The position numbers were made by a program, and so were the translations under genes. From positions 128,402-192,401 of the forward strand of contig CAVZOL010000004.1 of assembly GCA_963776895.1 (NCBI GenBank): a stretch of DNA of 64,000 nt, read 5' to 3'. The notes under the pieces are model-generated. The model had not been told where the DNA came from and did no database searches. It worked only from the letters and a program-made list of their open reading frames with translations. The DNA comes from Ignavibacteriota bacterium. GTDB taxonomy: Bacteria; Bacteroidota; Ignavibacteria; Palsa-1295. Positions 1 through 64,000 of the stretch are shown here, piece by piece; positions within the stretch are counted from its first letter, which is position 1, and each line of letters starts with the position of its first letter.

Positions 1-438
1 GTCGTACTCCTTCATGCCGAGCAGCGAGGCCATCGTCGGCTTCACCGTTTTGGCCATGAACTCCATCATTTTCGGCTTATCTTTATTAAGCTTCTCGAAT
101 CCTTCGCGCGTGGAAGGAAGTTTTGGAAGCTGCGGATTCGGCATTTTGAATTCACCGGTACGCGCACCGTTACCGTGGCAGGTTACGCATTTGAAATCCG
201 CAAAATGCTTTGGATCAAGGGTTTGGAATAAGGGTTTCATCTTCGGCATCACAACATCTTTCATGTATTGCTTGCGATCAGCTTTCGACATTTTTTCCCA
301 GTCGATGTTAGTATCTGCTTTCATCGCGGTCTCGTGGGCCACCGCAGGATGCATAGACAACGACGAGTTTGCAGCATTACTATAGAGAATCAGCGCAATG
401 GCGGATGCAAGAACCAGAATCGAAAGAGCTATTTTCAT
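1..438 (-). CDS. Secreted c-type cytochrome (runs off the window edge; absent from the ORF track)
   Basis: Manual translation from ATG at 438 gives MKIALSILVLASAIALILYS (signal peptide)...DFKCVTCHGNGARTGEFKMPNPQLPKLP, with a CxxCH heme motif. The frame stays open to base 1. Confidence 0.8.
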   Translation of the reverse strand, partial: MKIALSILVLASAIALILYSNAANSSLSMHPAVAHETAMKADTNIDWEKMSKADRKQYMKDVVMPKMKPLFQTLDPKHFADFKCVTCHGNGARTGEFKMPNPQLPKLPSTREGFEKLNKDKPKMMEFMAKTVKPTMASLLGMKEYD

Positions 439-534
439 AAAAATTGATCGTTATAATGGTTTAAACGCAAGAAGTGACGGCTAAGAACATCAAAGCCTGG
501 TAAAGGAATTTCCGGGAATCGCCATGATACCGGA

Positions 535-1305
535 TTATTCGGTTAATTTTGGTATCAACCGACCGAGAATTCCGTGCGAATAATGCCTCGCAACATTCTG
601 AATGAACGTCAGGAAATCCATCGGCGCGGAATGATCGGCTTTGTCCGAGATTGTGCGAATCACAATATATGGGATACCATATTCATGGCATACTTGCGCG
701 ACCGCAGCGCCCTCCATCTCGATGCAAAGTAAATCGGGAATCGCGGCGCGAAGCTCTTCGATCTTGTCCGGATGTGCAATGAATTGATCGCCGCTGGCAA
801 TCGTGCCAATATACAGGCTCCCCCGTGTAGCGCAAACTTCAGTTTGCGATTCCTCACGCGGGTCGCAAACTGAAGTTTGCGCTACACTAAGGAATTCCTC
901 AACCGCTTTTTTTGCAAGCTCGACTAACAGCGAATCGACCGGAAAATAACTTATTCCGAGAAATGGAATTTCATATTTAGATAAGATCCCAGCCGCGCTC
1001 ACATCGAAATCGTGCTGAATAAGCCGATCCCCGATCACAACATCACCAACATTTAGCTTTGTCGATACTGCTCCGGCAACGCCAGTAAAAACGATGAGAT
1101 CGACACCGAAATGTTCGATAAGCGTCGTGGCAGTTATTGCTGCCGCAACTTTTCCCCAATGCGAAAAAACGAGCACACAATCAGTGTCCGCAAATCGCCC
1201 GATGTGATAGGACCGACCACCTATTTGCTCGATCGATTCCGTTTCGAGTTCTTCCGCAATGCGGTCGATCTCCTGCGGCATCGCGCCGATAATTCCAAGT
1301 TTCAT
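535..1305 (-). CDS. mtnN: 5'-methylthioadenosine/S-adenosylhomocysteine nucleosidase
   Basis: MKLGIIGAMPQE start, GKVAAA, FTGVAGA, GTIASGDQF, IEMEGAAVAQV and RTISDKAD motifs. Contains a 21-codon palindromic insertion. Confidence 0.95.
   Translation of the reverse strand: MKLGIIGAMPQEIDRIAEELETESIEQIGGRSYHIGRFADTDCVLVFSHWGKVAAAITATTLIEHFGVDLIVFTGVAGAVSTKLNVGDVVIGDRLIQHDFDVSAAGILSKYEIPFLGISYFPVDSLLVELAKKAVEEFLSVAQTSVCDPREESQTEVCATRGSLYIGTIASGDQFIAHPDKIEELRAAIPDLLCIEMEGAAVAQVCHEYGIPYIVIRTISDKADHSAPMDFLTFIQNVARHYSHGILGRLIPKLTE
825..887. repeat. REP doublet (REPIN-like) perfect inverted repeat inside mtnN
   Basis: GTGTAGCGCAAACTTCAGTTTGCGA (825-849) and its exact reverse complement (863-887) flank a 13-bp spacer. 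Each arm is itself a GTAG-footed hairpin. Confidence 0.9.
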
Positions 1306-1308
1306 GTG

Positions 1309-1430
1309 AAGTGCTAAAGTGCTGAGTGCTAAAGTGCTAAGTATCTTTTGTAATAGAACGCCGGGAGAAACACTCATGTTAGCTTAAATTCTGGTCTTTT
1401 TGACTTAGCACTTTAGCACTTTAGCACTTT
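1309..1430. repeat. Two inverted arrays of short (7-8 bp) TAGCACTT tandem repeats in the mtnN/lgt divergent intergenic region
   Basis: AAGTGCTA-like units at 1309-1342 and TTAGCACT units at 1403-1430. Confidence 0.85.
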
Positions 1431-1432
1431 TT

Positions 1433-2320
1433 ATGCATCCAGTTCTTTTTCACATCGGCCCGATCACGCTATACAGCTTTGGCCTCATGATGGCCACGGC
1501 ATTCCTTGTGGCCAGCTATTTTTTCACACTCGAACTGCGCCGAAGAGGACTTGATGAACGGATGGCCGGGCAGATAACCATCATCTGCCTTATTGGCGGG
1601 GTTGCTGGAAGCAAATTATTTTCGATCCTCGAAAACTGGTCGGATTTTATGCACGATCCGAGAGGCCAGCTATTTTCGCCGGCAGGGCTAACTTTTTATG
1701 GTGGGTTCATTGTCGCTGCTCTGTGGGTCTATTTTTACGTTAAGCGTAAAGGACTCCGGTTTCTTCTTTTCGCCGATATGATCGCCCCGGTGGTGCTGCT
1801 TGCGTATGGCATCGGTCGCATTGGCTGCCAGCTTGCCGGCGATGGCGACTATGGTATTCCTTCGCGGCTGCCGTGGGCCATGTCCTATCCACAGGGAACT
1901 GCGAAACCGACGTACACGCTCATCGACTATTTCAAGACGCATCCTTTAGAGCGCGCACAGTGGCATTATGATTCCCTTGCCGCGATCACCGTTGGGCGCG
2001 ATGAAATGGGTGGGCGCATTTCCCGGTTCGATGAAATTGTGACTGTTCATCCCGCACCTGTTTACGAGACGCTGTTTTGTGTTATTGCCTTTTACTTTAT
2101 CTGGACGAACCGCAAGAAATTCGATGGCGAGATCGGTAAAGTGTTTTCTATCACCCTCATCGTAATGGGCGTGGAACGATTGCTTATCGAATTCATCCGT
2201 ATCAATCCACTTTACCTGGGCCTTTCGATGGCACAGTGGATCTCAATCGCGATGATCGCGGTGGGAGGGTGGATGCTGGGATTTTATTTTCCGGGGAGGA
2301 AAGTGGCGTTAAAGATATAA
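1433..2320 (+). CDS. lgt: Prolipoprotein diacylglyceryl transferase
   Basis: MHPVLFHIGP start, GLTFYGG, GRIGC, HPAPVYE and RLLIEFIR motifs; multi-pass membrane protein. Confidence 0.93.
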   Translation: MHPVLFHIGPITLYSFGLMMATAFLVASYFFTLELRRRGLDERMAGQITIICLIGGVAGSKLFSILENWSDFMHDPRGQLFSPAGLTFYGGFIVAALWVYFYVKRKGLRFLLFADMIAPVVLLAYGIGRIGCQLAGDGDYGIPSRLPWAMSYPQGTAKPTYTLIDYFKTHPLERAQWHYDSLAAITVGRDEMGGRISRFDEIVTVHPAPVYETLFCVIAFYFIWTNRKKFDGEIGKVFSITLIVMGVERLLIEFIRINPLYLGLSMAQWISIAMIAVGGWMLGFYFPGRKVALKI

Positions 2321-2331
2321 CTGTCGAAACG

Positions 2332-2748
2332 CTAACTGAACTTCCTTTTAGAAGGAAGCCATTCGACTTTTACACCATGCGCTTCCAGCTTTTTGAATTC
2401 GGGATCGCCCGTGAGAACTGGAATATCCTTCAGGAGTGCAAGGGTCGCAGCAAAGCAGTCGGCATAAGACGCATTTCCACCGCCTTTCCAATGCGCGGCC
2501 TCCATAATCTCGGAAAGCGTTGGGACATGAATCTCAATTGGTAGCGCTTCGGCGATCTCGCGCGATGCTTCGGCGTGTTCGAAGCCATTCTTCATGGCAT
2601 CCGTATAGTAAAATTCTCCGTAATTGATCGCGCTCATCCAATGATGGAACCCGTTAGTATCGGCATCGAAAAGATGGTCCCGAACGATCTCCCAACCGGG
2701 CTGATGCTCGAAGAGCACAACAAGCGCAAAACTATCGAAGACGAGCAC
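2332..2748 (-). CDS. vapC: VapC (PIN-domain) toxin
   Basis: VFDSFAL...SAINYGEFYY...SYADCFAATLA...LTGDPEF PIN acidic tetrad; directly downstream of an AbrB-fold gene. Confidence 0.9.
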   Translation of the reverse strand: MLVFDSFALVVLFEHQPGWEIVRDHLFDADTNGFHHWMSAINYGEFYYTDAMKNGFEHAEASREIAEALPIEIHVPTLSEIMEAAHWKGGGNASYADCFAATLALLKDIPVLTGDPEFKKLEAHGVKVEWLPSKRKFS

Positions 2749-3011
2749 TACGATCTTCGGCGTTCGTTCATGAGGATATCCAGTCCCTTACCATCGGCTC
2801 CCATAAAGCCGATCGCTTTCTGGATCGCGGCTCTTGCGGGGCCAACAGGATTTTTTGGACTCATTCTCTCGGCGGAGTGAATGACGAGGTCATTCCCTCG
2901 CTCCTGAATTCGGAGCCGCGCGCCGAGTTTCATTCCGTGCCGATTGCGAACTTCGGATGGAATGTCAAAATGGCCCTCACCATCAACCGTTGCTTCAAAT
3001 TCCATGAACAT
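2748..3011 (-). CDS. vapB: AbrB/MazE/SpoVT-family antitoxin
   Basis: TVDGEGHFDIPSEVRNRHGMKLGARLRI swapped-hairpin signature; abuts the toxin start. Confidence 0.85.
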   Translation of the reverse strand: MFMEFEATVDGEGHFDIPSEVRNRHGMKLGARLRIQERGNDLVIHSAERMSPKNPVGPARAAIQKAIGFMGADGKGLDILMNERRRS

Positions 3012-3207
3012 GCACTTTTAACGATTCCCCGTGTGCAAATCGTTCTTTATTACACACGCCCATGAGGAAGTATCTAATAATAAGTCGGAATATTTATATT
3101 ATTACTGAAACTTTGTTGATATTTTTGTTGTTATATTATAGGGCGAAAATTTGTCCCCACTTTAAATCTTCAAATTTCTTCACATTTAACGTTGTGCAAA
3201 ACTTGCT

Positions 3208-3948
3208 ATGAAACCCTATCAACAATTATCGATCGATGAATTATTCGAACAAGAACGAGGCGAACCTGCAAAAATTATTTGGCGGACGAATCCGCGGCTT
3301 CGCGGCGGCGTTCCAGATCCGCAGGATGAAAACCTCATACAGATCGCCGGAAACGCTATTAATATCGTAGCGGCTCGTCATGTCCGGATGAATGTTCACC
3401 GGTCTGTTCGGATGGCGCTCGAACTCGCCGCTTCCGGCTCTCGTGTGCTCTATCTCAATAGCTATGCAGGTACCGATTTGCTCCGCGAAGCGATCTATTC
3501 CCATATTCCCCACAGCGATGCAGAAAGCAAACCCATCCGCGAGCGGGTTTCGATCATGGCATTTCCTTATGGGATGATGGGCCGGTGCCTTTCGGACGCT
3601 CGAAATGCAATTTATGAAGACATCGAGGACGATGGATCGGACGAGGACGAAGAATCCGGCGAGACCGAACGCGCACAGCATTGCGATGTCGTCATTCTGA
3701 ATTCCTTCGAATTTTCAACGTTCGATTACCGGGATAAGGTCACACTTGCATCGGAAATGCTGGAATGGGCGCAGGCTGTGCCGATCACGCTTGTCATTTT
3801 CACGCAGGAGTTGAGCACCTATATGTCGGCCGGTAGCCCAGTACGCGGCCCGCTTGGACTTCTCACCGCTGCTGCCGCAACGGTTTCGAAGATTGGCCGG
3901 ACTTCGCGCGAACTACAAATGGAAGAGCTTGAAAATGCTATGGAGTGA
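3208..3948 (+). CDS. Hypothetical protein, possibly a degenerate RecA/KaiC-like P-loop fold
   Basis: 246-aa ORF after an AT-rich promoter region. The segments ALELAASGSRVLYLNS and CDVVILNSF resemble RecA-fold strand 2 and Walker B, but there is no GKT/S. Confidence 0.55.
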   Translation: MKPYQQLSIDELFEQERGEPAKIIWRTNPRLRGGVPDPQDENLIQIAGNAINIVAARHVRMNVHRSVRMALELAASGSRVLYLNSYAGTDLLREAIYSHIPHSDAESKPIRERVSIMAFPYGMMGRCLSDARNAIYEDIEDDGSDEDEESGETERAQHCDVVILNSFEFSTFDYRDKVTLASEMLEWAQAVPITLVIFTQELSTYMSAGSPVRGPLGLLTAAAATVSKIGRTSRELQMEELENAME

Positions 3949-4051
3949 TAGGATGCGCATCCAGCTCATCGAAAAACATCTTTCTCACAGAAGGAGAATT
4001 ATGAATACGCATCCAACACACACTATAAAGTTTGTTGGAACGGGGAAATTT

Positions 4052-5143
<1,092 letters not shown>

Positions 5144-5152
5144 CTATCTCAA

Positions 5153-6361
5153 CTAATGTAACACTTCAATAATCTTACTCTCACTACTTTGAGCGGTCTG
5201 GGCACGAATGAAATAACACCCATTCGGAAGCCCGCTGAGATCGAGCGTCGTGCTTGCAGATTGGATGATTTCTTTTAGCATACTGCGGCCAATTGCGTCT
5301 GTAATTTCAATTTGGCTGGGACCAAATGGTCTTATTCCGGAAACCGTAACCAAGCCCGAAGTTGGATTCGGGAAAATCGAGAGATCGAAAGAAGCGGCAT
5401 CCGAGACAGCTACGGAAGCGGCTCCAGGAATCGGAATAATGGGTGTGGGATATTCCTTCGATTCGGTCTCGATGGGATATCCAGTATTGACAACTTCGAA
5501 ATCATTCCCGGTAATGGACTTGAGCTGGCCGATGTCATCGTCCGGCCAGTTCGGGTTCCATTCGCCGGTGATATACCATGCCGAGCCATTATCGGCGAGT
5601 ATGATCCCATATTTTTTCAGCGCGGTAATAATCACTTTGGCATAGCCGGTGTCCTGGGAATCATCATAGCTCGCTTTCAGCCTCATGCGCGTGCCCATGG
5701 GCATATACGTCGTATCGGTGATGGAACTGGCTTCATGCCGCGCCGGGAAGATCCAAGCCTGTTGCGTATGCGGAACAGTAAATCGAAGCGCATGATCGAT
5801 CGCGCCGGCCTGGCATTCGTACAACCTAACGAGGCCGGGAAAAATCGGAAGACCGGCGGCATCGCAGGAAGTCCATCCGTCGGGGCGATAATTATTAGAG
5901 TCGAGCGCGAAAATGGCCGTGGATGTGGCCGACCATCCACCATTGGCCTCCTCTGGCGCGCCCTGATATAGCTCATAGAGATGATGATTGCTCGTATCGA
6001 CGACGAGCACATGGGAATCGCCATCATCCTCAATTCGAGCATTGAGCGGAATCGGCATCGGCCCCGGATCACTTTGGTCCGAATAACCTTCGCTATCGTT
6101 AATTGCGACGAACGGCTGGGAACCGTTCACAGCCTCCCATGGAATACCATAATCGGTGTCGCTCCCAAAATCAGGATGGACGTGGATCGTCCCACCTACT
6201 GACGCGATATAGGCTGCTGAATGGGCCGAGTCCACAGGCAGCGTATCTATGCGAACATTCCACGGATTATTCGATGGGAAAATTTGGCAGGTGCCAAGCG
6301 TTTGGGCTGAAACTGCCGCAGGAAACACAATGGCAAAGTAAACTAAAAAATGTGATTTCAT
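5153..6361 (-). CDS. Secreted protein with T9SS type A C-terminal sorting domain
   Basis: Signal peptide, conserved-looking core (FPSNNPWN...DAAGLPIFPGL...IDHALRFT...KKYGIILADNGS) and C-terminal IFPNPTSG...GCYFIR...KIIEVLH. Confidence 0.85.
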   Translation of the reverse strand: MKSHFLVYFAIVFPAAVSAQTLGTCQIFPSNNPWNVRIDTLPVDSAHSAAYIASVGGTIHVHPDFGSDTDYGIPWEAVNGSQPFVAINDSEGYSDQSDPGPMPIPLNARIEDDGDSHVLVVDTSNHHLYELYQGAPEEANGGWSATSTAIFALDSNNYRPDGWTSCDAAGLPIFPGLVRLYECQAGAIDHALRFTVPHTQQAWIFPARHEASSITDTTYMPMGTRMRLKASYDDSQDTGYAKVIITALKKYGIILADNGSAWYITGEWNPNWPDDDIGQLKSITGNDFEVVNTGYPIETESKEYPTPIIPIPGAASVAVSDAASFDLSIFPNPTSGLVTVSGIRPFGPSQIEITDAIGRSMLKEIIQSASTTLDLSGLPNGCYFIRAQTAQSSESKIIEVLH

Positions 6362-6410
6362 GGTGCGAAGGTTTTAATTATTGAATGAGAACGCTTAAAG
6401 AAGCTAAAAG

Positions 6411-6928
6411 TCACACTTCCTCATGTGCCTCGTCCGGCGTAATCGGAATCGAAGACGTAATGCTAATCGAATAGGGCGCGATGGAATCTATTCCACTTAC
6501 GCCGCTTGGCGATGACACCACCCCTTTCTTATATTTGATTCCGCTCCAGATTTCTTCGATCACGCACCGGCTGGTCTCGATCAAGTCCAACGATTCTGCA
6601 AGCGTTTGTACCGTGTTCGATCGTAAGATCCGTCTTTTGGCCCTCTGATTTTTTGCGGGCAACAGATCCAGATTTTTCCATCTGGCTCAAGACGTTGGAT
6701 CGCAATTGGAAAGAATTCCCTAAGCAGCACGCGGCTGGCAGTGAAAAGAAGGATGAGATCGTAGGTGCCCGTGACAACATCAGTATCGTAGTTCCCATCT
6801 TCCACGCCAATACGCTCCGCAAATCCATCCGGAGCCCACAGCAACGCGATAGTCATACCCTCCGGCTTCACGCCGAGTTTTTTGGCAAGTGACTCACCCG
6901 ATCCGGCAGCTGGGCGATGGGATCCCAT
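6411..6928 (-). CDS. DUF3052-like protein, copy 2 (frameshifted; start uncertain)
   Basis: SLAKKLGVKP...LILLFT...LEPDGKIWIC in one frame; KTDLT and VIEEIWSGIKY in other frames. Confidence 0.6.
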
Positions 6929-7040
6929 CAGTGTGTTAGAGCTCCCTTTTTGTTCTCGGCATTATAAACTTCTACTGGAAACAAATGCGAATGTAAAAAT
7001 AACGCAAAGAAAGCATTTCCGTTTCCGACATTGGGAAATA

Positions 7041-7493
7041 TCAGCGATCTTGCGCGGCAACCCGGCGGTGCATGAATTTGAGTCCACTCCACACTTGGTC
7101 GATTGCGCAAATTTTGACATCGACAAGACCCGTGGCGAGTCCGATCAAACGTACCGCATTTTCTCCCAGATCCGTTTGCATTCCAGATGTTTTTTTCGGC
7201 CAGGATATCCAAAGAATTCCTCCACGTTTGAGCCGCTTGGCGAGAATAGGGAAAATTGCTTCGAAAGCGCAACGTGCTTGCAGTGAAAAAGTGAAGATAA
7301 TCGTACGATTCCAGATCGAGCGAGGTATCGAACTCTTGAATACCAATAAGCTCAGCAAATCCATCGGGCGCTTCGAGAATGGCTGTTGGCAACACCTGGC
7401 TTGAGTCCAAGCTTACCAGCAAGCGGACGCTTGGAGTAACCTGCGGATCGCATTAGCAGCCCTAATTTTGGAAGATTTCTTTTTCCGTGGCAT
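7041..7493 (-). CDS. DUF3052-like protein, copy 1 (frameshifted)
   Basis: AGYSKRPLAGKLGLKPG, LKRGGILWISWPKKTSGMQTDL and LVDVKICAIDQVWSGLKF segments are spread across frames. Confidence 0.75.
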
Positions 7494-7498
7494 AAAAT

Positions 7499-8210
7499 TT
7501 AGTCCGGAAATAACAATCGAAGAACAGCATTGGAATCCTCGAAGGATCTAATTTCTGGAACATTTTTATCGGGTATATCTATCGTGTAACAATTATACCA
7601 AATGCCCCGAATGCCGACTGCGCGAGCACCTAAAATATCATTCTCCCACGAGTCACCGATCACAACTGCTTCTTCCGGCTTACATTCCAGCCGATCGAGC
7701 GCCGTTTGGAAAATACGAATATCGGGTTTAGCATATCCTGCTTCTTCCGAGATCGTGATGCTATCGATAAGCTCCAACAACTCACAATATCGAAGTTTGT
7801 CCATCTGCTCTTCCACTAAATTATTCGTGACAATGGCAGTCTTGAGTCCGCGGTCACGAAGCAAGCGAAGCAGGCGCTTTGCCCCTGGCACAGCCCGCCG
7901 CGATAACTGATAGCTCGCGCGATAGTGTTCTGCAATACTTCCCAGTTTATCGGGTACAGATTCAATGCCATATTGCGTAAGGAGCATTCCAAATCGCTTG
8001 GTGCGAGCATCATCCGGTGAAAGTGTTCCAGCGAGTACTTCTACATGCACGCTATTCAGAATTTCGAGATTTGCAATTTCCAACGCATCCAGAGGAATGC
8101 TGCCAAGCTCTCGTGTGAATTCACTTTTGTAAAGCTTTAAGCGCCTCACGCGAACTGTGACGATGATCGAAAAGAGTATCATCTAGATCAAAAAGAACTG
8201 CTTTAAGCAC
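7499..8210 (-). CDS. HAD-family hydrolase (frameshift near the 5' end)
   Basis: GTG start gives LKAVLFDLDDTLFDH (motif I); IVTNN, KPDIRIF and IGDSWENDILGA follow in the ORF-track frame. Confidence 0.88.
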
Positions 8211-8947
8211 AGACGTATGCACTGCCTTTCATTCCCGCTGATGGACAGAGTTCTGAAACAACACACGCAGAACACTTCGGTTTCCTGGCATCACAGATTG
8301 CGCGGCCATGCAGAATTAATACATGCGAGGTGAGCGTCCATTGGGAGGGCTTCGCAAGCTTCATCAAATCCCGTTCAATTTTTTCCAGGGTCGGAATTTT
8401 TCGATGAATCCTAATCGTCCCGAAAGCCGCGTAACATGCGTATCGACTGCAATGCCTTCTGATTTTCCGAATGCATCGCCAAGCACAACGTTCGCAGTCT
8501 TGCGCCCGACACCGCGCAGCGTGGTGAGTGCTTCCATCGATTCAGGAACCTTCCCACCAAATTTCTCCACAATATCCGTTGCCATCGACTTCAGCGATTT
8601 CGCTTTCTGATCGATAAAATCCCGTCGATTTTAATCACATCCTCAATGTCTGCAAGTTCGGCATTCGCAAGTACTTTCGGGTTGGGAAATGCCTTGCGAA
8701 ATTCCGGCATGACCATATTTACGCGCTTATCAGTACATTGCGCAGAAAGAATGGTGGCGGCAAGCAAGCTCGTACGCATTAGCGAATTCAAGCGCGATTT
8801 TGCTTCAGGATATTCTTATGCAGCCGCGCAAATATTTTTTGGAACCGCGCTTTTCGATCTTCGAACGATTCGTCTTTTGGCAATGCTCGCGGGTCTAGAG
8901 CGCCATCGCCGGATTGTGTTTTCTTTTTCAGTTGTTTTTTTAGCCAT
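8203..8947 (-). CDS. nth: Endonuclease III (several indels)
   Basis: ATILSAQCTDKRVN, HhH motif LRGVGRKTANVVL, IAVDTHVTR and the [4Fe-4S] motif HGRAICDARKPKCSACVVSELC occur in successive frames. Confidence 0.92.
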
Positions 8948-9626
8948 TTGAATCTCTCGAAATTTTGCAATACCCTCAATTCCTTCACGTCCGGCAATAG
9001 CTGTGAGCGAATCGGATTCGGATCGATTATACCGATAGGTCGGAATATCGATTTTATGAATTGTCGCACCGGCTTTTTCCGCGCGAGCGAAGAAATCGGC
9101 ATCGTCGCCATACGCTATATCGTGAAAACCCTGCAAGCGTTCCGCGAGATCGCAGCGAATGACAAACGTTCCACCAACCACACATTCCGATATCGGAATT
9201 TGTCTGCGATGGGTCGTGCTTGTTCGCGACCATATCCGGCCCAATAATTTCAACACCACCATGCAGAAGTTCCACTTCCGGACGCTCTTTCAAATATTCC
9301 GCGCGTAATGCATAGATGTTCCGGTAGCGTATTCATCGTCCGAATCGAGAAAGGTAATATATTTCCCCGTTACTCATTTTAATTCCGATGTTACTCGCCA
9401 TGGCGAGGCCGTGATTTCGTGGCATAATGATAACGAAGCCGTTCATCACTTCGGAACAAAAGGTCGGATAATTTCAAAACGTGTTCATCGCGCGAGCCAT
9501 CGTCAACAATAAGAGTTCCCAATCTGCGAAGGTTGTGCGCGATACGCTTTCGAATCGCGCGTCCCACAAGATGAGCACGATTGAACGTCGGCAGAACAAC
9601 GGAAAAGAAGGGCGCAGCGGTGCCAT
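8939..9626 (-). CDS. Family 2 glycosyltransferase (heavily frameshifted)
   Basis: Fragments PTFNRAHL, FADWEL, YITFLDSDDEY and YGDDADFFARA...TYRYNR are scattered across frames. Confidence 0.75.
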
Positions 9627-9634
9627 TGAAGATC

Positions 9635-10510
9635 CTATGCTTCCAGTAAACCCATTCGAAGAAGTTTTTGCCGAAATTCTTCTGCTTCGCGTTTTGTGAA
9701 ATCAGCGAGTGGGAGCAGGCATGGCATTCGTGAAAGTCGATCGGAAATAGAGCTTGGAAGCATTTGCGAAAGTAATTTTGCCTCTTTACCGGAGAGTGTT
9801 ACAGCGTCCAGCCAGTAATCCCGAAATGCTTCAAAGGACTTGGGAAAATATTGCTTCGCAAGATCGAAAATGGCATTGGCATAGACGCGGATCTCATATT
9901 GCGCCGTCGCTTCCATGCGAAGCTGCAAGAAGCGAAACCAATTCAGAAGATTGCCTGTGACAACAAATGTTGAATAGTGTGAGACCGGCATATTCAACCG
10001 AGCCAGTTCCCGCGCAACATTATGCGTTTGAATCAGTGCGTTGTATTCTTCTTCGAATTCCTGCTGTTCCTCGTGCCATTGCGTGACAAAACCCGCAGCA
10101 TCGGGATGCTGCTCTCCCGAACCCTGATGGTTACTCTTCGCCTGATAGGAGACACGCTTGACGTCAGGTGTATAATAGAGTGGATCGAGCTGCTTATAAC
10201 GGCCCGATTCCTCGTTGTAACTAAACGTGCGGTGACGAAACCACTCGCGGATCACCATGATCGGCGCGCGTACTTCGAATTTCATAACACTGCCTTCGAA
10301 AGGAGTCGTGTGTTTGTGACGAAGCAGGAACCGGATGAGCGTAGTCTGCTGTGCTTCGCTGCGCGCGGCTACGCCGGTAGAGATGCGGGCATCGCTATCG
10401 GGTGATGAATCATCGCCCATTACATTGAGCAGTCGGACATAGCCGTTATCGAGGACGTACTTTTCGTTTTCGAAAGTGGGATTGAGTGGCATGGAAATAT
10501 CCTTATACAA
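9635..10510 (-). CDS. thyX: FAD-dependent thymidylate synthase
   Basis: HTTPFE, REWFRHRTFSYNEESGRY (RHRx7SxR signature), RELARLNMP and AQYEIRVYA. Confidence 0.96.
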   Translation of the reverse strand: MYKDISMPLNPTFENEKYVLDNGYVRLLNVMGDDSSPDSDARISTGVAARSEAQQTTLIRFLLRHKHTTPFEGSVMKFEVRAPIMVIREWFRHRTFSYNEESGRYKQLDPLYYTPDVKRVSYQAKSNHQGSGEQHPDAAGFVTQWHEEQQEFEEEYNALIQTHNVARELARLNMPVSHYSTFVVTGNLLNWFRFLQLRMEATAQYEIRVYANAIFDLAKQYFPKSFEAFRDYWLDAVTLSGKEAKLLSQMLPSSISDRLSRMPCLLPLADFTKREAEEFRQKLLRMGLLEA

Positions 10511-10582
10511 AATTTATAACAATCATGCTAATGGAATTGTTGATGTACAAAAAGATGTATGATTATTGTTAAAGTTGAGGGT

Positions 10583-11350
10583 TTATAGAGCAGCCTCAAG
10601 TATCTCTTGCTCGCGATTCAACTTAAAGTGGTTGTTAAGAGCACTAGCGGTTTCAACGATACATATTGTGGCGACTCTCGCCGTCTGATCGAAGTCATCG
10701 CGCATTTTTGAACGAACCGAATCAATGTCATTCTCCCCCGCAAGCGCCTCTCCAAAACCACCGCTGGACCAGTGATGCCAGTCACAACTTAAATCGTAAT
10801 ACCTCATCAGAGCATAGTGGGTATTCGTCACAAGTTTTGAAATTTTCTCTTTGCACCACTCATATTTATAGCTACCCGAAGGCGGCAACTCATTCCTTTC
10901 AAGGGCTTTTAGACCCGCTGGTTTCAAAAAGTCAACTCCGTAGTTTCGAAGTTTCTCAAGTAGTGATTTAATCTTATGCTCCTCTATGGGTGCGCCGAAC
11001 TCGGAACGATAGAGATAGGTGTTAAGGTCATGTATGACAACATGAGCTCGCCATCTTCGCGAGAGATTTTCTGGGTCAGTCAAAATATATTTCAAATAAG
11101 CCCAGCCCTCTATCATAGTTCTGCCTATCAAGAGAGCATCGGTTCGCTCACCCAATAAAAGCAACGATCTCGCATGTGTCCATTGCTTAGTATTAAATGC
11201 TAAAAGAACGAAGCCTAGGTCAGAGTCTTCATTGTATTCTATGTCATCTTGCAAAGAGCTTACAACTTTAACTAACTTGCCCAAACGGTTCGGCCATTCG
11301 GATGATATTAACCCAAGATCATTCGGCGGTATATTTACTTCATTGTTCAT
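10583..11350 (-). CDS. DUF5677-like alpha-helical hypothetical protein
   Basis: ALLIGRTMIEGWAYLKYI and YYDLSCDWHH patterns (RxxxE and Y..LS...H); visibly AT-richer than the flanking genes. Confidence 0.6.
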   Translation of the reverse strand: MNNEVNIPPNDLGLISSEWPNRLGKLVKVVSSLQDDIEYNEDSDLGFVLLAFNTKQWTHARSLLLLGERTDALLIGRTMIEGWAYLKYILTDPENLSRRWRAHVVIHDLNTYLYRSEFGAPIEEHKIKSLLEKLRNYGVDFLKPAGLKALERNELPPSGSYKYEWCKEKISKLVTNTHYALMRYYDLSCDWHHWSSGGFGEALAGENDIDSVRSKMRDDFDQTARVATICIVETASALNNHFKLNREQEILEAAL

Positions 11351-11353
11351 AGC

Positions 11354-12205
11354 TTATTTGGAACTAAATGCAGCGTGCCTTTCGTGTGCAAGATTATTGT
11401 GATATTCAATGTTTTTTTGATCAATCACATGTCTCGTACAAAGTACGTAAGATTCCGTGCCAATCCTTACGTTCTCAGAATCGACGAAAACGGGGATAGC
11501 AAAGTCGAAGATTTTATGATGGTTCGGACAGAGAACGAGCATGTTCGATTCCACGTCAGGCCCGCCATGTTCACTTAGTGGCCAAATATGATGTACTTCA
11601 CTATAATATTGGTCGGGCAAAACTTCGATACGATTAGAACATATTTGGCATTTGTTCTCGTAAAGCTCCTTTAGCCGAGCTACAGAAACTCTATCGCGAA
11701 TAAGTTTAGAGAGTATCTGCTCTCTATATTCTCTAACGGGGTTATTAGGAACATTCGGTATCGAATGTTCCTCATTCTCTATCCACCCTGATTGATAGCC
11801 TGGATTTAGTTCCTCAACCAACCTGATAAGAATTACAGCTTCCGATTCCGATATGGAATAAATAGTGCTTACAGGACCGCCCTTGAGAAACACGGCATCT
11901 ATTAGCGAAGGATCTTTTTTTATACGAGCTATCTTGATCGGGTGTGCTAATAAGCTGGATTTATAAATGACATCGAATCGAGTTTCCCCTGTCGAATCGC
12001 GAACTCCTATGTTTCCAATTTCAGCAATGCACACAACCCGGAGGCCAGGGCTGGACTCCCATATAAAAGCACGGTCTCCCGTTTTAAAAGACTCTGGGAG
12101 TGGTTTACGCGTAGGCCAACTATCCGTAATACCATCGGCAAAGTTATCTTCGAAGCGAGGTGCATCGAAACGTTCTTTGTGACCCTTCAAAATCCAGTAA
12201 TTCAT
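11354..12205 (-). CDS. EVE domain-HNH endonuclease fusion (putative modification-dependent restriction nuclease)
   Basis: N-terminal MNYWILKG...KTGDRAFIWES...VVCIAEI (EVE/PUA-like); C-terminal CQIC...EVHHIWPL...GGPDVESNMLVLCPNHHKIFD (HNH). Confidence 0.85.
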   Translation of the reverse strand: MNYWILKGHKERFDAPRFEDNFADGITDSWPTRKPLPESFKTGDRAFIWESSPGLRVVCIAEIGNIGVRDSTGETRFDVIYKSSLLAHPIKIARIKKDPSLIDAVFLKGGPVSTIYSISESEAVILIRLVEELNPGYQSGWIENEEHSIPNVPNNPVREYREQILSKLIRDRVSVARLKELYENKCQICSNRIEVLPDQYYSEVHHIWPLSEHGGPDVESNMLVLCPNHHKIFDFAIPVFVDSENVRIGTESYVLCTRHVIDQKNIEYHNNLAHERHAAFSSK

Positions 12206-12228
12206 TTGAGTGCTCTTAGGTTATGTGT

Positions 12229-12786
12229 TTAATATCTGTTTTGGATTCTGATATATGCAATAGCAATAACGTAACCCACCGTTGCTCCAATCCCGGCCCC
12301 ACCCAGCACATCGCTCGGATAATGCAGCCCTTCATACACGCGACCTAAACTGATTAAGAACGCGACGGCAAAAAGCCACGCCACATTCTTTTTTTTCTGC
12401 CAGATCGTGAAAAAGAATGCTGCGATCGCAAAATTGTTCAGTGCGTGATTGGATGGAAAGCTTTCATCCCCTCGCGGACCATCCGGCAAGCGGATCCAAT
12501 TCACGATATGTTCGCCAGAAGGAAGCAACGCACACGGCCTCGAACGATGCATGAGCGGCTTAAACACATAATGCCCTAACGAATCCGTCGCTGCAACTAC
12601 TAACACCGCAGCAACGACCATCCACACCCCGCGCCAGCGAAAACGATAGATCAGATAAATTCCTGCAAGCACATAGACCGGAAACCAATAATGGACATTC
12701 GTGAGCGCAGCAAAAAAGCTGTCGAGAAAACCCGAAGCGATCGTCCGATTAAAGAAATAGAGAATGGAAAGATCGAGAGCGTACAT
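12229..12786 (-). CDS. PAP2-family phosphatase
   Basis: KPLMHRSRP, SFPSNHA and GRVYEGLHYPSDVLGG motifs. Confidence 0.93.
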   Translation of the reverse strand: MYALDLSILYFFNRTIASGFLDSFFAALTNVHYWFPVYVLAGIYLIYRFRWRGVWMVVAAVLVVAATDSLGHYVFKPLMHRSRPCALLPSGEHIVNWIRLPDGPRGDESFPSNHALNNFAIAAFFFTIWQKKKNVAWLFAVAFLISLGRVYEGLHYPSDVLGGAGIGATVGYVIAIAYIRIQNRY

Positions 12787-13529
12787 TATCTCCCTAATTT
12801 GGAAATACGGTACCGATCGAGGAATTGTCCGCACACTGGGTCGGCGGACTTTTCAAACTCGCTCGGGGTTCCATCGAAATATACGAGTCCCTCGTAAAGA
12901 AAAATAACGCGATGCGCAATACGCTCCACGGTAAACATGTCGTGCGTAACAATAAGACTCGTGACATGAAGTTTGGCCGTGAGATCTTCAATAAGCGCGT
13001 CGATCTGATCGCTGGTTACGGGATCGAGACCGGTTGTCGGTTCATCATAAAACATATAGCGCGGCTCGGTAGCCAGCGCACGAGCAAGCGCGACGCGTTT
13101 TTTCATTCCGCCCGAAAGATTGGAGGGCATTGCATCTTCAATGCCGCGAAGCCTGACGAGCGCAAGTTTTTCTTTGGTAATGCGCGCAAGTTTTTCGCGG
13201 TCGCGTTCACCGTATTCCACGAGGCCGAGTGTAACGTTTTCCAGCACAGTCATTGAATCGAACAGCGCAGATCCTTGAAAAAGAAATCCGATATTCCGCC
13301 GAAGCTGTTCCAGATCTCGTTCCCGCGCTTTCGATACATTCACGCCATCGACGATTATTTCACCTGCATCCGGCTTCATCAAACCGATGATATGTTTTAG
13401 CAGGACGCTCTTACCCGACCCGCTCTGGCCTATAATAGCAACCGTCTCCCCATCGGCAATTTCGATAGAAACTCCTCGCAGCACCTCGAGTGTGCCAAAC
13501 GACTTTTGCAGATTCTTGATGGAGATCAC
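12786..13529 (-). CDS. mlaF: MlaF-type ABC transporter ATP-binding protein
   Basis: GQSGSGKS, LSGGMKKRVALARA and YDEPTTGLDP; adjacent to mlaE. Confidence 0.9.
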   Translation of the reverse strand: MISIKNLQKSFGTLEVLRGVSIEIADGETVAIIGQSGSGKSVLLKHIIGLMKPDAGEIIVDGVNVSKARERDLEQLRRNIGFLFQGSALFDSMTVLENVTLGLVEYGERDREKLARITKEKLALVRLRGIEDAMPSNLSGGMKKRVALARALATEPRYMFYDEPTTGLDPVTSDQIDALIEDLTAKLHVTSLIVTHDMFTVERIAHRVIFLYEGLVYFDGTPSEFEKSADPVCGQFLDRYRISKLGR

Positions 13530-13556
13530 TCTCTTCTTAATTCAAATCGTTATTAC

Positions 13557-14337
13557 TTAGAAGATAATAGTCCACAAGGTGTAATCGAGGATGAGCACCA
13601 TCATGCTCGAAAGGACGAACGCGCGGATCGTCGCTTTTCCGACGCCTTCCGCTCCGCCCGTGGTGCTGAACCCTACTTTTACACCGATCAGCGCAGTGAA
13701 TGCACCGAAAAATAAAGCCTTGAACAGCCCTCCCAGCACATCCCTGACATGAAAATATCGCTGGACGGAATCGAAGAACACTTTACCGCTGATGTCGAGA
13801 AAAAAATTACTGACAATAAAAGCTCCCGCGAGTGCAATGGCATTGGCAAAAATGACGAGTATGGGCATCATGATCGTGGCACCAAGCAGCCGAGGCACCG
13901 CCAGATAACGAACCGGGCTAATCGCCATGCTTTCGAGCGCGTCGATCTGTTCGGTTACTTTCATGGTACCAAGTTCCGCAGCGATGGAAGCGCCAACGCG
14001 GCCTGCGATCACGATGGCCGTCAGTACGGGACCAAGCTCGATAAAGATCGCTCGACTTACTGCAGCCTCCGAGAAAACTGTACGAAATGAGTCCTTTAAA
14101 TTGATAGGCGGCTTGCCACGCGCTCACCATGCCTGTGAAAAATCCGATGATGGTAACAAGTGGCAGTGAGTTGGTGCCGATGTGCTCCATTTGATCGAGA
14201 ATCAACCTCCGGTCGCGTGGGATGGATCCTAAAAATCTCAGTGTCCGAGCTGTGAGCAACGCAAACCCGCCGATCTCCGCAAGAAAATGGCGGATCGTGT
14301 GCCCAAGCCGAACGATTGTTTTTGTAACGATCGTCAT
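13557..14337 (-). CDS. mlaE: MlaE-type ABC transporter permease (frameshift near 14070)
   Basis: IGTNSLPLV in the 5' frame; ELGPVLTAIVIAGRVGASIAAELGTMKVTEQIDALE and GGAEGVGKAT in the 3' frame. Confidence 0.92.
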
Positions 14338-14771
14338 TGAGAAGGAATCATCTCGGCTTCGACATGAAGCATAATATGATAAAGGCTGTCGAGCACCGGC
14401 GTTCCAAGTTTTGGTGGATCGACGTCTGCCCAGGATATTTTCTGATGACTATTGCCAGCGTCAATTTGCAGACCCGTCGTCACTTCACCGGTATCGTCCA
14501 TTTTTATTGCGAGGAGCGGAGCAAGGCTATCGGTTACAAGCCCATGAACGGACTGCGTAAGCTGCCGGTCAATAGAATACGTGGTGCGTTTTGAAACGGC
14601 ACTGGAGTCGGAGCCCAGCGTTACCGTTTTCGTCCCGAGAGCACCCTGATCCACCGCATAGCGCTCGGTGATGCCCGAAACGTCGCTCGTCCGAAACAAC
14701 GTGACGGTAAACGTATTGGAGGCGCAGCCGGCAATAAAAAGCAGAAAAAGCAGGGCTAATAAGATTCTCAT
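14334..14771 (-). CDS. Hypothetical lipoprotein
   Basis: MRILLALLFLLFIAGC lipobox. Confidence 0.7.
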   Translation of the reverse strand: MRILLALLFLLFIAGCASNTFTVTLFRTSDVSGITERYAVDQGALGTKTVTLGSDSSAVSKRTTYSIDRQLTQSVHGLVTDSLAPLLAIKMDDTGEVTTGLQIDAGNSHQKISWADVDPPKLGTPVLDSLYHIMLHVEAEMIPSQ

Positions 14772-14930
14772 GGTAGCAAAATTACGGCGTGTGAAGCTAC
14801 ATTTCTGTAATGATCTCAAAATAACGGATTTGCGTGTAAATCGTGCGTTAAATTTTGGCGCTTATAGCGAGAACGCCCGTGCTGCAACATCCGTTAACAA
14901 TTATTCGATAAATTTCGCCTATTTTTACAC

Positions 14931-17677
14931 ATGGCTACTCAAACTAAGGTTTCTCAGGCAGCAAAGCCGTCGGCATCAAAAAATAAACAATCCCACATCG
15001 GCGCGATGCAGCGCGAGCAGGACGTGGCTTCGCGTTCGCTTGCGCATTACATTCCCGAAAAATGGCGCGACCCTGTTGCTGTGCTTTTTATATTTCTCTC
15101 GCTCATTTTCTTTTTCCGTGGCGTACTCGATTCCACGCATGTCTTTAGTGCGGGTGATAATGTCGCGTTCGATGCCTTACGGCCGTTCATCGCTTCAGCG
15201 CAGGCCGAGGGTTACTCCATGCCGCAGTGGATACCGAATATTTTTTGTGGGATGCCGGCATTCGCCGCACTTGTCGTGACGGGAGATCGGACCTACGATC
15301 TTCTTCATCAAATCTTCACCGTCGTTCAGGATACTATTGCCAATATATCCCCAAACGAAGATGCCATGGTGCATATCTGGCATTATTTTATTTTCGGATT
15401 GGGAATGTATCTCCTGATGCGGGTCACGCGGAATACATCGCGGATCGTCGCGCTCTTTGCAGCCTTCAGCGCGATCTTTTCGACATGGATCATTACGTAT
15501 ATTATGATCGGTCATAATACGAAAATTTATGCCGTGATGGCTTTCCCCTATATCATCATGGGAATCGAACGGCTGCGAGCGCAACGCATGGAGTGGCAAT
15601 CTATCGTTTTTTGGTGTGCCGTGCTTGCAACCTCGATCCATATTCTGCTTGAATCGATCCACATGCAGATGATCTTTTATATTGCGTGTGCGGTGTTGAT
15701 CTATTTTCTTACGTCGCTCGTCGTGGAGTTCACGCGAAAGTCCGAGCATCCACGGTCACACCATATCGCGCCGCTCATTCGCTCCGGTGTGCTTACGCTG
15801 CTCATGGCCGGGGTTGCGTTCTGCATGTCGGCAGACCGCTATCTTTCTTCGCTTGCTTACGAGCCCTATTCCATTCGTGGCAAAGCGCCTATTCAGGACG
15901 TGCAAAATCAAGCAGCGCAAAATAAACGTTCTACCAACGACGCCACTACTTCTTCCGGTGGCTTGGATTGGAATTACGCAACTTCGTGGTCGTTCTCGCC
16001 GCAGGAAATAATCACCTTTATCATTCCGGGCTACTATGGTTTTGGCAAAATGCCTTATACAGCCGGAGATCTGAATATTCCAGAGGGCGATCGCCTTTCA
16101 ACCTATTGGGGTCAGATGAATGGCACCGACGCCGCGAATTACACGGGCATTGTTGTCTTCTTACTTGCCATCGTAGGAATCTTTACGCTCTGGAAACGAG
16201 ATCGGCTTGTGCCTCCGCTTTCGATCATTACGATCTTCGCGATATTACTTTCCTTTGGCGGGAATTGGTCCGATTTTGTTCCGGCCCATGTTCAATTATT
16301 TCCCGCTCTTCAATAAATTCCGCGCGCCCATGATGGCGCTCGTCCTGATGCAGCTTGCGTTCCCAATTCTTGCCGCGCTGACGCTCGAAGAAATTCTTGC
16401 GCGCCTGGAAATTGAAAATCGACGCGGAAGATTCGCGGCTTCAAAAGTCGTTTAAATTTGCACTCTATGCTTCTGGAGCGTTTCTTGTCATTTCCGTGGT
16501 GTTTCGTGGCGTCATTACTTCTTCCGTTACCGGCGGGATCCAATCTGCCATTCAGCGCGGAAAATTTCCGCAGCAGTACGATTCACTGAAGGACTTTATT
16601 GCTTCTATTGCTGCGAACGATGCACTCATCGGCGCGTCCTTGCTACCGCTGCGTGTTTGCTTGTCTTTTTATTTCCTGAAACGAAAACTTTCGCCCCTTA
16701 TTGTTGCTGTGGGGATTTTCGCGCTGACGGTGATCGATCAATGGCGAGTCGATACACGCCCCATGCAGATCGAACAAAAGACGATTATGCGAGTAATTTC
16801 CAGACTCACGATTATCTCCAATTTATTCAGCAGGATAAATCGCTATACCGCGTAACCGATCTGACCGAACAACAGCCATCGAACGCCCTCGTAAGCTATG
16901 GCATCCAAACCGCCGGCGGATACCATGCCGCGAAAATGCGCGAGTTCCAGGACGTCGTCGATGAAACAGGCAACATGCAAGGGAACGGCATTTTCAATCC
17001 CTTCATGTTCAATCTTTTGAATACGAAATATATTATCGCAAATGGCGGCCTTTCGGAAGACCGCACCCGTTTCATTCCCGAATTCCAATCGAAGGAACCG
17101 CCGCCGGCCAGCGAGAATGGAAAGCCGGCGATAGCCCGATATTGTCTGGGAAAATCCGCAAGCACTGCCACGCGCGTTCTTTGCATATCGTTGGGAAGTA
17201 AAACCTAAACTCGATATTCTCCACGCCATGCACGATGGAACTTTCAATCCGCGCGACGTTATGTACTTCGAGGAAACTCCAAAGGGAATGCCTCCACTTG
17301 CAACTACGCCGATCGATACAGCCACCGAAACGCTGACGATGGATTACAAAGATCAGGATATAACCATCCATACGAAAACTTCCGGCAACAGGCTCATTTT
17401 TATGTCCGACGCGTGGTATCCCGATTGGACGGCTACGGTCGATGGTAAACCGGAGCCGATCTACCGCGCGGATTATGCGTTCCGGGCATTCGTTGCGCCT
17501 GCTGGAACTCATGAGATCAAGCTTACCTATTACGATCCGCACTATGTATTGGGCCGCACCATCTCGCTGACAACGAACGCGCTAGCACTCATTGCATTTG
17601 GAATAGGCATTACAGGCTTTACCTATTCTAAACGAAAGAAGCGTCCCGAGGTGGAAATTGTGCCGCCAACAGCATGA
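14931..17677 (+). CDS. YfhO-family multi-pass membrane protein (GT-C-like); split into four ORFs by indels
   Basis: WIPNIFCGMP, GHNTK, GLDWNYATSWS, FNKFRAPM, GGYHAAKM, LLNTKYII and YPDWTATVDGK...ADYAFRA motifs in successive frames. Confidence 0.85.
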
Positions 17678-17689
17678 GGGTTTTTATTT

Positions 17690-17841
17690 TGTCATCCTGA
17701 GCGAAGTTCGTCCCGACATGCATCGCCCACGATGCTTGGAGGCGCGAACGGAGTCGAAGGATCTTTTTGCATTACAAGAGATCCTTCGACTTCGCAAAAA
17801 ACTCCGGTATCGCTCCGTTTTTTGCTTCGCTCAGGATGACA
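17690..17841. repeat. Branched palindromic (MITE/REP-like) element
   Basis: TGTCATCCTGAGCGAAG...CTTCGCTCAGGATGACA termini with the internal stem GAGTCGAAGGATCT/AGATCCTTCGACTTC. Confidence 0.85.
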
Positions 17842-17962
17842 TTGCTCAACTAAAGGTGACTTTTTTATGAACAAAGTTAAATCTTTCGAGCGTAACAATC
17901 TTGGGGGAAATGTGGTATAGTGAGAAACGCGAATATTTCGTAAATGTCTATAAACCTATTTT

Positions 17963-18385
17963 TTGAAATACCTAATGACACTAAAAAAACTCTCGATGAT
18001 CCTTCTTTCTGCCGGAGCGTTTTCCTTCGGAGCTTATGCCGCGATTGCACAACATGGGAACCCCGAGGAAATGATACAGAAGCGGGTAGAGCGCCTGAAA
18101 TCCGCGCTGAATCTTAACGACGAGCAAGTTTCGAAGGTCAAATCCATCTATGAGCAGTACGAGCCGGCTTTGAAAACTGACCGGGAAGCCGTGAGATCGG
18201 CTTCCGGCGAACAAAAACAAGCCGCCGAGGAAAAATTGCACGGTGAAATGGAACAAGTGCAGACGCAGGTTAAAACCATCCTTACGCCCGAGCAGCAAAC
18301 GAAATTTGCCGAACTGATGTCCAAACGCGAGGGACATCCGCAAGGTAGTGAAGGCGCTCAAACCGCGCCACAGCCAAAGCAGTAA
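17963..18385 (+). CDS. Spy/CpxP-like periplasmic helical protein
   Basis: Signal peptide plus LNLNDEQ and ILTPEQQTKF (LTxxQ) motifs. Confidence 0.75.
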   Translation: MKYLMTLKKLSMILLSAGAFSFGAYAAIAQHGNPEEMIQKRVERLKSALNLNDEQVSKVKSIYEQYEPALKTDREAVRSASGEQKQAAEEKLHGEMEQVQTQVKTILTPEQQTKFAELMSKREGHPQGSEGAQTAPQPKQ

Positions 18386-18405
18386 GTACTTAAACTTCCA
18401 AGCGT

Positions 18406-18437
18406 AGAGCGGATTTCGACCCGCTCTTTGCTTTTTT
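18406..18437 (+). terminator. Probable intrinsic terminator
   Basis: AGAGCGG/CCGCTCT stem followed by TTGCTTTTTT. Confidence 0.6.
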
Positions 18438-18492
18438 GGGGGCGAACCCTCCCGCTCGCCCTTGCTGTTCCTAATGCAACAAAAGTTTTCAA

Positions 18493-19305
18493 ATGTTGCT
18501 ACGGCTAAGTATTCTATCTCTTCTGCTTTTGGTTTCGGGGTGTACCATCCCGACAGAACCGAATTATCCGCTACAAAATATCTCGTTCGCTTCTGGGTAC
18601 AACGACGTCTACCTTCTTCGATCTCCTATTCCTCTCGTTCACTATGATGGACTTTTTACTTCGGAATGGCATTCTGATGATTATCTGGATAGTTCCGCAA
18701 TTGATTCATTTTTCTGGTACAATTCTGGGGCCACACTCTATAATAAATTTGGGGATATCATTCAATCCCCATCCGATGGTTTTTATGTTCAAGTAAATGG
18801 CGCGCGCCTCATATCGAACCAATATTTTCAACTCAATACATCACTCAACCTTAACTTCCCATCTCCAGTTTTATGGACTCTCGCAGGCGATGATTATTTC
18901 CCATCGTTCTCTCATCGCATAAGTTCCGAAATTCTTCCAGAGATTATTTCACCTCCTATTTCCGATAGTTTGAACGCGAATGCGTCATTCCATTTCTCTT
19001 ACAACGCACCCGGAGTCGATAGTGTAGTAATTACACTCTGGTATTTTGGGTTAGGCATAAGCGCCACCACGGACTCATTAGAAAGTGCCATTGATCTTCG
19101 TCAGCCGGTACAAACTGTAAATTCTGGGACTTTTATTGTCCCGGCTTATGCATTGCAAGACACAGTCAATTTTAAATCATTTACCCCTCAGAGCTTGCAA
19201 ACCACCATTGCATGGGCCGTTGGAGACACCATTCACGTTGAGGGTAAGATATTCGGTTTCGTAACAGAGGTCGCGTGTAGCAGGGCATATAATTTCAAGC
19301 AATGA
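18493..19305 (+). CDS. Hypothetical lipoprotein
   Basis: LLLLVSGC lipobox; beta-rich sequence. Confidence 0.7.
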   Translation: MLLRLSILSLLLLVSGCTIPTEPNYPLQNISFASGYNDVYLLRSPIPLVHYDGLFTSEWHSDDYLDSSAIDSFFWYNSGATLYNKFGDIIQSPSDGFYVQVNGARLISNQYFQLNTSLNLNFPSPVLWTLAGDDYFPSFSHRISSEILPEIISPPISDSLNANASFHFSYNAPGVDSVVITLWYFGLGISATTDSLESAIDLRQPVQTVNSGTFIVPAYALQDTVNFKSFTPQSLQTTIAWAVGDTIHVEGKIFGFVTEVACSRAYNFKQ

Positions 19306-20127
19306 ATGCGGCGTCGTAATTTTCTCTTTTTTGTAATGTGCCTCGTTGCGAGAAGTATCATGGCGCAAGGTTTCCCAGACGATTCCAGCCATCACTTCGG
19401 GCTTTCGCTTCTTATCGGGTATGGCTCGATAGCGAGCTACGATTACTTTGGATCGCCGTTGCCCTATTCAGGAATTACTTTCCCTATTGGAGGTGAAATT
19501 GAATACACTACTCCCAATGTTCGACACTTGTTTTCCGTCATTGGCATCACCTCCCTTGGTAACGCGGCAAATCTTACCAATCAATATTCCGGTGCACTGA
19601 ACGAAAGCTATGCATATTACGCTTTCGGCGATGTCCGTTACCGGTTCACTCATTACCTTACTGATATTGGCTCGACTGGAATTCGTCTAAGTGTAGGAGG
19701 GGAATGGGACAACTTGGTTTTTGGCAGAGTTTATGACTATTCCGGCGACCTTAACAGAGCAAGCGGCAGCGGAGAAGGGAGTTCCGGCGTGGCGGCAGCA
19801 GGAGATCTGACTTATTCGATCGGAGCGGATCATCGTTTAGCTTTGTCAATTTCCCTGCCACTTGTTGCCTTAGTGCTGAGGCCCGCATACGGCTTTATTG
19901 GTGGAAATACTTCCCTTTTTTCTTATCCCTTAGAGGATCAGTTTGAACCAATAGGAACGATGTGGAGCTGGCGCATCGGGTTCGATTATGACTATGCCAT
20001 TTCCGGGCCTTTTCTGCTTGGCCTACATTTTCACGAGCTTTATTATCAATACCCCATGCTCGCGTGGCGCACGGTCGCCGCAGAGAACGATCTCGATCTG
20101 GACATAACATGGAGGTTCGATCTATGA
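19306..20127 (+). CDS. Putative outer-membrane beta-barrel protein
   Basis: Signal peptide, alternating amphipathic strands and an aromatic C-terminal strand (LDLDITWRFDL). Confidence 0.65.
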   Translation: MRRRNFLFFVMCLVARSIMAQGFPDDSSHHFGLSLLIGYGSIASYDYFGSPLPYSGITFPIGGEIEYTTPNVRHLFSVIGITSLGNAANLTNQYSGALNESYAYYAFGDVRYRFTHYLTDIGSTGIRLSVGGEWDNLVFGRVYDYSGDLNRASGSGEGSSGVAAAGDLTYSIGADHRLALSISLPLVALVLRPAYGFIGGNTSLFSYPLEDQFEPIGTMWSWRIGFDYDYAISGPFLLGLHFHELYYQYPMLAWRTVAAENDLDLDITWRFDL

Positions 20128-21134
20128 GACGATTTCTGCTGCTTCTCCTCGCCATTTTCGCCTCTGGCTGCACCGAATCTCTCGTTGCGCCCAAGATCGA
20201 TTCATCTCCACCTGCTGTCTTTGAAGAATTGTGGCAGGAATTTAACTTGCGCTATGCTACATTCCCAGAACGCCATGTCAATTGGGATTCACTCCATGCA
20301 CTATATGTCCCAAGAATTACATCAAATATGCCAGATAGTGTGCTCCTCTTTTACTTCGATTCGCTCCTTTCACCTCTCCGGGATGCTCATGTGAGCATTT
20401 CAACCGGAACCGAGGGTTATGGTTATGTGAATACCGACAGCACCTATCAGTTCAATTTCGATCAGGTAAGTTCTTATTATTTAGGCGAAACAGCGAATGA
20501 ATCGAGCGATGGCACCATCCGCTATGGCGTTATCCACGATTCGATCGGTTATATGAATGTAATAACATTCGATCTAACAGACGATGGTTATTGGGGAACC
20601 GAAATCGATGCTGTTCTCGATTCGTTACAAAATTCTAAGGCTCTCATTCTCGATATTCGTGGAAACGGTGGAGGAAAAGGTGCCGCTGGGCAGGTGCTTG
20701 AAGGGCGTTTCATTCTCCCAGGCCAAACTATTGGCTACAACCAAGCCAGGTATGACGCAAACTATACGGACCTTACCACTCCAGATCCAGTCACCACAAG
20801 TATCTCGCATTCGCGGTGGACAAAGCCAATAGTCCTTCTCACCAACCGCGAGACCGTCAGCGAAGGAGAATGGTTTACGATGGCCATGAAAACAATTCCC
20901 AATGTCACTGTTATAGGTGACACAACGCAAGGGGCATTCTCTTCACGTCTTGATGGTGAGCTTTCAAATGGCTGGCTCTATTCGATGTCGGAATGGAAAG
21001 GCAGTGACATATATCACGTTTGCCACGAAGGCATCGGCCTGATTCCCGATATAGAAATTTACGTCAAAGAAAATCAGCGTGTCGATAGCCCGGATACCGT
21101 TCTCGATCGGGCCATCGAATTTCTTACAAAATAA
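20124..21134 (+). CDS. S41-family peptidase, lipoprotein
   Basis: Lipobox ASGC, LRDAHV, LILDIRGNGGG, TVSEGEWF, IGDTTQG and EGIGLIPDI. Confidence 0.92.
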   Translation: MRRFLLLLLAIFASGCTESLVAPKIDSSPPAVFEELWQEFNLRYATFPERHVNWDSLHALYVPRITSNMPDSVLLFYFDSLLSPLRDAHVSISTGTEGYGYVNTDSTYQFNFDQVSSYYLGETANESSDGTIRYGVIHDSIGYMNVITFDLTDDGYWGTEIDAVLDSLQNSKALILDIRGNGGGKGAAGQVLEGRFILPGQTIGYNQARYDANYTDLTTPDPVTTSISHSRWTKPIVLLTNRETVSEGEWFTMAMKTIPNVTVIGDTTQGAFSSRLDGELSNGWLYSMSEWKGSDIYHVCHEGIGLIPDIEIYVKENQRVDSPDTVLDRAIEFLTK

Positions 21135-21143
21135 CGGCGGGAA

Positions 21144-22370
21144 CTACCGCTTCCAATATTCCCCGAACCGTCCGCTGAAATTGGAGGACGAGGCGTAGAT
21201 GCGTTTCGTAGCGCCGATAGCTGCGATACGTGCTTCCGCTACGTGATTCGAGGCTTCGACGGTTGTGATATTCTTTTCCTGCGCGAGCAGGAGGATCTTT
21301 TTCAGAGCATCGTAAATTCCTTCGGCCTGCTTCATCGCACGAGTTTGCGAATAACCTTCAAGCTCGTTCGCTACGTTGATGAGTCCGCCGGCATTGATGA
21401 CGTAATCCGGAGCGAAGAGAATGCCGCGCTCCTTCAATGCGCGGGCATGGCGCTCTTCATCGGCGAGCTGATTGTTCGATGGGCCGGCAACGATCGCGCA
21501 TTTTAGCTGAGGGATCGTTGTATCGTTAATGATTGCGCCAAGTGCGGATGGTGCGAAGACATCGCACTCAATTCCATAAATCTTTTCGGGATCGACTACG
21601 GTTGCTCCCGTTGCGCGAGCAACTTCATTCGCTTTTTCTGCAAAAATATCCGTGATCGTAACTTTTGCGCCTTCATCGGTAAGATATTTCGCAAGCGAAG
21701 CCGCAACATTTCCAGCGCCCTGAATTGCAACACGCTTTCCGGCGAGAGAATCGCTGCCGAATTTCACAGCAGCACATGCTTTAATTCCAACATAGCTGCC
21801 ATAAGCCGTAACGGGCGAGGGATCTCCCGAACCGCCAAGCTCCACCGGAATGCCTGTGACATATTTTGTCTCGGAACGAATCCAAACCATCTCGGTCAGC
21901 GAAGTTCCGACATCCTCGGCTGTAATATAGCGCCCACCAAGCCCTTCGACGAATCGTCCGAACGCGCGGAACATTGCCTCGCTCTTATCCTCACGTGGGT
22001 TCCCGATAATAACCGCTTTTCCACCGCCCAGGTTTAATCCGGCAACGGCCGCTTTGTAGGTCATACCGCGCGAGAGGCGGAGCACATCGTTCAGCGCATC
22101 GAAATCGCTGGCGTACGTCCACATGCGGCATCCGCCTAAAGCTGGCCCGAGTGTCGTGTTGTGGATCGCGATGATCGCCCGTAATCCAGACTTCTTATCG
22201 TGGCACAGCACGACTTGTTCATGATCGCGTTCGGCTATATGGCCGAAAAGCTCCGTGGTAGCGCCTAATTCTTTTGCGTCGTAATGAATTGAACTGCCAG
22301 CTCCGTTCGACTGGCCATTGGGTGATTTGGTGAGGATAGACGGAGTTGGAGAGATCTTCGATTCGGCCAT
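21144..22370 (-). CDS. Glu/Leu/Phe/Val dehydrogenase (leucine dehydrogenase-like)
   Basis: LGPALGGCRM, GMTYKAA, GGGKAVI, YITAEDVGT and PDYVINAGG. Confidence 0.94.
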   Translation of the reverse strand: MAESKISPTPSILTKSPNGQSNGAGSSIHYDAKELGATTELFGHIAERDHEQVVLCHDKKSGLRAIIAIHNTTLGPALGGCRMWTYASDFDALNDVLRLSRGMTYKAAVAGLNLGGGKAVIIGNPREDKSEAMFRAFGRFVEGLGGRYITAEDVGTSLTEMVWIRSETKYVTGIPVELGGSGDPSPVTAYGSYVGIKACAAVKFGSDSLAGKRVAIQGAGNVAASLAKYLTDEGAKVTITDIFAEKANEVARATGATVVDPEKIYGIECDVFAPSALGAIINDTTIPQLKCAIVAGPSNNQLADEERHARALKERGILFAPDYVINAGGLINVANELEGYSQTRAMKQAEGIYDALKKILLLAQEKNITTVEASNHVAEARIAAIGATKRIYASSSNFSGRFGEYWKR

Positions 22371-22561
22371 GTTCGCTGAAAAAACTACTAATTGTGAATA
22401 AGGGGTGATTTAGCATTTCCCGGCTCGAATGACCGGTTTTTCGCATCTTGGAGGCACCCCGGATAACGTGCATCGTTGCCAACGCAAGCCATCTTTGCCA
22501 GCTTTTGCTCTTCGCGGCGCTTAAACGAGTTGCGTGTGATACCCGTTCCGTCCATCACTGT

Positions 22562-23437
22562 CTATAAAGCTCTCGCGATTTCCAATGCTTTTCGTGCAGG
22601 TGCCCGGTCGTCGAGTGTTGATAATATAAAATGTTTTGCGTCTAATCGCGTTTTCAATGCTTCGATCGTCATCGGGTGCTTCGCGATCGAGCCGGATAGA
22701 TGAACCTGGCGTGGATACGCAAGTTTTTCCGAAACTTCTTCGATCATCTGACTCAAACATTCTGCGCCTTCCCGAATTATTCCCATGGCTGCTTCCGACT
22801 CGCTTTCGAAAACTGCCGGAGCAAGCCTTGCAGGAAATAACGGCTCGCGTTCCAAAAGGTTTGCGATCTCTCTCGGCGAAGAGACATGTTCCGGAAGCAA
22901 TTTTGTTACCGTTTTCGATAGCTCATCGTTCTCTTTTCCAGAAACGATAGAGCGCAAATAATGCCGTAGCACGCGCAACCCGATCCAGTAACCGCTTCCT
23001 TCGTCGGACGTTTCCGGACCCCACCCACCCACGCGGTGAATTGCACCATCGATTGATCTGGCATACGCCACCGAGCCAGTACCGGCAATGAGAAGGACGC
23101 CTTCTTCCGACTCGGCCACAGCAGCTTTCAGCGCAAGCGTAGCATCGCCTTCGATATGAATGCGAGCATCCGAAAATTCCGGCAATGCAAGAATAGCATT
23201 TTTGAGCGCCTCCTGATTTTCCTCACGACTCATGCCCGAAAGGCCGATCGCAATTCGTAAAGTACCGGTTCCTTCTTCCGGTATAACGAGCTGCTGCAAT
23301 TTCTTCGATGCAGCGACGAAATCACCTTTAAGGATCTTCAACGAAACTGGCCACTCAAAATATTTGGGCTGATTGTCGTTTTGCTGAATGAACCCTCTCG
23401 TGGTTGTACCACCGCCATCGAGACCGATAAAAGTCAT
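22562..23437 (-). CDS. BadF/BadG/BcrA/BcrD-family ATPase (N-acetylglucosamine kinase-like)
   Basis: GLDGGGTTT, LIAGTGSVA and RVGGWG...DEGSGYWIG. Confidence 0.9.
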   Translation of the reverse strand: MTFIGLDGGGTTTRGFIQQNDNQPKYFEWPVSLKILKGDFVAASKKLQQLVIPEEGTGTLRIAIGLSGMSREENQEALKNAILALPEFSDARIHIEGDATLALKAAVAESEEGVLLIAGTGSVAYARSIDGAIHRVGGWGPETSDEGSGYWIGLRVLRHYLRSIVSGKENDELSKTVTKLLPEHVSSPREIANLLEREPLFPARLAPAVFESESEAAMGIIREGAECLSQMIEEVSEKLAYPRQVHLSGSIAKHPMTIEALKTRLDAKHFILSTLDDRAPARKALEIARAL

Positions 23438-23446
23438 ATTCTAAGG

Positions 23447-23465
23447 TGACGGGCTCAGCCCGTCA
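23447..23465. repeat. Short perfect hairpin after the oxidase operon
   Basis: TGACGGGC-TCA-GCCCGTCA; no U-tract, so REP-like rather than a classical terminator. Confidence 0.5.
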
Positions 23466-23481
23466 AGACAACCCATATAGC

Positions 23482-23778
23482 CTACGGCACATACACCAAC
23501 CACGCGCGGCTGAGATAATCCGTCATCGTGATCGAGAGCAAAATAAAAAGCCAGATAAAACCGACGACCACCCAGAGCTTCGTGAGCCGGGATGAATACT
23601 TCACATGCATGAAGAACAGGATGACCAGAGTCGCCTTGATGACGGCGATGACGAGCGCGGCCACAATATTGAAATTGCCGAGATTGATGAAGGCAAACAC
23701 GACCGTCAGCGTGGTGCCCACCATGAGCGCGCTGAAGATCAGGTAATACGTTTTTTTCGGTACGATGTGTTCTGACAT
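23482..23778 (-). CDS. ctaF: Cytochrome c oxidase subunit IV
   Basis: Three TM helices with IAVIKATLVILFFMHVKY; last gene of the operon. Confidence 0.9.
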   Translation of the reverse strand: MSEHIVPKKTYYLIFSALMVGTTLTVVFAFINLGNFNIVAALVIAVIKATLVILFFMHVKYSSRLTKLWVVVGFIWLFILLSITMTDYLSRAWLVYVP

Positions 23779-23790
23779 AGTGGTAATTGT

Positions 23791-23879
23791 CTGAACCATG
23801 ATTTGGGGAGATTTTGGGGATTAAGGAGATGGAATTCTAATCTTTCTAATCTATGAAATCGCCCCAAATCATGGTTCAG
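23791..23879. repeat. Palindromic element with 18-bp perfect terminal inverted repeats
   Basis: CTGAACCATGATTTGGGG (23791-23808) and CCCCAAATCATGGTTCAG (23862-23879). Confidence 0.85.
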
Positions 23880-23880
23880 G

Positions 23881-24756
23881 CTATAAATGCCTATCGACTA
23901 AATAGAGCAGCGGGAACAGGAAGATCCATACAATATCGACGAAGTGCCAATAGAGTCCCGTCAGCTCGATGTACGAATGATATTCTTTTGAAAATTTTCC
24001 GTGTCCGGCTTGCCATGCAAGCACCAGCAATAGCCCGATTCCGATGATCATGTGCAGCGCGTGGAAGCCGGTCATCGCGAAGTAGAGCCAAAAATACATG
24101 CGTACATGACCGGAGAACGATTGATCCTGCACTTCTTCGGGAATGATCCCACCCACGCCATAATACGGCCCTTTCTCGGAGTATTTGGTCGTGATCTTCT
24201 CAGGCATCCCCTGTTGAGGAGGAGCCTCCGCATTTAATGGTTCCAGACCGACAAGCATTCCCAGCAAGTCGCCGACATTATTGGGCCGGTTGGATTCATG
24301 CTCGATGGGCCAGCGAAAATCCCCGGCGGGAAACACATGCTCGGTGAACTTATCGTGATACTCAATGTACTTCACCCGCAAGAAAATGCTTCCAAGCAAA
24401 ATCGTGAACAACAGAAAGAATACGATCTTCTTCGAGTTCCCGTGCTGGGCGTGCCATACGGCCATCGCCATCGTAAGGCTGCTTCCGATCAGCACTGCCG
24501 TATTGAACGCGCCCCACCAGATGCTTAAGACATTACTTCCCGCAGCAAACGCATCGAAATACATGTGACGATAGACCGTGTAGGCCAGCATCATTCCGCC
24601 GAAGAACATGATCTCGGTCAGAAGGAACCACCACATGCCGAGCGTGCCCGCTTCGCGCTGCTGCTCCATGTTGTCGAAGTGATGCACGAGATGCGGATTG
24701 CGATCCGCATGTGCATCCACCCGTCCGTGTGTCGATTCTGTTTCTATCGTTGCCAC
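23881..24756 (-). CDS. ctaE: Cytochrome c oxidase subunit III
   Basis: GMWWFLLTEIMFFGG, NTAVLIGSS, MTGFHALH and GLYWHFVDIVWIFLFPLLYL. Confidence 0.95.
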   Translation of the reverse strand: MATIETESTHGRVDAHADRNPHLVHHFDNMEQQREAGTLGMWWFLLTEIMFFGGMMLAYTVYRHMYFDAFAAGSNVLSIWWGAFNTAVLIGSSLTMAMAVWHAQHGNSKKIVFFLLFTILLGSIFLRVKYIEYHDKFTEHVFPAGDFRWPIEHESNRPNNVGDLLGMLVGLEPLNAEAPPQQGMPEKITTKYSEKGPYYGVGGIIPEEVQDQSFSGHVRMYFWLYFAMTGFHALHMIIGIGLLLVLAWQAGHGKFSKEYHSYIELTGLYWHFVDIVWIFLFPLLYLVDRHL

Positions 24757-24830
24757 GTTCTTCTGTTACTGCTGTGTAAAGGATCTAATGAAGTGATGTG
24801 TTGAGAATCTAATAAAGTGCTCGTAAGAAT

Positions 24831-26477
24831 CTAAAATGTTTTCATATCTTCGACAGGCTCGAATTCGTAAGCCTCCCAGGTCACTATGGGTGTTACCGCA
24901 AAGTTTTCCGTTGGCGGCGGGGATGGTATGCGCCATTCCAGTCCCGGCGCGCCCCAGGGATTCGCCAGCGCGCGCTTACCATTCTTCAGCGACCAGACAA
25001 AATAAAAGATCGTCATGGCTACGCCAAAACCGAGAATACTCGCGCCTGCCGAAGAAAGTACATGCAGCACCTGGAACTCCGGTGGGTACGCGGCATAGCG
25101 GCGCGGCATTCCGAGATAGCCCAAAATAAACTGCGGGAAAAAGGTCAGATTGAATCCAACGAATTGAATGATCATTGCCGCGCGCGCCCAAAACTCTGGA
25201 TACTGGCGGCCTGTCATTTTACCCCACCATAAATGCATCCCGCCCAAAAATCCCATCAGCGAACCGCCAACCATCACATAATGAAAGTGCGCGATCACGA
25301 AATACGTGTCCGTCACATGGACGTCAATTCCGAGCGCGGCTACGAACAGGCCCGTCATTCCACCGATAAGAAATAGCCCGATAAAACCAAGCGCATACAG
25401 CATCGGTGTATCGTAGGAGATCGAGCCTTTATAGAGCGTAGCCGTCCAGTTGAATACTTTGATCGCCGAGGGAATGGCAACCGCGTAACTTAAGAAGGAA
25501 AAGATGAGGCCGAGATACACCGATTGCGTTGCCACGAAAAGATGGTGGCCCCACACAAGAAATCCGAACACGGCAATGGCCAAGCTCGACATGGCTATGA
25601 ATTTATAGCCAAAGATGTTTTTATGCGACAAATTCGCGATGAGTTCCGAAACGACTCCCATGGCCGGCAACACCATAATATACACCGCCGGATGCGAGTA
25701 AAACCAGAACATGTGCTGGAAAAGCACCGGATCGCCGCCCATAGCAGGATCGAAAATGCCGACGTGCGCAACGCGCTCGAGCGCCATCAGAGAAACGGTG
25801 ATCGCAAGCACCGGCGTGCCAAGCATAATGACGAGCGCGGTCGCATAATGCGCCCATACAAAAAGGGGTAAACGGAACCACGTCATTCCCGGCGCGCGCA
25901 TCGTGTGAACGGTCACAATAAAATTGATGCCCGTCAGAATGGAAGAAAACCCGGCAATAAAAATACCGATGCCCGCAAGCAGCACATTGGAATTGGAATA
26001 ACTGGTACTGTATGGCGCATAGAACGTCCAGCCGGTATCGATCCCACCTGCAATAACGGCGATGACCAAGAATATTCCGGCAAACACATAACAATACCAA
26101 CTCAGCAGATTGATCTTCGGAAATGCCAGATCTTTCGCGCCGATCATGATCGGCAACAGAAAATTCCCAAGTATCGCAGGAACCGCCGGCACCAGAAAAA
26201 GGAACACCATGATGATCCCGTGCGTGGTGAAGATACGGTTGTACGTATCGGGATCGAACAAACCTTGTGGCGAAAGCAAATTAATGCGGATGAGTAACGC
26301 ATAAATACCACCGATCATAAAGAAAAACGAGACCGAAATCATATAGAGGATCGCGATTCGCTTGTGATCCTTTGTCAAAAGCCAGGAGCGAAGACCCCAG
26401 CCATTGTTCAAATAGTTGAGCGGCTCGCCGTTTCGCTGCGCGTCGGTCGTTTCGGTCGGTAATGCTTCGGTGTTCAC
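24831..26477 (-). CDS. ctaD: Cytochrome c oxidase subunit I (A2 type)
   Basis: [16 protein letters not shown] (YS motif of the A2 subfamily), VWGHH and AHFHYV. Confidence 0.98.
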
Positions 26478-27652
26478 GGTTTTTGCGTTTGCTCCGGTGA
26501 TGGTTTCTCCAATGGCGGCTCAGCAGACTTAGCACCACCCATTATCGGTGGATGTTCTTCTACAGATGGCGCGCTGGTTGCCTTCGTAGCGCCAGCAGCT
26601 CCTGAAGCCTCTGCAGGGCCGATCGACTTGATATACGCAATGAGCATCTGCAATTGCTCCTCGCTTACCTGCCCCTGGAATGAGGGCATGATCGGCTGAT
26701 AGCCGTTAACGATCTTTGCCAGCGGGCTCAGAACAGACTCTCGAATATAACTATCATCGATAAGCACTTTGAACAAGTCCGGACTGGATGAAAGATGAAC
26801 CGTTTCTTCCGTGCCATACTTTCCTTCCAAGCGCGGGCACTGTCCTTGCGCATCCGACTTATGGCAGGTGATGCAACCGAACTGCTGGAAGAGCGAAGCG
26901 CCACGCTCGGCCATCGTTCCCTCCGCCGCGCCGCCACTCAGCCATGCCTCATAATCTTTATCGCTCATCACGGTGACCCATCCTGTCATCCCGGAATGGC
27001 TGGTGCCGCAATACTCCGAGCAGAAGATATGGAACGTCCCGGTCATCGTCGGCTCGGCCCAGACGGTCGTATAACGGTTCGGGCCGGGAACGATGTCCTC
27101 CTTCATGCGAAACGCAGGAATGAAAAAGCTATGAATCACATCCTCGGTCGCCATGATGAACCGGATCTTCTTACCGACAGGAATATGAAGCTCATTGATC
27201 TCGCGCTGGCCTTCCGGATGCTGGAATTTCCACATCCATTGTTTTCCGACGACATAAATATCGAGCGCATCGTTCGGGATCGTATATTGCTCAAGATAGA
27301 TCTTCGCGCCCCACGCAAAAATGAAGAGGCAGATAATAAACGGGATGATCGACCACGCACTTTCGAGGATGATCGAGCCTTCGATCGGCTTTGGAATCGG
27401 GGTGTTGGGATGGCGCCGGTATTTTACGAAAAAGAAGAGAATGGCGCCCGAAATCAGTACCGTGAAAAAGATCGTCAGGCCGACCAAAAACAAATAGAGA
27501 TGGTCCACCTCGGGCGCGTAGCTCGAAGCCTGATCCGGCAGCATCCAGGACATGCCCAGCATCCGTGACATGCCCGGCATCCGAGTGGCGCTGACTGCTA
27601 CGTGGCTCGCCATTGATGCGCCCAGAGTGCTAAATATGAAATTTCCGAACAT
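26474..27652 (-). CDS. ctaC: Cytochrome c oxidase subunit II with fused cytochrome c (caa3 type)
   Basis: CuA ligands HSFF...[12 protein letters not shown] and C-terminal CITCH. Confidence 0.96.
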
Positions 27653-27657
27653 TCTTT

Positions 27658-28560
27658 TCAGGCGTTCCTTATTTGTAATCCCGTCGGATCGGATCCCTTC
27701 CCGCCGCCAAAGCCGTTAGCGATCCTCTTCGTTCGCCGGCGGAAGAAATAATACATCAAACCGATTGCAACGATCATCAGTGTTCCACCGATCTTTAAAA
27801 GTTTTGCGACGGCCAAGCCCCATTTGCTTTGACTGGGTTCCCAACGGCAGCAGAACAGGACGAACTTGTCCGCCAGGCTGCCGATTTTTCCGCCGGAGGC
27901 ATCCATCAGGCCAAATTTCAGGTTGTTCGTAGAATACTGAATGCCAAAGAGATAGCGGGAAATAACGCCTTGCGGCGTGAGGATCATAATGCCGCTCGCA
28001 TGTGCATATTGGTTGTCCGCCGAATCGTAGGCATAGCGAAATCCCACTTCTTTGCATAGCTGATCGATCGTACTTTCCGGAGCGGTAAGAAAGTGGTAGG
28101 CGTCCGCGTAATCGCTCTCATGAAAACCGGTCAGGTAGGTATTCTTCTTTTGCAGAGCAAGCGCGGATGTTTCACGAGGGTTAATGCTGACCGATACCAC
28201 TTCGAAATCCTTGCCCGGCACTAACGAAAGCGATTTCATGCCGCTAAAAACTCCATTCATTACCATGGTGCAAAGGTTCGGGCACCCGTAATACGCCATT
28301 ACCAAAATGACGGGACGATTGCCAAAATATGCGCCGAGTGTCGTCATGTTTCCATGCTCGTCTTGCACCGGAAGGCCAAGCGTTACCTGCTGTCCCAAAT
28401 GCTGATCGAAACCAACATTCTTCTCTATCGCTGGAAGCCCCTGCTGGCCGGCAGGCGCCTGAACATCTCCTTTAAAAAACGGCGCATCTCCAGCCTGTGC
28501 AGATAAACTGAACACGCCGATCCATAGCGAGGCTATCGCGATGATGGTAAGATGCTTCAT
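27658..28560 (-). CDS. SCO1/SenC-family copper chaperone
   Basis: YYGCPNLC (CxxxC) and QYAHASG; lies within the oxidase operon. Confidence 0.9.
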   Translation of the reverse strand: MKHLTIIAIASLWIGVFSLSAQAGDAPFFKGDVQAPAGQQGLPAIEKNVGFDQHLGQQVTLGLPVQDEHGNMTTLGAYFGNRPVILVMAYYGCPNLCTMVMNGVFSGMKSLSLVPGKDFEVVSVSINPRETSALALQKKNTYLTGFHESDYADAYHFLTAPESTIDQLCKEVGFRYAYDSADNQYAHASGIMILTPQGVISRYLFGIQYSTNNLKFGLMDASGGKIGSLADKFVLFCCRWEPSQSKWGLAVAKLLKIGGTLMIVAIGLMYYFFRRRTKRIANGFGGGKGSDPTGLQIRNA

Positions 28561-29180
28561 TGGGCTGCTTGTCCTCCCATGCTGTCGCGTACATTCATGT
28601 TGCCACCCGTTACAGTAAAGGTTTCACCGGGAATGCGTTGGTCGCGGCGTTCGAGCACCCTTCCGGAGCTTGAGAAGCTGGGAATCATAATGCGCCCTTC
28701 GTCTTCATTATTCGCTATCGTCGACGATGCAGCGCGAACAGGCAATCCTTTTTTCAGCAACAGATCTTTTGCAAGCTCGATAGGAATATGTACGATTCCC
28801 GCCGCCTTGTTCACATAACCGTAGGATTCCAGCATGTTCGTAACTGAATCCCGATACGCGATGCCCTCGTCCAGTGGGTGCTCTGCGGAGCCTGGCGCAA
28901 GCTGCAAGCGCGGCAGCGGGGGAAGCTCTTCGGATTTCGTTTGCGTCATGTGAGTCACGATCTTGTCTTCCTTTTCCACACGGGCATCGTTCATTTTTAG
29001 AATGCCATAGATGAGGAAATACGTAAACACCATGAGCGCGCCAAGCCACATCAGGAACTTATAGATGGAGCCGGGATTGATCTCGCCTATTTCATGCCCG
29101 GCCTCTTTAGAGCGAGCAAAGTCCTCCGCAAGTTCTTGCTCGCGTTTCGGATCGTTCTCGTGTGTGTTATGCCCGCTCAT
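28557..29180 (-). CDS. actG: Alternative complex III subunit ActG-like
   Basis: Single TM helix, PPLPRLQ and YGYVNKAAGIVHIPIELA; positioned between actF and SCO. Confidence 0.75.
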   Translation of the reverse strand: MSGHNTHENDPKREQELAEDFARSKEAGHEIGEINPGSIYKFLMWLGALMVFTYFLIYGILKMNDARVEKEDKIVTHMTQTKSEELPPLPRLQLAPGSAEHPLDEGIAYRDSVTNMLESYGYVNKAAGIVHIPIELAKDLLLKKGLPVRAASSTIANNEDEGRIMIPSFSSSGRVLERRDQRIPGETFTVTGGNMNVRDSMGGQAAQ

Positions 29181-29190
29181 TTCAATTTAC

Positions 29191-29313
29191 AATTAAGAAT
29201 TAAGAATTTGGGAAGGCGATTATCCAATCGCCAGCCATCGTTCTTATTTACTATTTAATCTTAATTCTAATTCCTTTCCTAATTTTTTAATGCTTACTTT
29301 TTAATTCTTAATT
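29191..29313. repeat. Inverted arrays of AATTAAG-type heptamers
   Basis: AATTAAGAATTAAGAATT at 29191, degenerate reverse copies to about 29313; a similar arrangement lies at 51451-51555. Confidence 0.65.
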
Positions 29314-30499
29314 AATGCGCTCCTTTGGGGTGAAGTGCCGTTTCTAATTCCGGCTCTCCCGTTGGAAGCATTCCGCGTTTTTTGTATTGCCATGCCCATA
29401 GCCACAGGAAAAGCCCGACAAAGCCCAGCGGCGCTGCAACATCGGCCCAGCTAAAAAAAATTCCTCCCGGTGCCAGTTCGGCTCGATAAGCCAATACATA
29501 TCCACGATGCGCATCACGAACAGCAGCGCAGCCACCGGAAGAAGCCGCTTTGCGCTGCGTTTAGTATCGCGCGATAGCAACAGCGCAAACGGCAGCAGGA
29601 AATGGATAAAGATCACGATATACGCGACCGTTTCCCATCCGCCGCGAATGCGCTCGTGATACCACATGATCTCATCCGGAAGATTGCCCGAATACGTAAT
29701 GATCCATTGCGAGAACATCAAATATCCCCACAAGAAATTAAACGCGAAGAGCAATTTGCCCAGATCGTGCAAATGCATCGGCTTGATGATCGAAGCCATG
29801 GGCTCTTCACGCATGAGCATGCAGATAACGAGGATCGTAAACGTCATTGCCATAATGCCCTGCCCGACGATAATGATAAATCCGAATATCGTCGAATACC
29901 ACTCTGGCGTTAGGGACATAAGCCAGTCGGTAACGGCAAGCGTAGCAATGATAAAATAGAAGAATAGGCCTCCGCCTGAAAAATTTTCAAGCTTACGGCT
30001 CCATTTGAAACCCGGATGCTCATCTAAATTTTTTCCATACTTGTTCAGCACCAGCGAAATAATAATAAGATAGATAAAATAGATGGCCGCTCGAACGATC
30101 CAGAACGGGATATTGAGATAGTCCGATTTTCCGGAAACGATCGGATTCGTTTTCAGCACCTGCGGATCGGTCCAGCTATAAAGATCCTTGAGTCCAAAAA
30201 GAAGAGGAATGAACAGCAACGCCGCGAACGGAACCAAACGGGAACCCGCTTCGAAAATGCGCCGTGCTACCACGCCCCACGCCCCGCCCGTTAGATATTG
30301 CAGCATCAGCAACCCTAAGCAGCCCATCGTCATGCCCAGGAAAATCACATAACCGAGCAGATAGGAATGAAAAAATTGCGTCGGCGATACTGCCGCAATC
30401 GAAACAAGCAGCAGGACAAGCCCGATCACCGCCGCAATCATCCCATTGCGGCCGAAGCGATCCGACCGAAGCAGGTACGGTATAATTAGTAGTTGCCAA
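29312..30499 (-). CDS. actF: Alternative complex III subunit ActF (indels near 30455 and in the A8 run near 29455)
   Basis: GGAWG, DWLMSLTPEWYSTIFG, HDLGKLLFAF and SQWIITYSGNLPDE. Confidence 0.9.
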
Positions 30500-30515
30500 A
30501 ACTTTTCGAAATTAC

Positions 30516-30640
30516 GTCAATGCGAGGAGCAAAAATGACCGAAGGGAATTCTGTGCGAAGCAATCCGTCATTTTCCACTCCAAAGATTGCTTCGTCACGA
30601 ATTGCATCGCTTCGCTCTGCAATTCGTTCCTCGCAATGAC
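30516..30640. repeat. Branched palindromic element (RPE/MITE-like)
   Basis: GTCAATGCGAGGA...TCCTCGCAATGAC termini; internal stems GAAGCAATC/GATTGCTTC and ACGAATTGCA/TGCAATTCGT. Confidence 0.8.
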
Positions 30641-30659
30641 AATGAGTAATTTTTTCATT

Positions 30660-31313
30660 TCAAATTTTGAATTTCCGATCTGCGGAACTTGCTGCAACAT
30701 TCGCGTTCTGGCTAAGTTGCAGTGCGCGAATGTACGCAATGATCGCCCACCGCTCATGCGGCGGAATTTGCATCGAGTAGTCCTGCATTCTTCCTAAGCC
30801 ATTCGTAATAACATCGAAGAAATGGCCAAGCGGCGCATTTCGTAAACGCTCGTCATGAAAGTTCACGGGGCGTTAAGCCCACGGTTCACGATCATACCTT
30901 TCCATCGCCCAGGATGCCGTGACACGGCGAGCAATAGATATTGAACCGCTCCTCGCCGCGATCGAGAATTTCGCGCGTAATCGGAAATGGGAATTCGTTC
31001 ACATCGTTCGTCGCCGACTTTGGAAGTATCGCCGGCGGCTTTCGCCACGGCTTGCTGGTCTTGCCGTAAATACAGCTCGGAATCCTCGCGTAAATACCCA
31101 CGCGGAACCGTTCCTTCCACGAGCAGCCGTGAAGAAAGGCTGTCTGCAAAGATCTCGCTGCCGCGATACGGCAAGTACTTCGGCTGATCCTGCATATCCT
31201 GTCGGCAGGACTGCATCATTACGCGAATCGTCCCAAATAGAATGAGAGCGAGAAGCGATTTGATAAAATGAGGAATGAGGAAGAGGATTGATGAGAAGCC
31301 GTGTGTTTGCCAA
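30660..31313 (-). CDS. actE: Alternative complex III monoheme cytochrome c lipoprotein ActE (several indels)
   Basis: SCRQDMQDQPKY, GTVPRG, YCSPCHG and ITNGLGRM...RWAIIAYIRALQ in successive frames. Confidence 0.9.
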
Positions 31314-31314
31314 A

Positions 31315-31342
31315 TTCGTAATTCATAATTCGTAATTCGTAA
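31315..31342. repeat. (TTCGTAA)x4 heptamer array
   Basis: TTCGTAA TTCATAA TTCGTAA TTCGTAA between actD and actE. Confidence 0.85.
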
Positions 31343-31347
31343 TTGAT

Positions 31348-31902
31348 TTAGCCATCGACACGCGTCACCTCCATCGCATTGGTTTGTTGCAGGAAATTGG
31401 TGACGCTTCTTCGTGGCATAAAGGGGATCGCGCGATTCGATGCAGAGAAAAAACCGGTCGTTCGATGCGCGAGCAGAACCGAGGGCACATTAAAAACCGG
31501 GTGATACGGCGATGGAAGTCCGTTCATCGCCATCATCCCAATGGCACAGCTTAATCCGGCAATAAGAATGGTACTCTCAAACGTAACAGGAATATACATC
31601 GGCCATGTAATATACGGGCGGCCGGCAATGTTGAGTGGATACCACACCGAGGAGGCACAACATGCGAGCGTGTACCCTCCAAGTCCACCAAGTATTCCGC
31701 CGATCAGCGTGGCAAGTGGAACTTTATTATGATGCCGGTAAAAACCGAGCATTTCGGAAACTTCCTCGATGGGAAACGGGGTGTACGCATCCATTACGCG
31801 GTAGCCGGCGTCATACGCCTGCTTGGTAGCCGCAATAAGCGCGGCGGGCGTTTCGTACTGCGCCATCACTCCATAGATCGGATAGCTCTTTTTCTGTTTC
31901 AC
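31348..31902 (-). CDS. actD: Alternative complex III subunit ActD (DUF3341)
   Basis: DAYTPFPIE, YPLNIAGRP and IPVTFESTIL. Confidence 0.92.
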   Translation of the reverse strand: MKQKKSYPIYGVMAQYETPAALIAATKQAYDAGYRVMDAYTPFPIEEVSEMLGFYRHHNKVPLATLIGGILGGLGGYTLACCASSVWYPLNIAGRPYITWPMYIPVTFESTILIAGLSCAIGMMAMNGLPSPYHPVFNVPSVLLAHRTTGFFSASNRAIPFMPRRSVTNFLQQTNAMEVTRVDG

Positions 31903-33356
31903 GATCCAACCTCCTCTTCAAAATCCGCCTGCTCCACGCGATCCGTGTGCGCCTGCGGCAGCGACGTCTTTAATTCAAACATAGGAATAACCGGCATCGC
32001 GCGCAGGAATAGCAGCATCATCGTCACGAAAAATCCGATGGTTCCCGCAAAGGTGAGCACGTCAAAAATCGTCGGCTTGAAATAGCCCCATGAGCTTGGC
32101 AGAAAATCGCGTGTCAAGCTCACCGCGATGATAACGAACCGTTCGAGCCACATGCCGATATTGACGACGATAGAAATAATAAAGAGCAGCACAACATTCC
32201 GCCGGATTTTCCGCCACCACAAAAATTGCGGCGTGATTACGTTGCACAGCACCAGCGTCCAATAAAACGGAGCATACGGCCCGATCGCACGATTCAGGAT
32301 CAGGAAATGCTCGTACTTATTGCCGGAATAGATCAGCCCGAAAAATGGCTCGAACGAATAGGCATAGCCTACGATAAGTCCGGTCGCCAACATCACCTTC
32401 CCCATGCTGTCGATATGCCGCATGGTGATGTATTCTTCGAGATGAAACAGCTTGCGCGACGGCAGAACAAGCGTAAGCACCATCGCAAACCCGGAATACA
32501 CCGCGCCGGCCACGAAATACGGCGGGAAAATCGTCGTATGCCAGCCGGGAACGATAGCAACCGCGAAATCCATACTAACGACAGAATGCACCGAAACCAC
32601 AAGCGGCGTACAGAGACCGGCCAGCAAGAGCGCAGCCGTTTCATAGCGGCTCCAATGCCGGGTCGAGCCGCGCCAGCCCATCGAAAGCATGCCGTAGAAC
32701 TTTTTAAGGAACGTGGGCTTGGCACGGTCGCGCAGGGTTCCAAAATCCGGCACCATACCAATAAACCAGAATACCAGCGAAAGCGTAAAATACGTCGAGA
32801 CCGCGAACACGTCCCACACCAGCGGACTCTTGAATTGCGGCCACACGCCCATCGTATTCGGAAGCGGGAACAGCCAGTACGCAAGCCACGGACGACCGGT
32901 GTGGAATACCGGAAACATTCCCGCGCACATAACCGCAAAGATCGTCATTGTTTCCGAGAACCGGCTGATCGAAGTGCGCCACTCTTGCTTCAAGAGAAGA
33001 AGAATAGCGGAAATGAGCGTACCGGCATGACCAATACCGATCCACCAGACAAAATTCGTGATCGCCCATGCCCACGCGACGGGTTGGTTGTTTCCCCAAA
33101 TTCCGATACCCTTGAAAACAAGCACAGTGAGCGCAAATACCAGCCCGACCACCAACGAGGATGACACAAGCAACGCGCCAAACCACCAACGGGGCGTCCC
33201 CATGTTCAGGATGATTCCCGTTATCTTGTCTGTGATCGCCTCATAGGTCAGCCCATGCGCCATCACCGGCCCATCGGCCGAGTTAATATCATGCTCGCCC
33301 GGCCACCGTTCCTCGGCGAGAATGCCGGTCTTCATGTTTGTATCGTAGGCGCTCAT
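31899..33356 (-). CDS. actC: Alternative complex III subunit ActC (NrfD/PsrC family)
   Basis: NFVWWIGIGHAGTLISAIL, WDVFAVSTY and GWHTTIFPPYFVAGA. Confidence 0.96.
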   Translation of the reverse strand: MSAYDTNMKTGILAEERWPGEHDINSADGPVMAHGLTYEAITDKITGIILNMGTPRWWFGALLVSSSLVVGLVFALTVLVFKGIGIWGNNQPVAWAWAITNFVWWIGIGHAGTLISAILLLLKQEWRTSISRFSETMTIFAVMCAGMFPVFHTGRPWLAYWLFPLPNTMGVWPQFKSPLVWDVFAVSTYFTLSLVFWFIGMVPDFGTLRDRAKPTFLKKFYGMLSMGWRGSTRHWSRYETAALLLAGLCTPLVVSVHSVVSMDFAVAIVPGWHTTIFPPYFVAGAVYSGFAMVLTLVLPSRKLFHLEEYITMRHIDSMGKVMLATGLIVGYAYSFEPFFGLIYSGNKYEHFLILNRAIGPYAPFYWTLVLCNVITPQFLWWRKIRRNVVLLFIISIVVNIGMWLERFVIIAVSLTRDFLPSSWGYFKPTIFDVLTFAGTIGFFVTMMLLFLRAMPVIPMFELKTSLPQAHTDRVEQADFEEEVGS

Positions 33357-33359
33357 GCT

Positions 33360-36300
33360 TTAAGCAGTCTCCTCCAAAATATTATAGCGCGTCGAAGGAA
33401 GGCGTTTGATCTCCGGATTCGGATTCCGAACGACTCCGAGATACGTGGTGCGCGGCTGGGTATTCAGATCGCCCAAAAGCGAGTAATTACGCGAATCGGT
33501 CTTGAGCTTTGCTACGCGGCTCGTCGGATCGTTAATGTCGCCGAACACGATCGCATCCGTCGGGCAGACGGCCTCGCAGGCGGTAACGATATCTCCATCG
33601 CGGACGCGGCGGTTCTCTTTTTCAGCGCCGATCTTCGCGTCCTGAATACGCTGTACGCAATACGTGCATTTTTCCATCACGCCGCGGCTGCGCACCGTTA
33701 CTTCGGGGTTCCGCATCATCTTGAATTGCGGCGTCGTCCAGTCCTGGAATAGCAAGAAGTTGAACCGGCGAACTTTGTAAGGACAATTATTCGAGCAGTA
33801 GCGTGTGCCCACACAACGGTTATACGTCATGTCGTTCAAGCCTTCGGAGCTATGCACTGTCGCGCCAACGGGACAGACAAGCTCGCAAGGCGCGTTTTCG
33901 CACTGCTGGCAGGGAACCGGCTGGAAATAGGTTTCGGGATCCTCTGCTGCTCCGGTGTAATATCTATCCACGCGGATCCAGTGCATTTCGCGGCTGCGCA
34001 GCACTTGTTCTTTACCGACGACGGGAATGTTATTTTCCGCCACGCATGCGGCCATGCACGCATTGCAGCCGATGCAGGAGTTCAGGTCGATCGTCATGCC
34101 CCAGGCGTAGCCCTTATATTCATAATGCGGGAACAGGGACATGTCCTTCGACGGCTCTTGTAAATTTTCCGGCGCTCTGCCGTCGTCATCCGCTTGGGCA
34201 GCGGCATGGTGAACGAAATCCGGATGCTTTTTATACTCGGGGAATGTCGCGGAACGAACCGCATTGCGGTCTTCCATCGAAAAATGGATCTGGGTTCCCG
34301 CAAGGTCGTAGGTCTGGTCTTTTTTAACGACTTTTGCTCCCGTTGCAAACCAGAAATTTTTGGTCGTTCGAATTTTTCCAGCGTCGAATCCCAGTCCGGT
34401 TCCTACCTGTCCGGCGCGCTTGCGTCCATAGCCAAGATGAAGCGTGATCGTGTTATCCGGCTGTCCGGGGATGATCCATACCGGCGCATTCACGCTCTTG
34501 CCATCGACCTCAATGTGAATCACATCCGAGGCATATTCGCCACCGGAAAATTTGAGCGAAGCATTTAAATCCAGCGCCTCGGCAGTTTTTTTGCTGATGT
34601 AGGCTGCGTTATCCCAGGTGAGCGTGGAGATCGGCTTCGGAAGTTCCTGCAGCCATCCAAGATTCGCATAGCGGCCATCGAAAATGGTGGGGTCGGGGCG
34701 GAACACAATATCGAAAGTGTCTGCGCTACCTGCTGCGGCCGCCGCAGGAGCAGCAAGCGGAGATGCCGCAGGCGTTACCGGAGTTCCGGCAGAGGAATTT
34801 TGAACGATACCATCGTTCAAAGCCCTGCGCCAGGTTTTTACAACATCGCCGGCTTTATCGCCATTGGTCCAATAATTTTTTACGATGTCGTAAGACCCAA
34901 GCGTTGCGTTCTTTGTAAAAGTCGTTAATACTTCTGCGGCGGTTTTGCCGCCATAGAGCGGTGCAATAAGCGGCTGAATGATCGAAGCTGTGCCATCATG
35001 GGCGCGCACATCGCCCCAGGATTCGAGAAAATGCGCTTCGGGTATATGCCAGTGGGCATGTTCGGCCGTCTCATCGTAATAGAGGCCGTGATGCGCGATG
35101 AACGGAACTTTCTTCATCGCATCCGCAAAATTCAGATCGGCAGGAGCGGAATAAACCGGATTCACTCCGCCCAAAATAATGAGCGAATCTACTTCGCCCT
35201 TCGCCATATCGAGCGCAAGGTCGGTGATCGAAGCGAGATGATCCATCGGGCTTGCCTCGACTGCGCTAGAATAAAAAACGGTTTGACCGGCATTCCCAAG
35301 CGCATCGTTGATCTTGGCAACCAACGAGTGAACATAAGCCGATTGCCATTCGCCGGCAATCACGATCGAGCGTCCCTTGTTTGCAAGGAGATCTTTTGCG
35401 ACAGCGTTTACAAATTCCTGTTGGCGGCTCGAACTTGTTTTGCCGGACGCTCCGACGCCGATAGCGGTAGCAACAGCGGCAACAAATCCTTCAAATTCGC
35501 TCGGACGGATCGCAATGCGGTTATCCGCGCTCGCGCCTGTGGTGCTTACCGAAGTTTCCGCAGCATAGAGCCGGCTCATATCCGTGCTCGAAGAGCTAAC
35601 TTTTCTACGTTCGGCCCAGTCGCGCGCGTAGCGAACGCTGGAACCGGAATCCGTCATAAAATCGCTATCGAGGGTAAGGATGCGGTCTGCTTTATCGAAG
35701 CGATACATCACATTTGTATTCGCTCCTGCGCCGTAAAATTGCCCGTTGCCTCTTGCCGGTTCGTACTGATGCCACTTTGCGTTCGGCATCTCAGCAAGAA
35801 TGCCTTGCATCATTGCAGCAAACGATGGCGAGGTCGTGGATTCTGTAAGGAATCGCAACCCCTCACCCTTTTTCGATTGCACGAGTGAAACGCGCCCCGC
35901 GATGGCCGTCATGAAATCACCCCACGCGCTTAACTCGCCCATGTGATTGATTCCCTGCGAACGGTCGGGATCGTACAAACCTAAAATTGCTCCTTGCGCA
36001 AAAAGATCGGTCGCGCCTAAACTTGCTGGATGGTCGGGATTACCTTCGACTTTTGTCGGACGGCCCATGTTGCTTCGGACGAGCAACCCGATCGCTCCGC
36101 CTGAGCGAGGCATAGCGGTGGCAAAATAAAGCGCCTTACCCGGTACAATTTCCTCCGGCTGCTTTACATAAGGAATGACATCTTCTTTCGGCTGGACGGT
36201 GCAAGCCGCAAGGCCGGCAAGTCCCAGGGACGCACCCATCAGTTTCATGAAGGAACGACGGCTCACCGGATCGATCAGCACTTCTGTCTGCGATGGATAC

Positions 36301-36485
36301 TCCCGCCGAACGAAGGAATCGAATTCGGGCGAATCTGCAAGCTCATCGAGCGAACGCCAATATTGCTTGCCGTTCGTGGCCTTCGCCTTCAGTTCAAGGT
36401 TAATGGAAGCTGCTTTTTCACGCTCCGCGACCGTGACCTGAAGGTCACGGCTACTGAGCACGGGGAGTTCAAACTTATTATCCAT
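33360..36485 (-). CDS. actB: Alternative complex III subunit ActB (molybdopterin-oxidoreductase-like domain + Fe-S domain)
   Basis: YWRSLDEL, Tat-like SRRSFMKL, GRPTKVEGNPDHP and Fe-S motifs CIGCNACMAAC, CQQCENAPC, CVGTRYCSNNC, CTYC. Confidence 0.96.
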   Translation of the reverse strand: MDNKFELPVLSSRDLQVTVAEREKAASINLELKAKATNGKQYWRSLDELADSPEFDSFVRREYPSQTEVLIDPVSRRSFMKLMGASLGLAGLAACTVQPKEDVIPYVKQPEEIVPGKALYFATAMPRSGGAIGLLVRSNMGRPTKVEGNPDHPASLGATDLFAQGAILGLYDPDRSQGINHMGELSAWGDFMTAIAGRVSLVQSKKGEGLRFLTESTTSPSFAAMMQGILAEMPNAKWHQYEPARGNGQFYGAGANTNVMYRFDKADRILTLDSDFMTDSGSSVRYARDWAERRKVSSSSTDMSRLYAAETSVSTTGASADNRIAIRPSEFEGFVAAVATAIGVGASGKTSSSRQQEFVNAVAKDLLANKGRSIVIAGEWQSAYVHSLVAKINDALGNAGQTVFYSSAVEASPMDHLASITDLALDMAKGEVDSLIILGGVNPVYSAPADLNFADAMKKVPFIAHHGLYYDETAEHAHWHIPEAHFLESWGDVRAHDGTASIIQPLIAPLYGGKTAAEVLTTFTKNATLGSYDIVKNYWTNGDKAGDVVKTWRRALNDGIVQNSSAGTPVTPAASPLAAPAAAAAGSADTFDIVFRPDPTIFDGRYANLGWLQELPKPISTLTWDNAAYISKKTAEALDLNASLKFSGGEYASDVIHIEVDGKSVNAPVWIIPGQPDNTITLHLGYGRKRAGQVGTGLGFDAGKIRTTKNFWFATGAKVVKKDQTYDLAGTQIHFSMEDRNAVRSATFPEYKKHPDFVHHAAAQADDDGRAPENLQEPSKDMSLFPHYEYKGYAWGMTIDLNSCIGCNACMAACVAENNIPVVGKEQVLRSREMHWIRVDRYYTGAAEDPETYFQPVPCQQCENAPCELVCPVGATVHSSEGLNDMTYNRCVGTRYCSNNCPYKVRRFNFLLFQDWTTPQFKMMRNPEVTVRSRGVMEKCTYCVQRIQDAKIGAEKENRRVRDGDIVTACEAVCPTDAIVFGDINDPTSRVAKLKTDSRNYSLLGDLNTQPRTTYLGVVRNPNPEIKRLPSTRYNILEETA

Positions 36486-37147
36486 TATCTATGACAAGTT
36501 GAACAACTGGTGAGCACGTCGCTTCCGAGCACGTTATATTCTTTCTTCAATTTCAAACCAAGCTCTTTCTGATTCGCCGGCGGCTCGTAGGCCATGTTGA
36601 ACACCTGGCTGCGCGGCCTCAAATATTGCTCCGGCGCGCGATGGCACTGAAGGCACCACTCCATTTGCAGCGAAGATACCTGCGTGACAAGCGGCATCTG
36701 ATCGACCCGGCCGTGGCACGTAGCGCAACCGACGCCTTTATTGATATGGATGGAATGGTTGAAATAAACGAAATCGGGAAGGTCGTGAATGCGCGTCCAT
36801 TTGATGGGGATGCCAGTTTTCCAGCTTTCGCGGACGGGTTCGAGGTACGTCGTTGTTGCAAAAAGCTGCGTGTGGCAGTTCATGCATGTTTTAGTCGGAG
36901 GCATACCGGCGCTGGCGGAGCTTTCGACCGAAGTGTGGCAATAGCGGCAATCGATGCCATCATCGCCTACATGATGCTTATGGCTGAATTGAACCGGCTG
37001 GGTTTTGATGATGTCGGTCTGATTCCAATACGAAGAGCGCGGTAACCCAAGAAAAATGTAGTAAACGGCGAGCGCAGCAATTCCACCAGAAGCCACGAGC
37101 GATATGCGCGCTATCGCGTTCGTGCTCTTCTTAAAAATTTGCGGCAT
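36485..37147 (-). CDS. actA: Alternative complex III pentaheme cytochrome c ActA
   Basis: Five CxxCH motifs (CRYCH, CMNCH, CATCH, CLQCH, CSTCH) and QPVQFSHKHH. Confidence 0.96.
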   Translation of the reverse strand: MPQIFKKSTNAIARISLVASGGIAALAVYYIFLGLPRSSYWNQTDIIKTQPVQFSHKHHVGDDGIDCRYCHTSVESSASAGMPPTKTCMNCHTQLFATTTYLEPVRESWKTGIPIKWTRIHDLPDFVYFNHSIHINKGVGCATCHGRVDQMPLVTQVSSLQMEWCLQCHRAPEQYLRPRSQVFNMAYEPPANQKELGLKLKKEYNVLGSDVLTSCSTCHR

Positions 37148-37190
37148 CTATCGGTTCAGGCCTGAGGATGTTCAAATCAAACGGCTTCAC

Positions 37191-37259
37191 GCATGATGGC
37201 TCATGCTGCATGATCGATAATGTCCGCATGATCGCTCATGCTGGCATTATCGCTCCTGT
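37191..37259. repeat. Four tandem copies of a 16-bp palindrome (GCATGATCGCTCATGC consensus), period 17-18 bp
   Basis: Units start at 37191, 37208, 37226 and 37244, 44-112 bp upstream of actA. Confidence 0.8.
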
Positions 37260-37435
37260 TTCGGGGAAAGAGCAATTACGAATGAAATTTACAGCTTCCG
37301 AGGACGCATTCCGTGCCTTCGCAGGGCAGTGTCATTCGTGGTTGTTCGTTCTTTTCACTACAAAAATAATAAAAAAATGAAGCGTGTCTGTAAAAATCGT
37401 ATTTTTGTTGCTAAAGGAAACTCTGATTTTAAGTA

Positions 37436-37565
37436 TGCTTGTCATTCCGAGCGGAGTTCGCCGTAGCGAAACAGAGACGAACGGAGTCGAGGAATCTCCG
37501 GAGATTCGTCGACTCCGCAATCATTGCCGCTCCGCCAATGATTGCTATGCTCGGAATGACAAGCA
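37436..37565. repeat. Branched palindromic element, same family as 17690-17841
   Basis: TGCTTGTCATTCCGAGC...GCTCGGAATGACAAGCA termini; internal GGAGTCGAGGAATCT/AGATTCGTCGACTCC. Confidence 0.85.
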
Positions 37566-37662
37566 CGCATATTTAATATGAGATTCCCAATGAGTGAATG
37601 AGTGTTACTTTCTTTACTCATAAATCGTTACTCGTTACTCATAACTCGTTACTCATAGCTGA

Positions 37663-37911
37663 ATGAAAGACTTAGAACTACTATCAACCTACCCGACCGA
37701 ATTCGAAGCCGAACTTGTACGCCACAAACTCGAAGCGCGCGGCATCGAAGCGATGCTCGAAGCGCAGGACCGATCGAACGTCATCCCATCCATCGACTAC
37801 GCCAACGGATTTCACCTCTATGTGGAGCTTGAAGACTTAGCGCGCGCCAAAGCCATCATCGAAGATAACGATGACAGCTTGATGGAAGATGAAGATATGG
37901 AAGAAGCGTGA
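37663..37911 (+). CDS. DUF2007 (putative signal-transducing) protein
   Basis: YPTEFEAELVRHKLEARGIEA...LYVELEDLARAKAII pattern. Confidence 0.85.
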   Translation: MKDLELLSTYPTEFEAELVRHKLEARGIEAMLEAQDRSNVIPSIDYANGFHLYVELEDLARAKAIIEDNDDSLMEDEDMEEA

Positions 37912-37944
37912 TCCAGAACCACGATTAACACCAGGATTTACAGG

Positions 37945-39156
37945 ATGGAAAGGATGTTCAGGATGATTCGCTCTCTTCTACCGGTCGTGCTGCTGTTCGT
38001 TGGCTTGGTAACTGTGGGACATGCCCAGCCGAATATTCTCGACAAATTCGTTGGCGGACCAATGGATGAGAACGGCGGCTATGAAGACCTGAGCAAATTC
38101 GTAATCGCCAGCAACGGCTGGATGTACCTTACCTGCCCGCTTGGAGTTTTTGCATCTTCAAATCAAGCGCTGTCCTGGACCATCCTGGACTCGGGCGCCC
38201 TCAATTTCTGTTTTAGCCCAGACAGCACGTTGTACCTCGCAGGCGCAAATGGCGTTTATTCCAGCACGAATTTTGGCGCGACGTGGAGCAACCTTAGCAA
38301 TCAACTCCCGAACGGCCCGTTCTATTCTGTGGTCGCCACGATAAATGGAACTATTTTTACGGGATGTCCCGACGGCGTCTTTCGATCGACGGATAACGGA
38401 GTCGATTGAGATCAGGTCGCGCAAAGCCAAATCACATTTTCCAGCGGACTCTGGCTAACAACGACGCTCACCGGAACCGTTATGGCACGTAATGGGAATG
38501 CTTACTTTCGCTCCACCGACAATGGCGATACGTGGACAACTTCTGTTCCACTTACGATCCAGATTTGGCCTGTCTCGGCCAATGATATTATCCGGCAAGG
38601 CAGCGACGGCGGCCTTGAACGCTCGACAGACGATGGCGTATCGTGGAACCTAATTCCCGGACTTCCCGCCGGCAACCCCTGGGATGTTGCAATGGACCAA
38701 TCGGGCAATCTCTTCGCGTTCTTTGCGTGGCAACTCTACATTTCCGAAGACGGCGGCACAACGTGGTCGGTGGTTGGCACTATTTCAGGCGGGGGACAAG
38801 AGCTTGCGTTCTCGCAAAACCATACGCTTTACTTCTCGCAGGAATCGGCAGGCATTTGGAGAACTTTGACGCCACTGAGCGGCGTATCCATCGAGCGAGA
38901 ACAGTCTGGCTCATCCATTCAATTAGTTCCGAGCGAGTCGGGAGTTCCCGCCGTCTCATTCACATTGCCTTCTTCCGGTTACGCAACACTTTCGCTCTTC
39001 GATGTGCTCGGGAATGAATTAGTGACACTGGCGGAAGGAGCATTCGGTGAAGGCGAGCACCAGGTTAATGTGCCGAACACGCTCCCATCCGGCGGATACT
39101 TCTGTGTGTTACGAACGACTTCAGAAGAGAAGATATTAAAAGTGCTGCTACAATGA
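37945..39156 (+). CDS. Secreted BNR/Asp-box beta-propeller protein with T9SS C-terminal domain; one in-frame TGA at 38407-38409
   Basis: Repeated SxDxGxTW motifs. The two ORF-track pieces share a frame. C-terminus LSLFDVLGNEL...LPSGGYFCVL. Confidence 0.8.
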
Positions 39157-39247
39157 TCTATGTAACCCGAAACCGCTGCACACATGAGTGTCATCAATAA
39201 CGCAAAAGTGGGAATTTTGTGTGGTGTAGCATAATCCCTCGTGTCCA

Positions 39248-40012
39248 CTAATGTGAGTGCTTAGTTTGGGTGGTGTCGGTGGAATGGAGGGTGTCGCTTG
39301 GAATATACTCCCAATGCCCCTGGCTAAATCCAGTACTGAAGCCGGTGGGAACCCATTTCCTGACCCGCGTGTCCGGTACTACGTGGGCTGTATCCACGGC
39401 CGGCATCGCTGCTCTGGCAGTAGTGTCTGGCACAATGGTAGTAGTCTCCGGCGCTGCGCTGTTCATGTCGGTTTTATAGAGCGTTGCGTTCGTAGAACCG
39501 ATTACTGCACCAACCACACCACCTACCGTAGCGCCAAGCAGCGCGCCTCCCACGATAGAAAAAAGCTGGCCGAACCCATTGCCGATCGCAGTGCCAAATC
39601 CGTTGGCAACCCCCTCAATGATGTTATCCGAAGGAGGGGGAGGCGTCGGGACAAACAATGCATTGCCGATAACGCCCCCCAGGAGACCTCCGGCTATAAC
39701 TCCAAGAAAACCGCCTGCAAATCCTTGCGGATTCGCTATTTTAATGCAGGCCACGCTATCGGTCGGCACCGAAACTTCCTTGCCATGCTCGGTTAATTGC
39801 CATCTCGTAGAATCCTTTCGAATGGCAACCGCATAATAATTTCCGGAAATTCCGTTCGATAAGGTAACGCACGCACCATGAAGTGTGCTTTGTCGCAAAA
39901 TGTCCTCGGAGGTCTGTGGATCGCTGCTTAAATAATTGGTCGTTGTACAGCCCGAAACCGCCATCCATACCAGTGCTAACAATGTGAAAAATGGGAATTT
40001 TGAATGTGCCAT
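39248..40012 (-). CDS. Hypothetical lipoprotein with glycine-zipper segments
   Basis: Lipobox AVSGC and GxxxG-rich hydrophobic stretches. Confidence 0.7.
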   Translation of the reverse strand: MAHSKFPFFTLLALVWMAVSGCTTTNYLSSDPQTSEDILRQSTLHGACVTLSNGISGNYYAVAIRKDSTRWQLTEHGKEVSVPTDSVACIKIANPQGFAGGFLGVIAGGLLGGVIGNALFVPTPPPPSDNIIEGVANGFGTAIGNGFGQLFSIVGGALLGATVGGVVGAVIGSTNATLYKTDMNSAAPETTTIVPDTTARAAMPAVDTAHVVPDTRVRKWVPTGFSTGFSQGHWEYIPSDTLHSTDTTQTKHSH

Positions 40013-40062
40013 AATGTCTCCTGTATTATGGGTACAAAATTAGCAGAATGACCGCAGCAGGT

Positions 40063-40090
40063 TGTCATGAAAATGTCATGACGATGTCGG
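40063..40090. promoter_or_regulatory. Candidate OmpR/PhoB-family direct-repeat binding site
   Basis: TGTCATG-AAAA-TGTCATG-ACGA-TGTCGG with an 11-bp period, in the divergent region upstream of dps. Confidence 0.45.
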
Positions 40091-40180
40091 AAAAATGTAA
40101 AAAGTCGGGTGCTATTTTTGAGTCATTCTTGTTTATCAGGCATACATTTTTCTGTTCATAACTAATTTTTACATATACTT

Positions 40181-40669
40181 ATGGCTGACCTACAAAAATC
40201 CATCGAAATCGGACTTACCCCGAAAGACCGTGACGGCGTTACCCGCATCCTCAATGTGCTGCTCTCCGACGAATTCCTGCTCTATACCAAAACCTGGAAG
40301 TTCCATTGGAACGTAACGGGACTGAGCTTCCACGATCTGCACCTGTTCTTAGAAGCACAATATGAAGAGCTTGACGGCTTTGTCGATGACGTCGCCGAGC
40401 GCGCCCGGTCGATCGGCGGCATCGCATTCGGGACGATGCGGGAGTTTTTAGATAATACTCGTTTGAAGGAGAATCCCGGAAAAAACCCCGAAGCCGAAGC
40501 AATGGTCGCAGTCCTTTTGGCCGATCACGAGCATATCATCCAATCCCTGCGCGCCGATCTCGAAACCGTGCAGAATAAATACCACGACGTAGGAACTTGC
40601 GATTTCCTCACCGGCCTCATGGAAAAACACGAAAAAATGGCATGGATGCTGCGAGCGTATTTGCAGTAG
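40181..40669 (+). CDS. dps: Dps-family DNA protection during starvation protein
   Basis: KTWKFHWNVTG...HDLHLFLEAQYEEL...DDVAERAR and HEKMAWMLRA. Confidence 0.96.
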   Translation: MADLQKSIEIGLTPKDRDGVTRILNVLLSDEFLLYTKTWKFHWNVTGLSFHDLHLFLEAQYEELDGFVDDVAERARSIGGIAFGTMREFLDNTRLKENPGKNPEAEAMVAVLLADHEHIIQSLRADLETVQNKYHDVGTCDFLTGLMEKHEKMAWMLRAYLQ

Positions 40670-40685
40670 TTGCGCTGAAGCCGTT

Positions 40686-41171
40686 TCAGTGGTCCATCGG
40701 CGATGGACGCCCCGTCCAACGGGGCGTCCGTGATTGCTCCGCATATTTTCGTAGCAGATACGCTCGGTAAAGCTTCCCAACCAGCTTTGCATCGCCATGG
40801 GTCACAGTGCCGTTGCCAACAAAGGAGCATACGGCATCTCGTGAAAGATGACGAATCGACTTCGCTTCGCTAAAAAGCGCATCGAGCTTAGCTAAAAATT
40901 CCTCCGACCTGCGAAAGCCTCTAAATCTCCATTCTTTATCCAGCGCTTCGATATACGCTTGCAGCCACGGTAATTTCGGTCGGCCTTCATTATACACCAG
41001 CAACGCCAATGGATGATTCCGCCATCCGATCTTCGCTTCCGGCTCGCGCATTCGTTTAATTGCGATCTGGCCAATTTGATACGCTTCAACAACCTGCTTG
41101 TTCAAGCGGCTATCATCTAAGAATCGTGCTGTTGCTGAAAGATCGTTAGGGAAGGGTAGAAAAAGATTCAT
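40686..41171 (-). CDS. Pyrimidine dimer DNA glycosylase / T4 endonuclease V-like (MSMEG_6728-like) protein
   Basis: MNLFLPFP...ARFLDDSRLNKQVVEAYQI...GWRNHP...EWRFRG. Confidence 0.75.
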   Translation of the reverse strand: MNLFLPFPNDLSATARFLDDSRLNKQVVEAYQIGQIAIKRMREPEAKIGWRNHPLALLVYNEGRPKLPWLQAYIEALDKEWRFRGFRRSEEFLAKLDALFSEAKSIRHLSRDAVCSFVGNGTVTHGDAKLVGKLYRAYLLRKYAEQSRTPRWTGRPSPMDH

Positions 41172-41184
41172 AGTGCGACAAGAC

Positions 41185-41212
41185 TCATATCAATATATCT
41201 AAATATATGAAT
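41185..41212. promoter_or_regulatory. Candidate ArsR/SmtB operator, copy 1
   Basis: TCATATCAATATATCTAAATATATGAAT; 24/28 identical to the reverse complement of 41507-41534. Confidence 0.55.
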
Positions 41213-41241
41213 ACATTGATATAGTTTGGATAAAAAAAACC

Positions 41242-41508
41242 TTATGGCAAGAGTGACGCAAACTTCTCTATCGCCTTACGGTTCACAATGACGATCACCT
41301 GACGGCCTTCTTTCTCCATCACAACGAGCTTGGCATCCGCAAGTATTTTTAGATGATGTGAGACAGCCGGTTGTGAAAGCTGAATGTCCTTCCCAACCTC
41401 ACCACAACTGACAGGACCCCGCTTGACCAACTCACGCAGAATTTTCACCCGCGTTTTATCTGCAAGCGCTTTCGCGATCCTGACAAGTTTATCGTCCCGG
41501 TCTTTCAT
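41242..41508 (-). CDS. ArsR/SmtB-family transcriptional regulator
   Basis: AKALADKTRVKIL...SCGEV...LSQPAVSHHLKILADAKLV...EGRQV. Confidence 0.93.
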   Translation of the reverse strand: MKDRDDKLVRIAKALADKTRVKILRELVKRGPVSCGEVGKDIQLSQPAVSHHLKILADAKLVVMEKEGRQVIVIVNRKAIEKFASLLP

Positions 41509-41534
41509 TCATATATTTAACTATTTCGATATGA
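41507..41534. promoter_or_regulatory. Candidate ArsR/SmtB operator, copy 2 (overlaps the arsR start)
   Basis: Minus strand reads TCATATCGAAATAGTTAAATATATGAAT. Confidence 0.55.
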
Positions 41535-41579
41535 TGAAGGTGCCGTCGAAACGATCAGACATCCACTGTAAAACACAAC

Positions 41580-41993
41580 TTAATGTGTAGCAGACAGATT
41601 CTGCGCAATGGCATTGAGATCGTTCTGCAATTCCTCAAAATCAGACTGTGAGGTCTGTGGTTCATTGCCTCCAAATCGGCGCCAAATAATCTTCGTAGCA
41701 TAGATCGTGGTCGTCATGCTATCGACGGGGAAGAAATTAAATCGAAGGGTCACGCTGGTCGCGCCATTGTCGTAATATTGATTTCCTGAAATGAAGATTA
41801 CATCGCTGGTCGCATCTGGAGTGTTCCCAACCGTGTACCCCCCCGAAAGAAGCCAGTGCGTTGTTTCTTTCCGAGCATTCGCGATCGAAGAACGAACGGT
41901 AATTTCCGGACGGCCGCTGGGCGTATTTAAATGTCCGGTCGATGCGCAACCGGCAAGGAATAAGATCGATAGAACAAAAGCGATTTTTTTCAT
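41580..41993 (-). CDS. Hypothetical lipoprotein
   Basis: MKKIAFVLSILFLAGC lipobox. Confidence 0.75.
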   Translation of the reverse strand: MKKIAFVLSILFLAGCASTGHLNTPSGRPEITVRSSIANARKETTHWLLSGGYTVGNTPDATSDVIFISGNQYYDNGATSVTLRFNFFPVDSMTTTIYATKIIWRRFGGNEPQTSQSDFEELQNDLNAIAQNLSATH

Positions 41994-42036
41994 TTGAGCT
42001 TTGAAGATTAATTCGGTGGCAAACAAATATTCGTGA

Positions 42037-42561
42037 TTAGCAGGTTCCGGTTGGTGGAACAGCGCGTATTTCATACACAAAGCTCTGCCTGCCGGTCTCA
42101 TCTTTCCGCTGGCCAATGCAGATGCCGCCGATCTTCTTCATTGCTTGCTGGGAACGCCAGTTGTGTATTCCGACGAAGAACAAAACCCGATCCACAAACT
42201 GGAAGGCATGCTGCATCATCAGCCGCTTCATTTCGCCATTATAGATGCCACCCCAATAGGCGCGCGCAAGGAACGTCCAGCCGATCTCGATCTCGCGTTC
42301 GGCCTCGCTGTGATCGTGATAGCGCGTGGAACCAATAATCCGGCCGGTGCTGAGGTCGATAACGGCGAAGGCCCCACCGCTCTCCATTGCGCCGCGAAAA
42401 AACTCGCGAAATATTTCTTCTTTATAGCGCTCCCGCACCGGATGCAGTTCCCATATCAACGGGTCGGACGCAACCGCGTAAAGCTCCGCCCAATCTGATT
42501 CCCGCAGCGGACGCAGTTCCACACGTTCACCGGTAAGCGTGGGTTGAAGATCGAACGGCAT
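42037..42561 (-). CDS. GNAT (RimJ/RimL-like) acetyltransferase
   Basis: LTGERVELRPL, IIGSTRY, EIGWTFLARAYWGG and NWRSQQAMKKIG. Confidence 0.92.
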   Translation of the reverse strand: MPFDLQPTLTGERVELRPLRESDWAELYAVASDPLIWELHPVRERYKEEIFREFFRGAMESGGAFAVIDLSTGRIIGSTRYHDHSEAEREIEIGWTFLARAYWGGIYNGEMKRLMMQHAFQFVDRVLFFVGIHNWRSQQAMKKIGGICIGQRKDETGRQSFVYEIRAVPPTGTC

Positions 42562-42564
42562 AGT

Positions 42565-42834
42565 CTAATACACCTTATCGTGCGGACCAATATCTTCAAG
42601 GATCGCAGTGCCGGGATCGGCAAATGAAAACACTACGCGAAGATGCCAGGTCAGTGAAAACGCCCAGCTCTCTTTGAGTTTGCCTTTTAATTTATGCGTG
42701 GCAAGCTGCGGGTCGTAGGGATCTTGAATGAATTGGAGCAATTTTTCTCGAAAGGTCTTTTCAAGAATGGGGCGGCCTTGCACCAGGTGCCTATAGGCCC
42801 GTTTAAAGCGAGGAGATTCGGTAACGCGAATCAT
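42565..42834 (-). CDS. RelE/StbE (YafQ-like) mRNA interferase toxin
   Basis: SPRFKRAYRHL...DPYDPQLATHKLKG...LRVVF...DIGPHDKVY. Confidence 0.9.
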   Translation of the reverse strand: MIRVTESPRFKRAYRHLVQGRPILEKTFREKLLQFIQDPYDPQLATHKLKGKLKESWAFSLTWHLRVVFSFADPGTAILEDIGPHDKVY

Positions 42835-43043
42835 TCGGCTTCGAGACGCCGAATGAGTTCATCAATATCTGAGGTTGGTGCGGGCAGCGCATGTTCGTCC
42901 CACAATCGACGCGCTTCTAAATGCCCGCGATAGAGTTCATCGCGAGCCGCGTCCGTCAATTCTTGTTCGAGAACTGCCTTCAGTTCCGCTTTTTCTATGA
43001 CAGGAAGCGTGCGTACCTCTTCGACCAGATCTGCGAATATCAT
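42831..43043 (-). CDS. Putative cognate antitoxin
   Basis: Small acidic ORF overlapping the toxin start by 4 nt (ATGA); ends SDIDELIRRLEAE. Confidence 0.75.
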   Translation of the reverse strand: MIFADLVEEVRTLPVIEKAELKAVLEQELTDAARDELYRGHLEARRLWDEHALPAPTSDIDELIRRLEAE

Positions 43044-43066
43044 GCTATTATAAGTGAGAATTTGCA

Positions 43067-43101
43067 CGAATCATTCCGCACCAAACGAGCTACGGCGCAA
43101 C
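43067..43101. repeat. 35-bp direct repeat, copy 1 (copy 2 at 44194-44228)
   Basis: CGAATCATTCCGCACCAAACGAGCTACGGCGCAAC versus CGAATCATTCCGCGCCGAACGGGCTACGACGCAAC, 31/35 identical. Confidence 0.85.
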
Positions 43102-43103
43102 CG

Positions 43104-43658
43104 CTACCTCCTCGGCACATACCGCATCGCCACCGCTCCTGAGGCATACTCCAGCCGGCTCACGAGCCGCAAGTCGATACGCGCGGATAGCCCTGCAAAG
43201 AGCGTCGGGCCGTGGCCCGCTATTCGGGGATGCACCACGAACTCATACTCATCGATGAGTCCCAGCTCCGCGAGGGCGAGCGGAAGCTTCACGCCTCCCG
43301 TCAGCAATCCCTTACCTGGCTGCTGCTTCAGTTCCCGAACAAAATTCCCCAGATCCCCGCGCACCAGCTCCGCGTTCCAATCGACGCGGGTGAGCGTGCT
43401 CGACACGACATACTTCTTTGCCGCGTCGATCTGGCGCGCGAACGGTTCCATCCAGGGTTTCATCCAATCCGGAAGCACACCCTCTCGCGAGCGCCACGCG
43501 GCTTCCATCATTTCATACGTCACGCGGCCAAAGAGCAGCACATCGGCCTGCGCGAGGGTTTCCGCTGCGTGACGGTGCAGCTCTTCATCCGCGATCACTT
43601 CACGATGATCGCAGCACCCGTCCAGGGTGACGTTGATGGAATACCGGAGAGGTCGCAT
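43104..43658 (-). CDS. Dihydrofolate reductase-like (RibD C-terminal domain) protein
   Basis: YSINVTLDG, LLFGRVTYEMM, KYVVSSTL and LIDEYEFVVHPRIAGHG. Confidence 0.92.
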   Translation of the reverse strand: MRPLRYSINVTLDGCCDHREVIADEELHRHAAETLAQADVLLFGRVTYEMMEAAWRSREGVLPDWMKPWMEPFARQIDAAKKYVVSSTLTRVDWNAELVRGDLGNFVRELKQQPGKGLLTGGVKLPLALAELGLIDEYEFVVHPRIAGHGPTLFAGLSARIDLRLVSRLEYASGAVAMRYVPRR

Positions 43659-43734
43659 AATGTTTGCCGCCGATAACTTTAGATTAGAAGTGTTCCAAAA
43701 AACGACCACGGTCGGCCCACCGTTCCGGCGGGCA

Positions 43735-43944
43735 TCACAACTTCCGAAATTCTTCGAGCGTCAGGCCGGCTTGCTTGAGAATATTGCGGAATGTTCCATC
43801 TGGAACATCGCCGGTATGCATAGCAACCATGGTTTGCCGTCCGTCGGGATGGCGAAGAAAACAGTGTGAAGTCCCTTTGTGCCGTTCGACTTCGAAGCCG
43901 GCACGCTTTAGCTTCGCGAGAACATCACGCGACTTGAAGGGCAT
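43735..43944 (-). CDS. hicA: HicA toxin
   Basis: LKRAGFEVERHKGTSH...HPDGRQTMVAMH..DVPDGTFRNILKQAG. Confidence 0.9.
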   Translation of the reverse strand: MPFKSRDVLAKLKRAGFEVERHKGTSHCFLRHPDGRQTMVAMHTGDVPDGTFRNILKQAGLTLEEFRKL

Positions 43945-44170
43945 CGTCTGCGATTTCGAGCGTACTGAAAAACACTTCCCGGCTCGATGGCACAGGCTCC
44001 CCATGCTCGCGTTTAACCTGCAGCCATCCCGTCACGAGATCCTCGGCTGCGGCACGAGCACCATCAATGCCAAGCCCATGCGTAGTTAAGTCCAGCGCGG
44101 GAATATGCGCATAGTAATAGCCCTCAAAGTTAGGCTCCTCACACTTTTCGAAAACAAGTCCGTACGTCAT
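43925..44170 (-). CDS. hicB: HicB antitoxin (short form)
   Basis: YYAHIPALDLTTHG..IDGARAAAEDLV..WL...GEPVP. Confidence 0.88.
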   Translation of the reverse strand: MTYGLVFEKCEEPNFEGYYYAHIPALDLTTHGLGIDGARAAAEDLVTGWLQVKREHGEPVPSSREVFFSTLEIADDALQVA

Positions 44171-44193
44171 ACTTATCTAAGCCAAAGAAAACG

Positions 44194-44228
44194 CGAATCA
44201 TTCCGCGCCGAACGGGCTACGACGCAAC
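44194..44228. repeat. 35-bp direct repeat, copy 2
   Basis: 31/35 identical to 43067-43101; directly abuts the REP-tRNA repeat. Confidence 0.85.
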
Positions 44229-44292
44229 GTGTGACGGGAAGCGCTGCTTCCCGGTGCGCGCATAGCTCAGATAGTAAGAACGTCGGCCTTAT
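44229..44292 (+). repeat. 64-bp direct repeat (REP-like hairpin + tRNA 5' fragment), copy 1; copy 2 at 45186-45249
   Basis: 60/64 identical by manual alignment. Confidence 0.9.
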
Positions 44293-44308
44293 AAGCCGAA
44301 GGGCACCG
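44256..44308 (+). pseudogene. Truncated tRNA-like sequence with anticodon TAT (Ile-UAU), lacking the T-loop and 3' acceptor strand
   Basis: GCGCGCA-TA-GCTC-AGATAGTAA-GAAC-G-TCGGC-CTTATAA-GCCGA-AGGGC-ACCG: canonical spacing of acceptor 5' strand, D arm, anticodon arm and variable loop. Confidence 0.7.
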
Positions 44309-44376
44309 CGATCACTTCACGATGATCGCAGCACCCGTCCAGGGTGACGTTGATGGAATACCGAAGAGGTCGCATA
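44306..44376 (-). pseudogene. 71-bp duplicate of the 5' end of the DHFR-like gene
   Basis: 70/71 identical to 43589-43659, including the ATG. Confidence 0.9.
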
Positions 44377-44377
44377 T

Positions 44378-45109
44378 TTATTTCTTTTTGGCCTTCATAA
44401 TTGTTTTGAGCTTCTTCGAATTCCACTCGACAAGTTTCGCTTTGCCGCTGTCGATGTCATCTCTCATTTTGTTGAGACTTTCGGCAAACTTCTTTGCTGT
44501 TTCAGGCGGACCGTAAAAAGACAGTTCCCAAATAATCCCGTAAAGAATATCGCCGAGCGTAAACTCTGGGTTTCTAAATGTCGCGATTAGTTCGTTCTTC
44601 TTCGGCAATTCGCGGCGGATCTCAATCGTCTTTCGAAGTTTGAGCGGATAGGATGTGAGCTTCCACGGCTCGGTAAGTTCAACTGCAAACCGAACGGTAT
44701 CACCCTTCTTCATCCCAGAACCATCTTTGAAATCTTTTTTCAGCACACCAACGCCATCGAACGAGAGTCGTCGAAAACCGCTCGTCGATGCCGGATACTT
44801 TTTACCATAATCATGCTCGGCAATATCGCAGTAGAGTTCAAGAAAATCTATGTCGTCGGTTTTCGGATCGCGCTTGAATCGCTTGCTCAGGCCGCTCGTC
44901 ACGATCTCCTTACACCAATTCCCGAATATCGTATCGTATAGCTTGAGGTTGCGGTTTAGCAGATGAAAAACATCGCGAAGCATTATATCGTCCGCGAGTT
45001 CGCAATGATCGAAAAGGTGCGTGGGCGCAGCAACGGTGCGATCGCGGTAGTTCGTCCGTCCGTACTCATGTCCAACGAGCTTGCCGCCTTTTTTGAGCAG
45101 TAGTTCCAT
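44378..45109 (-). CDS. Hypothetical protein
   Basis: 243-aa ORF with a conserved-looking C-terminal FTLGDILYGIIWELSFYGPPE; function not recognised. Confidence 0.75.
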   Translation of the reverse strand: MELLLKKGGKLVGHEYGRTNYRDRTVAAPTHLFDHCELADDIMLRDVFHLLNRNLKLYDTIFGNWCKEIVTSGLSKRFKRDPKTDDIDFLELYCDIAEHDYGKKYPASTSGFRRLSFDGVGVLKKDFKDGSGMKKGDTVRFAVELTEPWKLTSYPLKLRKTIEIRRELPKKNELIATFRNPEFTLGDILYGIIWELSFYGPPETAKKFAESLNKMRDDIDSGKAKLVEWNSKKLKTIMKAKKK

Positions 45110-45146
45110 TGGATTCTAAACTTACCGATAACACTTCTCGTTCAGC

Positions 45147-45211
45147 CAGTCAAGCAGCGCTTGACTGCACACGCTACTATTTGTTGTGTGCCGGGAAGCG
45201 CTGCTTCCCGG
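45147..45211. repeat. Inverted pair of REP-like hairpins
   Basis: CAGTCAAGCAGCGCTTGACTGCACAC, a 13-bp spacer, then GTGTGCCGGGAAGCGCTGCTTCCCGG. Confidence 0.8.
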
Positions 45212-45212
45212 A

Positions 45213-45249
45213 GCGCGCATAGCTCAGGTAGTAAGAGCGTCGGCCTTAT
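45213..45249 (+). pseudogene. tRNA-like 5' half ending exactly after the TAT anticodon
   Basis: GCGCGCA-TA-GCTC-AGGTAGTAA-GAGC-G-TCGGC-CTTAT with a perfect D stem. Confidence 0.65.
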
Positions 45250-45268
45250 CTCCCTCCACAAGAGGCTC

Positions 45269-47080
45269 TTACTTGGCACTCAGGTCCGGCCACATAGGCC
45301 CAGGCTCTTCAGGAGGTTCCTGAATGTATGGAAGCTCAGCAATTTTTATTCTTATCAGCGCAAACTTCTCAATTATTTCAGGATCAGGGTTCGAATTCTT
45401 CGATGAGTAGAACGAATGTGCATCTTCGAATTGCGCCGTTAGCCATTTAATGGTTTGAGATGAATTCTTTCCAACTTTGACTAGATCCATGCCCACTCTC
45501 AAAAAATACTCGACCACATACAATTGCGACTCCTTAAACTCACGCCTCCGGCTTTCTTTTGTCGAAAGAATTCTGCCAAGGGTTCCAAGCTCATTCAAAG
45601 TCCAATAATCGACAGGATATTTGCTCCGGATGATGTACGAAATAGTGCTACAATATACGATGACGGCGAAAGCGTAGTAATCTTCCTCCTTCTCCAAAAT
45701 CTCTTCTATGTCACTTGGAGACAGAGGGAGCGATAATGACGGGAATCTTTGAACTTCCATATCTATCCTCCTCTTCGCGAGCTCAGCCATAGCCATTAAA
45801 ATATTATTAGCAAAGGACCTTTTAAGAAGGTTATTCACAGAAGATTCACGAACGTCGAATAATAGGGTATGCAAGTTGACTGATACGGCGTCGAGTTGTG
45901 CGCTGTTGTTTTTCCGAGCTGCCGCTTCACCCCACTCTTGAAGTTTCGCAACGTAATCGCTGGTCATCAATTTCCAGTGATACTCGAACTTAAAGTCTAG
46001 CTTCTTCGGCGGAAGCTCATTCTTCGAATAGTAAGTCAATGAAATTTCCTCCGCTGGGGGACAGTTAAGCAGAAACTGCTCTCTCATCGACTCATTCAAG
46101 ACTTCAAATCCTACCAACATCGGATCTTCGTAACCCTCATCATTGAGAGAACTGATGTATTCCCCAACAAAGCTCTCAAGTTCATGGAAATCTCCTAGAT
46201 ATAACTTGTTCAATGCTATGTGACGGTAAATCCACCTTACATTTCTCCATAGCGCCTCAAGTGTCCTTGTATCCTTCTTTCCAATGGCCTCTGACATGAT
46301 GCTCTTCCACACGAGAAGCAGTTTGTTGAAAGCCTGATAAATTCGATCCCCAGTAGGTGTGTTTCCGAGGTGCGATAGCACGACTAAAGTCGTTTCCCTC
46401 ATTATCGCCTGCGCCTCAGCAGTATCGCCATCTCGGACGTATCGAATTGCTATATCTCTCAAGCGATTCACAGGGTTTCCTTGATATTCAACCAGTGAGT
46501 CCCAAGTATTCATGGTCACGTTTTGCAGATTATGGTCTCCTTGTCCAAGCGTTTTCTTAAATGCTTCTACCGCTTCCTCAATAGGAGCAGTCGAAGTGCT
46601 CATTTCCAAAACGTCATAGCAAATAGGGAACAAGGTGACAAGTGCGAGCAGTGCTAGAATCGTATCATAATAATATAGAGTGAGGCTGGTATTATTCGAA
46701 ATACCATCATATCTGATGAGCGTGATAACACTCAGAAAGATTGCAGCAACGGATAAAGTGATCCATCGAGCAAAATTCTTATTTGAGAAAAAACCCTTTA
46801 GAGCATGAGGACCGAGTTTTCGTTTAAGAACTTCAAATGTGATGACGACGAAAGCTACCACTACCGCCACCGTGCTAGTGAGAATTGTGCATAGCAGTTC
46901 TAATATCTTTGATGGCTCTTTGTGATTGGACAGTCCCAGGAAATCCGGAAACAGGCCAAGATTCATAATAGAGATAGCCAGATAAATCAGGGTCAGCAGT
47001 GCTAACAGCCGAAGGTCATAGACACTTATGAAATCATTCAGCCTACGATTCTTAATTAATGTTAAATGTTTCTTGCTCAT
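45269..47080 (-). CDS. Hypothetical membrane protein (DUF2254-like N-terminal TM region, helical C-terminus)
   Basis: About four N-terminal TM helices followed by a long alpha-helical region; AT-richer than nrdJ. Confidence 0.7.
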   Translation of the reverse strand: MSKKHLTLIKNRRLNDFISVYDLRLLALLTLIYLAISIMNLGLFPDFLGLSNHKEPSKILELLCTILTSTVAVVVAFVVITFEVLKRKLGPHALKGFFSNKNFARWITLSVAAIFLSVITLIRYDGISNNTSLTLYYYDTILALLALVTLFPICYDVLEMSTSTAPIEEAVEAFKKTLGQGDHNLQNVTMNTWDSLVEYQGNPVNRLRDIAIRYVRDGDTAEAQAIMRETTLVVLSHLGNTPTGDRIYQAFNKLLLVWKSIMSEAIGKKDTRTLEALWRNVRWIYRHIALNKLYLGDFHELESFVGEYISSLNDEGYEDPMLVGFEVLNESMREQFLLNCPPAEEISLTYYSKNELPPKKLDFKFEYHWKLMTSDYVAKLQEWGEAAARKNNSAQLDAVSVNLHTLLFDVRESSVNNLLKRSFANNILMAMAELAKRRIDMEVQRFPSLSLPLSPSDIEEILEKEEDYYAFAVIVYCSTISYIIRSKYPVDYWTLNELGTLGRILSTKESRRREFKESQLYVVEYFLRVGMDLVKVGKNSSQTIKWLTAQFEDAHSFYSSKNSNPDPEIIEKFALIRIKIAELPYIQEPPEEPGPMWPDLSAK

Positions 47081-47108
47081 AAAAAAAAAGGCCGCTTAAC
47101 GCGGCCTT
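47081..47108 (-). terminator. Intrinsic terminator of nrdJ
   Basis: AAGGCCGC/GCGGCCTT stem with a 5-nt loop and a T9 tract on the minus strand. Confidence 0.85.
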
Positions 47109-47135
47109 GTAATAATAATTACCAAACCGCTTCTC

Positions 47136-50100
47136 TTACGAACACCCGCTCGTCGTGCCGCAATCGTCGCAGACGGTGCAGGCGCCGTTGCGCTTTACAC
47201 GCATGGAGCCGCAGGCGGAGCATTGTTCGCCGGTGTAACCTTTGCTGCGCGCTTCGCTGCGGAGGCTTTGCAGTGTCGCGGTTCCTTTCGGCAGCGTGGT
47301 GAGCGGCGAGTGGCTGAGGGCCATTTCGGGTTCCTCAATGCGTTCGTTGCGGAGGCGTTCGAGATTCGCATCTTCGCTGACCGTTTGTGTCGCAATGGCG
47401 TCCGTTGGGGGTGTCGAAATAACATTTCGACCCACACCGTTATCTTTTGGTTCATCCACGGCTTTGACATGCACGAAATCCTGACGGCCAAGATATTCGT
47501 AGCCCAGCGCGCGGAAAACATAATCCAAAATACTCGTCGCGTTCTTGATCGCTTCGTGGCCCTGCACGGCGCCGGCGGGTTCGAAACGCGTGAACGTGAA
47601 GGTATCGACCAGCTCTTCGAGCGGCACGCCGTATTGCAGCGCCTTCGAAGTAAGCACGGCAAAACAGTTCACAAGCCCCTTGAATGACGCGCCTTCCTTG
47701 TACATATCGATGAAGATCTCGCCTAAGGAACCATCTTCGTATTCGCCGGTGCGGAGATACACTTTGTGCCCGCCTACGACGGCCTCGCGCACGAATCCGT
47801 GGCGCTTCGTCGGTAGGCGGTGGCGGCGCAATTCCGGCGGCATCACTGCTGCCTGTGCTTCGAGCAGTGTATGCAGCTTTGCCGCGTCGATCGTCTCGTT
47901 CGCGGGATCTTCCACATCGTTAAAGAGCACTTCTTCCGCCAGATCGGCATCCTCATTGGAAGAATTGAGCGGCTGCGAAAGCTTGGAACCATCTCTGTAG
48001 AGCGCGTTGGCTTTCAAGCATAATTTCCAGGAATCGAAATACGCTTTCGAGACGTCCGAGACCGAAGCCTCGTTCGGCATGTTGATCGTCTTCGAAATAG
48101 CTCCCGAAATGAACGGCTGCGCGGCGGCCATCATGCGAATGTGCGCTTCATACGGAATGAAACGGGTTCCGTAGCGTCCGCATTTGTTCGCGCAATCGAA
48201 AATTTGCAGATGTTCGTCTTTCAGTTCCGGCGCGCCTTCGAGCGTCATCGTGCCGCAGACGTAATCGTTCGCAGTCTGAACTTCCTCGCGCGTGAACCCA
48301 AGCGAGTGCAGCATATTGAAATTCGCATCCGTGAGTTGCGAGGGCGTAAAGCCAAGCTTCACGCAGAACTCCTCGCCGAGCGTCCATTTGTTGAACGCAA
48401 ATTTCAGATCGAACACGTTATCGCAGAGCTTTTCAACCTCGTCGATCTTCTCATCGGTAAATCCTTTCGCCTTGAGCGATGCGCGGTTGATCGCCGGGCA
48501 ACCGACGAGCGTGCCGTGTCCCTTCGAATATTTTTCGATCTCCTCGATCTGCTTGTCGTTATATCCAAGTTTCGTCAGCGCTTTATGCACCGATTGATTG
48601 ACGATCTTAAAATATCCGCCGCCCGCGAGCTTCTTGAATTTCACGATCGCGAAATCCGGCTCGATGCCGGTGGTGTCGCAATCCATAACAAGCCCGATGG
48701 TTCCCGTCGGCGCGATGACGGTCGTTTGCGCGTTGCGGTAACCATATTTTTCGCCGAGCTTGTAGGCGCGATCCCACGCATCGCGCGCGGCTTGCAGCAA
48801 GTCTTCCGGGCAATGCTCCGGCGTAATGCCCATCGGCTTGATGGTAAGCTGTTCGTAGCGTTCCGGCGAAGCATTATACGCCGCAAGCTTATGGTTCCGC
48901 ATGACGCGCAGCATGGCATCCTTGTTTGCTTCGTAGCGCGGAAAAGCTCCCAGATCTTTCGCCATTTCAGCAGATGCAGCGTAGGATTCGCCCGTCATGA
49001 TCGCAGAAAGCGCACCGGCAATGGCTAAGGCGCGTGGGGAATCATACGCGATTCCGGCCGTCATGAGAATAGTACCGAGATTTGCATAACCCAAACCAAG
49101 CGTACGGTAATCGTAGGAACCCTGCGCGATAGCGCGGGAAGGAAATTGCGCCATGAGCACGGAAATCTCCAGCACGATCGTCCATAAACGGACGGCGTGT
49201 TTGTAATCATCGAGCTTGAACGCGCCTGTCTCTTCATCGTAAAAATACGCGAGATTGAGCGAGGCAAGATTACACGCGGTGTCATCCAAGAACATATACT
49301 CCGAGCACGGATTGCTCGCGTTGATGCGGCCGTCGTTCGGGCAGGTGTGCCATTCGTTGATCGTCGTATCGTATTGCAAGCCGGGATCGGCAGAAGCCCA
49401 TGCGGAGAACGTGATCTTCTCCCACAGTTCTTTCGCCTTCACTTTCTTAGCGGCTTTGCCCGTCGTGCGGAACTTTAGCGTCCACTCGCCGTCGGTGAGA
49501 ACGGAGTGCATGAAATCATTCGTGACGCGAACGGAATTATTCGAATTCTGTCCCGACACCGTTTGATAGGCTTCGCCTTCGTAATGCGTGTCGAAGGTTT
49601 TGAAATCGATTTTATCGTAGCCCATCTCGACCATCCGCAAACAGCGAACGATGTAATTCATGGGAACTCCACGCGCAAGCGCCTTCTTGATCGCAATATC
49701 GAGATCATGATTATCCTTGCGGTCGGTGCCGCCATCGTTGGCGATCTTCATGATCATGTTGAGGAAGAGATCGCACACTTTCGATCCAGCGACGAGCGCG
49801 GCGACTTTCTGCTCTTCGAGCGCTTTCCATTCGATGAAGGTCTCAATATCCGGATGATCGATATCCAGAATGACCATCTTTGCCGCGCGGCGCGTCGTTC
49901 CACCGGATTTCACTGCTCCGGCAGCGCGGTCGTTAATTTTGAGGAAGCTCATCACGCCGGAAGCCGCCCCGCCGCCGGACACTTTTTCGCCTTCTCCACG
50001 AAGCGAGCTGAAGTTCGTTCCTGTGCCGGAACCATATTTGAAAATGCGTGCCTCGCGCGTAACGAGATCGAAAATGCCGCCTTCATTCAGCATATCATCC

Positions 50101-50666
50101 TTGATGGACTGAATAAAGCACGCGTGCGGCTGGGGATGCGTGTAGGCATCCGTCGAGCGCGTCATTTCGCCTGTTTTCGGATCGACATACCAGTGGCCCT
50201 GCGCGGTTCCCGTAATGCCATACGCCCACGCGATGCCTGTGTTAAACCATTGCGGCGAGTTCGGCGCAGCCATTTGGCGCAAGATCATGTAGGCGATCTC
50301 ATCATAGAATGCCTGCGCATCTTCTTTCGTATCGAAATAGCCATGCTCTTCGCCCCACGCGCGCCAGCATCCCGCCAGACGGTGCGCAACCTGTTTGATC
50401 GAACGTTCCGGCCCTGTGATAACATTGCCGTCCTTATCGCGGAGCAACGTGCCGAAGGTATCGTGCTGCGGCACACCCGCGCGGCGGAAATATTTCTGCG
50501 CCAAAATATCGGTCGCAACCTGCGACCAGTGCTTCGGCACCTCGATATCCTCCATGTTGAAGATGGGCTTGCCGTCGGGGTTGCGCAAAACGCTCGCGCG
50601 CGACGTGTATTGGAATTGATCGTAGGGAGTCGTCCCCGTTTGTGTGAATCTGCGTGTAATTTGCAT
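47136..50666 (-). CDS. nrdJ: Vitamin B12-dependent (class II) ribonucleotide reductase
   Basis: [56 protein letters not shown]-like domain and C-terminal CxxC..CxxC..SGCS; no intein seen. Confidence 0.97.
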
Positions 50667-50995
50667 AGCTTGAATGCCCGAAAAATGGGCTGTTTTTTAC
50701 CCCTTATCGAAGAGGCCAGTTAATAACGCTTTTTTTAGTAGAATCGTGTGCGCTTGGCCGTTTAAAACCGAGCGATGAAGCACTTTTAATACTGTACTGT
50801 GAAAAATTGAGGAAGAATCGCCCTTACCCTAAAATTCCCTTCTTTTTTAAGAAGAAAACGGTTAGGGGAGCGGTCTCCCGTTAATGGATTATTCTTTTGT
50901 CAAGACGGAACTCTATCTTTCTGGTAGGGCGGCGAGGGTTCCTTAGATTAGGGGCTGGAAACCTTGCTGCTACACCGGAAAAAGAATCCCTCTCT

Positions 50996-51047
50996 GGATG
51001 ATTGCTCATCTCTTGATGATCGCTCATCCGTGGATGATCGATCATCC
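50996..51047. repeat. Three tandem copies of a 16-bp palindrome (GGATGATCGCTCATCC consensus), period 18 bp
   Basis: Units GGATGATTGCTCATCT, TGATGATCGCTCATCC and GGATGATCGATCATCC start at 50996, 51014 and 51032. Confidence 0.8.
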
Positions 51048-51450
51048 CTGGCTGGGCATGGTCTCGGGGCAAATTCAGGCTGCGCTGCTTATGGGGCCAT
51101 AAGACGCAGACGGATGGTATTAGTTATCTTATTAGGTAGCTAATCGCTTTGGAGCGTGTGATAGCTTCGGATGGGTTGGGGGCGAACTAAGCGGGAAAAC
51201 ATCCCGCAAAACTTACTGTAACGACTAACTTTTCTATGCCCTCAGAGCCAGTTCCGATTTTTTTTGCTATTTCAGCGCTTCCTGAATCCCGATCGTCATT
51301 GTTCTTGAATACAAATCTACTAAAAATCGGTCAGAATTGTTCTCCAAAATGGCAATTATTTCCCCACATTCTTTCAAGAATCCCCACCGAGTTATCCACC
51401 GGATTTGCCAACTTGTTCGTAAGTTGTTGAAGGGATGGGAAAAGCGCATC

Positions 51451-51555
51451 AATTAAGAACTAAGAGTGAAGAATTAAGAGTTAGAAATTCGCGTTTTTAA
51501 TGCTCAGGTAATTTGACCCATGATTCTTCATTTTTAATTCTTAATTCTTAATTAT
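51451..51555. repeat. Inverted arrays of AATTAAG-type heptamers
   Basis: AATTAAGAACTAAGAGTGAAGAATTAAGAG followed by TTTTAATTCTTAATTCTTTAATT. Confidence 0.65.
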
Positions 51556-51605
51556 TTTCTGTTACCTTTTGGCTTTTCGTTGGTCTTAGTAATAGAGAAT
51601 TCTTT

Positions 51606-54600
51606 TTGCATAATTCTGGAAGAAAGGTAATGTCCGTGTGTTGCAATCGTTTTTTACTTATTGCGGTCTTTTTTTGCGGGTTTTGGGCGAATCAGCTTCG
51701 CGCGCAGGGTGCGCTCGGCGCGCCGGAATGGTTAGAGATGGACGGTTCGGTTGGAAATGTTACTGCGATCTATTTTATCGATCCGCTTCATGGCGTCGCC
51801 GCTGCAAACGGAGGATTCTACTATACCACGCTGGATCTGTGGAACCGCTCGACCGTGAATGGTGGCATTGGTTCGGTACGCTCGATCCGGTTTATTCAAG
51901 GTAAACTCTACGCTGCTTCGCAGGGAACCGATGTTTTAGTCTCTGCCGATTCCGGCAAAACGTGGAATCCTTCGGGTCTCAATCTTAACAATGCCAACGA
52001 TGTCTATGCCGATGCTTCCGGCACGATCCGCATTCTCACGGACCCGATGGTACAATTCGCCCGCATCGACCCCATCCATTGTGTCGCAACCGGGAGTGGA
52101 AGTATTTTTGTGTCTTCCGATGGCGGACAAAACTGGACGACTGCCGTTACGGGAATCAATACTGCCAGCGCCGGCGCGTTTGGCGACTCCTGCTATCATA
52201 CGTTTGTCTGCCCAAGTCCTAAGGAAACAGAAGTGCTTCGCTCGACGGATTCCGGGCAAACCTGGCAATCCGTAATCACCGGCTCCTATCCCTACCCGGA
52301 ATTTATCTATGGCACCAGCACCGTCCCCTATCTTTCCGATATGGAAAGTCTCTTTCGCTCGACCAACGATGGGGGGACCTGGACTCAGATCGCCAGTGTG
52401 TCTGGCGGCCCATACGTGATGGGCATCGGTGGCCCTATGGGTGAACATGCTTGGATCAACTTTCAGGGCGGAATTTGGAAGACGACGGACGGTGGCGATG
52501 GATTCCTGCATAGCGGCGTAAATTTGACCGATTCGAATGGCGCGCCACTGTTTCAGCAGGATACGTTCAGCGTACCGTTCCTGCTTACTTCGATGTGCAA
52601 TCCTTTTTTGATCGCGGTTCCCTTCGAGGCGGACGTCCCCGGCATGTCGGAAACAATAAGTGTAGCGAGCAATAATCCCGGTGATTTTTCTATTATGGGG
52701 TCGAATGCCATCGCGTTATCCATGGGAGATTATGATTCCCTATGGCTTGCATACGACCCACACCACTCCATCGATACCGCAACCATTACGTTCGAAAATC
52801 ATTGGAATTGCTCGGACTGGACGGAAACGAGAACCGTCATCATCCTCTCGTATCCTTCTGCCCAGATCCTTCCGCCTGTGCCCTTCGCTGGGAACTGCAA
52901 ATCGGCCACCGAGGCAGCATTCGTAACATTAGATTCCTGCTCGACGCTTATTGTCGATTCGGTCGATATTCCACCGGAGATCGCTTCCAGATTTCATCTC
53001 AACGCGCCGCTTCCCGATACACTTCGTTTGGGCATTAACGATTCCCTCTCTTTTACGTTCAACCCCGCAGATACGATCGCTTCTATTTTAGATAGCGTAC
53101 AAATCTTCGCGCACATCCTTGGAACGGACTTGAACGATGCCTTGAATTTCTTCAATTATAATGCGTATCTCGGCGATTCGGACTTTACCTCGTTTGCACA
53201 GTTTATTCCGGTCGAGCTTGTAGCATTGCCCAGCGGGGTTGCCTTGTTTGCTGCGGACTCTGCGGTAGCACTTCAACGCGCCTCGTTTTGCGAACGCGCC
53301 ATCGATACAACGGTAACGTTTACCAATGCCGGCTGCGCGCCCGATACGATTGTACAAACCGCCTTGAGCGGAACGGGATATTCGATGACGGGTGCTTCCG
53401 CGCCCATCGTTATCCCTCCGGATAGTTCCATTACTTTCGCGCTGCAATTCCTCGCGCCCGATACCGGCTTATTCCAGGGCGCGCTTAGCTTGACGGTAAA
53501 CTCGAATGAAACGAAATCGCTTTCCATTCCACTTTCGGGAGTGGGGCTTCCGCCGATGGGCATCCTATCCATGCCAACGAGTTCCATCGACGCCGGCGGG
53601 GTTTCTATCTGTTCCGGCGATACCATTGTGATGGACACGCTCTCGAACACCGGCTGCGACACGCTCGTTATCTCTAATGTGAGCGTTGCAGGCGATTCGG
53701 ATTTTACTGTTGTTGCTCCCATCGGGAACTCCCTGATTCCGCCGGATTCTATCGGGATCGTCACGATCCATTTCGAGCCGCTTGCAAAAGGCCCGCGCAG
53801 CGCCTCTGTTTCGTTCCAATCGTCGAACCTCAATGGCACCGGTTCCAGCATAGATACCGGTTTTGCCGTGAGCGGCACCGGCTCGAATGGCACGATGATC
53901 GTATCCGCCGATTCCACGTTCGATGTGGGCCTAACCTCTATCTGCCAGGAGATCGATACATTTGTCGTGGTACAAAATACCGGATGCGATACGCTCAACA
54001 TAACCGCTGCTTCGCTCTCTTCTTCGGCATTTTATTTGGTGAACGATAGCACCCAGGCCCAGCTTACCCCAGGCGCATACGATACCATTTGGCTCAACAC
54101 GCAGATCGATACCACGGGTGGCGCACTGGTTAATATAGATTCCCTTACCATCGTAAGCGATGGGAGTCCGTCCTATACGCACATTGTGCTTTCGCGGGAG
54201 ATCGCGTATCCTGTGACGTGGCGGCTGTATCCATCCCCACCGGACAGTGCAACCGCAGGAACGGACGTGGTATTTAGGATCATCCAATCCAGCACACTAC
54301 CGCCGGATGTGAGTACGCTCAATTTTACGCTTACCTATAATGACGATCTTCTAAGCTTCATTCGTGCTGAAGAGCCATCGGTAGATACGGTTGGCTATAC
54401 GCGAACAGCGGATGGTTTGGCTCATCTTAGCTTCCAGGTCACTCCGGTTCCACTCAATTCTGTCGTCGCGACATTGCATTTTTATCCGTATGTTGCGGCG
54501 AGCTTGCAAACATTTCTCGATGTCGATAGCATTAGCTTGGTCTCTTCGCTTGGCCAATCGGGTTCATGTATTGCGAACGTCAGTGGTCAACCCGCTCAGA

Positions 54601-54923
54601 CCGTTTTTACGTTAGTTCCCTCGTGCGGATCGAATGAGCTTTCGAGTTTATTGCAGAATGGCGCGGTAATTATCGATAACATCGAGCCAAATCCGGCATC
54701 GGGATCGATCGTAGTCGGAGTTTCTTCTGGCGCGCCGCCGGCCACATCCGCAGAGCTTTCTGTTATCGATGCCTTAGGCCGAACGGTGCTTCAGCAGCAT
54801 GTCGTTCTTGCCGGTGGAGAAGATCAATTCCCATTGAATATTGAAGATCTTCCGAGCGGCATTTACGCCATCCAGCTTCACGGCGCGGGACTTGCATCGA
54901 CGCGGGAATTTATCAAGGAATAG
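51606..54923 (+). CDS. Large secreted protein: BNR beta-propeller, several ASH/Ig-like (choice-of-anchor D-like) domains, cohesin-like module and T9SS CTD
   Basis: SxDxGxTW repeats, repeated NTGCDTL-type Ig modules and C-terminal IEPNPASG...LPSGIYAIQL...FIKE. Confidence 0.85.
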   Translation: MHNSGRKVMSVCCNRFLLIAVFFCGFWANQLRAQGALGAPEWLEMDGSVGNVTAIYFIDPLHGVAAANGGFYYTTLDLWNRSTVNGGIGSVRSIRFIQGKLYAASQGTDVLVSADSGKTWNPSGLNLNNANDVYADASGTIRILTDPMVQFARIDPIHCVATGSGSIFVSSDGGQNWTTAVTGINTASAGAFGDSCYHTFVCPSPKETEVLRSTDSGQTWQSVITGSYPYPEFIYGTSTVPYLSDMESLFRSTNDGGTWTQIASVSGGPYVMGIGGPMGEHAWINFQGGIWKTTDGGDGFLHSGVNLTDSNGAPLFQQDTFSVPFLLTSMCNPFLIAVPFEADVPGMSETISVASNNPGDFSIMGSNAIALSMGDYDSLWLAYDPHHSIDTATITFENHWNCSDWTETRTVIILSYPSAQILPPVPFAGNCKSATEAAFVTLDSCSTLIVDSVDIPPEIASRFHLNAPLPDTLRLGINDSLSFTFNPADTIASILDSVQIFAHILGTDLNDALNFFNYNAYLGDSDFTSFAQFIPVELVALPSGVALFAADSAVALQRASFCERAIDTTVTFTNAGCAPDTIVQTALSGTGYSMTGASAPIVIPPDSSITFALQFLAPDTGLFQGALSLTVNSNETKSLSIPLSGVGLPPMGILSMPTSSIDAGGVSICSGDTIVMDTLSNTGCDTLVISNVSVAGDSDFTVVAPIGNSLIPPDSIGIVTIHFEPLAKGPRSASVSFQSSNLNGTGSSIDTGFAVSGTGSNGTMIVSADSTFDVGLTSICQEIDTFVVVQNTGCDTLNITAASLSSSAFYLVNDSTQAQLTPGAYDTIWLNTQIDTTGGALVNIDSLTIVSDGSPSYTHIVLSREIAYPVTWRLYPSPPDSATAGTDVVFRIIQSSTLPPDVSTLNFTLTYNDDLLSFIRAEEPSVDTVGYTRTADGLAHLSFQVTPVPLNSVVATLHFYPYVAASLQTFLDVDSISLVSSLGQSGSCIANVSGQPAQTVFTLVPSCGSNELSSLLQNGAVIIDNIEPNPASGSIVVGVSSGAPPATSAELSVIDALGRTVLQQHVVLAGGEDQFPLNIEDLPSGIYAIQLHGAGLASTREFIKE

Positions 54924-55048
54924 CATTCGCTCGGTATGCCTGCCCTCCGGGCAGCAGGGTATGCAGAAATAAATACCCCAGCAACCATTATCGTGTGTCT
55001 GTTGCTTTCATTGTCACTTACCATGACCGAACTACAGACTCCTCCCGA

Positions 55049-56689
55049 ATGAAGATTTTTGAACGTCCGCTACTCGTTGCACTATGCATTGGTGTCATAT
55101 TGATCGCGATCGTCGTTGTTACGCCGCTCTCGTTCGATGACTTCGTGCTTCGCACGATGGCGATGTATTACTACCGGTTCGGCCGTCTGCCATACCTTGG
55201 AAGTTGGGATCATAACTTTCCCGGCATTCTGATCTTTCATTACCTTGCGATCGTTCTATTCGGCGAACGGGATATTAGCGAACGATTCCTGGATGTGCTC
55301 GTGCAACTCGGATTTTCCGTCTTGCTCTATGGTTTCTTGCGAACATGGATGCGAGGACGTATCGCCGCATTCGGCGTTGTCTTGTATCTTACATATTATG
55401 TAAGCGGAGGCCCTGCCGTGTATAGCCAAAGAGACGTCTATGCCGCCATGGCCCTTATCGGAAGCCTCTATTTATTGGTTCAAACATCGGCGGCAGATGG
55501 CGCAGAATCCCGTGGCACGCATGGAGGGTTCCGTCCTGGAACATTCCGTATCGGCTTGAGCGGCTTTATTGCAGGCTTTTCCGTTCTTATCCGCCCGACG
55601 TTCGTATTGCCGGTACTTTTGATTGCCGTGTACATCCTGCGCTTGCCTTATCGTGGCACTGCACGGCGGTGGAAAATGGCGATCTCCTTTCTCACGATCG
55701 GAGCCATCCCATGCTTTGCTGTGATTCTATTTTATGCTACGATCCCCGGTGGCCTTATGGAACTGTATCGCTCAACCGTGCTCTTTAATCTAGATGTTTA
55801 TACAAAACTGCATGGAGATCCTTCGTGGATTTGTTTAAATCTGGTCTGGAAGGGACTATTGCTTCCCTTTGCGGTCGGTGGAATGATATGGGCACGCCAA
55901 GGGAAGCTGAGTTTCTTGCTGCATCGATCGCTCAGGCGTGAAGACCAATGGCTCTATGGTGGCCTGCTCGCCACGTTATTATTCAGCGCGCTCGTGATGC
56001 AAAAATATTTTCCCTATCATTTTGCTCCTTTTTATATTTTTCTCTGCCCTTTTTCGGCATTGGGCATCGAGTGGGTCTGTTCCCGCATTCACAACCGGAT
56101 CTTCCGCTATTCCGCACTCGTGGCATTCGTATTTCTGTCCACATTTTTTCTCACCAGCCGCCTGAAAGCCCCATTCGTATTTGTTCGAGCGTGGCTGCAC
56201 GGCGATGACGCTGCATCGCAAACGTACTCGGCAATGTATAGCAATCCCGATTTCGGTGCCATCCCGGAACGCGAGGTTATACACTATGTATCGCTGCCGG
56301 GAAATTCATCGGGCGCGGTGGAAGTGTGTTCTTTCGAGCCATCGCTGCGCGCGCATCTGGATCGCAGGCCTTCGGGGCCGTATAACGTGCCGACCGCTAT
56401 TGCACTCACCAGCGATAGCCAGGCAATCGCGAACCCAACCTACACCGATTACCAACGGGCATGGCGAACCGTGTATTTCGACTCGCTATGCTCTGTTAAG
56501 CCCTCGTTTATTATCTTTGCTCGAAACACCGGCATATTATCCTGGCGCGACCCATACCGCTGTTATCTTCAGAACCTTCCCGGTTTCGATAGCCTGCTTC
56601 AGACTTCCTACCGTTACGACACGGAGTTCGGGTGCTACCAAATATTTCGTCGAAGACCGGTTGCTGCCGCGCCGGATTACACTCCGTAA
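55049..56689 (+). CDS. GT-C fold (ArnT/PMT, family 39-like) glycosyltransferase, copy 1
   Basis: DD acidic pair after TM1, LPYLGSWDHNFPGI, multiple TM helices and YHFAPF. Confidence 0.8.
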   Translation: MKIFERPLLVALCIGVILIAIVVVTPLSFDDFVLRTMAMYYYRFGRLPYLGSWDHNFPGILIFHYLAIVLFGERDISERFLDVLVQLGFSVLLYGFLRTWMRGRIAAFGVVLYLTYYVSGGPAVYSQRDVYAAMALIGSLYLLVQTSAADGAESRGTHGGFRPGTFRIGLSGFIAGFSVLIRPTFVLPVLLIAVYILRLPYRGTARRWKMAISFLTIGAIPCFAVILFYATIPGGLMELYRSTVLFNLDVYTKLHGDPSWICLNLVWKGLLLPFAVGGMIWARQGKLSFLLHRSLRREDQWLYGGLLATLLFSALVMQKYFPYHFAPFYIFLCPFSALGIEWVCSRIHNRIFRYSALVAFVFLSTFFLTSRLKAPFVFVRAWLHGDDAASQTYSAMYSNPDFGAIPEREVIHYVSLPGNSSGAVEVCSFEPSLRAHLDRRPSGPYNVPTAIALTSDSQAIANPTYTDYQRAWRTVYFDSLCSVKPSFIIFARNTGILSWRDPYRCYLQNLPGFDSLLQTSYRYDTEFGCYQIFRRRPVAAAPDYTP

Positions 56690-56719
56690 CCCTGTCATCA
56701 TCCGATAATTTTTTCGTTC

Positions 56720-58372
56720 ATGAAACCACTCGAACGTCCACTTCTCGCCGCGTTGGGAATTAGCATGGCGCTACTCACGATCGTAATAATTTCGCCGCTC
56801 AGTACGGACGATCTGGTGTGGCATTCGATCACTCTCGACTTGTATCGATTCGGGAAGATTCCCTACCTCGGCAGTTGGGACCAGAATTTTCCCGGAATAA
56901 TGCTGATCCATTATCTTGCCATTATCATATTTGGCGAGCAGGATCTTGCCCTTCGCTTTCTCGACGTTATCATTCAACTGGGTTTTGCCATGTTGTTCTA
57001 CAAATTTTGCAGGATCTGGCTGAGAGAACAGACGGCTGCGATTGCAGTCGTGCTTTACGTTTTTTACTACGTAAGTGGAAGAGGCTCGCTTTACACCGAG
57101 CGCGATGTCTATGGCATCATGGCTATTATTGCAAGCCTCTATTTTGTACTTCAGAGTGCGCGCAAGCCCGGTCACGGCCAAAATGGCAATACCAAACCTA
57201 TGCAATATATGATCGCAGGTCTCTTCGGTGGATATTCCATTATCATTCGCCCTACATTCGGATTGGCATGTGTGCTTATTGCGGCATTTATTCTATCTGC
57301 TCAGGATCGCAGCCTGCGCAGGGTGCAGAGATGGATGCCAGTCCTGCTCTATACCTGTGCATGTGCGCTGCCCATGATGGCCCTCCTTCTGTTTTACTTT
57401 TCGATTCCCGGAGGGATGAAAGCCTTTTACCTGGCTACGATCCGATTCAATCTTGACGTTTATTCCTCGCTCCATGGGGCTCTGCCGATTCTGATAGTAT
57501 GGATCGTTTTTTTCTGGAGGGGATTGCTCCTCCCGCTTGCTCTTTTGGGATGGATGGCCTTGCGATGGCATTCCAATTCGAAAGCTTCGAGCACAACGCC
57601 TGCCAGCAGGCAGCCGGGTACTTTATGTATTCACCGATCATGGACGCGAAGCGAACGGTTGCTGTATGCAAGCCTGCTGCTGTCTTTTCTGCTTATCGCC
57701 ATGATACAGCCAAACTATTTAGCGTACCACTTCGCGCCATTCTATCTTTTGCTGTGCCCGTTCTCCGCTATCGGGGTCGTATGGACGATGCACTATGTTC
57801 GAGGCTGGTTCCTTCGCACATGCGTCATCGCGATCGTTGGTTCGCTCTATCTCTTTTTCATGGTTGGCGACCGTCGAGAGATCGGTGGATTCGTGCAAGC
57901 GCTCTTCGATGGCGGGAACCCATTTGAAGCGGCGTATGCCCACCATCATTCCAGCGCGAGTTTTGGCGCAGTTCCCGAACGCGAGGTGCTCCACTATCTG
58001 GCGCTTCCGGGCAACGATACCGGTTCGGTCGAGGTGTGCTCGTTCGAGCCGCTGCTTCGCGCTCATTTAAACAGAGCGTTCGCCGGACGTTATGTACTGC
58101 CTACGGCCATCGCTCTTGGAACGAAAAGAGGAACGCTTTCCAAACCCGACTATACCGATTACCAAATCGTGTGGCGGGAGCACTATATGGATTCGCTCCG
58201 CAGCGAGCGTCCGATCTTTATCATTATTGCCCGAAATACAGACTATTGGTATCTACACGATCCCTATCAGACGTATCTTCACACGCTTCCCGGCTTCGAC
58301 AGTCTGCTTCAAGCTTCGTACCGGTATGACACCGCGTTTGGATGCTATCAGATCTTCAGAAGAAACCATTAA
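56720..58372 (+). CDS. GT-C fold glycosyltransferase, copy 2 (tandem paralog)
   Basis: Colinear with copy 1: IPYLGSWDQNFPGI, YHFAPFY, VEVCSFEP and LPGFDSLLQ.SYRYDT.FGCYQIFRR. Confidence 0.8.
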   Translation: MKPLERPLLAALGISMALLTIVIISPLSTDDLVWHSITLDLYRFGKIPYLGSWDQNFPGIMLIHYLAIIIFGEQDLALRFLDVIIQLGFAMLFYKFCRIWLREQTAAIAVVLYVFYYVSGRGSLYTERDVYGIMAIIASLYFVLQSARKPGHGQNGNTKPMQYMIAGLFGGYSIIIRPTFGLACVLIAAFILSAQDRSLRRVQRWMPVLLYTCACALPMMALLLFYFSIPGGMKAFYLATIRFNLDVYSSLHGALPILIVWIVFFWRGLLLPLALLGWMALRWHSNSKASSTTPASRQPGTLCIHRSWTRSERLLYASLLLSFLLIAMIQPNYLAYHFAPFYLLLCPFSAIGVVWTMHYVRGWFLRTCVIAIVGSLYLFFMVGDRREIGGFVQALFDGGNPFEAAYAHHHSSASFGAVPEREVLHYLALPGNDTGSVEVCSFEPLLRAHLNRAFAGRYVLPTAIALGTKRGTLSKPDYTDYQIVWREHYMDSLRSERPIFIIIARNTDYWYLHDPYQTYLHTLPGFDSLLQASYRYDTAFGCYQIFRRNH

Positions 58373-58407
58373 TGGCCGAACCGGGTGCCAATCCTTAAAA
58401 AGATCGC

Positions 58408-59334
58408 TCAAAAATAATAGACCAATCCTGCCGCAGCCCCATACACCAGGTTAGAAGCTGTTGGTTTGAGCGTAATGCTGGAAGGATTCCCAACCCCGAA
58501 CGGTGCATCAAGCGTTTGGCCGTTGGAGGTTTTCAGTTCACCGGTTGTAACCGTCCGCGTTAGCAGGTCAAGGGTGAAGCTCATGTTTTGCATCACACGG
58601 AAATCATTCAAAATATCGAAACTGACTTGATATCCTAACGCCGATGCCGAGCGGGCATAATTGTCTGACCCCGTTCCTGTCTCCGTCTCGGTAGTCAACG
58701 CAAAGACGCCGCCAAATCCGCCGTTCAGACGCAAGCGGTAAAACCGTCCGCTATAAAGGATGAACATTCCTCCCACGACAAAACTGTGTTCCGTGAGATC
58801 GAGCTCTTCGGTCGTTCCGGATATATTGTAAGGAGCCGGAGCCGCGCTATCGACCGAGGTATTGAACCACTTCTCCACCAGATCGTATTCAAAATAGATT
58901 CCCCATGTTTTCGCAAGCTGTGCCTGCCCCGCAACAATCACCGCGCGATCGACCGTGGCGTATTGATTGCGATCGCTCAGTGGATCGGACCGGAGCGTGC
59001 GTTCGGAAAAAAGTTGATTGAGATCGCGCGGGAGAATCTGTAGATACCCACCGTAGCCTGCGAATATACTTAAGAAATCCTCCTGCGGATGGGCCGTCGC
59101 GCGCTCCGCTTGAATCCACCGGTCGAGTTCCGCCTTGCGCGCCCGGTACGCCGAGTCCACTTTGCGGACGGAATCTTCGGGCATCGAGTAACCAATGCTA
59201 TCGGTGCGCGCAGGCATCGCTTGCTGGGCGCAAATGCCGGACGCAAAAAGCAGCGTGAGCGCGAAGAAAAGTATGTACGCAAGGAACAAGGGGGAACTGA
59301 CAAGAGTATGGGCAATTACTTTTGACATCATCAC
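58408..59334 (-). CDS. Putative outer-membrane beta-barrel protein
   Basis: Signal peptide, amphipathic strands and a C-terminal AAGLVYYF. Confidence 0.7.
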   Translation of the reverse strand: MMMSKVIAHTLVSSPLFLAYILFFALTLLFASGICAQQAMPARTDSIGYSMPEDSVRKVDSAYRARKAELDRWIQAERATAHPQEDFLSIFAGYGGYLQILPRDLNQLFSERTLRSDPLSDRNQYATVDRAVIVAGQAQLAKTWGIYFEYDLVEKWFNTSVDSAAPAPYNISGTTEELDLTEHSFVVGGMFILYSGRFYRLRLNGGFGGVFALTTETETGTGSDNYARSASALGYQVSFDILNDFRVMQNMSFTLDLLTRTVTTGELKTSNGQTLDAPFGVGNPSSITLKPTASNLVYGAAAGLVYYF

Positions 59335-59348
59335 AAAAAAAGTGCTAA

Positions 59349-61571
59349 CTAAAAACGGATCACCTCCCCGGTGGCAAGCGATTCCCTAATGGCAAACGTA
59401 ACGAGTGTCGTGGCAAGCAATGAATCGAACGGGATCGGGCCTTCCTGACCACCAGCATGATCGCTCATGCTTCCTGCCCCCACCTTGAAAAGGAAGGGGT
59501 TCAATGACGCAAGAAATGCCTTTACTTCCTCTGCATGGCCTTTTCCCGCACCTTTTTCGATGCGAGGCTTACTATTGTTCGTCCAGAATTCGAGTTCAAT
59601 AAAATTTTTCAAGATCGCAGTGCGGCCATTCGAGAACACTTGCAACTCTTCTTTGGGAAGTATCTTACTCCCGTTCGCAAGATACAATATCTCCGCAACG
59701 CTCCCATCTTCATATTCTACCGTGATCGAAACCGTATCGCGATCGACCGAATCCGCGCGTCCGCTGGAAATAGATTTTGCATAGACACTCCTGGGCATTG
59801 TATCGCCGGTAAGATATGCTGCGGTATCAATAAAGTGGCAAACCTCACCGATGATGCGCCCGCCGCCATCTTCTTCGTCCTGCGTCCAATGGGAACGCGG
59901 TAACGGACCGGCATTCACACGATAGAGCATCATCTTCGGCGAGATAGATGAATTATCATTCCCGTCGAAAAACGCTTTCATCTTTGTCATGAGCGGTGCA
60001 AACCGGCGATTAAAACCAACTAAGAATTTAACGCCAGTTGCGGCATGTGCATCTTCATAAGCTTTCGCGACCATCGCAAGCTGTTCGTGGTCGATCGCCA
60101 TGGGCTTTTCAACAAAAACATGCTTACCGGCTCGCAGTGCCTCTGCGGCAAGCTGAGCATGTTCGCCATGCCGTGTAGCGATAAAGATCGTGTTTATGTC
60201 ACTTGCAGAAATGATGTCGCTTGCATTTGTGGTGGTACGTTCAAAATTGAACTTGCTTTTCGCATCCTCCGCGCTGGCTCCCGATTGATTTGCAACGGCA
60301 ACAAGCTTGGCATTCTCCTTCAGCGTAGGCAAAAGAAATCCCTGCGCGAAGTTCCCAGCACCAATGAATCCAACTCTAATTTCACCAGATGCACTGGAAG
60401 GAGCAGCGTGTTCCTTCGTAATTCGTAATTCGTAATTCGTAATTGGAAGAGGATACGTCAGCACCATCCCCAAATACCGCTCTTTGCGTTCGCCGGCGAT
60501 GATGGAATAGGCCTCTTCCGCGCGCTCGATGGGGAACGTATGCGTGGTGATCGCTTTGGTATCGATCTTTTTCTCGCCAAGCAGGCGCGCAAATTCCTGC
60601 ATGTTGCGCCGCTCCGTCCAGCGGACGTATCCGATGGGATAATCCTGTCCGTGCTCTTCGTAGCTGACATCGTAGCGGCCGGGGCCATAGGAGCGAGAGA
60701 GCCGGAACTCTAATTCTTTTCCGAAATAGACATCGCGCGGCAAGTTCATTTCGCTCACGCCGACCATAATAATACGCGCGCGGTCGCGAGCGATCTCCGC
60801 AGAAAACGTGATAGGGTCGTTCGAACTTGTGGCAGCGCAGATTATGACTGCATCAGCGCCAAACCCTTGCGTAAGCGAGCGAATGGCTTCTGTAAGCCCC
60901 TCCTGATTTCGGTTAAAGGCATACGTTGCAGTGGACTGGCGAGCAATTTCGACATGATGATCGTCAAGATCAACTCCTATCGTTACGCATCCTGCGGCTT
61001 TTGCAATGGCACACGCAAGCTGGCCGACGAGTCCCAGCCCGATCACGACGACGGACTCACCAAAGGTTACATTTGCTTGCCTGAGACCCTGCATCGCAAT
61101 GGCGCCAAGGGTTGTAAAACACGCTTCTTCAAAGGAAACAGTATCGGGAATCTTTACACAAAGATTCCGGAGCACACTCACCACTTCGGAGTGGTACGCT
61201 CCCTGCCCACCGCATGCCACGCGGTCGCCGGGTTTCAGATCGTCAACATCCTCGCTTACAGCGATCACTTCACCGGCGCAGGAATATCCGAGCGGCCCGG
61301 GGGTATCGAGCTTTCGGCTCACGCGCTGCCAGGTTGACCAAAAGCCTTGCTGTTTTACTTCGGCGAGAACTTTCTTTACGTCTTCCGGGCGTTTTCGCGC
61401 TTTTTCGAGGAGCGATGCACGCGCGAGATCGACCTTCATCTTTTCCGTACCGGCGGAAATGAGGCTTGCATGCACGCGCACGATCACGCCGGCGCGTTTC
61501 GGTTCGGTCGGCGCAGGCACGTCACTAATGGCAATCGCGCCCGAGCGCATGGATTGGAGTAGTTGCTTCAA
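59349..61571 (-). CDS. Bi-domain oxidoreductase (Zn-ADH-like + Gfo/Idh/MocA), typical of polysaccharide loci
   Basis: SLISAGTE, GLGLVGQL, SYGPGRYD..YEE.G.DYPIGYVRWTE.RN, GFIGAGNFA, EKP, GFNRRFAP and GGRIIGEVCHFID; TTG start overlaps the mazF stop. Confidence 0.92.
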   Translation of the reverse strand: MKQLLQSMRSGAIAISDVPAPTEPKRAGVIVRVHASLISAGTEKMKVDLARASLLEKARKRPEDVKKVLAEVKQQGFWSTWQRVSRKLDTPGPLGYSCAGEVIAVSEDVDDLKPGDRVACGGQGAYHSEVVSVLRNLCVKIPDTVSFEEACFTTLGAIAMQGLRQANVTFGESVVVIGLGLVGQLACAIAKAAGCVTIGVDLDDHHVEIARQSTATYAFNRNQEGLTEAIRSLTQGFGADAVIICAATSSNDPITFSAEIARDRARIIMVGVSEMNLPRDVYFGKELEFRLSRSYGPGRYDVSYEEHGQDYPIGYVRWTERRNMQEFARLLGEKKIDTKAITTHTFPIERAEEAYSIIAGERKERYLGMVLTYPLPITNYELRITKEHAAPSSASGEIRVGFIGAGNFAQGFLLPTLKENAKLVAVANQSGASAEDAKSKFNFERTTTNASDIISASDINTIFIATRHGEHAQLAAEALRAGKHVFVEKPMAIDHEQLAMVAKAYEDAHAATGVKFLVGFNRRFAPLMTKMKAFFDGNDNSSISPKMMLYRVNAGPLPRSHWTQDEEDGGGRIIGEVCHFIDTAAYLTGDTMPRSVYAKSISSGRADSVDRDTVSITVEYEDGSVAEILYLANGSKILPKEELQVFSNGRTAILKNFIELEFWTNNSKPRIEKGAGKGHAEEVKAFLASLNPFLFKVGAGSMSDHAGGQEGPIPFDSLLATTLVTFAIRESLATGEVIRF
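60415..60442. repeat. (TTCGTAA)x4 heptamer array inside the oxidoreductase linker
   Basis: Four perfect units, translated as ITNYELRITK. Confidence 0.9.
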
Positions 61572-61918
61572 GTGACTAAGGTATTGAACTTGGCAAGGCA
61601 ATGTTTCACTGTATCGTCTTCGACTCTGCAAATAAAATCGACCTTCCGGGCAAACCAATCGTAACTTTTGATCTGATCCGTTAAGACCGCTCCCTGCACA
61701 CGGAGGTCCTGTGGTAAAACATATTCGAACGTATATCCTTTCACCTTAGAGGTGATAGGAAAGCACACAAGCAACCCAACTCGTCCATTGTATTTTGCAG
61801 GTGAAAGAACAAGCGCAGGTCTGCGCCCTCCTTGCTCACGACCAAGCTGAGGGTTACAATCGATCCAGACGATATCGCCCCGGTCAGGAATATATGGAAT
61901 CGGGGCTGCCAAATTCAT
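61568..61918 (-). CDS. mazF: MazF/PemK endoribonuclease toxin
   Basis: YIPDRGDIVWID.NPQLGREQGGRRPALVLSP..YN, PITSKVKGY and DQIKSYDW. Confidence 0.95.
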   Translation of the reverse strand: MNLAAPIPYIPDRGDIVWIDCNPQLGREQGGRRPALVLSPAKYNGRVGLLVCFPITSKVKGYTFEYVLPQDLRVQGAVLTDQIKSYDWFARKVDFICRVEDDTVKHCLAKFNTLVT

Positions 61919-62147
61919 TACCGACCGGTGGGCCGAAATCTATTTCCCTGTGCTTATTCTCCTCGGTTACTCCGGCAAGGAGCTCATCGAGCGAATAGTG
62001 GTATTTCTCTTCTTTCTCGATCACGAGTTTCCCTTGCTTGTTCGAAATTTGAATTTTCGAGCCTTCTCGAAGGCGCACATCTTTGGCCAGCGCGCTGGGT
62101 ATTCGAATCGCCAGGCTATTGCCCCATTTTTGAACTTTGAGTGTCAT
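61884..62147 (-). CDS. mazE: MazE antitoxin
   Basis: KVQKWGNSLAIRIP...YSLDELLAGVT..N.H.EIDFG..VGNE. Confidence 0.95.
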   Translation of the reverse strand: MTLKVQKWGNSLAIRIPSALAKDVRLREGSKIQISNKQGKLVIEKEEKYHYSLDELLAGVTEENKHREIDFGPPVGNEFGSPDSIYS

Positions 62148-62200
62148 AACAATTGTAGAAACATTGTATAACTACTCCGGTTCCGGGCAATCGTTGGTGG

Positions 62201-63235
62201 CTAATGATTGATGACGAGATAATTGATAGCCGAAACCGCCCCGGGGCCGATCCCCATGATCTCCGTCGAACTGACAGTGAACGTCCCGGCGCTTTGGGAT
62301 ATGATCGTAAGAGGAGAGGAAGAAGCTGCCGGTTGAACGGGAGTAATGATGATCGTGCTATTAGCACTGACCAGCGTATTGAAGATTTGTAGTGAGGATC
62401 CGGTCGTAAGGGGAACCGAAACCTTGTCTGCCCAATAGGTTTGCGGGGAACCGGAGTTTAAGCCGGACCCATCCAGCGTGCCGCCGGGATTGTTCGCGCC
62501 GATACCGCCCCGAACGAGCAGCGCTTCATTGCCATTGGCCTCGGAATCCAATACGGTGAAAGAAACGGTGCTGAGCGAGTCACTCCCAACGACATTCGAT
62601 GCTCCGACGGTAATCCCGTTCAATCCCGGAGTGATCGTGATATCGGAGCCAGCCCAAATATTGAAATTGCCGGTTGTGTTCGGCGCGATCTCATTAATTT
62701 GCGTGATGTCCGGCGTGCCAAGCAGGCTGTTCGGAATAAGTGGAAGGAATCCTGGGTCGAGCTTCGCCGTGCCTGTGTATCCCGTGCCGATGGGAACCGG
62801 GAAAAGATCGCCGGCAACCGGTACCGCCGAGGCCGAAATGCCGTTTACGGTGCCAGCATTGAGTGCATAGGGCGCATCCCAAAGTGGCATGGGAGCAAGT
62901 GTGGTCGTATTGCCCGCGGTGGTTACTACCATCGTCAGGAAGTACTGCTCGTTGAACGTCATCGTTGTTGGGAATGGAGTTGAGCCACCGATGAGTATAT
63001 CGAATATTCCATTCGTGACCACAACATTTTGAAGCGTTTCGAGATAGAGCACGCTCCCACCTTTGTCGCTTAGGCTTACAGCGAGTGTAGCCATTCCATT
63101 AACAGGAACACCGTTATCCTCTATCACGCCCTGATACGTAAAACCCTGGGGCACCTGCGCCTGTGCCGATGGCGCGGAAAACATCATTGCCGCGCCAAGC
63201 GCGATACTACTAAGCCATACACGAAGAGATTTCAT
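62201..63235 (-). CDS. Secreted fibre/adhesin-like hypothetical protein, copy 1
   Basis: Signal peptide, QVPQGFTYQG N-terminal module, APYALNA, G/T/S-rich body and C-terminal INYLVINH. Confidence 0.75.
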   Translation of the reverse strand: MKSLRVWLSSIALGAAMMFSAPSAQAQVPQGFTYQGVIEDNGVPVNGMATLAVSLSDKGGSVLYLETLQNVVVTNGIFDILIGGSTPFPTTMTFNEQYFLTMVVTTAGNTTTLAPMPLWDAPYALNAGTVNGISASAVPVAGDLFPVPIGTGYTGTAKLDPGFLPLIPNSLLGTPDITQINEIAPNTTGNFNIWAGSDITITPGLNGITVGASNVVGSDSLSTVSFTVLDSEANGNEALLVRGGIGANNPGGTLDGSGLNSGSPQTYWADKVSVPLTTGSSLQIFNTLVSANSTIIITPVQPAASSSPLTIISQSAGTFTVSSTEIMGIGPGAVSAINYLVINH

Positions 63236-63296
63236 AAAATGCCTCCTAAAATGAACTATTGGAACGAGTTCAAATTACAGATAAGTTCACTCTGTT

Positions 63297-64000
63297 TTAG
63301 TGGTTCACTACCATGTAATTCAAAGCCGTCAATGTGCCGCCTCCGCTTGTGCCCATGGTGTTTGTCGAACTCACAGTGAACGTTCCGGAGCTTTGCGTGG
63401 TAATGCTGAGCTGATTCGAAGCCGCTATTAACTCAATCGGTGTGAGCACGATCGAGCTATTGGCACTTACGAGTGAATTATAGACTTGAAGCGATGTCCC
63501 AGTCACTGATGGTACAGAAACCTGATCAGCAAAGAATGTTTGGGGCGACCCAGCGGTAAGACCACTCCCATCGGCCGCTCTCATTGCATTGTTTGCGCCG
63601 ATTCCCCCATTTACAAGCAGTGCTTCGTTGCCGCTAGTTTCTGCGTTTTGCACCGTAAGCGCAACTGCGCTGTTTGAACTGCTCCCAACATCAGACACGC
63701 TGATGGTCATAGTATTCGTTCCGGGCGTCATCGTTATTCCATTGCCGGCTTGAATCTGAAAGTTGCCGCTGGAATTCGGGTCTATGCCGTTAATGGTTTG
63801 AATCATTGGCATTTGAAGCATACCGCTCGAAATGGAGGGAAGAAATGCGGGATCGAGCTTTACTTTGCCCGTATAACCCGTTCCGATGGGAACCGGAAAG
63901 AGATCGCCGCTTACGGGTACAAAGGAAGCCGAGATGCCCTTCACGGTGCCACAATTGATCGCATACGGCGATGACCAAAGAGCAGTCTGAAGGGTGTTTT
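63297..64000 (-). CDS. Paralog of the preceding protein (5' end outside the window; indel near 63950)
   Basis: Shared GDLFPVPIGTGYTG, GNEALLV.GGIGANN, SPQT..AD.VSVP and NY.V.NH blocks. Confidence 0.8.
   Translation of the reverse strand, partial: NTLQTALWSSPYAINCGTVKGISASFVPVSGDLFPVPIGTGYTGKVKLDPAFLPSISSGMLQMPMIQTINGIDPNSSGNFQIQAGNGITMTPGTNTMTISVSDVGSSSNSAVALTVQNAETSGNEALLVNGGIGANNAMRAADGSGLTAGSPQTFFADQVSVPSVTGTSLQVYNSLVSANSSIVLTPIELIAASNQLSITTQSSGTFTVSSTNTMGTSGGGTLTALNYMVVNH

Follow-up and report, generated by a model that had tools for sequence, protein, structure and literature searches.

Between nrdJ, which encodes a class II ribonucleotide reductase, and a far flank of ArsR-type, Pyr_excise and dps genes, the window (the whole 64,000-nucleotide stretch that we analysed, part of the 259-kb contig C4 of genome G000) carries two toxin-antitoxin (TA) pairs, a RibD_C-domain gene, two unclassified genes designated X and Y, and two copies of a short composite repeat (Table 1). 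This repeat, described in an earlier note on the same DNA as a 64-bp direct repeat, was recovered in our repeat search of the window (44229-44292 vs. 45186-45249; 60/64 identical, 94%), and each unit comprises a REP hairpin (CGGGAAGC-GCT-GCTTCCCG, at 44235-44253 and 45192-45210) fused to a 5'-terminal stretch of a tRNA-like sequence whose anticodon is TAT. The 37-nt tRNA part has exactly 2 occurrences in the window, and as a control 0 of 100 shuffles held any match. The two units break at different points, as the earlier note had recognized and as both the sequence and the alignment of relatives now bear out: copy A retains TCGGC-CTTATAA-GCCGA, its likeness to relatives ending at 44304/44305 (~linear nt 49-50, the expected beginning of the T stem), and copy B breaks directly after the anticodon. 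Neither copy possesses a T arm or an acceptor 3' strand, the complete cloverleaf being absent from both; against the Rfam tRNA model, copy A scored 29.2 bits (gathering score 29, E 0.052). The REP hairpin of copy B forms a REPIN-like doublet with a degenerate inverted partner, and a REP doublet together with the tRNA-like sequence is also present in G006, another genome of the genus.

A second repeat corresponds to the duplicated gene start of the earlier note and was equally evident here, with 43589-43659 and 44306-44376 identical at 70 of 71 positions and covering RibD_C codons 1-23. The orphan fragment is situated directly downstream of gene X and abuts tRNA copy A, and the adjacency of X to a truncated RibD_C also occurs in the metagenome contig L040. 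Of the two copies, which differ by one base, the orphan (copy 2) is by blastn identity the closer to the genomes G008 and G002 (98.6% over 70 nt), and hence did not arise as a mere duplicate of copy 1. Codons 16-23 of RibD_C harbor an inverted repeat (GCGATCA-N8-TGATCGC, with 7-bp arms) that was spotted post hoc. As for the remaining genes, the hicB-like ORF of the window has no Pfam match, its homologue in metagenome contig L041 being a weak UPF0150 match, and within the short block upstream of hicB, 44190-44211 resembles the start of relE (42823-42844). The relE/YafQ module adjoins tRNA-like copies in G009, G006 and L041. Gene X matched nothing in PADLOC, PHROGs or Pfam, with the Atlas yielding leads only, and it has homologues in the same hotspot of G007 (52% identity) and in L040. 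Gene Y had a Pfam DUF2254 match below the cut-off (E 0.0043), with nothing else in Pfam above it and no match in PADLOC or PHROGs, and its Atlas features stand at 0.95-0.97 to DUF2254 clusters. By position alone, X, Y and several unclassified neighbors in relatives may be considered candidate new defence genes.

Table 1. Genes and repeat features from dps to nrdJ, with positions in the window.
Feature	Position	Strand	Basis or remark
Dps/ferritin-like gene	40181-40669	+	Conserved far flank
Pyr_excise gene	40686-41171	-	Conserved far flank
ArsR-type HTH gene	41242-41508	-	Conserved far flank
relE/YafQ-like toxin + antitoxin	toxin 42565-42834, antitoxin 42831-43067	-	Module also in G009, G006, L041
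Full-length RibD_C-domain gene	43104-43658	-	Pfam PF01872, 52.6 bits
hicB-like + hicA TA pair	hicB-like 43925-44170, hicA 43735-44004	-	HicA_toxin 60.2 bits
Short block upstream of hicB	44181-44216	.	G009 match 94% over 36 nt
REP hairpin copy A	44229-44255	+	GTGTG foot, 8-bp stem, 3-nt loop
tRNA-like 5' part copy A	44256-44305	+	Acceptor 5' strand, D arm, whole anticodon arm, variable loop
Orphan RibD_C 5' fragment (71-nt copy 2)	44306-44376	-	From 1 nt before the ATG through codon 23
Gene X, 243 aa, no known family	44378-45109	-	Homologues in G007, L040
Degenerate inverted partner of REP B (REPIN-like doublet)	45152-45173	-	86% complementary
REP hairpin copy B	45186-45212	+	Repeat + hairpin search
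tRNA-like 5' part copy B	45213-45249	+	Ends at last anticodon base, linear nt 37
Gene Y, 603 aa, membrane protein, DUF2254-like	45269-47080	-	Starts right after nrdJ terminator
nrdJ, class II ribonucleotide reductase	47136-50666	-	Pfam; conserved hotspot flank

Comparison across this uncultured Ignavibacteriota genus revealed that nrdJ is found in 14 of 15 genomes and that the far flank (dps, Pyr_excise, ArsR) is common to G014, G008, G002, G007 and G012, with the content of the nrdJ-dps interval being different in all 13 relatives examined. A comparison of this interval among strains, as the earlier note had proposed, disclosed content turnover at the tRNA-like junctions in every relative. 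Judged by a tally of gene lists, the hotspot is rich in defence genes, including AIPR/AbiU (G001, G010), a ThsB-like TIR (G006), GmrSD (G007), Schlafen (G009; weak in G012), AAA_15/21 (G004) and an HNH effector-like gene (G008), as well as in TA-type genes (HicA, RelE/YafQ-like, PIN, Gp49, DUF4258 and DUF2442). The hotspot of G000 comprises only TA pairs and the two unclassified genes, with no defence system recognized by PADLOC.

Repeated gene ends recur within this interval. In 5 of the 13 relatives, the hotspot contains extra copies of the nrdJ 3' end (35-79 nt, up to the stop codon), 3 of them in G007, which have one shared left boundary, and 1 each in G008, G012, G010 and G014; the left boundary is common to G008, G012 and G010 and differs from that of G007. 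TA-type genes of 0.55-0.8 kb (PIN, Gp49/RelE-like, DUF4258, DUF2442) lie between these nrdJ-end copies. In addition, the 5' end of RibD_C is duplicated in G000, G002, L040 and G012, and a 40-nt 5' piece of a GNAT gene was detected in G009. Cargo between direct copies of the tRNA segment, a feature of tRNA-targeting elements, was found in three cases: gene X in G000, relBE in G009 (between tRNA-like copies 1 and 3) and hicBA in L041 (between two full copies). A hicBA block of ~640 nt has the same ends (44229; RibD_C codon 21-23) in G000 and G002, where the blocks are 76% identical and the flanks differ on both sides. Among G000, L041 and G009, the relBE, hicBA and RibD_C modules have kept their ends while their order is permuted.

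The tRNA-like part is present only downstream of nrdJ, in 6 of the 15 genomes (G000 and 5 of 14 others, namely G001, G006, G009, G013 and G014) and in 2 metagenome contigs, with 1-3 copies per genome or contig and differing cut points (nt 37, ~50, ~51, ~56 and ~60-66). It was not found in the other 46 genomes searched, which gave just 23-30-nt matches of chance size, and pattern scans returned 0 viral contigs, 2 genome records and 2 metagenome contigs (both of the same locus type), with no element pairing the tRNA-like sequence with an integrase in the viral, genome and metagenome contigs scanned. Three to four copies are full-length, all with a non-canonical T loop. Rfam tRNA scores across copies ranged from 29.2 to 50.3 bits, with 42.4 bits and a perfect 7-bp acceptor stem for the G014 copy, and 50.3 and 38.8 bits for the L041 copies, of which copy 1 has 6/7 pairs in the acceptor stem. 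In the 10 copies keeping a T loop, it reads N-G-(C/G/A)-A-A-N-N, the canonical U54-U55-C56 is not found, and the U55 position is G in 9 of 10. ARAGORN called 0 tRNAs in the window and in the loci of 8 relatives, L040 and L041 being outside that run. The closest canonical tRNA is tRNA-Ile(GAU) (70.3 bits, verified in 4 genomes), no close parent was found among the 50 tRNAs of G000, and a covariance model built from the five longest copies and scanned over 35 family genomes brought up the known copies alone above the generic tRNA level. The parent gene is of tRNA-Ile-like type, and its T loop is deviant. The atypical parent tRNA envisaged in the earlier note has held up with respect to the near-intact parents in G014 and L041, with the qualification that ARAGORN called it in none of the 8 loci on which it was run. 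Relatives of the unit, near-intact parents and content turnover, upon which the earlier note had made its proposal depend, have all been found.

Recognizing that the 5' 47 nt are strongly conserved (among the 5 longest copies, 42/47 columns are invariant at nt 1-47 vs. 14/27 at nt 48-74), that the G in the U55 position is kept, and that copies adjoin TA modules with HicA or RelE/YafQ toxins in G000 (copy A), G009, G006 and L041, we considered whether the sequence is a putative working RNA, either a non-canonical tRNA-Ile(UAU) or a decoy or regulator for the adjacent RNase toxins, with copies kept for their function. We deem this extremely unlikely, as evidenced by: 1) G000 and G001 (the latter assembled as one contig, 93% complete) have truncated copies exclusively; 2) ARAGORN rejected each copy given; 3) the fold energies are unremarkable (z -1.5 to -1.7), 73/500 shuffles reach the observed value for cloverleaf paired cells, and there is no covariation in excess of shuffles; 4) G000 encodes tilS (N-terminal domain on C2, 192.9 bits, cut-off 93.6) and a CAU tRNA with an Ile-like body (C9:109910), so AUA is readable by the usual route; and 5) the copies in G014, G001 and G013 have no TA neighbor. 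A rare working tRNA needed by the cell was thus rejected, given tilS and the Ile-like CAU tRNA, and the decoy idea of the earlier note, which draws on neighborhood, was not sustained, many copies being truncated or devoid of a TA neighbor. The uneven distribution of invariant columns is compatible with a shared identity block.

The earlier note had also offered a composite unit mobilized by REP. In G000, the REP hairpin has 9 copies at <=2 mismatches, 3 of which surround a Y1_Tnp/RAYT-like ORF (G000:C1:312040-312711) with weak Y1_Tnp matches (26.8 and 27.7 bits, cut-off 23), so that a repeated palindrome and a Y1 gene flanked by copies, as expected of a REP/RAYT family, are both in place, the Y1 match being weak. 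Dispersal of the whole unit was not found, as no more than its initial 26 nt turned up at other loci of G000 and relatives; REP recurs on its own, and the REP+tRNA unit is confined to the nrdJ locus, which told against the proposal. Either such a REP/RAYT-mobilized composite or a MAG assembly artefact joining strain variants via the 64-nt and 71-nt repeats would accommodate the exact start of the duplicated unit at the REP foot, the existence of RAYT-like genes and REPs in the genome, and the status of that genome as a 12-contig MAG, 80% complete, with junction A unbridged by independent contigs. We nevertheless hold both to be very unlikely, since REP+tRNA was never met away from the nrdJ locus, the 71-nt copies differ by one base with copy 2 nearer to G008 and G002, and other assemblies likewise have X next to RibD_C' as well as further truncated starts of RibD_C. 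Moreover, contigs of X1, X2 and X6, three further public runs, bridge junction B (45249/45250), and in a fourth run (X4) a contig of 239 nt equals 44068-44306 exactly, including two terminal non-tRNA bases. For junction A (44305/44306), none of the contigs examined bridges with 31 nt on each side, the support coming from this assembly and one contig ending 1-2 nt into the junction; the maximum in any public sequencing run searched was 0.19 of sampled words, and no RNA run contained the stretch. A contig of run X1 carries the REP doublet followed by a tRNA-like sequence that continues past nt 37, so that truncation by gene Y is polymorphic in nature. A candidate joint in X2 turned out not to be a rearrangement but a diverged RibD_C gene mapped onto both repeat copies.

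With respect to enzymes, the absence of an integrase reported in the earlier note was upheld for the families searched on the window's 259-kb contig, to which none of the genome's matches belong (0/8 for the tyrosine recombinase PF00589, 0/3 for the serine recombinase PF00239 and 0/7 for PF01797). Around the locus in G001, G006, G009, G013 and G014, the search likewise gave no PF00589 recombinase, G001 having three PF00589 genes in all, and no recombinase was detected among the neighboring unclassified proteins and ORFs of the locus. An integrase inside an element and beside its att site was hence not observed here, nor was a 3' tRNA repeat originating from a fixed crossover point, another feature of tRNA-targeting elements. 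The integron arrangement, with intI by attI and an attC after each cassette, does not fit either, there being no tyrosine recombinase on the contig and the repeats being tRNA-like or copied gene ends.

What has to be accounted for is a set of repeats confined to one locus, a content that turns over and a lack of nearby recombinases. Our preferred explanation, to which we tentatively assign slightly less than an even chance, is that the region from nrdJ to ArsR/Pyr_excise/dps represents an additive TA/defence insertion hotspot on a decayed tRNA-Ile-like gene (UAU), with the repeat units as scars of insertion and recombination. Of the options listed in the earlier note, serial scars at an atypical tRNA provided the best fit, given the relatives, the near-intact parents and the turnover at the junctions. 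The succession of events and the type of recombination are inferred as follows. A locus-specific, tRNA-Ile-derived tRNA-like gene would serve as landing and recombination site, with small cargo blocks having entered there as well as at the nrdJ 3' end by means of recombinases supplied in trans or since lost. The site would have been duplicated with each cargo entry, later deletions trimming the copies at differing points, and homologous exchange via the anchors (nrdJ, RibD_C, tRNA-like) may have reshuffled blocks among strains. We surmise that the REP hairpin is a bystander of the genome's RAYT/REP family that landed beside the tRNA-like gene before duplication, and that both units of the window descend, as paralogous remnants, from a single REP+tRNA-like copy. 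In copy B the cut probably fell in the anticodon loop as gene Y replaced the 3' half of the tRNA; copy A probably broke at the T stem and became linked to a redundant copy of RibD_C, which was later reduced to 23 codons.

The confinement of the tRNA-like part to the downstream side of nrdJ and the existence of full-length copies speak in favor of the hotspot, as do the three cases of differing cargo between direct tRNA-like copies, the conserved nt 1-47, the duplicated nrdJ ends, the content that differs in each relative, the polymorphic truncation by Y and the like signs in published hotspots. On the other hand, no nearby recombinase and no integrase-linked element were found, junction A has its support from this assembly and the one contig reaching 1-2 nt into it, and what is duplicated and kept belongs to the 5' side of the tRNA, contrary to the 3' identity block that Williams (2002) is reported to have described as usual. 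In addition, the break points are varied, and hence a single crossover site would be insufficient without extra deletions.

This variation of break points is one of several features that fit a model with no site-specific step, in which homology-facilitated illegitimate recombination and unequal crossing-over generate the repeats as by-products. We propose for this model that incoming DNA of a related strain recombines homologously in an anchor (nrdJ, RibD_C or the genes beyond), its other end being joined illegitimately, either within the recipient's anchor at a depth of a few tens of bases or at a place liable to form hairpins (the anticodon arm, REP, a terminator, the RibD_C inverted repeat), and that the short duplicated gene ends left behind then act as portable homology. 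Such a process requires no integrase, and none was found; the duplicated pieces are always the anchor end facing the variable region; many junctions are located at hairpins (the anticodon loop, the REP foot, the end of the nrdJ terminator, the RibD_C inverted repeat); and the arrangement X-RibD_C'(23 codons)|tRNA'-REP-hicBA-RibD_C(full) in G000 is that expected from one anchored and one illegitimate join. However, the left boundaries shared by nrdJ-end copies (within G007, and among G008, G012 and G010) call for inheritance and unequal crossing-over rather than independent illegitimate joins, the whole tRNA-like copies flanking hicBA in L041 are more like site duplication, and junction A has no microhomology and one unexplained base between its tRNA-like and RibD_C partners. 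We therefore view this model as a serious but rather unlikely competitor.

The units lying between repeated sites in several genomes, cassette-sized and comprising TA or single defence genes, may also be read as mini-cassettes of a trans-integrase system. The nearly invariant 47-nt tRNA-like module, the nrdJ 3' copies and the RibD_C 5' copies would then be recombination sites at which TA/defence cassettes of 0.6-2 kb are inserted, excised and reordered at one platform by a recombinase encoded elsewhere in the genome, in the manner of an integron without a linked integrase. The ~640-nt hicBA block with its two common ends in G000 and G002, the permuted modules of G000, L041 and G009, and the identity of the tRNA-like 5' part, at 92-97% vs. 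82-88% for neighboring genes in most pairs, are in line with this possibility. We judge it improbable all the same, as the searches brought up no candidate enzyme, a motif common to the three kinds of site is lacking, break points vary, all copies reside in one locus of one genus, the covariation and structure tests gave no signal beyond descent, and known processes can account for the repeats. If true, it would constitute an integron analogue whose sites are mimics of gene ends and tRNA, the target being repaired on insertion.

Returning to the hotspot that we favor, the locus looks like a variant of a described insertion hotspot and not a new machine. The earlier note had termed it a candidate new cassette-capture locus; the repeated units on which this was based are real, and gene content does turn over, but the novelty was overstated, as partial-tRNA hotspots without mobility genes have already been described. 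The data suggest that a little-studied soil phylum keeps a small, fast-turning store of TA and phage-defence genes at one chromosomal address with no visible mobility gene. Its three kinds of short 'repair-the-target' repeat (the tRNA-like gene, a gene 3' end and a gene 5' end) could help to find integrase-less hotspots elsewhere, and the locus could be used to test whether short conserved anchors or a trans recombinase drive cassette exchange.

Among known systems, the tRNA-like sequence itself may be compared with the tRNA-Ile of UAU anticodon that occurs in bacteria without tilS, e.g. Mycoplasma mobile (PMC3575796); both have the UAU anticodon on an Ile-type tRNA body, but in our case tilS is present, the T loop is non-canonical and most copies are truncated. 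The REP hairpins resemble the REP/REPIN and RAYT families in being short palindromes with a conserved foot and several genomic copies, in the inverted doublet (45152-45212) and in the Y1_Tnp-like gene amid the same hairpins, and differ in having 9 genome copies only and in the tRNA-like part staying behind when REP moves. Integron arrays and integrase-less attC clusters share the promoter-poor TA or single-gene cassettes in tandem between repeated sites, but here the contig carries no intI, the repeated sequences derive from a tRNA-like gene or from neighboring gene ends, and the orientation is mixed. In CIMEs and accretion at att sites, att-type repeats similarly bound DNA without its own integrase, through tandem integration and decay, the difference being that no partner integrative element was found in the genus at the nrdJ site.

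Closer parallels may be drawn with defence hotspots. Of core defence hotspot sites, 29-47% are without a mobility gene (PMC10250203). The core hotspots cDHS1/2 of Pseudomonas aeruginosa (PMC10250203) and the E. coli hotspots (PMC10121019) differ from our locus, which measures 3-6 kb, is known from MAGs of one genus and in G000 itself has no recognized defence system, but share with it conserved flanks, a differing defence/TA content, a tRNA-type border gene and many sites devoid of mobility genes. The tycheposon islands of Prochlorococcus, in which partial tRNAs are scattered through the islands (bioRxiv 10.1101/2020.12.28.424599), form the other parallel. In contrast to these, our locus has no integrase-bearing element in the genomes examined, its site is a non-canonical tRNA-like gene, the 5' part and sometimes the whole gene is duplicated, and the units are 0.6-2 kb. 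Nevertheless, the two have in common scattered partial tRNA copies, cargo without mobility genes, and a fixed site by a tRNA-type sequence, at which repeated integration pushes the older material inward.

A repeat search of the window bore out the direct repeat described in the earlier note, with 60/64 bases identical between copies A and B, and the 37-nt tRNA part, occurring twice in the window, was seen in 0/100 shuffles. In both units, a hairpin with a GTGTG foot, an 8-bp stem and a 3-nt loop precedes the 5' part of a tRNA-like sequence with anticodon TAT; as had been claimed, copy A retains a full anticodon arm and copy B is cut right after the anticodon (Table). The duplicated gene start also held up, in that a 71-nt duplicate of the first 23 codons of RibD_C (70/71) adjoins copy A, 650 nt from the full RibD_C gene, with the hicBA pair in between. 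Misassembly as the source of these repeats is unlikely: junction B is spanned by contigs from three other soil runs, a contig of run X4 reproduces 44068-44306 exactly, and the RibD_C fragment and gene X on the right side of junction A are also present in the metagenome contig L040. In run X1, one contig has tRNA-like sequence running beyond nt 37 after the REP doublet. No contig among those of the other runs spans junction A, and the window's source run did not turn up in a search of sequencing runs.

ARAGORN called 0 tRNAs in the window and none on any copy submitted, and the Rfam tRNA model, scoring copy A at 29.2 bits, only just reached its threshold of 29. A complete cloverleaf exists in the genus member G014, where the acceptor stem is perfect, and in the metagenome contig L041; the U55 position is G or A in every copy retaining the T loop, and the usual D-loop GG is missing. 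A covariance model built from the five longest copies and searched over 35 family genomes recovered, above the general tRNA level, solely the known tRNA-like copies. Because its best canonical match (70.3 bits) was tRNA-Ile(GAU), verified as such in four genomes, the element is taken to be a tRNA-Ile relative that has diverged and is bound to this locus. A working tRNA or a decoy RNA is unlikely: pair counts and fold energies of the copies gave no sign of selection for structure, and the window's own genome (G000) encodes tilS as well as a tRNA with anticodon CAU whose body is Ile-like, and therefore a UAU tRNA is not needed by the cell. Among the five longest copies, 42/47 columns are invariant in nt 1-47 vs. 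14/27 in the remainder, a conservation for which simple decay does not account.

Further copies were found in five genus genomes and two metagenome contigs. Among 60 related genomes searched, the tRNA-like part occurs in 5 of 14 other genus members (three copies in G009, two in G006, one each in G014, G001 and G013), with only 23-30-nt matches outside the genus. All five carry it just downstream of nrdJ, as in the window; eight other members have no tRNA-like sequence there by Rfam (1.2 kb covered in G011, 3.5 kb in G004). In L041, hicBA sits between two full-length copies (50.3 and 38.8 bits), with relBE and RibD_C coming next; the L040 copy is cut at about nt 51 beside RibD_C; none of the viral contigs scanned had such a sequence. 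G000 (a 12-contig MAG, 80% complete) has no further occurrence, and its 50 tRNAs include neither Ile-UAU nor a close parent. Elsewhere in G000, one ARAGORN call is a tRNA of 84 nt whose variable arm is long and whose anticodon, UUA, would pair with the stop UAA. A 75-nt 'tRNA-Ser(GCU)' precedes it by 3 nt, and the call may reflect either a suppressor-type tRNA or an error. About 270 nt beyond the initiator-type tRNA(CAU), the 3' two-thirds of this tRNA occur a second time. Duplication of a 3' fragment is the usual tRNA-fragment pattern, whereas our units hold 5' fragments.

The hairpin recurs without the tRNA part at 9 places in G000 and in many contigs of related genomes, and is therefore an ordinary REP. 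Three of the 9 surround a RAYT-like ORF with a weak Y1_Tnp match on another contig, in a REPtron-like arrangement; G000 has six further Y1_Tnp matches at other places. With such an ORF in the genome, REP-driven mobility as the origin of the units comes to mind and is unlikely; the REP and tRNA-like halves have different histories.

Coordinates of features in the window, G000 and related loci
Feature	Location	Remark
Copy A	44229-44292	likeness to relatives ends 44304/44305; acceptor 5' strand, D arm, anticodon arm (loop CTTATAA), variable loop
Copy B	45186-45249	ends at last anticodon base
Junctions A; B	44305/44306; 45249/45250	
Inverted REP doublet	45152-45212	
X4 contig	44068-44306	identical
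Gene X (-); gene Y (-)	44378-45109; 45269-47080	243 aa; DUF2254-like membrane protein
hicB-upstream block	44181-44216; L025 (G009) 12151-12186	
relE start; GNAT start	42823-42844; L025 10539-10578	
Truncated RibD_C	43589-43612 (within the full gene), 44306-44329	23 codons
Truncated RibD_C	L031 (G002) 3273-3382	21 codons
Truncated RibD_C	L040 2784-2908	about 40 codons
Truncated RibD_C	L033 (G012) 3423-3566	degenerate
Extra nrdJ ends	L035 (G007) 647-707, 1312-1365, 1905-1965	one common left boundary
Extra nrdJ ends	L030 (G008) 816-853; L033 893-930; L034 (G010) 5487-5521; L026 (G014) 12216-12294	one each
RAYT-like ORF	G000:C1:311939-312711	Y1_Tnp 26.8-27.7 bits; outside window
UUA tRNA	G000:C1:163164-163325	outside window
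tRNA(CAU) and fragment	G000:C9:429603-430022	outside window
Acido-Lenti-1	L034 418-873; L011 (G013) 36-99	five; one sub-threshold
Lipoprotein-like gene	39248-40012	dps-adjacent
Its tandem matches	L030 8226-10076; L031 8469-11821	3; 4; other ORFs interspersed

Gene ends are duplicated beyond the tRNA-like units. The last 35-79 nt of nrdJ, up to the stop codon, recur within the hotspot in 5/13 relatives, with 0.55-0.8-kb units carrying PIN, Gp49/RelE-like, DUF4258 or DUF2442 genes between copies; the window has no extra copy. Truncated RibD_C 5' ends occur in four assemblies, and an intragenic 7-bp inverted repeat, GCGATCA-N8-TGATCGC, coincides with two of the breaks (codons 21 and 23), a post hoc observation. 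In G009, a 40-nt GNAT gene start lies 7 nt from a tRNA-like copy, and the hicB-upstream block recurs before a lipoprotein gene (94% over 36 nt); part of this block resembles the relE start. Tentatively, we surmise that cargo landed at the tRNA-like gene and at the nrdJ 3' end, duplicating the site each time, and that deletions and homologous exchange came afterwards. A purely homology-facilitated and illegitimate recombination route is nearly as likely as this landing-site reading. The relBE, hicBA, RibD_C and X modules recur with the same ends in changed order, as a dedicated cassette system with an integrase in trans might leave them; such a system is possible, at low probability. The absence of an integrase, pointed out in the note, was upheld, with 0/8 tyrosine-recombinase, 0/3 serine-recombinase and 0/7 Y1-transposase matches of G000 on the window's contig, no PF00589 match near the locus in the five carriers, and no recombinase or phage matches among unassigned neighbor proteins.

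The recommended comparison of the interval from nrdJ to ArsR/Pyr_excise/dps revealed different content in all 13 relatives examined. The window holds hicBA, a RelE/YafQ-like pair, GNAT, RibD_C, X and Y; relatives' hotspots hold many TA-type genes, along with AIPR/AbiU-like genes (G001, G010), a ThsB-like TIR protein (G006), Schlafen-domain proteins (G009; weak match in G012), GmrSD (G007), an AAA_15/21 ATPase (G004), an HNH effector-like protein (G008) and DUF4062 (G002). The G010 hotspot also contains five Acido-Lenti-1 RNA motifs within about 460 nt, of which three exceed the gathering score (53.7, 49.8 and 40.1 bits), and the window none. The lipoprotein-like gene beside dps, with no Pfam family match, has tandem matches of 30-65% identity in G008 and G002.

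We read the locus as an additive defense/TA hotspot. The finding of the earlier note is real and instructive, but not a new class of system. Partial tRNAs in genomic islands (bioRxiv 10.1101/2020.12.28.424599) and hotspots without mobility genes (PMC10250203) are already described, and the locus resembles the hotspots known from tRNA genes and from intervals between core genes.
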